A stretch of 62,814 bases of DNA, counting the filler, from Collodictyon triciliatum (taxonomy: Eukaryota): the NCBI GenBank assembly GCA_043381765.1. It is 5 parts of 5 records of this genome, joined end to end, with 100 filler letters (N's around TTAATTAATTAA, not from the genome) between each part and the next. Parts side by side here need not be neighbours in the genome. Positions count along the whole stretch, not along the records: positions 13,452 to 26,742 come from JBHJMP010002002.1; 4 more parts are not named here. One strand, 5' to 3'. The translations under genes were made by a program, and so were the position numbers. The notes under the pieces were generated by a model. That model was not told the DNA's origin, searched no databases, and was given only the letters and a program-made list of their open reading frames with translations. Positions 1-62,814 of the stretch are shown here, piece by piece; the stretch's first letter is position 1, and every line of letters begins with the position of its first letter.

Positions 1-171
1 GGGATTGAGATTGAGATTGGGATTGAGACTGCGATTGATATTGAGACTGAGACTGAGACTGAGACTGAGACTGAGACTGAGACTGAGACTGAGACTGAGA
101 CTGAGACTGAGACTGAGACTGAGACTGAGACTGAGACTGAGACTGAGGCTGAGACTGAGACTGAGACTGAG
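1..171 (-). repeat. (TCTCAG/TCTCAA)n hexamer microsatellite encoding poly-SQ
   Basis: Direct; in frame with the post-GPS exon of the REJ/GPS gene. Confidence 0.9.
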
Positions 172-3100
172 TATGAGGTATATTTAATGATTGTAATTGT
201 GATTGTGAGTTTGATTGGGTTTGATGATTCGTAGTTGAACTATGAGATCTCCGAAATGATGATTCACCATATGTCGAAGTGTAAGATTCAGATTCACTCT
301 CTGAAAGGGATTGGGAATGGAAGATAATTCCAGGATGCGAATGTGACCTACTACTTGAATAAGATATGTAATTGTGCGGTCTCTGGCTGTCAATCGAAGA
401 TTGGGAATTATCTCGAGAAGACGATGTATGAGAAGATGATGAAATGGTACGGGAGGTAAGAAGAGAAGTGAAATGTGTTTGTGACCCTTCTAGATTTTTT
501 GTTGTTCGCGTTACTGCAAACGCTGCAAGGGTATTTAGATGGTTACACTTACAAACAAAGTAATTTTCGTTTCCTCTTGTTAATTTACATCCAAAATCAC
601 TCCAATTACCCACCCTAAAGTCATAATAGACGCATAATGGGGTATACTCATTCAAGTCAGATCTATCCCTATTCTCTAGAATAATTTCCAACGAAGTGAT
701 GATCTTGTCATCTTCAAAGTGGCTGATATTGTGATTAGAAGAGTGTAATTCCAATGTCACAATATTAGAGGTGATATTTGCTGTAGTTGCGCAGTAGTTA
801 AAAAAAGTAGAGGAAGCATGAACGATGAAATTATTGATATTGCTATATGGCTCTGCATCGACTAGAATACTAGATTGTGATATTCCTGGAAGCTTTACCC
901 AGCCAGATGGAATGTCAGAGCAATATTTGTACGATATAATTTGAAAAAAGTCAGATGTCGACGAATATCCATCATCTCCACACAGCTGAGATTGAATTGC
1001 TCGGTTTGCAAGAAGTTTGGCAGAATATAAAGATTGTTGAAAAATAGCTTTTGGATTCACACAGTGGTTTTGGTTCAGTTCGCCATTGTTTTGGGATGAT
1101 ACGAAAATGTTATTTAAAGCCTTCAATAGAGTTGTGCCTGAGCTTGAAATCACAGAGTCAACAGTAATATTTTCTATTCGATGTAACAAAATATGAGAGT
1201 TTTTCTGAAATAAAATATAAAAGAATAAAATACTTATTGATACCGCATATTATAAATGATACAATTTTGACATTCTTAAACATCTTACCGATTGTTTGAA
1301 TTAAATAAAATAGGCTTTCATTCATCAACAAGGGGCTGAGACACGGACTGTTTAAAATTTCAGAGAATTGTTTGATATTGGCATCTAATTCGATCGCTTT
1401 GTAAAATATTTGAGATTCGCTCGCTTTCTTCATTATCCTAAATGCCTCAAGTCTAATGGCCATTTCATTCTCCTGAAATCCAAAACAAGGAATGATTCGA
1501 CGGCGTTCTCTGTATGAATACATACTCCTTTTTGAATTGTGTGCAAGAAAATTGATCATATTCATAGAAGCAGAGTTATATTGAACGACAAGATCATAAT
1601 TTCCTTGCAAAAGAGCGGAATTCATCTCATTGGTAACAAATGAGAACGCTGATAAAATACGAGCAGATTCGTCAATAAAAACGAGAGGTTTAACCTTGAT
1701 TATTTTTTCTACTCGTACTGTGTTGCCATTAGAGTCGATTACATACAAGACGGCTTTGACAAATGTAGAAGTAGAGTTAGGACCCAAAAACTGCCCCGAT
1801 GGAACAACAATCTCTCTAATTGATCCGGCCGAAGGATTTGATACTATTTGTTCCGTGCCATCATTTCCCAAAATATATCCAAAAGCATAATTCAAAGGTG
1901 AATTGTATTCATTCGTCTGCCAACCCCTTGCTTGAAATTGAAAAAGGGATAGCTCATCTCCTTCTTCAGGTATAACATCAAAGAAACCTCCATAAGGTAA
2001 TATATTAGTCGCGAACGTAACAACAGCATAGCCAGTCACATTTAAGAGAACATCAGTTGCTCTCAGTGTTATGGAATATTCTGTACCTTCAGTAAGTGCG
2101 CCAGCAGGGATGGTTATCCTTGGAGAGCGTATTGAATTGCTTGAAATTCCAATATCTAGCAACGAATCAGATCCACCTTGGATACTCCAGATGTATGAGA
2201 CAATACCTCCAGATGCTGATATTGCATTTCCCATGAACTTCAGAGGAAGTGATGTTGATGGATATTTATGTTCCGATGATAAAATGGTTACAAGCGGCGG
2301 ACGGCTGTTAACGATTTCAATTGTTTTTGATGAAGTAGAAAATCGTGAATATTCCCCAACAATTGAAATATTAACGTCAAATCGGTACATACCAGGCTGA
2401 AAAATCATATCACTGGCCTGGTCGAAATTTAGTATTGCTTGGCTTGATAATATAATGTCCCTTGATAGTTTAATATCCTTGCATATTGTTTTTCTAATAA
2501 GATCCACGCAGCTCCAATAATATACAAAAGACGAAGAATCCTGCACTTCTACTTCGGTATCATACGACTTGCTTGCATCCAACTTAAAGAAATCATAAAT
2601 ACCAACGACCCCAGATGAGCCCCCTTCAATTATTGCTCGTATTTCACCGGCTATTCCAATAATAGTGACAGATGCGCTGTTGCATGTAATATTATGGGGT
2701 GTGCTTCTCTGAAAGCAACCTGTAAGTCTAAAAACATATGATTTAAATGGTTTTGTTGAAAATGGACGTAGTGTCAACCTGTTAGAGAACTTCTGAATTG
2801 GATTGAAAAGTATTGGAATTCCTGACACTTGTTCCCATGTGTATTTTATTTGCGTGTTATTCATACAACTGGAAATTGAACCGGATCCTACCAAGGTAAA
2901 GCCTCTACTTGGTCTAACGTATTGAAGACTGGGTCCACTAATAGATACCAAAGGTAGCGTGTCAACAGATTTTTCGACTAAAATACTACTTTTGCTCACT
3001 AGACCGAAAGGAGTAGAAATTTGGAGGGTAACGTTATATGTGTAACCAGAGGGCAACTCTTCTCCCAACTTAAGAATCTCTTTCGATGAGTTGAGAGATC

Positions 3101-4770
3101 TTTTGATATCATCCGATATGAACGAAAGAGGAGGATATGATGACAAAGACCATTCATATGTGACATATACACAGTTGAGAGACGAAAATTTAGTTGAAGA
3201 TGAGTCAATCACTAGTATGGAACAACGATCAATTGTTTGAGGAGCTGACAGCAAAACCTTAATATCAGCTAGAATATGCCTACAGCTGACGAGTATTACA
3301 CCAGTGCTGGACGGCTCATCCCGGACGCTACCTTTTGAACGAATTTTACCAGGCACTAACCATATTGGATCCCCGATTCGTAATAATAACGGACAAGTCC
3401 GTCGAATAACAACAGTAGACTCATCAACCCACGCGCAAATAAGATTCTCATTGAGCGCAAAAACGAAAAAACATTTGAAATTTCCATGTAGATGTCCCAT
3501 GTCGGTTGATCTATCAAATTGTACAAATATGTCTTCGCCAAGATTGTCAAAAACAGCAGATAAAAGAAGAGGAGCAGGTAAGAACGACATTGAACTGTGA
3601 GATTGAGGACTAAAAGAACTAGAAATATATTGTGACTGAGATTGAGATTGAGATTGAGANNNNNNNNNNNNNNNNNNNNNNNNNNNNNNNNNNNNNNNNN
3701 NNNNNNNNNNNNNNNNNNNNNNNNNNNNNNNNNNNNNNNNNNNNNNNNNNNNNNNNNNNNNNNNNNNNNNNNNNNNNNNNNNNNNNNNNNNNNNNNNNNN
3801 NNNNNNNNNNNNNNNNNNNNNNNNNNNNNNNNNNNNNNNNNNNNNNNNNNNNNNNNNNNNNNNNNNNNNNNNNNNNNNNNNNNNNNNNNNNNNNNNNNNN
3901 NNNNNNNNNNNNNNNNNNNNNNNNNNNNNNNNNNNNNNNNNNNNNNNNNNNNNNNNNNNNNNNNNNNNNNNNNNNNNNNNNNNNNNNNNNNNNNNNNNNN
4001 NNNNNNNNNNNNNNNNNNNNNNNNNNNNNNNNNNNNNNNNNNNNNNNNNNNNNNNNNNNNNNNNNNNNNNNNNNNNNNNNNNNNNNNNNNNNNNNNNNNN
4101 NNNNNNNNNNNNNNCGTAAGTTCCTTTTGGACATTTAATGCAAGAAGAGATACTAATTGAAGCAAAATCAGGATTGAATGTTCCGTCTGAGCAAGTTTTG
4201 CATTGAGTTTGGCTTACATCATCATTATAAGTTCCCATTTCACATTCATGGCAATTAATGCTACTTGTTTTGTTCCTGTATGTACCTGAAGGGCATGATA
4301 GGCAACTTGCTTGTCCAGTTAATTGGTTGTATGTTCCAGCTGCACATGAAAGACATGTTGCTTGACCAGTAGATGGATTTTATGTGCCAGCAGGACATAA
4401 AGAACAAGACATGGCACCTGCAGCACTATAGCTTCCAGAAGGGCATAGTTGACAAGACTTTGACACTGAATCGTAAAACTGACCAGCAGTACAAAGGACC
4501 CAGATTTTGGTTGTTCCATTAACGCCTCCAGAAACAATTTTTGAGCCATCAGGAGTGACAGAAACACTTTGAACTTCATCAATATGACCAGTCAATGTGC
4601 GTATCGAATCATCTTGCCCTTCAACAAGGCACAATTGGCAATGGAGCATCAATCCTTAAAATATATTAATTAAAATTCTTTGTAATTTGAAGTCAATAAA
4701 ATTAAAAAAAAAAATTTGTAACTCACCCAACAGCAACAGAGCTGCAAACGACTTTGAGTTCAATCTCCTA
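1..4770 (-). CDS. Large surface/receptor-like protein: signal-like N-terminus, one WD40 repeat, Cys-rich (CxxCPxGTY) repeats, SQ repeat, REJ/PKD-like region, GAIN/GPS motif, second SQ repeat; runs off the window start (partial)
   Basis: Spliced minus-strand reading gives FAALLLLG, then TLTGHIDEVQSVSVTPDGSKIVSGG..TKIW (WD40), repeated CxxCPAGTY, and ORF 1158-4238 with REJ-type motifs (LDASKSYD, YYWSC, YxWEQVSG). A GT-AG intron at about 1243-1174 leads to an exon with CVYYDFRVGNWSDFGC..CKCNHLNTLAAF (GPS) that stays open to base 1. Contains an N gap (3660-4114) and one in-frame TAA (4380-4382). Confidence 0.8.
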
Positions 4771-5286
4771 AATTAATGTGATGAGTGTTTAAAGATTTAC
4801 ACAAAATTTTATAAAGTGTTGTAATTCCCAATCAACATATTTACTTAAAAATGTAATATTGAATCACTCTACTCAATTATCATTGATTGATTCAAAAATA
4901 CACAGATAGATTATCTACACATAATTTCAATAGATTCATAAATAAATCTCCATAAAATACTCTTATTCATATCCATTGATAAACATGACTATTTTATTTG
5001 ATGGTATAGTGACTTATTCAGTCAATTTACATATATTAAAAATGTAAAATAGTTATCATCTCAAAATAAATCGATATCAACTCACAAATTAGGATAAAAC
5101 TGATAAAAATTCATTAGTCTTCGGTTATATTTCTAGCAAGGTCATTTTTGTATCAGTTATAAGTAGATTTTGATTTGATGCTTATAGGAAAATCACTAAT
5201 CAATTATTAAATCAATCATTCCTAAGAAAAAATAAATCAATTTACGACATACAGAAAACAATATTAAATATAGGACTCGGGTTAGG

Positions 5287-8200
5287 GTGGAGGCGCGCTT
5301 CCTGGCCGAGCTGGGGGGCCGCCCGGGTGTGGGATGTGCGCGTGCGGTGCTGCAGCTGCTGTCGCTGTCGGCGGCCCTGGAGCTTGCGCAGATCCTGCTT
5401 GCGGCCCCGCGGCTGCTGCAATCGTGCTGCTGCCTCGCGTTTCTGGCGCTCTCCCGCCACAATCACAATCACAATCACAATTACAATTACAATCACAATC
5501 ACAATCACAATCACAATCACAATCACAATCACAATCACAATCACAATCACAATCACAATCACAATCACAATCACAATCACAATCACAATCACACGCACAC
5601 CCACGCAATGTCGACATCGCCCGGCAACGCGGCCGTCTGCTACCTCGCGGCGCTCGTCCTCTGGCGCGTGGGCCACGTGGCGCTGCTCCTCTCCTCGGAC
5701 AACAGCGACTGGGGCGACCTGTCTGCCGCCGACGCCCTCGTCGACCGGGCCCCCCGACTCGCCGCCGCCGCCCCCGTCCCTGTGCTCCTCGCCAACCTCG
5801 CCGCCGTCCTCTTCCTCGCCGCCCCGCTGCCCATCCTCGGCGCACACGTTGTCCTCGGCCTCGCCGCCCTGCTCCATGTCCTCGCCGCCATCTTCTTTGC
5901 CGTGTCCCTGCAGTCCACCTCGCACCTCCCAGCCTTTCTGGCTCTCTCCCTTCCCCTATCCTCCGTGGCCTATCTCGCCTCCCGCTTCTTTCACGTCGTC
6001 CCGAGAGACCTGTTCCTGGACGAGTTTTCCCAGCCCTCGGTGAGTGACCAGTCTGGCGTACTGAAGATGCAAATCCGTTTACATATATATATCTAAGTCT
6101 ATATATCACTCCGCATACATGTCTACCCGATGGCATGTACACATGAGCATATGAATCAATATCTGTTTTTTTCCCTGTCAATCTTATCTTGTGCTTTTCT
6201 GTATCTCTCTCTCTTTCATTTTTCTTCTTTCCTCCCGTAAAATTTCCTCGCTGCATTCAAATTTTGCTCAAATAATAATAATGATAAATTGCTGATTAGT
6301 TGAACACAGACTCCAAACAGACATCACAGGCAAATGATCATGTTTCCAGCCAGGAAGCTATTAACACCAGACAAAAGACTCGTTCTAGCTCAAATTACAG
6401 CACAATGACAGGCTGGATGAGAAAAGCCACAGTTCGCTCGATGCCAACAAATGTGAGTGACTATAAGCCAAATGCAAATCCAAAAAAAAAGAATAATCGC
6501 AGTCAATTTCATCCACTCCATACCCCATAATTCACACTCGCTAACATATGGGATTTTTTTTTGGTTACACTCCCTAGTCATCAAAAAGCCATCATTTTTG
6601 GACAATCGAGTCACTCGACATTCAACTGGGTTCGAGTCTTTATTTGGTACCCTACGGAGAATACTTTCGTTCAAAGTTTCACACAGCAGATGCCCTGGCT
6701 CGCTCTATAAATCTTCATAAAACATCTGAGATGATAAAATACTATGAGACCGAGAGCTGCATGTTGTTGTAAGTAGCCACTCATGAATCCTTTTTCTTCA
6801 CTCACATGTAAAGTCAATATCATTCACTTTGGGGTACATTTAAGTAGCATGTAAATATCTCTATTTCCTCTCTATTCGGGGGTAATCCCCCAATCATATA
6901 AATATCTCACATCCAAAGAGCGTTTTATGTTTTTTTTTATCTTTTTCAAAATAATAGTAATACTGATGAATTCTGCCTGTAGTGGCTTGCGTCACCCAAA
7001 CATCGCCCTCTTTCTTGGCGCATCTATGGATATTTCCCAACCCCTATATACCATCACCGAAGCATTACCTCGAGGGAAGTTGTTTGATCTACTTCATAAT
7101 CCCACGGTAAGTAGAATCTTGAGTGAGAATTCGACAGCGTTTTCAAAACCCAAGTGTATTCTCAATTCACCCTGCAAGTCAGCAATTATCAAGTTAATCT
7201 CTCTCTCTCTCCGCATTCAGGTTGAACTTGACCCAGAAAAGTCCACAATATGGCCATGAGTGTAATTCAAGGAATGCTATATCTACATTCTCAGACACCA
7301 GTGATAGTGCACCTGTCCTTAAACAGCCATAATATCATGGTATCAACCATATTTTCAGTCTTTTTACCCATTCAAAACCAATTAATATTAAATACCCGAT
7401 TCATTCTTTCGTCTCCATATCACGCCTATTTGTTCTTTTAAAAAACCAAATTATACTTGGATTTACAGGTTGATGATGAGTATAGCCTTAAAGTTAGCGA
7501 TTTCGGATTTGCAAAATTCAAACTAGAAGAGAGAGCAACCCAGAGAGTAATATATTCCCCTCAAATTTTCCATTAGAAATTAACTGTTGCACAGCAAATC
7601 AGTAAGACATCTTCTCATTCTCATGAATAAATGCCTATTTAGATATCCATGCCCAACTGGGTCGCACCAGAAATTCTCCGAAAGTCTCCACCGTCCCCAA
7701 AGTCAGATGTTTACAGCTTTGGTATTGTGTATTGGGAGATTGTAACACGTTCCATTCCATTCGGAAACCTCACACCACCCCAGGTATATATAAAAGTGAA
7801 ACCAAATCACACAATTCATTGCCTTAGTCAGGATACTTTTTCTTTTGCATAGATTGTATCTGGAGTTACATATGACGGTATCAGACCCGAAATTCCTACA
7901 TCATGTCCATTAGAGTACTCCAAGATTTTCACAGGTTAGTCTCAGCATAAGCCTGTCCCTTTCAACCATCGCATTCATAACCGACGATTACTCTGATAAT
8001 GTGTCTATCTAGCTTGCTGGTCTCAAGATCCAATTGCACGCCCATCTTTTGTGGACTTGACTCAATCAGTGACCGTGGTTGAAGAAACGGCAGAGGTGAA
8101 GGAAATGTTTGTAAAGGTTAGATAACTTTGAATTCACTTTTTGGTTTTTTATACAATTTAAGGTGCATTTGAGATTCCAAATATATAAGAAGTGACGCAA

Positions 8201-11200
8201 TATCGATAATCGTTCTCTACTCTAGTCATCAATATTGAACAGACTACCAAGCACTAAGGGAGACCTTAACTCGCCAAGGAAGCACACAGTCATATCAAGT
8301 AAATCTTCGATTATCTATCTTGATGTATCAATTGGAACTCATAATCCTAAACTTCAAGTATGATGTCCTGATGATATTTTTTTCATAATCTTCAAGCCTC
8401 TAACCCTTCATATCTGTGATAGTTATAGAAGCTCGTAACATTCAGCTCACAGGTGTTTCCGGTAACTCCTATGTAAACATTATAATTGCATATATGTAGC
8501 TATTTTGTTTATCTTATCTTTTTTTTAAAAAAACATACAATAAAAAGTGTTCATGACAATAATTGGCACTGACATGTTGTAAATCTAATTTGGGTAATTG
8601 TGAATATAAAACCTCACCATTACCGGTTTTTTTAAAAAAATAAAATAATTGTAACAATCGTAGCCATCCTGGACCCTATGATTGTAATAAAGCATGGCCA
8701 ATATGGATTCAAGACTTCAGTCAGCCAAGAGCACTGTCGTCCAGTCTGGAACGAATACTTCGAATGGTTTGAATTTCCCTTCAGAGAAAAATAAAGAGCG
8801 AAATTTCATTACATCATCGCCTATCTACATTTATTTTTGCTATTTTGCTTTATTATATATAAACATTAATTTCATAGTGAAAATCTGGACTCAAACGAGA
8901 GGTTGCAATTGATGTTGGTCAACTCGTTGAAGGTAGTATGCGTCTGTTAAAATTTCAACTGGACCGATTATTGGTGTCGCACACAATCGTAATTAATTCA
9001 TTTGCAACCGTAGTCAAATGGAGAAGAAATTCTTGGCGAATGTATCGTACCTGCGTCAGACCTTCTTGGTATCCAATATCTTGACAAATGGTACACATTC
9101 CTGGCAACCAACTCGAGGTCCTCAAGAGATGCCCAAGTCCGAGTGGCGATAAAGATAATTACAGACGTATGTTTGAAAGCTTTCATCGAATTTTTATGCA
9201 ACAATAGACTAACGGCATTCTTTAGCTATCGAAATCGATGCACAAGTTTATGAAATTATATGTGTTCAATAGAAATAAAATACCATCCTTTAATAACTAA
9301 TCAGGAGGATGAAGACTGTGATGAACATGATGGCGAATTGTCCCCAAATAATGTTGTTATTTTGGAGCGATTAGGAATTGGAAGCATAGGAGAGGTATAT
9401 ACATAAATCATCCAAATGGAATCTTGTGAATACAAAGTGTTTGTTACTCTGGCTGAATCATAACACGTTTAGGTCTGGAGAGGAAAATGGAAGGGTCTCA
9501 AGTTTCAATCAAAAAGCTTTATTGCAAACGCTTGACATTACCCACACAAACTCAAGTCGATGATGAGTTGCACAAGTACACGTGATTTTACTTACAATAT
9601 GTTGTTTTGAAATGTAGAATAAGGGAATACCATATTGCCATCGCATGCAATAAAATTTATCTTGATTAAAAAAATATATGCAACTTGTCCACCCACACAT
9701 CAACAGGCTCTATGGTGCATGTACTAAGCAAGGCTTTATGTTCCTTGTGTCAGATATTGCTGAAAGGGGAACGCTTTATTCCCTGGTGAGGTCCGTAAAG
9801 AAAAATTCTGATGGTAAGAGTATTCTACGTAATGCGTAAAGGCCTTTGATGTAAATCATATACGAATTTATAATCGCTCATTCTGAACTAATATGTCAAT
9901 GGATAGCTACCAACTTTGCATTCGCCTCTGATATCTGCAATGCTATGATTTATCTACATTCTCAAAACCCTCCTATTATCCACCAAAACCTGAGTAGCCA
10001 GAATGTAGTGGTAAGTGCATGAGGACTCATCTGACTCTCAACCTGTAATCTAATTATGTCCCAAATAACCCCAGATTACAAAGTCTTTAAGAGCTTAAGT
10101 GACCGACTTTGGATTTAACTGTTTGCGCGGTGAGTTGTCTTCGTCTTCACTCTCCCAACTCCCCATATGGACGGCTCCAGAGGTATTCAGAGGAGTCTTC
10201 AACAGCGAAGGTAACACTGTCTCAAATATGGACATACCTGTATTTGTACCAATAATTAACCCTTCCCTTCCCTGATTTTCTGTGGTCTTCATGCAATATT
10301 ATGCTCAAATTTTCTCTCATTTTTCCTTATGCAGATAAACCGTTCTCGAAAAAGTCGGATATGTATTCCTATGCAATAATTCTCTCTGAAATATTCACGA
10401 GAAAAGAACCGTTCTCTTTGGAATTGAATGCAGCTGAGGTATATACTTTATATGAAAATATGACACTAGAATTTGCAGTTTGAAGGCATTCTATAATAAA
10501 AGAAATTCCCTTACTAAAGGATTTCCTTGCATAGCTTGCTTTTCGAGTGGTTCGGTATGGTCTCCGGCCGAAGACATCGTCTCTGTCCGATCATTTCCGC
10601 CAATTCATACACGACGCGTGGGATGCCGACCCGAATATGCGACCTACGTAAAATAATAATATCACATTCATCTCACCACATAATCAGTCAATAATTATTT
10701 TGGTGTCGCAGGTTTGAGCAAGCTCTGAACAGTCTGAACCAAGAGGCCCAGTCGTCAAACATTGACATGACGGCGGGGGAGCTGGAAAGTCGTAACGAGC
10801 AGTCGTTCAGAGAATTTACCTCTCCAGTCACAGCCCGGTCTGCGGCCATTGACAAGCGGTCGAATGGATGTAATACTTTAATCGCCACTATACAGACCTT
10901 GCAATATATTTCGGTTTACCATGTCAGCAAACCTTGCTGTTACATTAATTACTGCTGAACTCATATAGCAACGACCAAGCCCATTAGGGAAATCATACAT
11001 GGTTTGCACATCTCTTTGTTTTGTTATGTCACCAATCTTCTCTTTTTTTTCTTTTTTTATGATAGCCACCGCTTTATTCGACTGTCTAATTACATATTAT
11101 AACTTGACAATATCCTCTCACAGAGCAAGCAAGTCAGGAAGTCCTGCAAGCTGTTTTGAAGCCTGCAGAGGTGACCACTCTCCATCCAGTTAGCAACCCA

Positions 11201-11721
11201 GCACCCAATTCCCATTTGTACACGCAGAGCCACCCACTACACGGAGCACACCTCAACCCTCTACCGACAAAGTCAGTGCGCATAGTGCCCTCGTCCAATC
11301 CAACTGCACTGTCTTTTGTTTCGTCGCCCACGCCCTCGTCTCCTTCCACTCCAGTCCACAATTCTCTGGGCGGTGGAAGTGCATTGCCCAGGCTATACAC
11401 AAGTCCCAATATCAACCTCAAGATGGGCAGCGAGCTTTTGCCATTGGGTAAATCGGAGCCTGACAGAATCACGTCTCCGGCACAATCGGTCGAGTCGAAG
11501 AGTACATCCTCATCCATGGCGTCAACAAAGAGGTTGATGAATCCAACCAAGTCTGCTCCATCGATGGTGGATGACAGCGATGATGTGGTATGTTTGGGTT
11601 ACTAATAGTTACCTGCCACGACATATTGTTTCCCTTGCATTTCGATTTAAATGAGTCCTTTAGTTTTTTTATTAATCATTATACGTAGAATGACTCACAG
11701 TCTCCACAGTCGGTGTCATAG
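5287..11721 (+). CDS. Multi-exon membrane protein: hydrophobic N-terminal segments with an HN repeat, TKL-like pseudokinase 1, C2 domain, TKL-like pseudokinase 2, Ser/Pro-rich tail; several frame disruptions
   Basis: Exons give GLRHPNIALFLGAS, GMLYLHSQTPVIVHLSLNSHNIM, KVSDFGF, WVAPE, SDVYSFGIV..E and CWSQDP..RPSF. C2: VIVIEARNI, DPMIV, KTSV..PVWNEYF, ILGECIVP..KWY. Second kinase: LGIGSIGEVWRGKW, IIHQNLSSQNV, VTDFG, WTAPE, SDMYSYAI. Stop at about 11719-11721; true start uncertain. Confidence 0.85.
5458..5592 (+). repeat. (CACAAT)n microsatellite, poly-HN in the likely coding frame
   Basis: Direct; lies within ORF 5287-6096. Confidence 0.9.
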
Positions 11722-13351
11722 CCATGGTTCCCGTAGTATATTCTCCTTTTCAATCTATTGTTCACCCTGTTCATATAGCAAACCAGTTTACCAAATACTG
11801 TCACGCCTACCCTCTGAAGATGGCTCTACCTGATTTTTTCCCCACCATAACCTTCTATCTCCATCCCGTACACTACTCATTTCGCACTTTTACAACTTCC
11901 CATTCCCTCTATCTTGAAAACCAACGAGTGATGAATATTAAATCTACGGTAAAAAAATAATCTCTTCTGTGCTCCCGACCTTTTCTCAATGACTTATGTG
12001 CAAAATCTGACAAGCTAAAGAGGTTGAGTCGTCGTGCATTATTCCTTTATTTTTCCATAAAACCCAATCAAACAATCATACTTGGGTGTGGCAAAGAGTA
12101 AACACAGGAGATATGCGCACTCTGTTTTGACGCAATAGCCAACCAGGCAGAGAGGAAGTGTATTCACCATTGAGTAACCCTCGCAGCGGGTGGCGGCTTG
12201 TCCCAGACTCACTGTTTTTTTGTCAAGCATACAACCACTTGCCACGCGAATACAAGGACTGTCATACTTAACTATCCGGTCTGCGAAACTGCTCGCTTCA
12301 GCATAATCTAGGCAGAGACCATCTGAACCACTTTACCCTATACTTCCCAGTCAAGAACAAGAGATAAGTTTTCCAGAAATAAACGGGAGTTTGGCTCGAT
12401 GAGTTGTGGAAGAGCTTTTTTTGGGATGAGTTTCTCCAGAGTCGCCCCATGCTTGTCCCTTTGGTTTGTGGGCCTGAAAAAAGGAGAGGTGTCTGCCGCT
12501 AGCACTGAGCTTTGGTGAGGTTTCTGGGAGCAACTTAATGAACGCTGCAAGGGTTTGGCACGCAACGAGTCGTATCGAACATAGCAAACAAGCACATTTG
12601 TTGATGTTACTGCTATTGAGCGATAGTTTCAAGTTTTTGGATGTGGAGCTATGTGTTCCGCTTGATTGGTGTCCCTGAAAGGTGCATTTGTTTGTGGATA
12701 TGTTGATGCATACAAAGTTCGAAGTCGCCAACTCTTTCTGCTCAGCATCTGCGTTTTGTCATGCTTACCTGAATGCTCCATCAGTGGAAAAATACAGAGT
12801 GACCTGACTAAAGGCTCGGTATGTCCCCACCACACGGTTCGTAGGTGCATCATCGAGTGGGGTTCTCTGTACCTGTCTGAGAATTGAATCGGCAAGTTAC
12901 AAGTGCGCATACATGATAAAGCTGCCGATGGAATCTTCATGCTCCTGGCGACATGGTCTGTTTTAACTGACTACGACTGCTACCTAGATTCAAATTACGA
13001 TACATGCAGGCAAACTTTCAATTATGTGTAATTCTTCTTGGTGCCTAGTTCATCGCTGAAGAGCTATCTTAACTGATTTATAAGGGATTGGTTGCTTACA
13101 ATTGAACGAGCATATGTGAATAAAATAATCCGTGATGACTGCATTACCCAAACATTAACTATCTTTGCTGATGATTGGATGATATTTTCTATTCACTCGA
13201 TACAGAGTCACGAGAATAGCACGAGCGAAGCTGTTTATGGATGTGAATATTTGGGATAGTGTATTTGCAACCATCGCGTTAAACTTTATAAAACAGTTTG
13301 CCGGTTTTGTTTGTATGATTTTTACCACATGGAGCTCGCCAATACATTTTT

Positions 13352-13451
13352 NNNNNNNNNNNNNNNNNNNNNNNNNNNNNNNNNNNNNNNNNNNNTTAAT
13401 TAATTAANNNNNNNNNNNNNNNNNNNNNNNNNNNNNNNNNNNNNNNNNNNN
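13352..13451. other. Artificial contig-join spacer N44-TTAATTAATTAA-N44
   Basis: Exact 100-nt structure that recurs four times; the core has stops in all six frames. Confidence 0.97.
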
Positions 13452-13592
13452 ATAAAAAAAAGAGAATAAAAAAAAAGAGAATAAAAAAAAAGAGAATAAA
13501 AAAAAGAGAATAAAAAAAAGAGAATAAAAAAAAGAGAATAAAAAAAGAGAATACAATATAAAGTTAGAAAAAACGCAAGAAAGAAAAAACAC

Positions 13593-13775
13593 CTTGACGT
13601 CGATGTCCAAGACACCTCCGTTGATAACTCGAAAGTCAAAGTGGACCGACTGATCCTTCGTCAACTCCTCATAGAAGCACTCGTCGGTTCCAGCTTGGAT
13701 AGTAACCATCAGACCCCTTACATTCGAGCTGAACAAGGCAAACGCAAAAAACAAGGAAAGAGTTGCTGGTTTCAT
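13593..13775 (-). CDS. p24/emp24/TMED family GOLD-domain protein, first exon only
   Basis: Signal peptide followed by LMVTIQAGTDECFYEEL..VHFDFRVINGGVLDIDVK and a GT donor; the rest is lost at the contig edge. Confidence 0.88.
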
Positions 13776-14415
13776 ATTCGCGTTGTTCGTGCTGCTCTGC
13801 TTGTATACCTTACGGCTGGCAAGGACTCTGGTGGGTTTTCTTCTCTCCTTTTCCTACAGAGATGAGCAAAGCGTAACTAGGTTGACGCGCCCCTTCTTTC
13901 GAAACCTTTTCCTGTTACGGAGCTTATCGTTCGTCCTTGTTTCGCTATGGCACTTTTTCTTTTTCTTTACTTGATCATCGTTTACTTTGTTCATACGCTT
14001 TATTCTCGTCCTATACACATAACACCCACCATTAAACCAGCGACGATCGATCTGTCTTCTTTTCAACATCTCGTTAAAACGCTGGGACGGGTGTCTAACA
14101 AAAGCCCAACCAACAAGCCTCTTTGCTCAGGAAGGGACATTGTCGATTCCACCTTACCACAGCCAAATATCAACAAAAAAGGTTGAGTTGGACACTGCGC
14201 AGCGATAAAAATCCACAAGGCCTTACTCGACGTTTGATGTGGGGAAAGGGTTCATTTGTTTATAAAAACTGTACCTTTTCAGTTCATGTAATTGAGCTAA
14301 AGAGAGGGAGATAGAGAGACACACAAGGATGATGCTCTTAGAATATGCTATACTGGCATTCTTATGAGAGGCTAAACCATAAGGCATTCGGTTTATTCAT
14401 CCAACTTCTTGATAG

Positions 14416-15139
14416 CTAAACCCAGAGCGTTACAGGGCTTTCATGGGATGGCTGGGCATATTTGCCTCTTAAAATGTTGCAATATGCAAGACAATGAAAT
14501 GCTACCTGGAGAATATTCATTAGCATGGAAAAAGTAATCAAAGCGGTTGCTGCCTTCTCATTTTCACTTAGATCAGTATCCTCGCCATTCGAACGATTGG
14601 AGCTGTCATCTTTGGCCACGTCAGCGTCCCACAAAACAAAAGAGTAAATCATAAGTGCTGATGATATAACCGGGAAGCAAATAGAGGGTTGAAACGTGCG
14701 TAACGAGTTTCTGATGATTGAGTAGTAGACGAAAAAGAGATAAATCAAGTTGGCCGTTATGCCTGACAGAAGTAACATAACTGTTGACGTGCGAATGCGG
14801 TACATCTCTCCCACAAAGTATGCAATTATACCCAGAACCATGGAGCATCCGATGCAAAAAAATATGCCTTTGATTCTCATCACCTTAAATTATTAGATAT
14901 TGTTATAACCAGTTTTTTTCTTCCAAATTCAATATATGTGTTTGTGATAAATAGTAGATATAAACTAAAGTTGTAACCAAAGATACAATATTCATATCTT
15001 CCATAAGAAAGCAAAGCAACCAAACTACTCATTTGGGTAGGAAAAAAAAAAAAGATCTACAACCCACTATGTCCCCAGTAACATCTGGTTGGGCTTCGGG
15101 GTTGGGCGTACTGGTGCCTGGGATGGGGTTGCTCATCAT
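14416..15139 (-). CDS. Small 4-TM protein of unknown function (paralog 1)
   Basis: ORF 14416-14883 has four hydrophobic segments and an acidic D/N/S loop before the last. It is preceded by a TTTAAG acceptor and a plausible first exon MMSNPIPGTSTPNPEAQPD at about 15065-15139. Confidence 0.65.
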
Positions 15140-15878
15140 CTCTTGCTTGCTACGGCAACCTTCTATGAGAGTCAAGGTGTAGATCAGACCTTGCATGTGG
15201 GTGTATGCGTATACAATATTTATGCATAAAAAAAAACGTTCGAGTCACTTGCGTACGACAGAGATTGAGAACAAGCTCTTCGGTTGACTCGGACAAATAT
15301 AACACGCATATACGACTGACTGATTTCTAGAGGAGACTATTTTTTTTTTTTTGATGTCTATAGCTTGCGATTGTTGTGCACACGTATTTATTTTATTTTT
15401 GCCAAAGCAATCAGAAGTGGTTGCATTCTGCGAGTCAATCATACCTTTTCTTCTTTCAATTAGCTCGGTCAAGGAAATCACATCCACAAAAGAATTAGTG
15501 ATTAGGGAGAAACAGCATTACATTCCGCTGGGTTTTGGGTCGAGGAATAAACAACAAGAATAACATTGGCATAAACAGAGAATGCTTACCACCAAACACC
15601 TTGCTCATGGATGATTATCATCATTATATGTGCCAGTTGCTCGGTACAATCATACGATGTCGCAATCAACACACGATATCCAAGTTTGTCCCTCTGAAAG
15701 TAATCATATATGCATTCAAATGAAACAGCTGCATCATTCGAAAGAGTCTCGCAACGACAGAAATATCGCTCTAGCGTTACAAAATAATGCACACAAAGTA
15801 TCACGTAATGGTGGTATCAATTGGACTTTATGATTTGTTAACCAAGAGCATACCGCAGTCTCTGAAAGTCATCCTCTT

Positions 15879-16559
15879 TTATGCTGCTGCCGAGGGATTT
15901 GGTTGTAGGCTAGCTTTCCGGTCGGGTGTTAGCACGAATAATTTGTTTGGCTGGTGTTTGGTTTCTGTGGTGGAGCTATGTAGTTTTCTTGACTCGTGAT
16001 AAAAACACAAGAAAGTATGGGATATGATAACTGTCGTACCACTAATTAGAGAGAAAGAAGCGCATAAAAGCAAGAGCGTCATCCGCAGATTTATTGCTGT
16101 GATTGTTGGAGTGGTCCGAACCATATTCTTTTGGTACTTACTCGAACCATAATGCAAAGGAAGTAACAGCGAATAAAAATGAGGCCATTATCAGGACTGC
16201 AGCCCTTTTTACAGCAAACGTTGGATTGATTATTTTAACGTGGTACAGAAAATACATGCAAGCGATTTCTGTAATAATATACATGATAACCAGCACCGTT
16301 TTTAAGGTGTCGTTGCTCGGGTCCTCCGCAGAGAGAACATTGATTGCCGAACCAAAAGATATAATCAAACATGTGCCCATGACCAGGACGATGAATTCCT
16401 GCGGAGGTTAAAGAATGTAGGTTTGATAACGATTCCAACATAAAAAGCTTTGGACAAATCAAAGTCATCGATTCGAACTATCACCTTTGCTTCCGTGGTG
16501 CCTTCCATCGGCGTGGTGTTTACTAGAGAGGTTTCAGGTTTCGCTGCGTTGGTTTCCAT
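15879..16559 (-). pseudogene. 4-TM paralog 2 with an in-frame TAA (16138-16140) and a downstream frameshift
   Basis: Fragments ASFLFAVTSFALWFE*VPKEYGSDHSNNHSNK and MTLLLLCASFSLISG align by eye with paralog 3 (ASLAFSVASFALQIED..DNSNHDD..NKTQTLLLLFFS). Confidence 0.55.
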
Positions 16560-17004
16560 AGCTCCCAATAATGCACTATGAAGTGATTGTTTTTTTTTTA
16601 AAAAAAACTCAAATACTTTTGCGTGCCTCTGTGGGAATGCAAAGAAGAATACCAAATTGCAATAGAGTCATCTTTCAGGGAAGGCAATTGTGTCAAATCA
16701 AAACTCAACATCAACTTTTTCCATTTTATTGGGGTTTTATCACACTTATCCACGGTAGGGTTTTCTGTTTTGAATTGGGTTAATTGCTTTTATTCTGTTT
16801 GAAAGCTGCCTACTGAAATCGTGTTTTCAATCAGAAGGTTTGTGGGTTGGCGTTCTGCGAGTCAAACATACCTATTTATGAGCCCATGCGAAGGGAACAG
16901 GGAGTCAGAACAGTGCTGGGGTGATTGCGAAGGGATATGAGTTTGTATATAAAACGGTTTCCATTTAAGATATTAAATCTACGGCATTTTATCACAATTT
17001 TTTT

Positions 17005-17061
17005 ATTCTTCCTTTCAATCTTTGAATCGAATAAAGGAAAAAAAATTCTTCCTTTCAATCT
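17005..17061 (+). mobile_element. Micro-insertion copy 1: TTGAATCGAATAAAGG(A7) at 17022-17044 with a 17-bp TSD
   Basis: ATTCTTCCTTTCAATCT at 17005-17021 and 17045-17061. Confidence 0.85.
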
Positions 17062-17113
17062 GTACAAGATAATGGAGGGCGGCATTTTCTAACGATATAA
17101 TACATACAATAGA

Positions 17114-17217
17114 CAAAACAACAACAAAACAACAACAAAACAACAACAAAACAACAACAAAACAACAACAAAACAACAACAAAACAACAACAAAACAACA
17201 ACAAAACAACAACAACA
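17114..17217 (+). repeat. (AAAACAACAAC)n minisatellite
   Basis: Direct. Confidence 0.9.
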
Positions 17218-17456
17218 AAAAAGAAACAAAACGCCAATTTTTTTATCTACCGACGTAAATACATGTACACCTATTAGATTATAAGAATAATAAAAATTCC
17301 CTATGAGGAAGAATCGTAAGTGAATATTGAATAACCATGATATTAGATTATACTAATTAATTTATTCCTTGTCCTGAGTGTACATGTCCGATTATGACAT
17401 TTGTCTGGTCTCCAGGGTAATTATCAGTGGTTATACTTTTTTTTCAAATAGTAGCC

Positions 17457-17975
17457 CTAGTTATGATAGTTTTCCTGAAGTAATGGGCTCTGAAAGGAAT
17501 GGTTGATCGTATGAAAGGTGGATTCTTGAGACTTTTTCATTTCCTGTCCCTTCTTAAGTTCAAAGTGAATTGCCCAATGCATCCCAGAACCAACAAGGGA
17601 GCTAGTCATCGAAAAGAAAAGTAGAAGTAGGGTCTGAGTCTTGTTAGTACCTCCGCTAGAATCATCGTCGTGGTTTGAGTTATCCCCTTCATCGGTATTC
17701 GAGGAATCTTCAATCTGCAAGGCAAAAGATGCAACAGAAAAAGCAAGGGAGGCGATGCCAAATAGATAGGCCTTATTCATCGCAGGTAGGGAATCTATTG
17801 CCCTTGCGTAATAGAAAGAGAAAGAGTACCCAACACTCGAAAGGATTGCCAAAATGAGAATGGCTAATCTCGATGCCTCTTTGTCATAGTAACTTCCCAC
17901 GAAGAAAGCGGCTAGACCCAGCACGATGGAAAGTCCCATGAAAGACAAGGATACATTTGTGGTATATCTCTGCAT
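17457..17975 (-). CDS. Small 4-TM protein of unknown function (paralog 3)
   Basis: 172-aa ORF with four hydrophobic helices and an acidic loop; a pyrimidine tract plus TGCAG at its 5' end suggests an upstream exon. Confidence 0.65.
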   Translation of the reverse strand: MQRYTTNVSLSFMGLSIVLGLAAFFVGSYYDKEASRLAILILAILSSVGYSFSFYYARAIDSLPAMNKAYLFGIASLAFSVASFALQIEDSSNTDEGDNSNHDDDSSGGTNKTQTLLLLFFSMTSSLVGSGMHWAIHFELKKGQEMKKSQESTFHTINHSFQSPLLQENYHN

Positions 17976-18644
17976 TCGGATAAAAAAGAAAGAAAGAAAA
18001 GAAGCGGCGATGAAATAATTTATTTATTAGTTATAGAATAAAACGATGGCCTTAGGATTTGGGACGTGGTGTGTATATGTCGATGGTACATATCTGCATG
18101 AAAAAATTACAAAGTGTCTTGTCTTCTTATGTTGGTAGTTATCTCCCTTGTTTTTCTGTCCAGTCGCATGATTAAATATGCACTCACAGCCACGTTTTCG
18201 ATCGAGTCCACTCGCTCTATCACTGAAAGGGGGCGCCTAATGCCGGCCTGGTCTTCCATAATTCACCCGTGAGTATCTAAGAGTCTGCTGTTTGAGAATT
18301 ATGCATATTGGATGTGGCTCAGACAAGTTCAACACTTGGCAAGCTGTGCAGACACAACGGGGCTGAGAGAGGCAGTATTTTGTGTGGGTGGCTGGAGGCT
18401 TTCATTATGACAGACTTTCAAGGACTTCGTTGTGGTGTTGGATCAAAGTGTGTTGGGTGCTGGGCAACAATCTGAAGTGCATTGAAATTGTGACATCTCT
18501 CCGTCCATACAAATAAGGACACGTGCCGAAAAAAGCGATTTTAGTTAATCATACCATTTATATCTATGAGACAACGATTGGCTTTTTTTCTTGGCTTTGA
18601 TTCGTTGCGCACCATCAAACCCATCAAACCACCCAACCATCAGA

Positions 18645-18811
18645 AAATTAAAACATTAAAACATTAAAACATTAAAACATTAAAACATTAAAACATTAAA
18701 ACATTAAAACATTAAAACATTAAAACATTAAAACATCAAAACATCAAAACATCAAAACATCAAAACATCAAAACATCAAAACATCAAAACATCAAAACAT
18801 CAAAACATCAA
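18645..18811 (+). repeat. (AAAACATT)n grading into (AAAACATC)n octamer repeat
   Basis: Direct. Confidence 0.9.
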
Positions 18812-18874
18812 GTCTCGTTTCCTCTACCCCATGGTCGCTCCTCACCACCATAGAATGCCCCATGAGACTATTTT

Positions 18875-18932
18875 ATCTTAATTCAAATACACTTTGAATC
18901 GAATAAAGGAAAAAAAATCTTAATTCAAATAC
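18875..18932 (+). mobile_element. Micro-insertion copy 2: ACTTTGAATCGAATAAAGG(A7) at 18891-18916 with a 16-bp TSD
   Basis: ATCTTAATTCAAATAC at 18875-18890 and 18917-18932. Confidence 0.85.
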
Positions 18933-19395
18933 TGCTTTTGGCACCATCTTGAAATAAACTGCCTCATCTCTGTAAATCAATAAGATAACTTTGAATCAAA
19001 TTTTTTTCAATATTGTTATTTTTAACCTTTTATTTGGTATATCCAATAAGTAACATTCGTATGGCGTGGGCTCTTGAAAAAAGTTTAGGCTCTCGTAAAG
19101 GGAAACTTATATGAATTTCTCAAGGCACACCAAAGAAGTTGGTTACTTTATCCCCTCCAGTACAAACTGTGAAGTATTTATCTAAAAAAAAAAGAAGGTA
19201 AGTATGTGTTTTATGAAGCCATATTTTGAAGTGATATTTTTTTTTTATTGGTTTTATGATTTCAATAAAATTCTTTACTTCACGGAGGGACGAGAGAAAC
19301 ATCCTAGGTATTTAATTTATCCATTTGGTAATCACCGTGGTAATGAGATCTCAGAAAAATGACATAGATGAAAGACCAGGGTATTCTGACTACTG

Positions 19396-19512
19396 AAAAA
19401 TAAAATAAAATAAAATAAAATAAAATAAAATAAAATAAAATAAAATAAAATAAAATAAAATAAAATAAAATAAAATAAAATAAAATAAAATAAAATAAAA
19501 CAAAACAAAACA
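19396..19512 (+). repeat. (AAAAT)n microsatellite
   Basis: Direct. Confidence 0.9.
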
Positions 19513-19604
19513 GATCATTATGAATCTAAGAGGGAAACCAAAAAATTGACACCCTTTATGATGCATGCTCTAATTTCATGTTTTCTGTAATAAAAAGAAT
19601 GCGG

Positions 19605-20588
19605 TTATGATTTTTTCGATAGCTCCAAAATAATTGCAGTGCAAATATAAAAGTTGAAAATGATGAAGTTGATAGAATTAGTTAAGATGAAATAAATTGA
19701 AAACCGAAAGGATTGGTGTTTTGATCTAAAGAGAAAGTGTCTCCTATATTTAGTTTGCAAATGATGGATACAAGTGGCCATAAGCATCCAATAAAAGCAA
19801 GGTTTGATGCTCCTCTCCATTGCACATTAAGTGTGTCTAGCATCATACACCACAGAGATACAACCATACCAAATACGCAGAAAACTATTCGAAAACCCCA
19901 GTTGCGTAAAAATCCAGACGAAACAACAATATTTAGCATTAAAACCATGAAATACTAGAAATCGAATGAATTTATCATATAACTCAACGTGATGGCATTG
20001 GAATCGAATAAAGGAAAAAAAAAAATAACTCAGCGTGGTGGCATTGGAAGTAATTGCCATTTGGATAGTCATTAGTAACACACTGAACAGAGAAATAGCC
20101 AAATATGTATAAAATACTTGATGTCCCAAACTCGTCCAAATTGAGAAAACGAAGCTTACTATGATTGCAGCAATAGTAAAACCAAGGGAGATTAAATTAT
20201 AGAGCTTTGACTTGAAAATCATCGCAAAAAATGGAAATTTATGGATTATAAAACGATGACAGAGTATATCTCTGGTATCATAGTATATGACCCTGTTTTC
20301 CATAATTCCAAATAAAAGATGCTTATCAGGGTCTGCATATGAAATAAAGTTTGACTCAACCTCAAACTTTTGTTTTGAACTCTCCCCATCATTCGCTCCT
20401 TCCGTTTTACTGCTTTTAGAATCTCTTTTCTCATGTATTTTGTCATAATGAAAGGATTCTTGGATTCCTTCTGTGTATTTCTTTTTTGAAAATAGTCCAG
20501 ACAAGGGTATTAATTGTGCATTTTTTTGATTTAACATGATTGGCAGATCATGTGTCGTGTACTTTTGAGACTTTATAATTAGCATCAC
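19605..20588 (-). pseudogene. Intronless multi-TM protein pseudogene (tandem paralog of 20585-21596)
   Basis: Frameshifted by micro-insertion copy 3. With the insertion removed it reads MINSFDF*YF, matching LSKSFNFWYT in the neighbour (TGG to TAG). Confidence 0.65.
19979..20049 (+). mobile_element. Micro-insertion copy 3: GAATCGAATAAAGG(A10-11) with a TSD of about 23 bp carrying 2 mismatches
   Basis: ATAACTCA(A/G)CGTG(A/G)TGGCATTGG starts at 19979 and 20025 (46-nt period). Confidence 0.85.
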
Positions 20589-21596
20589 GCCTCATCATCT
20601 GGATATGTTGCTGGTCTATTTCGTAGAAATTTGATAAAAAGGCAATTGTTGTGGACCTTTTTTCGTATTACATGTGCATAAAGTATTCGAAGTAAATACA
20701 AAAGGATCGTAATGATATTATCTAGAGCTTGCAATCTAAAGTCAATTACTTCAACCCCATGTGGTATCAAGTAAATCCTTTATATTTCAAAGTTGACCAG
20801 ACGAAAAGAAACGACGATAAATATTAGCAAATACGCCAGTATCCCCATGAATAAGTATATCTTCATCTGCCTGAGATGGTTTGCTGCGTGTACATCGTAT
20901 AATAATAGAAGAACCAAACTTAAGAAAGAGTGTACGCATGATAACACGTTTGATACAGTAATTCCATAGAGAAAAACCAAAAAAGTATGAAAGGAAAGAA
21001 CGTTGTAAACTGTATACCAAAAATTAAAGGATTTTGATAGTTCTTTGATGACTCCAACTCGAAGATAGGACGCGCTATGAAGAAAAAAAATTTGCGGCAC
21101 AAACGGCCTGTATAGGAGCTTAAGAATAAGGTAAAATAAGCTGGTTTCCTAGGAAAATAGATAAGCCATTTACTGTGTAGATAAACCAAAGGATTAAGCT
21201 AATGACAGACATGGGCAGTGATCGATAAAGTTTCAGGGTGAAGATCAATATCTTATCATTCTTTATCAATAATGTGATAACGGTACTCTTTCTTTCAATC
21301 AGCTTTATTTTTTTCTTGATGACGAGTTTGATTATTGAAGAGTTTTGATTCAGAATAAAGTCACTTTGTTGTTCTTTTGCTACTCCCCCGACTGCCTCAG
21401 ATACATTAGCTTCATGTATCTTAACTACTTCAAGTTCATTCTGCACAGCCTGTCCATTTTCTACATCTTCCAAATATTGTATAATAGGATGCCCCTTTTC
21501 GTAGAAGTCTTTCATATTGTTGGTCTTCGTGGTGTTGAGATCTTTCAATTCGCTTCCTCCCATCATGCTTGGTGTGGGTAATGAAATATTGTCCAC
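20585..21596 (-). pseudogene. Intronless multi-TM protein with a frameshift near 21120 and an in-frame TAA at 20780-20782
   Basis: Three consecutive hydrophobic ORF pieces (21120-21596, 20780-21100, 20585-20770); the last two share a frame across the TAA. Confidence 0.6.
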
Positions 21597-21671
21597 AAGA
21601 TTCTTTCCATATGTATCTGAACGACTTGACTGTAAGTCTTGTAAAGTATGTAGGACGCATATAATATCGTC

Positions 21672-21776
<105 letters not shown>

Positions 21777-22613
21777 ACCTAGACACGCTCCTTCGAGGTC
21801 AAAATCTCAAATAATATTGATATTCATCACTTTCTAATAGAACACAATTATTTTTTGAATATGAAATGATCTCATAAATACACAAATAAATAGAAAGAGA
21901 AAAAGAGAAAAAGAGAAAAAGAGAAAAAGAGAAAAAGAGAAAAATAGAAAAAGAGAAAAAGTTTAAGTATAGATATCACCAAAGGAGCTGTGATTTTCCC
22001 TGATATTTTCTGTCTATTAGTTGTTTCTCTTCTCTTGTATTCCGTTTTTCGTTCTTTCGCTAGCAGAAGGATTAGCAATGCAGCGTTTGAGCACAGCAGC
22101 CCAGTTTCCACACACCACCTCAGGGTGCCTGCATACGATTATGGCCAGCCTTTTGGGAAAGAACACAAATATCTGCTGGATATTCCAAAATTAGATAATC
22201 GCTTGTTGCCTGCTTTGCGTGCAATATTATAATATATATTAATGATGTATTGACATTATGTAATTATATTATTAAATGTCAAAGTACATGATATTGTGTA
22301 ATATATTAATTACTTATTATAAAATCCACATCTAAGCAAGGTCTGTAGTTGCAGGTTTTCGATGCGCATCCCCAAGGAAGCCTCCCAATGAGACGCGTTG
22401 GACAGAGAGCAAAGTAAATGAGCCTTTATTATGTCAATGGGAGTCAAGTGTAGCATTCCTTGATAAAAACAAAAAGCTCTTGCAAGCATGGAGCCTGTCT
22501 GCTTCATAGCCATCTTCAGAAAAAACAAAAACAAAAACAAAAACAAAAACAAAAACAAAAACAAAAACAAAANNNNNNNNNNAAAAACAAAAACAAAAAC
22601 AAAAACAAAAACA

Positions 22614-22644
<31 letters not shown>

Positions 22645-22737
22645 TAAACAAAAGCGAAACAAAAGCAAAGCAAACCAAAAAAAACACTACGCAGTCGATG
22701 CATGCAGACAACAAACATTTTTCTTTTCTTTTTCAGA

Positions 22738-23555
22738 ATGCGATCTATTCCACGGCTTCTTCTCGGCTTCAGCGCAGCCACAGCGGCCTTTGTCTCGGGC
22801 TTCCCTCTTGACTCCCGGAAGACAGAGATTCGCCAAAGCAACTGCTCCACAGAAACCGGCCTCCCGTCACTGCCGAGCAGCCCACAAACGCCCGGTAAAG
22901 TCCAGAAGACAATCCTGAGCACGGAGGGACTGAGTCCAGACTACCCTGCTCAAAAGCTAGGAACTGTACAGGTCTCTGTTCGGCCGGGACTCAATCTCAC
23001 TTGCGCCATCGCCCGAATCCAAGGCAGACGCTCCCACATGGAAGACGAGGCCTCTGTTGTGCAGCTGCAAAAAGGCACGCATTCATCGCCCGTTGTCTTT
23101 ACACTGCTGGACGGACACGGCGGCCCGCACTGCTCCACTTTTGCTCGGACCCATCTGCCTGCTTTTGTTGCAGCAAATGCACAGGGTATCATCAACCACA
23201 GTCGAGTCAGCAGCGACTCAGATAAAGAAGCCTCTGAGCTACGGGCGGCGAAGCATGCCTTCCGCGTGGCCTTCCGGGCTTTCGATGTGGCTTACAAGGA
23301 ATGGGTGGATGCCGAGAGGGGCGCTGGTCGTGATGTGAGCTCTCGGGATGGGGCCGCTGCTGTGTGTGGCGTGATTGATGATGCGTATTTGCATGTTGCG
23401 TGGGCTGGTGATTCTCGTGCGGTGGCTTGGATTGACCCTTCTGTTTGGGTAGGGCGATGGGCGGTGCATTTAAACCGCATATTCGCACGACTTCCCTCTA
23501 ATATATCAGCTAAATCTCTTGATTTCTAATACGCGTGAATCCATCTATCAATCTA

Positions 23556-23642
<87 letters not shown>

Positions 23643-24200
23643 ATATCTATCTACATCTCCCTGTGTTTCCTGTCCATGTGATTCAGATCACCTGAATTAA
23701 GCCGTTAATGACATTCTCACCAGACTCCAAAGAATGAGCTAGAAAGTGAGGAAGGTCCTTGGGTTTACAGCATCACCAGAGACCACAAACCGCAGAATGC
23801 CAATGAGTTTCGGCGCATTGAGAAAGTTCCAGGCGGGTTTGTGCGGAATGACCGCGTCTGTGGGCGACTCGCCATGTCAAGAGCGCTTGGTGACCATTAT
23901 TACAAAGATGCTGGTGACGATGCTGCAAAGGACGCAATGATTGCGGTCACCGACGAGCAAGAGGGGAAAACACTGGTCATCTGTGACCCTGATTACAAGC
24001 GAATCCCCATCGAGGCTGTTCGCGGTGTTGTAGTTGCATCCGATGGACTATGGGACGTGCTTGCCCTCTCAGAGGTTATGCAAGTTCTTCAGGAGCACAA
24101 TAACCCGGCATCGGCTGCAGATGAGCTCATTCGAAGGTCCCACCGATATGCACATGACAATATCACTGTCCTTGTCATCTATCCCGTCCTGAATAAGTGA
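22738..24200 (+). CDS. Protein phosphatase 2C (PPM family), two visible exons, possible organellar targeting peptide
   Basis: QGRRSHMEDE, LLDGHGG, AWAGDSRAV; intron 23449-23723; then TRDHKP, GRLAMSRALGD, VVASDGLWD, HDNITVLVI. Confidence 0.93.
23545..23652 (+). repeat. (TATC)n intronic microsatellite
   Basis: Direct. Confidence 0.9.
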
Positions 24201-24510
24201 TATTATGATTTCATAAGACGGCTCCCTGTCTCTTATATTCTTTTGAAATTACCCGGTTGACGTTTCATAAATCAAACCAAACCAAATCCAAACCAAACCA
24301 AATCCCCTTTCACCATAAATAGCAGAATATGAGTGGCACTTGTCGATTATTATGTCGGTCAAGTAGTCATCCTCAACCATGAGTTATCGTGGATAATTAT
24401 GTTTTTCATGAAGGTTTATCACGTCCGAGTCTATATTTTTACTCGTGGGATGATGGTAATCATGATGATGATTAAATTCTTTGAATCAAATTAAGTGATA
24501 AAAGGATTAA

Positions 24511-26224
24511 TTAATCCTCGACACGAATTAGCCGCCCGAAAGGTTCACAGTCTGCCACGTTCAATTCTTTTCGATTTTCCATATGTTCCCGGACAAGCGC
24601 ACCTTAAAGAGTTTTGAATGAGAGACAATAGTCAGTTTTATGTGACTCGCGATTGATTATTGCAATACATAAAACACATTTAGGTTTTTTTTGTATTTAG
24701 TCAAGGCAGTTCGTACTAATGACACGGTCATTTGATGGAGAATCTAAAATTGGTGCGGTTTTAAAAACGTCGTATCCATCACCGCCATTTCTCATATATT
24801 CGCTGACCACCACAGAGTACTTTTGGTCCATTTCCAAGGGCTTTCCTTGAAATGTGATTTTCTGCACTCGATTCATTGGAGGCTCCTTTGGTTTATACTC
24901 AATCACAAGCCCAGAAACTTTTTTTGGATTAAAAAATACAAATAGATATTAGGGCAATAAATCTATGTACATGGGTTATTTATTATCATGGGCACAATAG
25001 TCACACAGTATGTTTTATATGTTGAAGAAGAAGAAAATACGACTCGCTGAAGACCAACCTTGCAGAAAATATCCTGCTTTATTTTCTAAACCTCGCATAG
25101 CAAGCTCAAACATGCGACGAATCTCTAAACCATGTAGTTGCACAAGCACTGCGGTGTTAGGGAAAGGGAATTCCCTTTGCAAATCTCGCACATGAAAAAC
25201 AGTCCCAGGTTCATAAAGCTATGCGATTATAGAGGGGAAAATAGTTATCTATGAATAAGTTATCATTATTCAAAATACATATATAAATCAAATGACATTA
25301 ATAATAATACTAATGATACTAATACTAATAATACTAATAATACTAATAATACTAATAATACTAATAATACTAATAATGATAATAATAATAATAATAAATA
25401 AAGGGATGTTATAGTACTCGATTTCCTCGGATTGTGCCTGAATTCACAACAGCAATCTGCGCTCCAGGAAAAGATGCATGTAGTGCATTGGCAACAAGGT
25501 TTCCAAATAGTGTTTCTCTTGTACGAATCATTGGAAAACGAGTGTCGAGCAGGAAAGACGAAGTCCTAGTTAGCGAATCCTTGTTCTCTAGTTTCTCAAA
25601 CGTTCCCGAAACTAGGGAGATGGGAAGGCGAGCCAATGGCAACTGCGCTTCTACATCAGCGCTTTCCGATAACTTGCGAAAAATACTGTTAACAGTTTCA
25701 TCAGAAACAGAGCCTTTGTTTGGAACAAGACAGCAGCGCACGGTGCTCAACTGATTCTTAAATATATCGACCACACCAATCCATCGAGCATCACACCCTG
25801 CTTTGAATATGACTGGTCCAGATACCTCTGGTTTGATCTGACCAAGTGTGTAAGGCAAAGCAATGAAAGGCTGGTGTTCATGGCCACCAAGGATTGCCGC
25901 GACAGGGAAAGTTGTCGTCTCTCGTGCAACTTTTATATCTTCGGTCAAGGAGAGATGTGTAAGACCAATAGCCACATCCACGCGACCAGCCAACTGACTA
26001 GTAATGTGAGCAGCACATGAAACAGGGTCCAAGAAATGCACACCACATCCAGGATTTGACAGGCCCGGTGTCTCTGGAGTGCATAGTCCAAAGAGGCCGA
26101 CTCGGATTCCGCTCTCCAGAGCAAGGATGCATCCCGAGCGCAATTGTTTCGTGGGATCATTTCCTTGAGAGGAATCGTCACGAGGCATTATCACATTACC
26201 ACCCAACCACGGAAATGCAGATTC
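24511..26224 (-). CDS. 5'-nucleotidase/apyrase family metallophosphoesterase (N-terminus beyond the contig edge)
   Basis: FPWLGGNV, GLFGLCTPETP, GLTHL, ILGGHEH, ETLFGNLVANA, AVVNSGTIRG, EFPFPN, FLQVSG, YMRNGGDGY; four exons with GT-AG introns. Confidence 0.92.
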
Positions 26225-26742
26225 CTACGGGAGAAAGATAGAGGTAGATAAAATAATTCACTTCCTATTTTGATATAAACTCGCGTATGTGAATCTATAC
26301 CACAATAAAATATCCAATCAAATATTGATTTTTCATTCAAAATACTTCAACACCAATAATCCCATCTTATTCATTTATTTCTTTAAAGATTCACGATAGT
26401 TTATTATTCACTATTAAATGATTGATTTTATTTCTCCTATATACATTCTATATGCGATTTCTGACTTTCAGGAATAAATTCTTAGTACAATATAAACAAA
26501 TCAATACTCACAAGTACAAATCACATACATATAAATTAGGATTGTAATGGAAATAATTCTTGAGATTAAATTAAACAATTATAAATGCAAGTATGATTGA
26601 TTTATAAATAAAAGGACAAGAGTGAATATGTGCTCGTGAATGAGATGACAGCAACGATTACAAAAAAAAAAAAAAAAAAAAAAAAAAAACAAAACAAACC
26701 AAAAAAAACAAACCAAAAAAAAAACCCCCCACCACCTACCCC

Positions 26743-26842
26743 NNNNNNNNNNNNNNNNNNNNNNNNNNNNNNNNNNNNNNNNNNNNTTAATTAATTAANN
26801 NNNNNNNNNNNNNNNNNNNNNNNNNNNNNNNNNNNNNNNNNN
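26743..26842. other. Artificial contig-join spacer
   Basis: N44-TTAATTAATTAA-N44. Confidence 0.97.
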
Positions 26843-26934
26843 TTGTCATATTCAGGTCAGATATGTAATAAACGACACCAACAGGAAAACCAAGCTATTG
26901 TCTATGGTTTTCGCTCACACCGCTTCTATTATTT

Positions 26935-27144
26935 AGTGTGTTTTGTGTGTTTTGTGTGTTTTGTGTGTTTTGTGTCTTTTGTGTCTTTTGTGTCTTTTGT
27001 GTCTTTTGTGTCTTTTGTGTCTTTTGTGTCTTTTGTGTGTTTTGTGTGTTTTGTGTGTTTTGTGTGTTTTGTGTGTTTTGTGTGTTTTGTGTGTTTTGTG
27101 TGTTTTGTGTGTTTTGTGTGTTTTGTGTGTTTTGTGTGTTTTGT
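26935..27144 (+). repeat. (TTTTGTGTG/C)n nonamer repeat
   Basis: Direct. Confidence 0.9.
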
Positions 27145-28402
27145 ATTTTAATTTTTTGGGAAATAGTGATGAAAACGATAGACAGACAAATAGATATATA
27201 CGCGCATGGAGAGCCAACCAATTGCTTGCTTTGATTTGTTCTGAATGCCAGTTTGTCCGATAAGGCGGTGTTCTTGTTCCAAACATTCTATATCTCCGTT
27301 TGTTATATTCGGTGTGCGCGTGGTCTAACAGGCCACAACAACACGCGCTGGCACATTATTCGGGCCCACAGAACCTGCAGGACGTCCTGTTCCTAAGCTT
27401 TACAGCGTACCTATAAATAAGAATGAGTCTCTTTTTTTTCTCCTTTTTCTTCAATGTTAGTCTTCTCGTCTAGTGGACAGTCCAGCTTTTATGATTCATT
27501 ATTAGATTTCTTATGCTGTATCTGTCTAGTTTGACTGATTTATACATCGTACTTTCCTTTCTCACATGTTCTCATTCTTGAAAAGTATTTTGCGCACCGC
27601 CTTAATCGCTTGTAGGCATCTGTCGCCTGCGTTTTGCTTGGTGATGTTTCTGTCCGAAGAAACTACTCGTGTGTGTATTAATATTTCCCGGATGCGTCCT
27701 GGTCGCGCTTGTCCTGATGGGCCCTGCTGTCTATTACCCACGCCCTTTTTTTCATTTATTGGGGTTGCCTTGCAGTTATCGCAACTGCCACAGCTGTGGT
27801 GACATGTATGGCCGACGCATTTTCTTTTGAGCAGATGAACGTGTTCTTTTCCCTTTTGTCAGAGCTTCGGATATGGCGCAGTCATGATGCATAGCCACTG
27901 ACATAAAGGGAGTTCTATCAAAGAGACGTGACGGACTCAAGAAAGAGCAACTATTTAACATAGAAAAATGTAAACGTTCCATGCCCTTCAAACAGGCCCG
28001 CGATAGTGACAAAGACATTCGGATGTTGAACAAAACTATGATGAAATTGAACATAATTGATGTCGGTTTGGTTCGAGAAAACGGTGACCGCAGAACAGCA
28101 TACTGCTTGCAATGCATTTTCACGCCTTTTTATTATTGTTCTGAATCGGATACCTGGTACAAAAATAATATCTTTTTTCCTTTCTCCAAAAAGGCATAGA
28201 AAAGATGGAGTTGGTTTTATTGAGGTACAAACTGGGAAGACAAGTGCGTTACAAACCAAAAGGCGCGTGATTCGAGACACTGACGTACTACTCGAGCAGT
28301 GTTCGAGTATGATGACGAGCACAAATAACTACTGGGATTCTACTAAGACAACCGAATACGTATATCGGTTCCTTTCTTTTTTTGTAAGCTCAGGCACTGA
28401 GG

Positions 28403-29238
28403 CTAGAGCAAAAGGCAGACCCCGCTTGACTCAGCTTTCTGGGCTGGGTTGGTTGGCTGAATCCACCGTGACAAGTGTGACGATGAGGTTCCAACCAAAG
28501 GCGAGATGAAGTTTGCATTTATTACCGCCTCTGTTGTCCTGGATGATTCGGGCGATACTGTATGGGGTATATGTTGATTGTTTGGCGGGTGTGTCAATTT
28601 GAAAGTGATTTTTCCTCTAGTCAAAAAAAATAATTAAATTGGTGAAGATTGTCCGTAATGAATCAGAATATTATGTTGATAAAACAGACATTTATTTTGG
28701 GAGGTTGGGCTCCGTGTAGGTGGGTCTCTATTGTCCTCGTCTAAATGTAATTGATATAATTGCGTCAGAAATTATGTCATTTTTAAGCGGTAGTAGAACA
28801 GGTGAATCTCAGAGAACATATTTCGAATATAACAAAGACTTATATCTAATATCATGTATCGGTATCAATCGGATAAATGGATTAAATTATTTAACATGCT
28901 CATGATTAGGTAATAAGCTATTGATAGAAAAATATATAGATAGATTATAACCCATAGAGGATGTTTCGCTCATTCCTCTCCGCACTCTGGAAGCCATCTT
29001 ATGTCTCATCAACGAAGAGGGTGATTGCAGGTTAACCAGTTTTTTTACCGGCGAGCCTATGGGATTTGCGAAACTGGTCTGCGGTATATTGCTTGGCTGC
29101 TTTGATAACACAGCCGGACGGTTCTCTACCTTGAACTCACGTGTGCTTCTTCGAGTTGAAGAGCTTTTTCTCAAAGAGTGTCCATATGGTAGGGCTTGTG
29201 GTTCGCCAACAGGGGCGACTATAATAAAAAGAAGCTCT

Positions 29239-29325
<87 letters not shown>

Positions 29326-32323
29326 GCCGGCCAAGAAAGAAAACATCAGGAGAGAAATTTACGCGGATGCATGGACGCGAAGAAAAGATGGGAGAACTAA
29401 AGTAAACCTGGCAAAATCCCTGATGAAAAAGATGCCTCTGAATTCCTATATTCAAAAAATGTCTTTTTTTTTAAAAAAAAAACTATATATATAACAGGAT
29501 ATATATATATATAGCACCATTCCTGATACAAAGACAAGCACTAGGCATAAACGTGAGATTACCCTTTGAAATGGAGGAGCATAAACTGCTTGGAAACGAG
29601 TCGGGTTTCTCTTCGGAACTGATTAATATGGTTTTATTAGGATAGCTCTGATCTCTATTTCCTCAAAAGGGCTTCTTCTTTGGAATTTGCGACGTTTCAA
29701 TAGGCAAGACTCAATGATATTTTTTTTATTTATATATGATGTTGTGTAATGAATGTATTACTTACGCTATATTCGGAATTGGTAATGGTTTTGCTTAAAG
29801 GAGGAAATTCATTCAATCCACCTTCTGTTTCATGGTTTGTTTGGCTGATAGCATTACTGCTTTTCGAGTCAGGTGATGAATGTGATTTTGAATCTTTGGC
29901 CTATATTTGGTTTAAAAATCATATAAGTATAATCATAGAATTTGTAAAAATTCAGATGAAACAGTCCTGAGTAATTGGGAATAAAAAAATACTAGTTAAA
30001 AGAAGTTTTAGGCAAGCCTGTAAAAAAAAATAAATAATTAACCTCATTCTTTATTGGTGCATTTTTAATCGGTGCATTTGTATTTCTGTGAAAATCGTAT
30101 AAATGATTCAACTTTTCATGGTTCAAAATGTTCAAAATACTTACATTTAAAAGTTTTATCGGTTCTTATGATTGAAATCATTAGTGGCAAACGAATATAA
30201 AACCAAAAGCCAGTAGAATTGAATGACAAAGACTTTGAATGGAAAATATTTTTGTTACGGCGTACTCGTTCCTGTCTTGAATAACACTCGAGTTGACATA
30301 ACAACCTCCGTTCTGCAAAGTGATATCCGAACTGGATATCAATTCCCAATCGTATGGGATTTCTTGGTGGTGATATCCTTCTCGTGTATAAACGTCATAC
30401 AAAACGTTCTCTACGAATACATAATCGGGCTCATCTTCGAATCCTAAACTGTCCAAGTATTCAAACAATTTTGTAAATTCGCCAGGCAATCCTCGAACAA
30501 AATCAGGATTATGATATTGCATCTTCATATTATAAATATCAGCCTACGCAGGAAAAGAAATATGTGAGAACATAGCAGATATAAATCCGATGATGTTAAA
30601 GTTGTTGAAATACGTCAAGGTTGCAACTTTATTAATGCATGATCACCTTTTCACTGCAACTCTTCCAAGGTAAACGACCACGCAAGAATTCGATCAAACA
30701 ATAATACAAAGACCAAAGGTCATCACGACGGCTTAAGTCCTTTTGAGTTTTGGTGGTAGTAAAGTTAGCTTTTCATAATTCTATATTATTGAAAACATCA
30801 GTATCAGCGAGTTTTGGCAATATAAAACTACTTTATCTGTGTGAGCATTTAATGATGAATAACGCGCAGTTCCACGAAAACCAACATGAGCTCGCTCCTA
30901 TTTTTTTTTATCAGGAACATGATTAAAAAAGACGCAAAATAGAGGGGGGAAATAAAATCATCATCGAGCTATTCGGCCCGGTCGCGTATGTGAAAATAAT
31001 CAGATAGGTCATCGAAGTTTGATAATTTTCGTTTGGATAAGACTTTACAGGAATTATTTTCCCGTCCTCAGATAAGTACTTTCGAGAAAGGCCAAAATCA
31101 AAAATGAAGCAACGCCCTCTTGATGCCCCGAGCCCCATGGCAAAGTTGGACTGTTTTAATGGGGAAATGGATGTTTTTATTGATTAAATAATCAAGCAAT
31201 ACGTATATAAAGAGATTTTTGGGGTAAAAGCTATTAAATAACTTGCGATGGGTTCTGAATATAAAATATATTCATGTTGCCTTTCAATGGTGAGAATATC
31301 ATGTAAATCGGCAGTACTTTTGTATCGTTAGAAAAAATAATAGGAGCTGATGTGAATGTAAGTAAAATCATACTGGCTTAACGTCCCTGTGAATATATCC
31401 GAAAGAATGGACTAGCTCGATTCCTCGAAGCATTTGAATACCTAATCTCATCGTTGTTGCAATAGAGAATTTCTTTTCGGGCTGTTGGTGGCGGAGCTCG
31501 TTTAGATTATTCCCGAGCATCTGCATCACGATAAAGTGTCCTTCTTGAAGAGTTCCAGACAAGATGTACCGGGGAACACAATTGCACTCTATATACCAGA
31601 GAACGAAAGTTAAAAATATTTATCTTGAATTATAATTAACTTAAGAGGTGATCAAGGTTATGAAAATGAATATGCATATGCATATGGGTTTGATTTAATA
31701 TGTGCAATGAAATCAAATGCGGTCGTTCATTACACGTATTATTATATTTCAAAAAAAAATACTTGATACTATCATATTTGCAAATAGATCGGATAAACAA
31801 TATTCACGTTTGGGTTTCATGTCATGAACCAGAAAATAAGTGAACTGTAACTACTACATGATGTTTTTATTCAGCGTGCAAAACTGGGCGATCGAGTAAC
31901 CACGTACCTTGAAGCATTTTCAGTATGAGCGCCTCGTTCTTGACTGATTTCCTTCGAGAGTCAGCCGGCTCAAACTTGACTGCAACAAGCCGCCCGTTGA
32001 CACTGTCATCTCCCGAATATAAATCCCCTGTAAAAGAAAAAAATAGAGGCAGGAAGGAAGGAAAGAAGATAAAAGGATATTTAACCCGGCTTCGTATAAG
32101 AATCCCAAAGCACATCTGGCATTTAGGAGTGTAAAAGAGAAGGAGGGGAAAAAAAACATGTGTGTAATGATGAAAACTGCTTTTTATTTCCTTTGTTTCC
32201 CTCATATAGTTTCTTTTAATTGGAGCAAGCGAAATCGTATGCTGAAGAAAGAATACCATACGACCCGACAGCAAACTTGTTTTTGATGCGGTAGCGCCCT
32301 TTGATCATAAAGCCAGGCTCCAT
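28403..32323 (-). CDS. Casein kinase 1 superfamily, tau-tubulin-kinase-like Ser/Thr kinase with a low-complexity tail
   Basis: MEPGFMIKGRYRIKNKFAVGSYGDLY, VAVKFE, IVMQMLGNNL, GYIHRDVKPSNFAMG, IFDFGLSR, GFRGTARYSSLNAH, SRRDDLWSL, LPW, EPDY. The exact 3' end (28403 or earlier) is uncertain. Confidence 0.9.
29242..29321 (+). repeat. Poly(A) run of about 80 nt (poly-T tract before an acceptor of the kinase gene)
   Basis: Direct. Confidence 0.9.
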
Positions 32324-33984
32324 TGTTCGAGAAGAGCGGCCGTATAGTCGCAAGTATAGATCGTGGCGACGGGAAAAACTGAAGGAAAGTTTACAAAGGC
32401 GATTGTTTGTGTTATGTCCAGGCGGGTATGTGTTTAGACGCGATTCTCTTCCTGTCAGCGACCCTTGTTGGGCGGAAACGAGTCTGGGTCTGATTGCGCG
32501 AAGCGCTGATTAATCAACGATGGAAGCTCACAATCAAAAAATTGAGATAGTAATTAGCTCATGCCATATATGATAATTATATCTGGAATAGATAATAAAT
32601 AATTTATTTTTATTATTTTGTTGAAATTTTATTCCATTGATACATATTTTAATTAACATGTTTGCATTATAAAACATAATATAGTCAGTCAAGTCTTGTT
32701 CAAAAACATGCTTCTCAGCGGGTGTGTTCAAGTGTTTCTTTTTGTGCACATCGACCGTTACGTCCAAAAGCGTATGTAAGTTGCTCCATAATAAGGAAAC
32801 ACGACACTAAGTCCACATATAGAAACACATTTGCGCAGTATCTGAATCCGTTTGGTCTTGCAAAATTTTTTTTCTTGTCGATGAATATTTTATCCAAAGA
32901 AAGTACCATAAATGTACCACATAGTTTAACAAGATATGGAAGGCTTTCATTCCAGAGCAAATCAAAGCATCATCAAATTGTGCCCGAATGCCAGAGTGGA
33001 TTGCTTTGTGCGCAGAAGGAATGAGGAAGCGCGTATGATCAGCAGAACAAAGATAACGAAGCGTGAGAGACAGAAACCACACAGAGCCTTTTTTTCTTTA
33101 TCTTTGTTGCATGAGCAGGGACGATGGTATGAATGATGCCTCTTTATCTTACTTGGATTGCCTCTCTTTTTCTCCTTTTTTTTTTTCTAACCTGAACACA
33201 TATCCTTTTTTTTTTTTTTTTTTTTTTTTATTTTGCCACCTTTTGGGCTGCCCTTGTGATTTTCCCAACAACTTTTGCCTTCATGGAAGACTCTATATTC
33301 CTGCTGATTCACACACTTTTGCTTCGCCTATTTTCCTTAGCTCTATTTACTTGTTGCGAGCAGCTCCTTTGAATGTCTTCATATCCACTTCTTTTTCTTA
33401 TGGCTGGCATATTGATTCTTTGCAAGTTTGGATTTACAACCTGAATTTTCTCACTACTCGACCTACTTTTTCTGTTAGGCTTTTTTTCTTTTTTTCTTTT
33501 TTTTCTATTTTTCTTTTAAAAAAAGAAAATCTGCTGTGCTTTTAGGTGAATGCACTGATTAATAGTAATTACTTGTAAATAAAAAAGGACAAGAGAGTAT
33601 CAAAGAACAATGACTGTGAAGCATAAAACAGATAATAATAAAAATAAAAATATAATGTCTCGCTTTGACCTCTTTGGTTCTCCTAGGCTCTTCAAGCTAT
33701 CTCAGCTTCATCTCTTACTCGATCGCCCGCATATTTGTGTGTAACATACTGCTAAGTACATATCTAACATATCAGTAAATATCACACAGCAGGGGAAACG
33801 GATTCTTGGGACGACTGCTTGGGTCATTTCCTTCCTGCCCCGTTCATCGATCGTCGCTTGGGAGGTCTCAAAACATACCTATTTGTAACCATTCACTCTT
33901 AAATGTAAGTCTGTTCCAAGTGAGGCGGTATTTTCTGCTCATCACGCCGCCCCATTTTTCATTAGTAGTGGCCTTCTTCAAAAG

Positions 33985-36900
33985 ATGCCTCGGTCACTTG
34001 AAACCACGGTATGTTTCTACTTTCTATTTTTTGTTTTGTTTTGTTTTGTTTTGTTTTGTTTTGTTTTGTTTTGTTTTGTTTTGTTTTGTTTTGTTTTGTT
34101 TTGTTTTGTTTTGTTTTGTTTTGTTTGTTTGTCTGTCAACTGTACTGGATGTGAATATTTTGTGTTTTGCAAATAGCTTTTATAGTGAATCATGTATCGC
34201 GCCGAATAGTTGAGATAATGAAATGTTCTGGTTGTTTTTGTTTTTTTTAAAAAAAAGTGATACTTTATTTGAAAAAGAGCATATTCGACTTTCAGGAAAT
34301 TGAAATATTTAACACAAACTGCTTTATCAATGTCCCTATTTTCGAAACCTTCATTTTCATCTAATTTGTGATATATTTACCCAATTCACAACTTTAGACG
34401 AGTCAGCCCGAGGAGAGTCGGTAGGTTATATATTTTTTTCTTGTGCCAGAATATAATACTTGGCCCTTCTTTCCATCAAACTCTCATTTCAAAAAGTAAT
34501 TATTAATTATCAATATGCCTATTCTCCAGGTTTGCACAGCTGCTCGCGTCTGTTCTACATCCCTATTCGAGAGTGAGATTAGCTTGGGAGCTACAAATAT
34601 TCATTCTTGTGGTGTGTTGCTTTATTTTGCTAATATATATCACTCTCACCGACTAAATTCTCGAAGGCCATCCCTATCTTTACATGATTTGAGTCTTACA
34701 AGGGTTACTTATCAACTAGATCTACAACGCACTAATGATACCTTTTCGCTGTGCCTTCGAGATTGATAACAAAGGTGAAAACAGTCTTTCAACTAACTAT
34801 TTAGCGTATATGCGAAATCCCATTAACGCCAGTCTTAAAAATGTTGGTTGATTTTCGTAAGTTCAAGCTGAACACTAACACATCTTTATGCTGCAGCGTT
34901 CATTCTTGGAGTTGATTATATATCTGACGCCATATTCTTGGTGGATATTTGGTTGAATTTCTACACACCCCAAAGCATGGACGAGGTATTTCTATATGCT
35001 AGTGCATGTGTATGAAACAGGCTTCATCAAATCCACTTTCGTTCATCTCAGGTTGTTCGATTTAACCAACGCACTTTGAGGAGGCGTTATATGCATTCTT
35101 GGTTTATCCTTGACGTGTTTGCCCAGTTCCCGTATGATATCTTTGCACTGGCCATAGGTTCCAAATATCTACCCTTCCTTCGCATTCCTCGTGTCACCAA
35201 AGTGAGTTCGCAGTAACAGCTCTTAATTCATCAAGACATACAACTTATGATGATTTTGGATTACTTTTTTTTTTCAAAAAAAAATCTTCACCCGGTAATG
35301 AGAGTTTTTCTCCCTAGGTGATTCGACTTTATCATTATGCAGAAAAATGGGAGATGGAATGGAAGTCGCTGGGTAGTTACTTTCGAATATGGCTTCTTTT
35401 TTTTACACTCATGCTCACATCTCATTGGATTGCTTGTGTATGGTGGACTGTTGGAATCAATGCAAAGGTTTGTGACTCACCGTCCTGAATTCATACTTTT
35501 TTATTTTATTTTTGTATGCTGATTCAGTCGATTAAGTATGCTGCTAATATCGCACAATACTTTCTACAGGGTGTATCGTGGGTTATCCGAAATCGGGTTC
35601 TAAAAACAAACACATACACACAATACCTTATTTCGCTTTATTGGAGTATAGTTGTATTAACAACAATCGGTTTTGGTGATGTTGTTGCTGTGAATGATAC
35701 TGAGCGATTGATTTCTATATGCACTATGCTTGTCGGAGCATTCTTTTACGGTGAGAATTTTACATGACAATTTAATAGTGGCTGCGTGTAGTCTTTATAT
35801 ATATATATATATATATAGTCCATGAATATTTACTTTGTTTAGAAAAATGAACGCGTTTGATACTGAACCTTCCGATCATATTTGATCAGGTCTTTTATTT
35901 GGTAACATTGCATCTGTATTATCTACGCTTGATGCCGCCAGCTCCCGGTTATTGCAAGATGCATCTGTCCTGAGAAAGTATATGAGCTATCATAAACTTC
36001 CTGAAGAACTGCGCATTCGTATCCACCATTATTTCGATATCACTTGGACTCGAGAAAAGGTTGAATACTATATTTTGCTGATAATCAGTCATTTTCCCTT
36101 GCACTGTTCCTATATTATTTAGGGTATTAAAAGTATATGAACAACACTTTCGCTTAATTTGAACTAATCACATCAAACCATCTCATCGCAGGGACTCAAC
36201 GAGCACGAATTGATGAATGATTTACCTGCTGCTTTGCGATCCGAAATTGCCATTTACATTCATAGAGAGCTTGTGAATAAGGTGCTTTCTATCGTTCTTT
36301 TTTTTTTAATATGTATTTTCAATAGTGTTTTCATGATTTCACTCAGATAATATCTTTTGTCTTGGTGACTGAGTGACTATTTGTGCAATCATTCGTGTCT
36401 CAATAGGTTGGATTTTTCCAAGCCATATCCAACGCTGGGTTCATTAATTCTTTGGTGCTGAAATTGAAGCCCCAAATAGTTCTTCCTGGCGAAGCAATCG
36501 TGAGAGAGGTATGGTCTCTCATTTTATTTTTTTTTCGGAAACGAGTTACTTCATTCATCTCACTCGTCATTTATCAATACCGAGTCACAAAATGTCGCTT
36601 GCAATCGCCATTTTACCTATGCGACAAATCATGATGCAGGGCGACTTGCCTACAGAAATGTTCTTTCTGAGCAAAGGCCACGTCGAAGTGTCGAGTGGGG
36701 GTATCACATTATGTTATTTGAAGGAAGGCTCGTATTTTGGAGAAGTCTCTCTTATTTTTGAGGTAATTTTGAAGCTCGTTTCTTTCATTCAAGAATCATT
36801 TTTTTCCAGACACACACCTTTTTACAGTAATCTTTCTTGTACTTTCTTCTTTTTTTTCTTTTTCTTTTCTTTTCTTTTCTTTACCCTACTATTTCCTTTC

Positions 36901-39900
36901 TTTCCGTTTCCTCTACTCACCCTAATTTATTTAATCGTTGCTCAGGAGAGAAGAACTGCGTCAGTATCAGCATTAGAGTATACGGAGTTATTGGTATTAA
37001 GTAAGGCAGACTTTGAGAGCTCTGTAAAATATTTCCCAGAGTTTGCAACTATGATTAAGGATATCGCCAAAGTAAGATTATTAGCAAATAAAAGTAGCAT
37101 TCCCTTTTTTTATTTTATTTTTTTAATCTTTGAACATTCCACATAATGCCATAAACCAATTTTTAGGAGCGTAAGGAGATTACATCGTTCCACTCTGACT
37201 CTGAGCTAATGGAAAATTATTTTAAAAAATCACGCGAGTCACCTAGTTCGAAAGACAAATGTTAGCATTCTGTTAGATTCTATTTACATTTATATTTTTT
37301 TTTAAAAAAAAAGAAAATGCCCAATCTAGATTAAGTAGCAGTTCTTTTATTATTTATCTTATATATGTTTTAATCTTAGCATCATCGAATCTCTCGAACT
37401 CGGGGAAAGGAATGTATGTGCCTTACTACTCTTTATACATTTTCTCTACAAATTATATGAACGAATGAATCCAATTTCCTCCCTCCCATTCTTTTGATAA
37501 ACTTTCCCCTCATCAAAGGTAAGAAATGTTTTCAATTATGAAACGAATTAAAGTTTTAGATAAATGCGAAAAAAATGTAGGAAATTCATCACGGCTGTTC
37601 AGCTCTATCAACAACAACGGCGACGCAGTATCACCCTGGCCCAAAACATGCGTGTTGTGGGAAACCGAAGAAGTAAGAAAAGAAAAAACACCAACAAACC
37701 ATCTGAAAAATCTCGACAAATCTTTGTAAATTCTGGGTCTTTTATTGCATAATGTTTTGTAGATTAAAAATTGATCGATTATTGATATGCAAGGCTCAAC
37801 AATTGCCTTTCGAGAAGATAGTCCACTCCCAATAGCCGAAACTGAGCAAGAAATCTCTGGCCAAAGCAAACCAGAATCTACGGAAGACCCATCAAACGAA
37901 GGCGGTGGTGGCAGCAGGTTAAGATACTATACCATTTGCAATAATACCAAACATATATCGCCTTCAGTATTTCAGCTTCTTTTTTTTTTTTCTCATATGT
38001 ATATGAAAACAATACTTCAAAAGCATTCATTCAGTCCAGTGGCCGACCAGCTCCATTCTCACGAAACATACTCTTTTCAAACATAGGCGGTCATCCATGC
38101 GCGGGTCCATATCACGGCCGGGAGTCTTTCGGCGCCTCTCACTCAGTGGCTTCGGCAACAGCCCGTCAAAGGAGGCTCCGCCCTCAGGCATGTCTGATGA
38201 CGACAAAGCCATCATGGCCATCGCGGCTGCGGCTGTGGCGGCCCAAGCTGCTCAGGCAAACTCGCACATGGAACTGCAGTCGAGCGCCCAACACTCTGTG
38301 CCGCCTCGACGAAGAACAAACTCACTTATGGCAGAATCCGGGCATGATTCTGATGCAGCTGCACATACTGAGGAGGAAGCATCTCGGCCTATGAGCGAGA
38401 TGAAAGGCCGCCGCTCGCTTCACATCGGCCTCGAAAATACAAAGCCAGGGACTCCCTTGAAAGAAGATGAGTCTGCGTCGCTGGCAGAATCCCCAGATAG
38501 AGTGTACCATCCACCACCGATTCCGCTGTCGGCTTTGTCGGGCAGAAGCCGTCGAACGCTATCTATGACTTCGCGGGCCAAAGACGAAGAAGATGAACCA
38601 GAGCGCGACAATGAGCACGTACATGAGCATGAGCGTGAGCACGAACATGAACAGAATGATAATGCTGCAAACATACCTGAAATGAAGGACTCACTAAAGT
38701 CACATAACAGAGTAATATTTTATTTAATATAAACCATTATCATGTTCATGTATGTTACATGAAAGTATTCTTTTTTTTTTTTTTTAAAAAAAAAATGGTT
38801 TGGGTATCCTTATAAGTAAAATCATATTGTTTTATCATCAAAGAAACTATTAATAACTTAATTTCTGACTTCCAGGCAAGCATTCAAATTGCACATAGAA
38901 AGTCCACGGTGTCTGTAGCGTCGGTTGAAGAACATATCCATAACAGAACAAAATCTGTCTCAGGTATATTCACTCGTCTCAAGGTTTAATGTACAACTAT
39001 CTTGTTGTGTTCGACAAACATTTTGGAATAAAGTCGTGATTACATTTGATTCACCCACGCTCATTTACACACTTATCAGTGAGTGCAAAGGAGCGACTCA
39101 GGATAAAAATAGCTGATCCGATTCTTGAGTCCATGTCAAACATAGCAAAGCTTTTAGAGCCATCCTCTCCTCGTATACTTGAGCATGACTCTGATCCCAG
39201 GCTCTACTTGATGATTACGTCTTCCATGGTAAGTACCTAGAACAAGGAGGAGCATATTTACTTTCAACGTGATATACAGTGCAATACTTTTAACATAATT
39301 ATAAAGATGCTGGCGCAAAAAATAGTGCACAGTTCCTTGATTTATAATATTGATTTTTGTAGTGTATCATATACAACCTATGGGTTATTCCCTTTCGTAT
39401 TGGGTTTGCCGGTGAATTGGGATGGTATTTCATGCCTGTAGACTACTTTACAGACCTTGTATTTCTCATCGATATTGTCGCGAACTTCTATGTCTCCTAT
39501 CTAGACGACAGAGGAGAGAGGTTAGCTTGCTTCCTTCGCAATTACGCCATACAATCAAAAGAAACGGGCAAAACTACGAAAGAAAAATATCAGCAACCAA
39601 TGATATGTTTTGTTGAATCATTGAGTTAAATCCTTATTTGACAATACTAACACAAATTCAACATTTTTCTATTCTCTAAAAATTAAATTACATAAAATGA
39701 ACACCAATAAAACTAGAATCAAAGATCAGCGCCTAATACGAACGCGGTACTTAAATGGTTGGTTCGGCTTTGATGTATTCACCACTATGCCTCTCGACTT
39801 GATTGCCATCGCAGTGGGAACAAAGTATCTCGGACTTATGCGTTTGCCACGCATGTTTAAAGTTCTTCGACTCCTCCAATATGCAAACCTGTCTGAACAG

Positions 39901-42900
39901 CGGCTCCAAATCAATCCGTCCATATTCCGCATCATCAAATTATTTGGCTTCTTTCTATTATTTGCCCATATCACGGGATGCATTTGGTATATCATTCCTG
40001 ACGTCATGAACCATACGCACGATTGGAGAACAGCTCATAATCTAAGTATACACAAATTCACATATTACATTATTATTATTATTATTATTACTATTACTAT
40101 TACTATTACTATTACTATTACTATTACTATTACTATTACTATTACTATTACTATTACTATTACTATTACTATTACTANNNNNNNNNNNNNNNNNNNNNNN
40201 NNNNNNNNNNNNNNNNNNNNNNNNNNNNNNNNNNNNNNNNNNNNNNNNNNNNNNNNNNNNNNNNNNNNNNNNNNNNNNNNNNNNNNNNNNNNNNNNNNNN
40301 NNNNNNNNNNNNNNNNNNNNNNNNNNNNNNNNNNNNNNNNNNNNNNNNNNNNNNNNNNNNNNNNNNNNNNNNNNNNNNNNNNNNNNNNNNNNNNNNNNNN
40401 NNNNNNNNNNNNNNNNNNNNNNNNNNNNNNNNNNNNNNNNNNNNNNNNNNNNNNNNNNNNNNNNNNNNNNNNNNNNNNNNNNNNNNNNNNNNNNNNNNNN
40501 NNNNNNNNNNNNNNNNNNNNNNNNNNNNNNNNNNNNNNNNNNNNNNNNNNNNNNNNNNNNNNNNNNNNNNNNNNNNNNNNNNNNNNNNNNNNNNNNNNNN
40601 NNNNNNNNNNNNNNNNNNNNNNNNNNNNNNNNNNNNNNNNNNNNNNNNNNNNNNNNNNNNNNNNNNNNNNNNNNNNNNNNNNNNNNNNNNNNNNNNNNNN
40701 NNNNNNNNNNNNNNNNNNNNNNNNNNNNNNNNNNNNNNNNNNNNNNNNNNNNNNNNNNNNNNNNNNNNNNNNNNNNNNNNNNNNNNNNNNNNNNNNNNNN
40801 NNNNNNNNNNNNNNNNNNNNNNNNNNNNNNNNNNNNNNNNNNNNNNNNNNNNNNNNNNNNNNNNNNNNNNNNNNNNNNNNNNNNNNNNNNNNNNNNNNNN
40901 NNNNNNNNNNNNNNNNNNNNNNNNNNNNNNNNNNNNNNNNNNNNNNNNNNNNNNNNNNNNNNNNNNNNNNNNNNNNNNNNNNNNNNNNNNNNNNNNNNNN
41001 NNNNNNNNNNNNNNNNNNNNATAGAAATAGAAATAGAAATAGAAATAGAAATAGAAATAGAAATAGAAATAGAAATAGAAATAGAAATAGAAATAGAAAT
41101 AGAAATAGAAATAGAAATAGAAATAGAAATAGAAATAGAAATAGAAATAGAAATAGAAATAGAAATAGAAAAGATAGAAGCCTCCATAGTTACGACGCAG
41201 AGTATTCACAAAATGCTCATGCAACATGAAACAGGGGTTGGATGAAGCTGCTATCCTCGGCCGACTCCCGCCGATGCTCCGCTCCGAAGTGGCCCAATAC
41301 CTTTATCGAGAAACACTTTCAGAGGTATATCAGGCTCTAGCAAGATGGCTTCTGATAGTTAACATTTGTGCGTATACAGAAGTATATGATAGTAAATATG
41401 TTAAAATAATAATTCCTCTCAAATATAAACAGGTGGCCTTATTCCAAGGTTCGGAGGCGACGGGCTTAATGAACTCAATTGTATTGATGCTTCGACCTCA
41501 AATGGCATTGCCTGGGGAGTATATCATCCGACAAGGTTCGGATTATATGCTACTTTGGCACTTCTTCACTCTGTCGATTCACTAGTCTTTCTTTTCCTTT
41601 ATACTTCTCTACTACTTCCTTTTTACATTTCTTTTCTTTTTCTTTTGAAATTTGTGTTTTTCTCTCTCATTATAACGCTGAAGAATCGGCTCTTTCATCG
41701 AATTACGTGTATCTAAATGTCGACTTATCAACTCTAGGTGAAGTTGGGGAAGAAATGTACATCGTGCAAACTGGCCAGGTAGAAGTTGTAAGAGACGGGC
41801 GACTTGTGACAAAGTAAACAATACCTCTAATCAGTGAATTAGTTTCAAAGCAGAGTAAAAAATAATAATAATTTGAAAATACATAGATGAGTGTGAATTT
41901 CGCCACTATCATTTCTCTCAAATTCTCGAAAAAAAATAAATAGAATTGGTGCAAAATCTTACTTTGGAGAAATTAGCCTGATTTTTTCACAAAAACGAAC
42001 TGCGTCTGTTTTGGCTGCGGAGTATTGTGAATTGCTAATGCTTACAAAGGTAAAGACTTTATATCACACAAAAGAAGCCATTCTTTTAGAATAAATGAAC
42101 CACAGGACAACTACCGTTAGGTATGTTCAGATTTATCTCATTAACATCCTCGTTCTTACATTCTGTCAGAACGACTTGGAACAACTCCTGCGCATCTTTC
42201 CAGAATTTTCAAAATCAATGACTTCTCTCGCGAAGGAACGAATCCAGTGCGTCTCAAATCAATTATATTCGAGCTATTCAAACAAAAAAACACAACAACA
42301 AATAATAAGTTCATTAATTGCGATAAAGGGGTCGCGAACCTCCTCATTCGACTACGAAAAATTATTATAAGCTTGTGACCAACACACAGAAAATCGATGA
42401 CATATTTATTAAAAAAAGAAAAAAAAGAAAAAAAAGAAAAAAAAGAAAAAAAAGAAAAAAAAGAAAAAAAAGAGGGAAAACAGACAGGTCGATTTTCTTG
42501 TTCAATTCTTAATACATGCTTGGAACAGACAATCGAACGCAAATACTGACGGCAAAAAAGAGACACCGAAGCTTGGGTCACAAGGTTGGGACAAAGTCCG
42601 TCGCAAATTCCGAGATGTACTCTCCTCTGCTGCGAAAGACAGGTTCCTAGTTACTTTTTTTTTTTTGTTATATATATTTTCTCTAGTCTCCAGGCCAATG
42701 GTATCATCTTTATTAGCAGCCCATGAGTTTTTCTTTTCCTTTTCTCGATCTTATTATTATAAATTCCTTGTTACTTATCTACAAGTAACAACCCACCAAC
42801 CTCAGACATATAACCCAGACCATATACACGACCATCATGATATTAATAAGCTGATAGATTTTTGACCTTTTAATTCATATTTTAAATTTCCCATTCTATC

Positions 42901-43668
42901 AAATAAAATACGGGAACGCGCATAAACTTTTATTTTTCACTACCATGTATCCTCTTGTTTAGCACATTTTCCAACATATTTTTTTTTTTTAAAAAATAAA
43001 TAAAATAAAAATGAGCAGAGTTACTCCCGCTTCTAGCCTCGCTGCACCCAGCATTACGCCTGCCGGATTCCAAACAATCATCGAAAAATCCCCAAACATT
43101 CGCTCTGAGCCGCATCCAACACTCTTATCCATGTTTACAAAGTCTGCAAAGAGTCCTCGCAAATATGAGGAGCCTGTGGAACTCAAGGAGGTTTGTCAGT
43201 CAATCCAAAACAAAAACAAAGCCAAAAAGAATAAAAGTAATTATTTGTAAAAGAAATAGAAGAAGAAAAAAAGAAGGTATTTTTACCCATGCCCACCCTC
43301 TAAAGCGTAGAACTCTTTCTACATAACAGGTTTCATCGCTTCCAAACGCACTGCCAGACAATCAAGTCATGGAATTCTCGCCAACCACACAGGCATCATT
43401 CCAAGGGAAAATGAGGGAAATCGAGAATGAAATCCAAGACCAATACAGTGACCAAAAGAGTTTGCAAGCGTCGCCCTCGGAGTTCTGCCCAGAGGAGGGA
43501 ACCCACCCCGACAGGATTCTCCCGCCCCAGCTGGAATCGCATTCGCGGCCGTCCTCACAGACTCGTTTGATTCCGATGATTAGAGCCTCGGATGATAATC
43601 ACGAGGGCAACGACGGAAGTCACAAGAAACACAATAGTGGCTTCGGTAACCAGAGTATAGTAGATTAG
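33985..43668 (+). CDS. Cyclic-nucleotide-binding-domain K+ channel (KCNH/EAG/HCN-like) locus with two 6TM+C-linker+CNBD repeats
   Basis: Repeat 1: VLHPYSRVRLAWE, IYNALMIPFR, DIWLNF, WFILD, LRIPR, YWSIVVLTTIGFGD, YFGEVSL, RRTASV. Repeat 2: IYNLWVIPFR, DIVANF, WFGFD, MRLPRMFKVLR, LPPMLRSEV, YFGEISL, KRTASV. The repeat-2 pore falls in the N gap 40178-41020. Start codon is uncertain, and this may be one or two genes (see findings). Confidence 0.88.
34028..34122 (+). repeat. (TTTTG)n intronic microsatellite
   Basis: Direct. Confidence 0.9.
40068..41170 (+). repeat. (TATTAC)n and (ATAGAA)n microsatellites flanking a scaffold gap
   Basis: Direct. Confidence 0.85.
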
Positions 43669-44658
43669 CATTGTATATGACTAATTTCTTCTGCCTAGCA
43701 GCGTTGTGTGGTGAATACCTCCGTTTACTAATCACTCAGTCTATTTTTTTCTTCCTGCGCGCCCTTCCGTTTCCCTTAAATGTTTTATTGAATCGCCTTT
43801 TCTTTCCGTCTTGTTATTGCTACCAACCCAGCAAAGTGTGTTTGTAAAGTACTCGTCGATAGTTTCTTCATGCCCAACCAGCCTATGAAAACTAATAAAC
43901 TAATTATTACAATTAATTGAAAAGAAATCTTTACAAAAGGAGAAAAGCACTTTCTTTTCACAATAAATTTTGTGTGCGCACACTTATTGAACTTGTATAC
44001 TTGCAGGAACACACTGTGTATTGTCATTTATTATTATTCTTTTGTTCCGTGGTGGCTTCTTTGCCGAAGTGGACAGTATTTTCCAGGGAACAAGAGAAAC
44101 CGTATCAACCGCGACGCGTCCGGGAGACTCATCATATCCATCTCCACAGTTGCTATCCTCATCATATTTATTCCAGCTATTGTTCTTATTGAGAACACAT
44201 GGACATAGATGATTAGACTCGCAAATGCGGATACATCCTGATATCTGGATATCCCGTTAGTTATATAAACGTAAAAGCCTTTGGAAAAAGAAAAAAAACC
44301 ATTGCAAAGAATGAATAACGGGCAGAGGATTGCACGCAAACAACCACAAACTCATTCCAGCAGTTAAAGAAAACAAAATGAAGCATCAGGATTTGTGTCC
44401 AATAATTAAACTCTTTGATTTATTTTAATGTGTGTTCATAATGAATGCGCCCCAAAAAAAAAGTCTGCCTCTTTCTTAACAAGCAAACGAGAAAAGAGAC
44501 AAAAGGCCAGACTTTCGAAAATTGAAGAAAGTGTCGGAACACGATGAATAATTGGTTGATTATTGATTATTTCTTGTGTAACAAAAAAAGCTTTTCTAGT
44601 ATTCGGAACCCTCCACAGAGTTAATCTGCATTTTATTAGCAGTTCGTTAACATTGTCT

Positions 44659-46442
44659 CTACAGATAGAGCTCTTGTCCAGCGACAGCAACCTACGCATT
44701 TGAGAGGGAAAATGAACGAGGAAAAATGTTAACAAATATGAATGCGGCTTCCTGAGGCCACACCCCACTTAGTCGCGTACGACGGATATGTTTGTTGCAT
44801 ATATATTTAAAAGAAATGAATATGAGAAGAAAAAGGAAATTATGAAACGAAAAGAAGGGATTACTAGCTATAATGTGGATGGAAGAGGTAGGAAATGTAT
44901 TGGGTAGTGCTAGACTCACCATAACCATCAATATGATGCTCGTGTACTTGTTTTTTGACGTGAAGAGGATGTAGAGCACAGTCATAAAGATGACTGAAGA
45001 GACAGGGTCGTCGATGGTGGACTGCACAAGATCCATTGCAGTGATGGCAATCAGCCCGGTGACCGACGCAGTGACACCATCCAGGAATAAGTGGATTCTA
45101 GAAATACAGAGTGGGTGATAAATGCGAAATAGCGACCATAACTAAAAATTGTATGACATGTTTGGTACCTCACAGAAAAAAAGAAAAGAAAAGAAAAGAA
45201 AAGAAAAGAAAAGAAAAGAAAAGAAAAGAAAAGAAAAGAAAAGAAAAGAAAAGAAAAGAATATCAGGGGGGTGGCCTTAAGCAATCCGACACCAGAAGCA
45301 AATAAACTCGAGAAGATAAAACAGAATTGCGGGCATCACAAACCGTGGTTCATCCACCAATCGCTCAAAGAAGTTGTGCCCAATCAGTGTGAATGAGAAG
45401 GCGGGAAGGAAAATACCGATTGTCATCAGAACAGCTCCTAAATACATCAAAAAAAATACATATACTACATATTAGATAATGATGAGGAACATAGCTACGT
45501 CAAATAATAATAATAGTAATAATAATAGAAGAATTGCAGAAAAAGATAAAGGTCACCTCCAACGCCATTTCCAAGATAGCCAACAAAGGTTGAGATAATG
45601 CTGACGAGCGGAGCAGGGAGAACAGAGCCAAGCGCAAGCCCATCGAGAAACTCCTCGTTGGTCAGCCATCCTCCGTTGTAGACGGCGTCTTGTTGCACAA
45701 AGGGAATGGCCGTGTATGCGCCTCCGAAAGTCAGCAGGCCGGCCAAGAGACCCAAGATAAAAAGCCCGCTCATCGTGGGCTCGTCCACAAGGCCCGTTCC
45801 ACCCCCTTCGTTGTCCGAAAAACCCACTGTTGCGGCGTAAGCGACATAGACACCGAAGCCGATGAGATTCAAAATGACAACAGTGTACTTGTACCTTTCA
45901 AATGACAGAAGCGTGTTAGTTGAATGAGGCATCTGCCTATCAGCATGCTAATTAACACGTTCATTAAGGGTATGGAGCACATTAGTATCCTGAGTAGATA
46001 TACCACCAGGGATAATTGGACAATTACCCGCGTATGTAAAGTGCATAAATAAGACCGGAGAAGAAGAGAGTGATGAAGAAGTTGATTTTTGCAACGCTTT
46101 GAAGGGCAGAGAAGAAGCCGATGGCAAAAAGCGTATTGCTGAATTGATGTGTTACCTTTTTTTTTTCCAGAAACGAGTTATTTAGTGTATTTTTTTTTTT
46201 TTGCTTCAAGATTACATGCTATTTTTTTTATTACTATTGTAAATATATATCTGAATCGTAAGTTGAGTTGGAAAAAATAATAAGGGTGCAAAGCAATATA
46301 TTAAAACAAGAAACAGTATGAACTTGTATTAACTTGGTCAGTAAAAGCGTGCTCGCTAATCTTATGGACGGCACGGCAAACCAGTGCGGCCACAGCTGGC
46401 TGGAGAGCATCAAACGAAGCCTGGCCGATGGATAAATACCAG
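44659..46442 (-). CDS. Chromate ion transporter (CHR/ChrA family), C-terminal part
   Basis: GLLAGLLTFGGAYTAIPF, WLTNEEFLDGLALGSVLPAPL, STFVGY, GIFLPAFSF, FLDGVTASVTGL; ends AGQELYL*. The 5' part is beyond the contig edge. Confidence 0.9.
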
Positions 46443-46451
46443 CTTGTCAGT

Positions 46452-46548
<97 letters not shown>

Positions 46549-46551
46549 AAA

Positions 46552-46651
46552 NNNNNNNNNNNNNNNNNNNNNNNNNNNNNNNNNNNNNNNNNNNNTTAAT
46601 TAATTAANNNNNNNNNNNNNNNNNNNNNNNNNNNNNNNNNNNNNNNNNNNN
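46552..46651. other. Artificial contig-join spacer
   Basis: N44-TTAATTAATTAA-N44. Confidence 0.97.
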
Positions 46652-46888
46652 AAAAAGAAAAAAGAAAAAAGAAAAAAGAAAAAAGAAAAAAGAAAAAAGA
46701 AAAAAGAAAAAAGAAAAAAGAAAAAAGAAAAAAGAAAAAAGAAAAAAGAAAAAAAAAGGTATATACTACTCATCCGTAAATTCCCCTCTCGCTTTTCGAC
46801 ATAGCTAAAGTGAACACCTAATATTATCTTAATACAAAAAAAATGGATAATTTTCCAAACTAAATCGGTCGTCTTATTAATCTTCCAG

Positions 46889-49800
46889 CCGATTCTGTTA
46901 ATGGAAATGGCTCTTTTGAAGGTATCCAGGAAGAAGGTGCAGGTAATTCTCAGCGTGCTTCCAGGAGATTATCCAAATTCTCCACTCAACCAAGAACCGA
47001 AGAGCCTGCTCCAGAAAGAAGAAATTCGCGTTTTCATAGGTTCTCTTATTTAACCCCGAAATATACAAATAAAAATTTGATTGATTTTTTTATTTGTGTA
47101 TCGACATCGTTATGCATTTTTTTATTTTTCTTCTGAATAATGCATGTGGTTATCGCCTGAGAACATTTGCTTTAGAAGACTATCCTCCTTCAAGACTACA
47201 ATATTCAGCTCAAACAAGGATAAGGGTATGCACTCTATCTTTTATTGAGTACAAAACTAATTTATCAATAATTACCTGTACTTATTGGTCTTTCCCCTTA
47301 CTTTTCTCTTCTCACATTTTTCGTTGTGCTCATCAGTCAAACCCTTAACTTGCATGGTATAATAATATTTCACAAGTTTTTCTCCTATTTGCTCTTCGAG
47401 ACCATGAAGCTAAAAGCTACCAATCACTATTCTAGGAGGAGCTCGGGTTGATCTGAACTTTGACAGAGAACCTCCGCGAGGTGGGACGGATGAAGACGGA
47501 GCTGCCACATCGCCAGAGCAACACGATGCTGACAAGGTTTTCGTATCCATTCATTTCCATATGAGTTTTTTTTTCCTTTATTCGATTCAAAGATTCATTT
47601 CCATATGAGTTGATAATGCCTGATATACATGCAAAAAACTTTGAATACATTTAAAATGTTAACTTAATCGACTAAAGCACCACTTAATCCTCCCTTACAA
47701 TTGATCAGATGATGTGCACTTACACATATGCAAATGTATGACTAAGCTGCTGCACTTATCCAATAGAGCAATGTGAAGGCTTTCTGCAACAGACTATTTT
47801 CGGAGGAAAACAGAATGTCAGATGACGAGTTCCTTGATATTGTGGAGGAAAGTACACCAGAAGAAAGACGAGCAATATTACAGGAGGTTTTGAGGAAATT
47901 AAGACATACTAAATCGCTTCTAAATCTTACAAAGTCTATCAACGCCGAGCTCGACCATGAGGTTTGCATAAAATCTTTAATATTGACAGAAAGTGTTTGA
48001 TATATCGAACATACTACATTCCCTTTTTTTACGATTGCGTGGTAATTTTAAAATGCCACCCACAATATTAATATTTAGGGGAATAATTTGACTCGTTTTC
48101 TATTGTGTTTTTGAATTGTATTTTTCTCGTATTATTGACGCACAATACTCAATCATGCCTAGACTGCGATGAAAAGAATTGTAAATGAGGCGTGTGATTT
48201 CATGAACTCTGACCGCGCCTGCTTATTTAGCATTGATGAAAAACGAGGAGAGATTGCCAGCAAGGTGACACATATACCACCAAAATGTTCAAAAAATTAC
48301 CAACAACTTTAATCGTTCAAATAGCTCCTACCCAGAACAAAATCATCAGATTAATGCTCAAGATACTCATCGCTCGCTACAAACACTCATTGTACAGTAT
48401 CACCTGAAAATCTTTCGCAATTATACCTTTAAGGTTTTATCTGTTCGGAACAACCAAGATGAAATCAGATTTCCGATGGGAAGAGGTATCGCTGGTTCCG
48501 TGGCCAGCACAGGTCAAAGTGTCAATATTAAAGATGCTCACGAGTAATTTTCTTTTATCCATTTCATTATTTAGATCAAGATATATAAATGGAACGAGGT
48601 GTCTTTCGAAAAAGAAAACAAAATACCAACAAAATATCAGCACAAGAACCACTCACATTTTTCTAACTATAATAACATTTCTCTGCATTAATTATAATTG
48701 TTATTGGTGTAATTTTATTTCAATTTGGCAATGGAAACTCAAAATAATAAGATACTAATAATTATATCCATCTTATACAGGGACTCTCGTTTCAATCCAA
48801 CATTTGACCGCCTAACTGGGTACAGAACACGAAGTATTTTATGTATGTGCATTCGTGACATCACAGGGAAGAAAATTGCAGTCATGCAAGTTATCAACAA
48901 AATGGTCGGCGATGGGATATTTTATGAAGAAGATGAGCATGACATGGAGCTTTTTGCTGTTCAAGCTGCAAATTGCCTGCGAAATGCCCAGCTTTATGAA
49001 GCCGCCATCAAGGCATCTTTCTCAAAAACAAAACAAAACAAAACAAAACAAAACAAAACAAAACAAAACAAAACAAAACAAAACAAAACAAAACAAAACA
49101 AAACAAAACAAAACAAAACAAAACAAAACACTTCTAATTTTATTCATTTTGTCATATAACGTTTTTTTTTATTTGTTTATTTGCATCATCTTTATTTTTC
49201 GAAATCATCGCCATCGATACTACCATTTACTAGATTTTTTTAATTGCACAACTTTCATATCTTTAATCTGGTTTATCTAAAAGAATCTCGTTTATATGAC
49301 TTTCTCACTATCATTTTTCTCCTCAATCATCTTCTGTCACAGGCCCAACAAAAAATTGCTGTTCTTTTGGATGTTGCACGGCAGATGTCATCCAACCTTG
49401 ACCTCAACAGCCTTTGCAAACTCATCATGATGAAGTCCAAGGATTTACTCGAAGCTGATCGGTGCACTCTTTACCTTGGTACGTTTCCAGCATAGACGCG
49501 ACTATTCATTCATTCATTCAATCATTGTAGATGCAGCCTATGGACTAATTATCACACAAAAAACACCTACAGTTGACAAGGAAACAAATTCACTGTACTC
49601 CAAGTTTGCCGACCGGCAACCAGAAATTCGAGTCCCAATAGGCTCAGGAATATCAGGATACGTAGCACAATCTGGTATTTTGCCATTCCGTCATTTGTTA
49701 TGCGCAAGAATCGTTCGAGATAAATTTTAAGGCCTAAAAAAATTGAGATTAAAGACGTCTGATTCACTTTCTCAATTATATAATATAGCAAAAGTCGATG

Positions 49801-52453
49801 GTTCACATCTGCAACATTTTTTTTTTAATTTTTGATAGGGAAAACACTGAATATTAAAGATGCATATCAAGACTCTCGATTTAATCCTGAATTCGACCGA
49901 ATGACCGGTTACAAGTGAGTGCCATCATTCTGTATGTATCTTTCTATTTTATTTATTTTACTTTTTTTTTTTGTGAACTCTCTTTGCTCCCGTAGCTGGG
50001 TGTTTCCCCTGTATCATTCTATTCACCACCAGCGTTGCCTTTGTGTTTGGAGGCTAATCCGTTTTATTCGATAGAACGAAATCAATTCTTTGCATGCCGA
50101 TTCGAAATGCGGATAACGAGGTTATTGGTGTAACTCAGATGATAAACAAACTAGATGGAGGGTGCTTTGAAGAGGAGGATGAGCAGCTGTTATATGCATT
50201 CGCCTCCCAAGTATTTTTTCTGAAAAATTGTCAAAACATACTGAATTCAAGATAAGTTCTAATCGTGCAGGACTAAAACATACTTTTCGAATCCAAAGTA
50301 ATGATAACAACTGATGAGGATGATAAATGTGTGTAGGCTTCTGTAAGCTTGATGAACTCCCAGCTTTTTGAGAAAACGAAAGAAATGCAGCTTTTCTCTG
50401 AAAGTATATTGGTCAGTATCACAAATCTTGTTATTGTATTGAATATGGAAGGATACCTCTTGAAAGTTAATCATCCGACGCTCCCATTCCTAGGAATCAG
50501 TGAGGAGGTATTTTTTTCTCCGTGATGATTAATTTTCATATTTTAAACACAGCATAAAATTCACTCTTTTTGTCATTATGTCCCTATCCGATATACATCT
50601 CTTACGGGACGTGCTTGACATATTTATTCCTCATTTCTAGTTGGTTAAATAAACGAATACATACATCTCGTAAATGTACTCATTAATTTACTTCAAAATT
50701 TTTTAGATGATATCTTTTGTTATTAATCAACCCCAGAGCGCATTTTTTTTTTGTTCACCTTTGTACTAAAACATATTTCTTCTTCTAGGTGATGAGTGCC
50801 AATCATTATGATATTTGGCTCGGGTCAAAAAACAATACTTTTGCTGACCACATCAGAGAGGTCTACACGAGCAGTAAAAGTGTTTACATTCCCGATCATG
50901 AATTTCACATGCCTACAGACGCAGACGGCGAATCCAAGACAAAAAACATCAACTTCAGCGTGGTGCCTTTATTGGCTTCGACAAGCACTCAAAAAGGCGT
51001 TGTCGTGGTGATTGAGGACGTTACGCCACAAAAGAGACTGCACTCAACACTGGGCAGATACATGTCGCCTGCCTTGGCCGATGAGGTAAGCCCCATAAAT
51101 ATAATCTTCAAAGCAAATTGATAACTGATTTCATAGTTGTGCGAATATAATATGAAGAGCTTATTCTATATTCATTACTTGATTTTCTTTCAAAGGGGTT
51201 TGATATTTCATGAATGTGTCGCATAGATTATGAAGAAAGACTCCAAACTGCAACTAGGAGGAAAACACTTGAAGGTCACGACAATTTTCTGCGACATCAG
51301 AAAATTCACTTCTATTAGTGAGAAGATGGATGCCGGTGAAGTGGTCGACCTCCTTAATGAATACTTCTCTCACATGGTCAGCGCAGTTTTTGCCGAAAGA
51401 GTGAGCTTTCTTTCTTTTTTTTTCGTCTTTTTCACCCTATTTCTTCGAGTTACTTGAAAACACATTTTTGCGTAGATGTTTACATACTATTTATCCTAAA
51501 AACACGACACTATTTGAAGTTCTGGTTCACGTTTTTAATTCAACCACGAATTTCCCTCATTTGTAATATGCTTTTTTTTTTTGTCATGGTTTTGTTTTAC
51601 AAAGGGAATCCTTGACAAATATATTGGAGATGCGCTCATGGCGGTGTTTGGAGTGCCGATGACAGAGGAGGATGATTCATACCGTGCATGCCGTGCGGCA
51701 ATCCAAATGTTGGACAACCTTAGCGTATTTAATCAGACACGGGCCAAACAAGGACAGGAAGCCATTCACGTGAGCAAACCACCACGCAAAAGCATCACAC
51801 ATAACTATACATACACTTTATAAAATGCAATATTAGAGAAAATAATGAAAAATCCATCATTCACTAAAGCACATCACATGAAAGCATCAATGAAAGAGAA
51901 AAGAAAAGAAAAGAGAAAAAAAACTGATCGCAAACACACTTACGACTAGGTTGGGATTGGTCTCAATACGGGGAGAGTGCTTTCTGGAAACATTGGGACA
52001 GAGAGACGACTGGAGTACACGGTAATAGGAGACGGTGTCAACATCGCGTCGCGCATTGAGGGTGTCACCAAACAATACGGAGTAACTGTGATGGTATCAG
52101 AAAACACATACGACGAAGTTGGGCACTTGTTTGTGATGCGTGAATTGGATCTGATTCGCGTGGTGGGGAAAAAGAAGCCGATTCGAGTGTATGAGCTAAT
52201 CCGCGAAAAGAAGACACCCCCGCCTGTCATTGGCGGCGACAACATCGACGAGGCCATCGAGTTGTTTGCAAAGGGCCTAGAGGCATACCGGAGCATGGAC
52301 TTTGAAAACGCCGCAAACATATTCGAGGCGGCCAATCAAGCGAGAGTCGGAGGCGACCCGCCATCACAAATCTTTATGCAAAGGTGTCGCACTATCATGA
52401 GCGAGCCTCCGCCTGAGGACTGGGACCGAGTGTGGAATATGGACTCCAAATAA
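46889..52453 (+). CDS. Class III adenylyl cyclase with GAF-GAF-PAS-like-AC-TPR-like architecture (CyaB1-like), multi-exon, 5' partial
   Basis: Two GAF domains ([73 protein letters not shown]). Then [56 protein letters not shown] and the terminal [15 protein letters not shown]. Confidence 0.95.
47549..47611 (-). mobile_element. Micro-insertion copy 4 (reverse orientation, intronic): CTTTGAATCGAATAAAGG(A7) at 47568-47592 with a TSD of about 19 bp
   Basis: ATTCATTTCCATATGAGTT at 47549-47567 and 47593-47611. Confidence 0.85.
49024..49129 (+). repeat. (AAAAC)n intronic microsatellite
   Basis: Direct. Confidence 0.9.
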
Positions 52454-53453
52454 CTGGTCATCTATTTTTTTTTTCTTTATCCTTCCACATCTTTTCTTCC
52501 AGCTAAAGACAAAGTAAAAACGAGACAAAGAACAGTTCTGTGGTGAGATTTTCTGTTATATTCCATGTAACTCATGTATTGCGACTGCTAAATCATTCCA
52601 TGTTTCTCTCCTTCTACAGACTCAAAGCACCTCTGCTTTTTCTTCTTTGCTTTCCTCGCTTGGTGAACTCCAGCTTTTAGGCGAGCCAAGAAAACACACA
52701 AGCTTGGATTAAGAGTGCTCCGTTGTTTGCGTCATATCTGACTTCTTTCTTCTTTTCATCGTGATTCAATCGCATAGGCACCTGTCTCAATTTTCCTTCG
52801 CACCCCTACGCAGCTGCTTTGCCATCTCTCTTATTTGATATTATGCTTTCCCTTCTATTGATGTTATATCATTTATTCATTCCCTTTGATTTGTTTGTGA
52901 ATGCCATCGTCCTTTTCAGACAGCCCCCCTTTTTTATTTCTCCCTCTACTCTTTCGAAATATTCCCTTTTACTTTCCTTTTTACTTTCCTTATATCAAGA
53001 CGCGCACTCGCTACTTAATTATTAACACCGCTGATTTTTTAACTTGCCTTTTCTTTTTATGAAAAATTATCGAGTTCTTACCCCCCCCCCCCCTCTAAAG
53101 TCCTTCATTAAAACAAGATTTCAACAGTCAAGCAGAAAATAAAAGAAACAAAATCATCTCAACAATTTCCCTTACTGACTTATTGAACAAATACTCGGTT
53201 ATCCTTTAATTTGTTGAAAAAACCGAATAAACAAAACAAAACAAAGCAAAATAAAACAAAATAAAATAAAATGAAACCAAACCAACCAAAAAAAAATTTT
53301 TTTTTTTCTTTTGCCCAAACTCTCGCATCAACAACATGCTTTTTCTCGACTTTGTTCTAAAGCGTATACAAACCAGCCCCAAAAAAAGTCTCAAGCACAC
53401 AGCAGCAAAGGGTGCAATGACATATCAACGAATGTACTCAGGCCTACTTACTT

Positions 53454-56400
53454 TTATTTGTCGTATACTTGTGACGCCCACACCAAAGAAACGTTGGACT
53501 CATCACGCACCGGGCTGACGGCTGCTTTTATCGCCTTTCCAAGAGCGTGAATCCATCGGTTGCGCTCGTAAAGAATTTCAGTCTATCCCGCCAATTTAAC
53601 AGTGAGGAGCATGTTGTACGATGAAAACCCGTAGTCAACATATACAAATGATTGCTTGCGATTAATTTCATGATTGTATGTGTAGCAACACGCCGGCTTC
53701 ATGAATAAAATAAATGAGAATACCATGCATACCTTAAACATGTTACACCTGCCTCGCATCTGAATTTCAAATCCATGCGACCCGTCACTTTCGTTCCTTT
53801 CATTCATCTGGAAGCACATTTGCATAAATACCAACATCACTACCGATAAGTCTATAAATTGGTGCTTACCTGTGGGCTCAAGTGAACATCGAGCTGACCT
53901 TTGAGCTCTCTTGTCGTGTGGTCCAAATACCTCTGAAGGAGCGAGTCGCGCAACACAAAAAACCGCTTTCTCCACACCCGAGAAGTATCGTTCTGAAACC
54001 ACAGATAACCAGAGACCACGTTTGTATCCATCGGCCACACCGGACCAGAGGCGCACACATCATACCGTGCGAAGCATTCAGGACAAAGGAATCGCCTTTG
54101 CCCACTCCAAAGTGTCGCAGCTTTCAGATGTGCCGCCCACTCTGCGCGAGAGTCAAACTCTGTGATATCCATTCCGTATGTGAGGACGATGCTTTCTTCT
54201 GAGACATCTCTGGGGTTATTTTCCTTGACTAATTCATGCTCAGGGGTTGGTGTCAAAGAAGTAGACCCGCCTTGATGCGAGGCTTCGGGGTTCAGAGCCA
54301 GCAATGGGTTCATCTCGACGATTTGTTGAGTGTTTGTAAGATTACGGGACACTCGTCGGGATTTCGACATGGCCGAGAAAAGAACGGACGGAGAAGACGC
54401 ACGCATGCTCAGCCTAGAAGATGTTTGTGGAACAGAGGGTGATGTGAATGTGCCACCCGGGGATTGCGCAGTGACAGTTGTGACGGATGTTCGTTGATTT
54501 CGCGAGAGGGAGAAAGAGGAGAAAAAAGATGAAAACGACGGGGAGGCGTTTGATGTTTTCTGCAGGGTAGATTGGCGCCCGCTTCTTGAGGAGGATGATA
54601 CTGAATATCCTGGATGCGAAACAAGATGTGGGTTATTTGGAGAGTCACACACGAGATGTACAGTCGAAGTGGATGTTCCTTTTGCAGTCAAGTTTGAAGC
54701 GCTGCTTTTGCTGTTGTTATTTGTGACCCAAAAGACATGTGGGACGTCTGTGATTACAGGGGAAGACTTAGAACCACACAATTGAGTAACACCATTCATC
54801 CATTCATCAGTGCGGAATGATTTCCCATGGATGGGACATAATAGAGACGATTCAACGGGATATGAGCACGTGAATGGCATCGTGCCTCTTTTGCGCGGAA
54901 GGCAGCTGTCCTGGGCACAGACAGGGCAAACGAGAAAGAGGCGCATACTAATTCCTGGGAATGACAACATCACTTCCTCAATCATTCGAACGACTGAGCA
55001 GATTCCACGCCACGCAGGATAATCCTTTTCGGGTGACCGAGCCGAAATCATAAGTGTTTTATCAATGGGCAGGTGTTCCAGACAAACAAAAAAAGTATTC
55101 TGATGTATCTCATTTGATGCAGTATTTGATTCAAACGGCAAAGCATCTGAATCACCCAGGTGGAACACAGCATGTGACGAGCTGTAGTAAGGATATTTGG
55201 GAGGAGAGGAATGGAGCCCTTTCGAGTGAGATTTGGTGCGGGCTGGGCGAATTTGTGCACGGTGAAGTTTTGTGATGATGGTTCCAAAGAGTGAAGGGGG
55301 CACTGTATCAAACTGGATATGAATGTTGATGGCTGATAAGCAAGATGGAGGCGGTGGAGGTAGAAATGGCCAGATGAAAGGGCTTGGAAACCCCGGAGGT
55401 AGGAGGGACGGGAAGACCTCATATTCTCCATCATCGGTGGTAAAACTCAGTTGAAATGCGTGTAGAAGGGACATGATGTAGTCAACAAGCCCGGGGAACG
55501 ATCCCTCCAGATGACTCGTAATCAATTGAATCGGATACACGCCCGTATCACGTGTGGTTCGAATGAAATGGAAAAATTGATGGAAGACACGTATGAGAAA
55601 CGGTGGATGACAGATGATATATCCTCTAAGAAGGTCTTGGTCGTGCCACACAATAAATCCTGCATCGTGAAGTAGCTGAAGGATTGACTTTGTGCGGGCG
55701 GTGATTGAGATGCTACTGACGACTTCCTGCACCTCTGCAAGAGTCATCACGGGTGGGTCACGAGACCGACCTGCCTCCTCAACCAGATTACGGATAGTGA
55801 AATAGTAAGATGGAATCGGTTGCGACATGTTTGTGTGTTGCGAAACGAGACGAAAAACAAGCTGTTTGAGCTGGTCTATATTTTCTCCTGTAGCATTACT
55901 CACGCAGACCAGGCCTGAATATCGTAGAGTTTTGATATTATCTGCAATGATTTCGTTGGCTTCTTGAAAGCGTGCGCTTTTCACTTGGGTGTCCTGTAGC
56001 AAAGGATGGTCTGCGTGTGTTCCCACAAGAATCACTGCACACGTCGGAGCCACCGAATGCACGAGAGACAGCCATTCTGGGAGCTTGCAGAACTTTGCGC
56101 TATGTTTCATGTTCCATACTAGTATGACTACACTCCCCGATGAAACAAAGAAGGGATGGGTCACTTGAAACTCATTCTGACCTCCAAAATCCCAAATCTT
56201 CAGCTTGATAGACCTGCCATCGACAGAATCTTCGATAGACTGTGATGATATTTCTGCACCGACGGTCGCTATGGACTGAGGCGTGCATGTGCTGGAAAAA
56301 GATAGCTTTGGTAGCAATAGAGACTTCATTAGGGTTGATTTCCCAGCTTCTTGCTCTCCAAAGAGAAGAACGCGCCCTTCATTCCACTCTTTATCACTTT

Positions 56401-58768
56401 GTTCTGACTTGACCAACATCTCGCGCAAACGGAACATTCCAATCTGCCCACTTGTTCGCATAGGGAATATTATTGGATTTCCTTCGACTTTAGCCACAGC
56501 CAAGGTTGTAATGCTCGTTAGCCAGGTCGGGATTATGCTGATCTGATTTTCCAATACACGACTGCGATTAAAAAATGGCGCAAAAATACGATTAAAAGGG
56601 AATACATTATATCGATAGCGATGAATCTTGTAAATAGCCCATACTTGGTTGTTGCTCATATTGATGTTTACTAGTTTGTCCATAAAGCGGATTCCATAAG
56701 GGAATATACTTACCTACAAAGGGATATTTGTGTTGTGATCGGTAAAGAAAACTATGTTGGCTTGTTTTTACTTTTATGAAAATTTATAGCTTTGAAATCG
56801 GTGTTATTTCGATTGTTACAACAAGATATTAATTACTCTATATATGGTTAGTATCTCATAAAAAGTAAAGGTTTGGAAACCTTGTTGGATTCAATATTAA
56901 GTCTTGTCATACTGCTCAACATGGAGAACTCTTCTGGGAATTTAGATATCTAGGAGAGGTATTCATATGAATCGGCAAATTTAGCATTTTACTCTTGGTA
57001 TATGAGATGGATGCCACACGGCGCACTAACGTTGTTTGATGATACGTTTAATTGCTCAAGGGATGATAGTTGACACAATTCCCTTTGAAACTCTGATAGC
57101 TGGAAAGTGAAAGAGCACATCAGAGAAATGTTAACATTTAAAATAAAAATGTCCATGATTGCTATGGCAAAAAATGCGCAAGAAAAAAAAAGAAAAGAAA
57201 AAAAAAGGGGCTATTATTTAAATATTCTAAAATTGGATGAGAGGATGCTCTTCTTTCGTTTCATTTCTTTAAAATGCATCGAAATACCAGGTTGTTTCGT
57301 AATTCAAGCCTCTTCAGTTTTTTGAGGTTCATGATTGATGAAGGAAGGCTAGCGATCTAATTCGCAATTTCATTTTAATGTAAAATGGAATCATATTCCT
57401 TTCAATCTTTATTTGAAGGAATACTATAAATAGATGCGTTTTCAACATTATTACATATTATCAGAAAGAATATACGCCGACAATATTAAGCCACCTGGTT
57501 ATCGGATAAAACAAGGATTTCGAGCAAGGTCATATTCACAAATATATCAGGGATGCAAGAAATCTGTTCATAATAATTAATATAAAAATAGGATTAGTCT
57601 TCCTCCTTATTAGCAAGTTATTCAGACCCTATATAAAAACAATTTATGAATCATCGCAGTCTGCTACATATCATGTACACAACCTTATTTTCATATATCC
57701 AGAGTTCGCTGAGAAGGGTAAGTCGGCTTAGTTGGACGCATATTTCTTTCATCTTCAGTAAAAAGAAAAAAAAATTAAAATCATGAATTAAACGTTAGTC
57801 AACTGCCAAATCTTAACAGAACAAATATATAAATTGTGATGCAAAATCATTTAAAACAACTCGGCAAAAAGAATCATTCACAAAGTGCCAGTAGAAGAAC
57901 CAAAATAATAATAATAAAATAATAATAAAATAATAATAAAATAATAATAAAATAATAATAAAATAATAATAAAATAATAATAAAATAATAATAAAATAAT
58001 AATAAAATAATAATAAAATAATAATAAAATAATAATAAAATAATAATAAAATAATAATAAAATAATAATAAATAATAATAAATAATAATAAATAATAATA
58101 AATAATAATAAATAATAATAATAATAATAAATAATAATAAAATAATAATAAAATAATAATAAATAATAATAAAATAATAATAAAATAATAATAAAATAAT
58201 AATAAAATAATAATAAAATAATAATAAAATAATAATAAAATAATAATAAAATAATAATAAAATAATAATAAAATAATAATAAAATAATAATAAAATAATA
58301 ATAAAATAATAATAAAATAATAATAAAATAATAATAAAATAATAAAATAATAATAAAATAATAATATAATATAATAATAATAAAATAATAATAACAATAA
58401 TAATTATACCGCTTGCCAACATCTTCACCATCCTGCACAAAATTGAAAGGAAGAATAAAAAAAAAACCATAATAATTATACCGCAAATAAAAACATGGAG
58501 GCGGTTAAGTTTTACTAAAACAGCGTAAACCACAAACATCGTTCCTGTAGGAACTCAAAGCCTTCAGCTGGGTGAGAAGAGCCACTGCCGGGGGCATTTG
58601 GGGCATGGATCCGCCCTGAGAGAAGGTCAGAGCCAAATCCACACGGCTCTTCATGCGCTCTACAGTCATCATGAGCCGAGCAGCAAGCTCTTTCAAGGCT
58701 TCTTCCTCTTCCGATCTTTGCATGGGCGAAGCTGCGATTTCTGCGCTCTGTGGCGCTGTGCAAAACAT
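53454..58768 (-). CDS. Roco family protein: LRRs, Roc GTPase, COR, Ser-rich linker, C-terminal PH domain; no kinase
   Basis: Short LRR exons (e.g. LVNINMSNNQ); Roc motifs GEQEAGKSTLM, TVGAEI, IWDFGGQ..HPFF, LVGTHAD; COR motifs LHDAGFIVW, VFPSLLP; PH motifs SGYLW..WRKRFFVL..LKG and ERNRWIHAL. Confidence 0.92.
57902..58405 (+). repeat. (AATAATAATAA)n-type low-complexity array of about 500 bp in a Roco intron
   Basis: Direct; the overlapping F/Y/I/L ORFs are artefacts of the repeat. Confidence 0.92.
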
Positions 58769-59196
58769 TCATTACAGCTCGTCGCAAAAGAAAGAGTCAT
58801 CCCACGGCTTATTTTCCCCGAAAAAAAAAGGTTGGCTTTGAGCTCACGCAGCGTGAAAGATGTTCACCAATAGGAAGCAGCAGACACGCTTGTACAGAGC
58901 TTAATGGGAAAGTAGGATTGTTTGGCTTTTTTTCTTTCGTTTTTTTTTTTTTTGATTAAAAGGAATTTGATATGATCGGATTAATACTTCCCAGATTTTT
59001 TGACAGGGTTTGATTCCACTTTAGTCATCGACAAGCGGATTATTTTTTCTTTTGTCGTTTATCTCTGACTCCACGCGTTGTGATGGAAGTGGTGGCGCCG
59101 TGATGGAAGTGATTCGGCCCATGGCAGACGTGATTAAAGGAGGCATTTGCATATCAAAAGTGATTCTCTGGTTATTTCTTTTCTTTTTCCCTTCTT

Positions 59197-59841
59197 CTAT
59201 TTGCGAGCTGTTTCTCGGTGGATGTATTCGAGCGAAGTGGCGATGGCCTTCATGTCTGTCTCAATTGTTTTAGCCCAGTTCTCGACGTCGCCGAGTTCCT
59301 GTGTGTAGTATGTACAATGCCCATAAGATGCAGGCGTATTACATGGGTGGTTAGAAGTACTGGTAGAATAATCGTAAAATAAAAAAAGTAAAGCACTTGA
59401 AATATACAAAGTGTGAGTATCATTTTATTCTTCAGATGAAAGGAGGATAATATTCTCCGTTATCAAGATGTGTTTCCTCTGTGGTACCAAACAAACCAAC
59501 CTTTAGGCTTTGGTTGAAGCGGTCCATCAACAAAATCCAGTCATGTGCCTGCTTCGCAAACCTCCCAGATTGAGCCTGAAGAAGCCTTAAGAAAGTACAG
59601 TTATGATGATTGTGGAGAATAAATAAAAGGAGTACAATTAAAAAATAAATGAAATAGTCATTATTAAATACAATATCTTTATCGAAAAAACGAGGATGCG
59701 TAAAACAAAATCAACACACTTTGTTTCAGCGTCCAGTTGCCTCTGATTGGCAAAAACGGTTGCAACGCCGATGTTGATTGAGTCCATCATAACTGAGCTG
59801 ACAGTCCCAACGTTGACAAGCGCTTCTCTTCGACGTTTCTC
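59197..59841 (-). CDS. BLOC1S1: Biogenesis of lysosome-related organelles complex 1 subunit 1 (GCN5L1), 5' partial
   Basis: EKRRREA..MDSINIGVATVFANQRQLDAETK, FAKQAHDW..FNQSLK, ELGDVENWAKTIETDMKAIATSLEY across three exons. Confidence 0.93.
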
Positions 59842-59871
59842 TGGTTTCATAAGTTATATACAATTTCACCA

Positions 59872-59975
59872 AAACCATAGAATTAAACCATAGAATTAAA
59901 CCATAGAATTAAACCATAGAATTAAACCATAGAATTAAACCATAGAATTAAACCATAGAATTAAACCATAGAATT
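59872..59975 (+). repeat. (AAACCATAGAATT)n 13-mer tandem repeat
   Basis: Direct, about 8 copies up to the contig edge. Confidence 0.9.
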
Positions 59976-60075
59976 NNNNNNNNNNNNNNNNNNNNNNNNN
60001 NNNNNNNNNNNNNNNNNNNTTAATTAATTAANNNNNNNNNNNNNNNNNNNNNNNNNNNNNNNNNNNNNNNNNNNN
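59976..60075. other. Artificial contig-join spacer
   Basis: N44-TTAATTAATTAA-N44. Confidence 0.97.
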
Positions 60076-60086
60076 ACCCTATGTAC

Positions 60087-60119
<33 letters not shown>

Positions 60120-60226
60120 GACAAAAAAAACACGACAGAAACAAAGAACGTAAAGCTGTGAGGGGTTATTTACGGTATTGCAATCCACAAATAATCAATC
60201 GAATGGAGAAGTGAGTCTGAAGCCAG

Positions 60227-62196
60227 TCAGCATTCTTTGTGATTGCCGAGTATAACCGGCTCGCTGAGAAGACCGGCTTTGTTCAAGTGGCGGATGGCCT
60301 GCAGCACAATGCTGGCTTCGTGCTTGATTTCGGGCTCGAGGAGCTGTGATTTATTTTGTGTTGTGTATCAATCAGTCTTTTTTTTTTCTATTCCTTTCCT
60401 TTCTTCTCTTCTTCAATATACATACAAATATACCTTTTCCAAGAGTGATTTTCGTGTTTTGATAGTGGTCTCTGCATTGGTGATTGTTTCGTTTGCCTGT
60501 TCTTGAGGCTTGGCGTTCTGGCAAATGGGAAAGGGTCAGATGTAGATACATGCGCACAACTGGTTGAAAGTGGTAGGTTTTTAGAGGAAATACAAAAGGC
60601 GCTGCTTTACGGGGATATCGTGGGAGTATTGGCATCGCTTTCCTCGTCGGCAATTCCCACGCTTCATAAAGCGGCATATGATTTTGTGTGCTTGCTTATC
60701 TCTCCGATGGTTATGTGCGGTGGAGTCCTCCTTGTCTCTATCTACTTCGTCGATTATATTCGCTTCTTTTTGTCCTTCTCCTTGTCCTTGTCCTTGTCCT
60801 TCTTCGAAAGTATCACCCACGTTGGAATGGGCCTTCTGAACTTCAGGTTCGGACCGGTCGATTCCAGTGTACACCTGTTTGTTGCGTTTCTTCCCTCGAT
60901 TGCGCGTGTCATCATTGAAAAGCCGCTTTTTCTTTGGGTCTGTACTGATGCCGCCTTGCTCTGCTTTGGCTTTCATGGCTTCTTCCTGCCCGTTAGATAA
61001 GAAGCAATGAGACCAGGATAATCTCGACTTGAATCCGATGCAGGAAATATTATACAGGGTGAATTAAAATTGAGAAACTGAGGGGAAAATAATTGGTTTG
61101 TAGAGGGGGTTAGCTGTACCTTTTTTACAATGTTTTCTTTTGTAGGGAAGTTTTTCCGTCTTTCTTCGATATACTTTTGGATTTCTTCTGGGGTTTCAAG
61201 ATTTGCTATCCTCCTGTACACATGTTCTTGAATACGTAATTTTTACATAATTTATATAAATGTATGATGTTCCGGTTAATGCTTGGATAAGACAAGTTGG
61301 TCTCAGCGTTTGTGCATGAGCGGTCACCTGGAGGAATGCATCATTTCCTTGTGTGACTCGAGTGCTTTTGCTATTCCAACAAACTTACAACTCTCATGTT
61401 CGCATGGAATGTGTTTTTGGAGATGAGTCTCATACTGTGACTTTGTTCGAAAAGACTTGTCACACGGGTCACAAAAATACCTTTTTTTTTTCAAAATCAA
61501 ATTAAAGAAAAAATAATATATAATCTATGTATGCATGATTGCCTTTATGTATATACATATATTTAATTTAACATTATATGTCATAGAAAAAATAGCAATA
61601 AGTTTATATTATCCATACTCGTCCATACACGAAGTTTCTTGAGCTCCATCGGCTCTGGGCTCTCCTTCTTCCGCTCGGGGATCCATAGCGTGTCCACTCC
61701 TCTGATTTGTACGATTTCCTTCTCGATTGTGAGGATTACGGCCAGAATGCTGTCCTCTGCGATTCCCATTGTTTCGAAGCGAGTTCGCTGACGGATTTGA
61801 TGACTGAATGTAAAATAAAAAAAATAGCAAATAGAAAATAGTTCCTTCAATAAAAAAATCGTTCTTTTCTTCTATCTTAACTATTTCTTTCTGGGGGTAT
61901 CAGATATGACAAACCTGACTCCAGTCATGCGGCTGATAGGGTTGTATTTGGAAAGCATATGGGTTCGCCTGTTGGAAATCCGTGAAAGACTGCACCGGAT
62001 ACCCGAGAATACCGCCGGTTTGTGCAGATTGATTGTGCTGCGCATGAATCGGCACAGTGTTTATAGAAGTATACGGGAATCCTTGAAGAATTGGCGGAGT
62101 TGGCTGTGGAATCGACAATGCTGGAGTTGCAGACGAGTCGTTGCTTTGCAAGCGATGCTGCAGATGAGCGAAAGTGGCCCGGTGCGCACTCGACAT
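60227..62196 (-). CDS. NUFIP1: NUFIP1/Rsa1-like snoRNP assembly factor with C2H2-type and CCCH zinc fingers
   Basis: YFCDPCDKSF zinc finger, LETPEEIQKYIEERRKNFPT (NUFIP1 conserved motif), CRFMKRGNCRRGKRCQYSH (CCCH), and C-terminal LLEPEIKHEASIVLQAIRHL. Confidence 0.8.
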
Positions 62197-62761
62197 TGCA
62201 GAAGGCAAACGAGCGGATAAGAAGCAAAGGCTGCGGCCGTGAGAAAGTTGCAAAGCGGGAATCGGTCGGCTTTGGTTCTTCGGAGCACTTGCGCAGAAAA
62301 AGGGAGTTGCTTGAGTTTTATTGGCGAAAAAAGCGGGGTGGAGAACAGTCAGTTGCCTCTTGTAAATCAGCAGTGAAGAATCGTGTTCTTATTTGATAGC
62401 GAAGGGCTCGGGTATTATGAATGGGTTACTGCGTTGTGGGTTGGGCAACTCTAATGGCTCAATGAGAAAGGCTGAAGTAAACGAAAATACAAAGTAAACA
62501 TATTCCAGAGAAATAACACAGTGAACACAACGCGAGATCTGGCAAATGCCAAAGAGACCACAATTACATACAGTGCATAAAATATGGTATTTTATTTGTG
62601 GAAATTATGGTGCATTATTAATTATATCCATTGGCACAAGCATTTAATCCAAAATATACATTGATATTCGGATATACTATATATTACCATTTACATGTAA
62701 TACATGCTTTGAATATTCAAAAATTCAAATTAACTTTTCGCCCAACCGTGAACACAAACGA

Positions 62762-62814
62762 AAAAACATAAAAAAACATAAAAAAACATAAAAAAAACAT
62801 AAAAAAACATAAAA
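62762..62814 (+). repeat. (AAAAAAACAT)n decamer repeat
   Basis: Direct. Confidence 0.85.

Follow-up and report, generated by a model that had tools for sequence, protein, structure and literature searches.

What kind of event leaves an insert of about 25 nt, ending with a short A-run and lying between direct repeats, at several places of the same genome? The question was raised by a window of Collodictyon triciliatum DNA (the whole stretch analysed, 62,814 nt), consisting of 5 contigs joined with N44-TTAATTAATTAA-N44 spacers. In this window, the string CTTTGAATCGAATAAAGG followed by A7-11 occurs at four places only. Searching both strands, exact GAATCGAATAAAGGA was found at positions 17024, 18896 and 20001 (+) and at position 47574 (-). 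These 4 occurrences compare with 0.25 expected, and 4 were reached in 0 of 100 shuffles. When a 22-mer with CTTT and A4 was searched allowing up to 3 mismatches, the same 4 places were recovered vs 0.01 expected. The exact and mismatch-tolerant counts bear out the sequence-only reading, which had placed the string at four sites including one inverted copy on a different contig; this inverted copy (copy 4) indeed lies on another contig. The four inserts measure 21-26 bases each (Table 1). All of them carry AATAAA two bases ahead of the A-run.

Table 1. Coordinates of the short A-tailed inserts and of their flanking duplications in the window
Feature	Position	Strand	Remarks
Copy 1, upstream target-site duplication	17005..17021	+	ATTCTTCCTTTCAATCT, 17 bp; exact repeat of 17045-17061
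Copy 1, insert	17022..17044	+	TTGAATCGAATAAAGG + A7; 16-18 nt of LINE 3′UTR
Copy 1, downstream target-site duplication	17045..17061	+	perfect, 17 bp
Copy 2, upstream target-site duplication	18875..18890	+	ATCTTAATTCAAATAC, 16 bp; perfect
Copy 2, insert	18891..18916	+	ACTTTGAATCGAATAAAGG + A7; 19 nt of 3′UTR
Copy 2, downstream target-site duplication	18917..18932	+	perfect, 16 bp
Copy 3, upstream target-site duplication	19979..20003	+	25 bp; 2 A/G differences vs the downstream one
Copy 3, insert	20004..20024	+	TCGAATAAAGG + A10; 11-14 nt of 3′UTR
Copy 3, downstream target-site duplication	20025..20049	+	25 bp
Copy 4, target-site duplication, downstream in element orientation	47549..47567	-	19 bp, perfect
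Copy 4, insert (reverse strand)	47568..47592	-	CTTTGAATCGAATAAAGG + A7; 18 nt of 3′UTR
Copy 4, target-site duplication, upstream in element orientation	47593..47611	-	19 bp, perfect
Different short A-tailed insert, like architecture	58393..58484	+	52 nt ending ...TTGAAAGGAAGAATAAA + A; 20-bp repeats, 1 mismatch

In 4/4 window copies, the A-tail is directly followed by a target-site duplication, the length of which varies from copy to copy. Direct repeats specific to each site had been proposed. They are perfect for copies 1, 2 and 4 (17, 16 and 19 bp), but for copy 3 the proposed length of about 23 bp has to be replaced by 25 bp with 2 mismatches. The final GAA of the upstream duplication of copy 3 is common to the duplication and the element, and zero bases are common to insert and duplication at the 5′ junction of copy 4. 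The first duplicated base is an A in 4/4 window copies, as well as at the 3 loci found in sequencing runs and described below.

The specificity of this arrangement was evaluated by scanning the window for the exact order repeat, insert, A-run, repeat, the mirror-image architecture serving as control. Nine rows were obtained in the true orientation, 6 in microsatellite arrays and 3 corresponding to copies 1, 2 and 4. In the mirror-image control, 7/7 rows lay in microsatellite arrays. Outside microsatellites, the comparison is therefore 3 rows vs 0. A mismatch-tolerant scan of the window returned 15 rows. Eight of these, within microsatellite arrays (13459-13553, 33516, 62764), were dropped. The weak rows at 5064 and 22172, in which 14-15-nt repeats differing at 2 positions enclose inserts of 152 and 306 nt, were judged to be due to chance. 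A 4-kb 'long' candidate at 22671, which contains a PP2C-like ORF, was set aside, its repeats being solely A-rich low-complexity sequence. As a separate observation, A-rich microsatellites crowd the window.

The origin of the string became visible in metagenome sequences. Its 20-mer is present in 9 metagenome stretches, and the full CTTTGAATCGAATAAAGG + A10 in 1 of the 9, contig L001. The other 8, which lack the CTTT prefix, were set aside as chance matches. Upstream of the string, L001 contains the end of an ORF carrying a zf-RVT domain (PF13966; 32.4 bits vs a cut-off of 27.5, E 1.5e-7). The stop codon of this ORF is located 93 nt before the A-run, leaving a 93-nt 3′UTR, and at the A-run the GC content falls (51.5% to 28.7%). 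No repeats of 7 nt or more flank the string in L001. The window copies match this terminus over 26-30 nt with 96-100% identity: 26/26 for copy 1, 30/30 for copy 2, including TACA ahead of CTTTG, and 27/27 for copy 4. Using the L001 ORF as a query, phmmer gave 14 matches from a full HMMER scan, whereas a word-indexed protein search retrieved no longer relatives. Four long relatives (1226-1275 aa) are 25-38% identical to the L001 ORF over the shared end. Exo_endo_phos and RVT_1 domains are present in 4/4 of them; L001 itself is too short and has neither. By sequence comparison, the string is assigned to an L1-like non-LTR retrotransposon, of which it forms the 3′ terminus; this parent is known from one 1157-bp metagenome contig.

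We then considered longer copies and copies elsewhere. Blastn with the 1157 nt of L001 detected the four tails only and no longer copy in the window, and tblastn of 14 LINE proteins against the window (61 kb) gave no match below E 0.08. Outside the window, the metagenome protein P0014 shows a 14-residue insert (EREINIFFSFIQFK) as compared to 3 relatives. Its 42 nt match the combined length of one duplication and an antisense element. The copy 3 region (19511-21671) was compared with contigs of public sequencing runs. Contigs of runs X1, X2 and X4 matched at 19991-20029 only, both sides then being unlike the window, and their 3 distinct flank pairs show that three or more loci are represented. 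In each flank pair, the 6-7 letters that come after the A-run are found again in the 12 letters preceding the matched block. Run X3 had no contig matching 19511-21671, and no contig bridging the copy 3 site was present in the runs compared with this region. Among public sequencing runs, the shares of words are all ≤0.19, and microsatellites may account for most of them; no RNA run is among those listed as sharing words. Matches in prokaryote genomes were set aside (10/10), since the CT prefix never occurred together with an A-run of at least 7. Several of these prokaryote matches correspond to one common bacterial coding context. Viral contigs contained 0 matches to the motif and no relative of P0016 either. 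The motif appears in no paper found, and a keyword literature search, which leaves supplements uncovered and is weak evidence of absence, returned no description of a recurrent ~25-nt LINE-tail family.

Taken together, the inserts are probably extremely 5′-truncated, short-A-tailed copies of an L1-like endonuclease-type non-LTR retrotransposon, produced by target-primed reverse transcription. Insertion by this pathway had been proposed from the sequence alone and is supported by the identity with a LINE terminus, the duplications and the A-tails. The endonuclease of the element would nick the bottom strand at a site where the top strand has a pyrimidine-A junction. The freed end, with a terminal T or TT, would pair with a short oligo(A) at the 3′ end of the RNA, and the reverse transcriptase would copy the A-run and the last 11-22 nt of the 3′UTR alone, most often 18. 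The top strand would then be cut 16-25 bp downstream, its end being joined to the short cDNA through microhomology of 0-3 bases, and fill-in would generate the site-specific duplication. Every one of these enzymatic steps is our inference, and so is the reason why copying stops early.

The 5′ ends are informative as to this stop. Allowing for shared bases, the parts of the 3′UTR copied are 16-18, 19-22, 11-14 and 18 nt for copies 1-4, respectively. The range for copy 1 arises because the preceding CT is common to insert and duplication; in copy 2, the upper value of 22 nt counts the TAC common to the duplication. The 5′ ends of the 4 window copies form a cluster from 11 to 22 nt whose mode is 18, and the common 5′ point noted earlier for three of the four copies holds as an approximation only. 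With memoryless truncation, the best-case probability of finding 4/4 ends within 11-22 nt is 0.005 (p at most 0.005). Memoryless truncation fits these 5′ ends poorly. Their clustering points to a defined early checkpoint in target-primed reverse transcription, or to a defined RNA end. The sequence-only reading had envisaged a LINE stopping right after a terminal hairpin. The LINE part of this proposal is directly supported, since the string ends the 3′UTR of L001 behind the zf-RVT ORF end. The hairpin part is not: the minimum free energies of the unit RNA are 0, -0.3 and 0 kcal/mol, no better than those of shuffled sequences, and the fold of the 3′UTR has a z of -0.57. Rfam did not reveal a structure either, L001 giving no more than two lncRNA matches, both below threshold and on the other strand. 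With such values, a terminal hairpin is not retained as the cause of the stop. Our slight preference is for a full-length LINE RNA on which copying is aborted early, in a timed manner, and the 5′ end joined, over a pre-shortened template.

A pre-shortened template would be a discrete RNA in which the LINE transcript is reduced to its last ~18 nt with oligo(A), and it would be copied to its end. This is a possible but rather doubtful explanation. Such an RNA could be made by processing, for example by endonucleolytic or small-RNA-guided cleavage of the 3′UTR, or as a protein-protected 3′ footprint. That it would be cut from the LINE transcript by host slicing of the 3′UTR, or by nuclease trimming to the footprint of the enzyme, is likewise a tentative proposal. 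The family would then act like a minimal non-autonomous retroposon that makes use of the LINE enzyme. This option, already put forward from the sequence alone, is weakened, although 5′ ends tighter than memoryless truncation allows still argue for it. A template of exactly 18 nt is compatible with copy 1 (16-18), copy 4 (18) and P0014 (17-18). At the run loci, where 5′ ends are deduced from mismatch counts and not from aligned letters, the counts of 3, 4 and 4 would fit the canonical CTTTG start. However, the base that precedes CTTTG in the LINE is also present in copy 2, even if this one extra A could have been added without a template at a run-off end, and the part copied in copy 3 is shorter (11-14 nt). 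Moreover, the 52-nt insert at 58393..58484, a single occurrence in the window, is of unrelated length yet has a like architecture, which suggests a general tendency towards short products. Finally, eighteen nt is too little for a promoter and none was identified by Rfam: the window gave 0 matches at the gathering score.

The inserts might also have been retrocopied from a host mRNA 3′ end, or from that of another polyadenylated host RNA, which merely resembles the L001 terminus. The position of AATAAA is as at a possible mRNA end. Nevertheless, the string in L001 is contiguous with the LINE ORF end and 3′UTR, without flanking repeats, and the composition of L001 breaks at the A-run; a host-gene transcript as the source, as in a processed pseudogene, is thus very improbable. 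Filler DNA from endonuclease-independent double-strand-break repair is equally hard to credit, as is an artefact of adapters or of assembly: the very small size of the inserts and an assembly that is fragmented and derived from short reads would fit, but instead of the absent duplication and frequent target deletion of endonuclease-independent insertion, 16-25 bp duplications accompany 4/4 copies and therefore indicate staggered nicks, not breaks with loss, and the string also occurs in an independent metagenome contig, in a metagenome protein and in contigs of three runs, with flanks differing each time.

Among known systems, some SINEs borrow the 3′ tail of a partner LINE. Like these, the present copies depend on a LINE enzyme and have their 3′ end in common with a LINE, as seen by comparison with L001. 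Unlike SINEs, the unit of 18 nt plus an A-run, with its 0 Rfam matches, has no head derived from a small RNA (tRNA, 5S or 7SL) and no internal Pol III promoter. Platy-1, reportedly the shortest primate SINE described (about 100 bp), is roughly four times as long as the ~25-nt unit.

Duplications of human L1 peak at 14-16 bp and microhomology is found in about 80% of truncated L1 (PMC2912911). The present copies resemble 5′-truncated L1 as described there by their A-tail, their variable site-specific duplications (16-25 bp), their A-starting target and their 5′-junction microhomology (0-3 bases). They differ from L1 in that the body is of 11-22 nt with ends around 18, whereas L1 ends spread over kilobases, in that the tails are short (A7-11) even where duplications are perfect, and in that the window contains 4 ultra-short copies and zero longer ones. 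Another product of the same pathway is a ~120-bp poly(T) stretch in human NF1, L1-endonuclease-dependent and interpreted by its authors as what severe truncation left of an Alu, L1 or processed pseudogene (PMC3219598). Essentially the tail alone was inserted in NF1. It was one sporadic event, in which the tail was long and a body was absent, whereas a defined 18-nt body is found here at 8 or more independent sites.

If the template were a discrete fragment, the string would be the shortest recurrent retroposed unit known, and every copy a harmless 'scar' left by a retrotransposition attempt that was disarmed after priming. If, on the other hand, lengths spread ordinarily genome-wide, the finding would reduce to routine truncation. 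Inserts of ~25 nt are undersized for repeat annotation and structural-variant calling; therefore, LINE integrations could far exceed annotated copies. The planted A-run is a possible seed of A-rich microsatellites, and each copy plants AATAAA together with an A-run, which makes a potential polyadenylation signal.

Exact matches to the 15-mer GAATCGAATAAAGGA were found at four places in the window, both strands being searched (17024, 18896 and 20001 on the plus strand and 47574 on the minus strand), as compared to 0.25 expected, and none of 100 shuffled windows reached four matches. A 22-mer, obtained by adding CTTT and four A's, gave the same four sites only in the window when up to three mismatches were allowed (0.01 expected). 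The four inserts, copies 1 to 4, were delimited by direct reading plus repeat scans. A scan of the window for exact repeats in the order repeat, insert, A-run, repeat returned nine rows, six of them in microsatellite arrays and the others being copies 1, 2 and 4. With the mirror-reversed sequence, all seven rows were in microsatellite arrays. The sequence-only reading had described a recurring string between direct repeats specific to each site; the four copies, the shuffled windows and a mirror control without rows outside microsatellites bear this out, showing that the architecture of insert and duplication is real and excluding chance. Its assignment of copy 4 to a separate contig also holds, because the window consists of five contigs joined by spacers.

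Inserts with their duplications, and other features of the window
Feature	Positions	Strand	Description
Copy 1	repeats 17005-17021 / 17045-17061, insert 17022-17044	+	17 bp, perfect
Copy 2	repeats 18875-18890 / 18917-18932, insert 18891-18916	+	16 bp, perfect
Copy 3	repeats 19979-20003 / 20025-20049, insert 20004-20024	+	25 bp, 2 A/G differences
Copy 4	repeats 47549-47567 / 47593-47611, insert 47568-47592	-	19 bp, perfect
Further insert	58393-58484		52 nt ending ...TTGAAAGGAAGAATAAA + A; 20-bp repeats, 1 mismatch; unique in window
Contig-joining spacers	13352-13451, 26743-26842, 46552-46651, 59976-60075		N44-TTAATTAATTAA-N44
N runs within contigs	3660-4114, 22573-22582, 40178-41020
Microsatellites (examples)	13452-13553, 17113-17215, 19397-19510, 21672-21775, 46652-46757, 49025-49130, 59872-59975, others

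The differences between the two repeats of copy 3 are transitions, with A upstream (19987, 19992) and G downstream (20033, 20038), and may reflect age or error-prone fill-in. Copy 4 is located 12 nt past a GT that itself comes after an open frame on the plus strand, and a GAF-domain exon begins 1.1 kb further downstream; an intronic, antisense position is probable. A mismatch-tolerant scan of the window for A-tailed inserts (0-400 nt) whose duplication measures at least 12 bp gave 15 rows in total: eight microsatellite rows, two weak ones judged to be chance, copies 1 to 4, and one further insert. The final bases of the latter are like the terminus of the main family (TTGAA...GAATAAA), which could make it a related LINE's tail.

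Scanning metagenome contigs for the 20-mer yielded nine stretches, of which eight do not have the CTTT prefix and are probably chance matches. The only one with the prefix is in the 1157-bp contig L001, which reads on its reverse strand ...TACACTTTGAATCGAATAAAGG and then A10. Upstream of the string, the end of an ORF matches PF13966, the 'zinc-binding in reverse transcriptase' domain, at 32.4 bits (cut-off 27.5), and the stop codon lies 93 nt ahead of the A-run. At about 561-564 on the reverse strand, L001 shows a frameshift relative to the LINE-related proteins P0002 and P0016, which read through. Past the A-run the G+C content falls from 51.5% to 28.7%, and no duplicated word of 7 nt or more was found in the flanks of the string. 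Because of this composition break and the lack of flanking duplication, the string in this one short contig is the LINE's own terminus, with no separate insert there. Copies 1 to 4 are 96-100% identical to it over 26-30 nt, and the match of copy 2 extends to the base preceding CTTTG. A HMMER scan with the L001 ORF gave 14 matches, 10 proteins of 72-309 residues and four of 1226-1275 residues. The six shorter ones that were traced (P0002, P0003, P0004, P0006, P0007, P0014) come from 561-1828-bp contigs of metagenome or genome collections, and all four longer ones carry Exo_endo_phos and RVT_1, an L1-like ORF2 layout. L001 itself is a decayed LINE copy, and more intact copies are present elsewhere.

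L001 is the one long 3′-complete copy found, and the window has none: blastn of all 1157 nt against the window returned the four tails only, and tblastn with 14 LINE proteins gave no match below E 0.08. Short copies were found elsewhere. P0014, a metagenome-derived LINE ORF end fragment of 136 residues, has 14 extra residues (EREINIFFSFIQFK) as compared to three relatives; the antisense element in the window encodes FFSFI(R/Q)FK. Since EREIN is duplicated in P0014 and the 42 nt match the summed size of a duplication and an element, the extra residues represent a nested antisense ultra-short copy with its own duplication, read through. Contigs from four public sequencing runs were also compared with window positions 19511-21671. 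Those of runs X1, X2 and X4 match 19991-20029 only, that is the element and a few bases, with three distinct pairs of flanks, all unlike the window. In each of the three, the 6-7 letters that come right after the A-run (ACAATCA, AACTCTG, CATGAT) recur at most 12 letters ahead of the matched block, showing that these loci have their own duplications, and none of their upstream flanks resembles the L001 3′UTR. Judged from their mismatch counts (3, 4 and 4), these loci may have the canonical CTTTG start. The unit of about 25 nt thus occupies at least eight independent sites, four in the window, one in P0014 and at least three in the runs.

Other matches lie in the same region. A 151-nt contig of X4, which is labelled as a freshwater metagenome, has exactly the window's sequence at 20463-20613, so that the window's organism or a close relative is present in that sample; a second contig, at 20756-20904, differs at 13 places. 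At 19581-19627 (47 nt), contigs of X2 and X4 match with 5 mismatches and the same borders, their flanks being unlike the window; the stretch could represent either a short conserved segment or a further small repeat.

The A-tails are short (A7-8, A7-8, A10-11 and A7-9 in copies 1 to 4, A10 in L001). The duplication starts with A in all four window copies and in all three run loci, meaning that the bottom-strand primer has T or TT at its end and can pair with the A-run. A pyrimidine precedes the duplication in the four window copies, which alone is not significant. The overlap between 5′ junction and duplication is 2, up to 3, 3 and 0 bases in copies 1 to 4, and the 3′UTR length copied is 16-18, 19-22, 11-14 and 18 nt, with 17-18 nt in P0014. 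Under memoryless truncation, the probability of a length of 11-22 nt is at best 0.265, hence at most 0.005 for four out of four. The 5′ ends are therefore clustered non-randomly.

The best-supported origin of copies 1 to 4 is that the enzyme of the LINE itself made them by target-primed reverse transcription. String identity, duplications, tails and clustering are direct observations; by analogy with established L1 biology, the short A-run would serve for priming, and only about 18 nt would be copied before the cDNA is joined to the upstream end of the target. According to PMC2912911, L1 duplications peak at 14-16 bp and about 80% of truncated L1 show microhomology. Two candidate causes could account for the short uniform product. 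One is a timed abort soon after the copying of full-length RNA has begun, which is favored by the one extra LINE base in copy 2, by the shorter copy 3 and by the existence of a 52-nt insert of different sequence. The other is end-to-end copying of a discrete RNA fragment about 18 nt long, in agreement with a mode of lengths at exactly 18 and with the 5′ junction of copy 4, devoid of microhomology. It is unlikely that the copies are retrocopies of host mRNA, break-repair filler or an artefact, in view of the LINE context in L001, the duplications at every copy and the independent occurrences.

RNA structure leaves the stop point unexplained. The hairpin attributed to the unit in the sequence-only reading did not stand, the 25-26-nt units folding at 0, -0.3 and 0 kcal/mol, not better than shuffled sequences. 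For the terminal 155 nt of the element in L001 the fold z is -0.57, and Rfam returned nothing relevant for the window or L001.

The authors of PMC3219598 interpreted an insert of about 120 bp of poly(T) in NF1 as a severely truncated element. In known cases such as this one extreme truncation is sporadic, whereas here a unit of about 25 nt recurs with clustered ends. The shortest primate SINE is given as about 100 bp (PMC4864456); the present unit is not a SINE because it has no promoter-bearing head. Motif and keyword searches of the literature, with supplements outside their scope, found neither the motif nor a recurrent family of this kind.

The window is eukaryotic, with 38% G+C and ORFs containing REJ, Roc-COR, PP2C, cNMP-binding and GAF domains. 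A-rich microsatellites are very dense, the arrays being mostly 100-115 bp with 99-100% identity and several lying at contig ends. As these sizes look limited by read length in the assembly, the true arrays are probably longer. The (TTG)35 array at 21672-21775 corresponds to about 34 glutamines in a minus-strand ORF (21120-21806).
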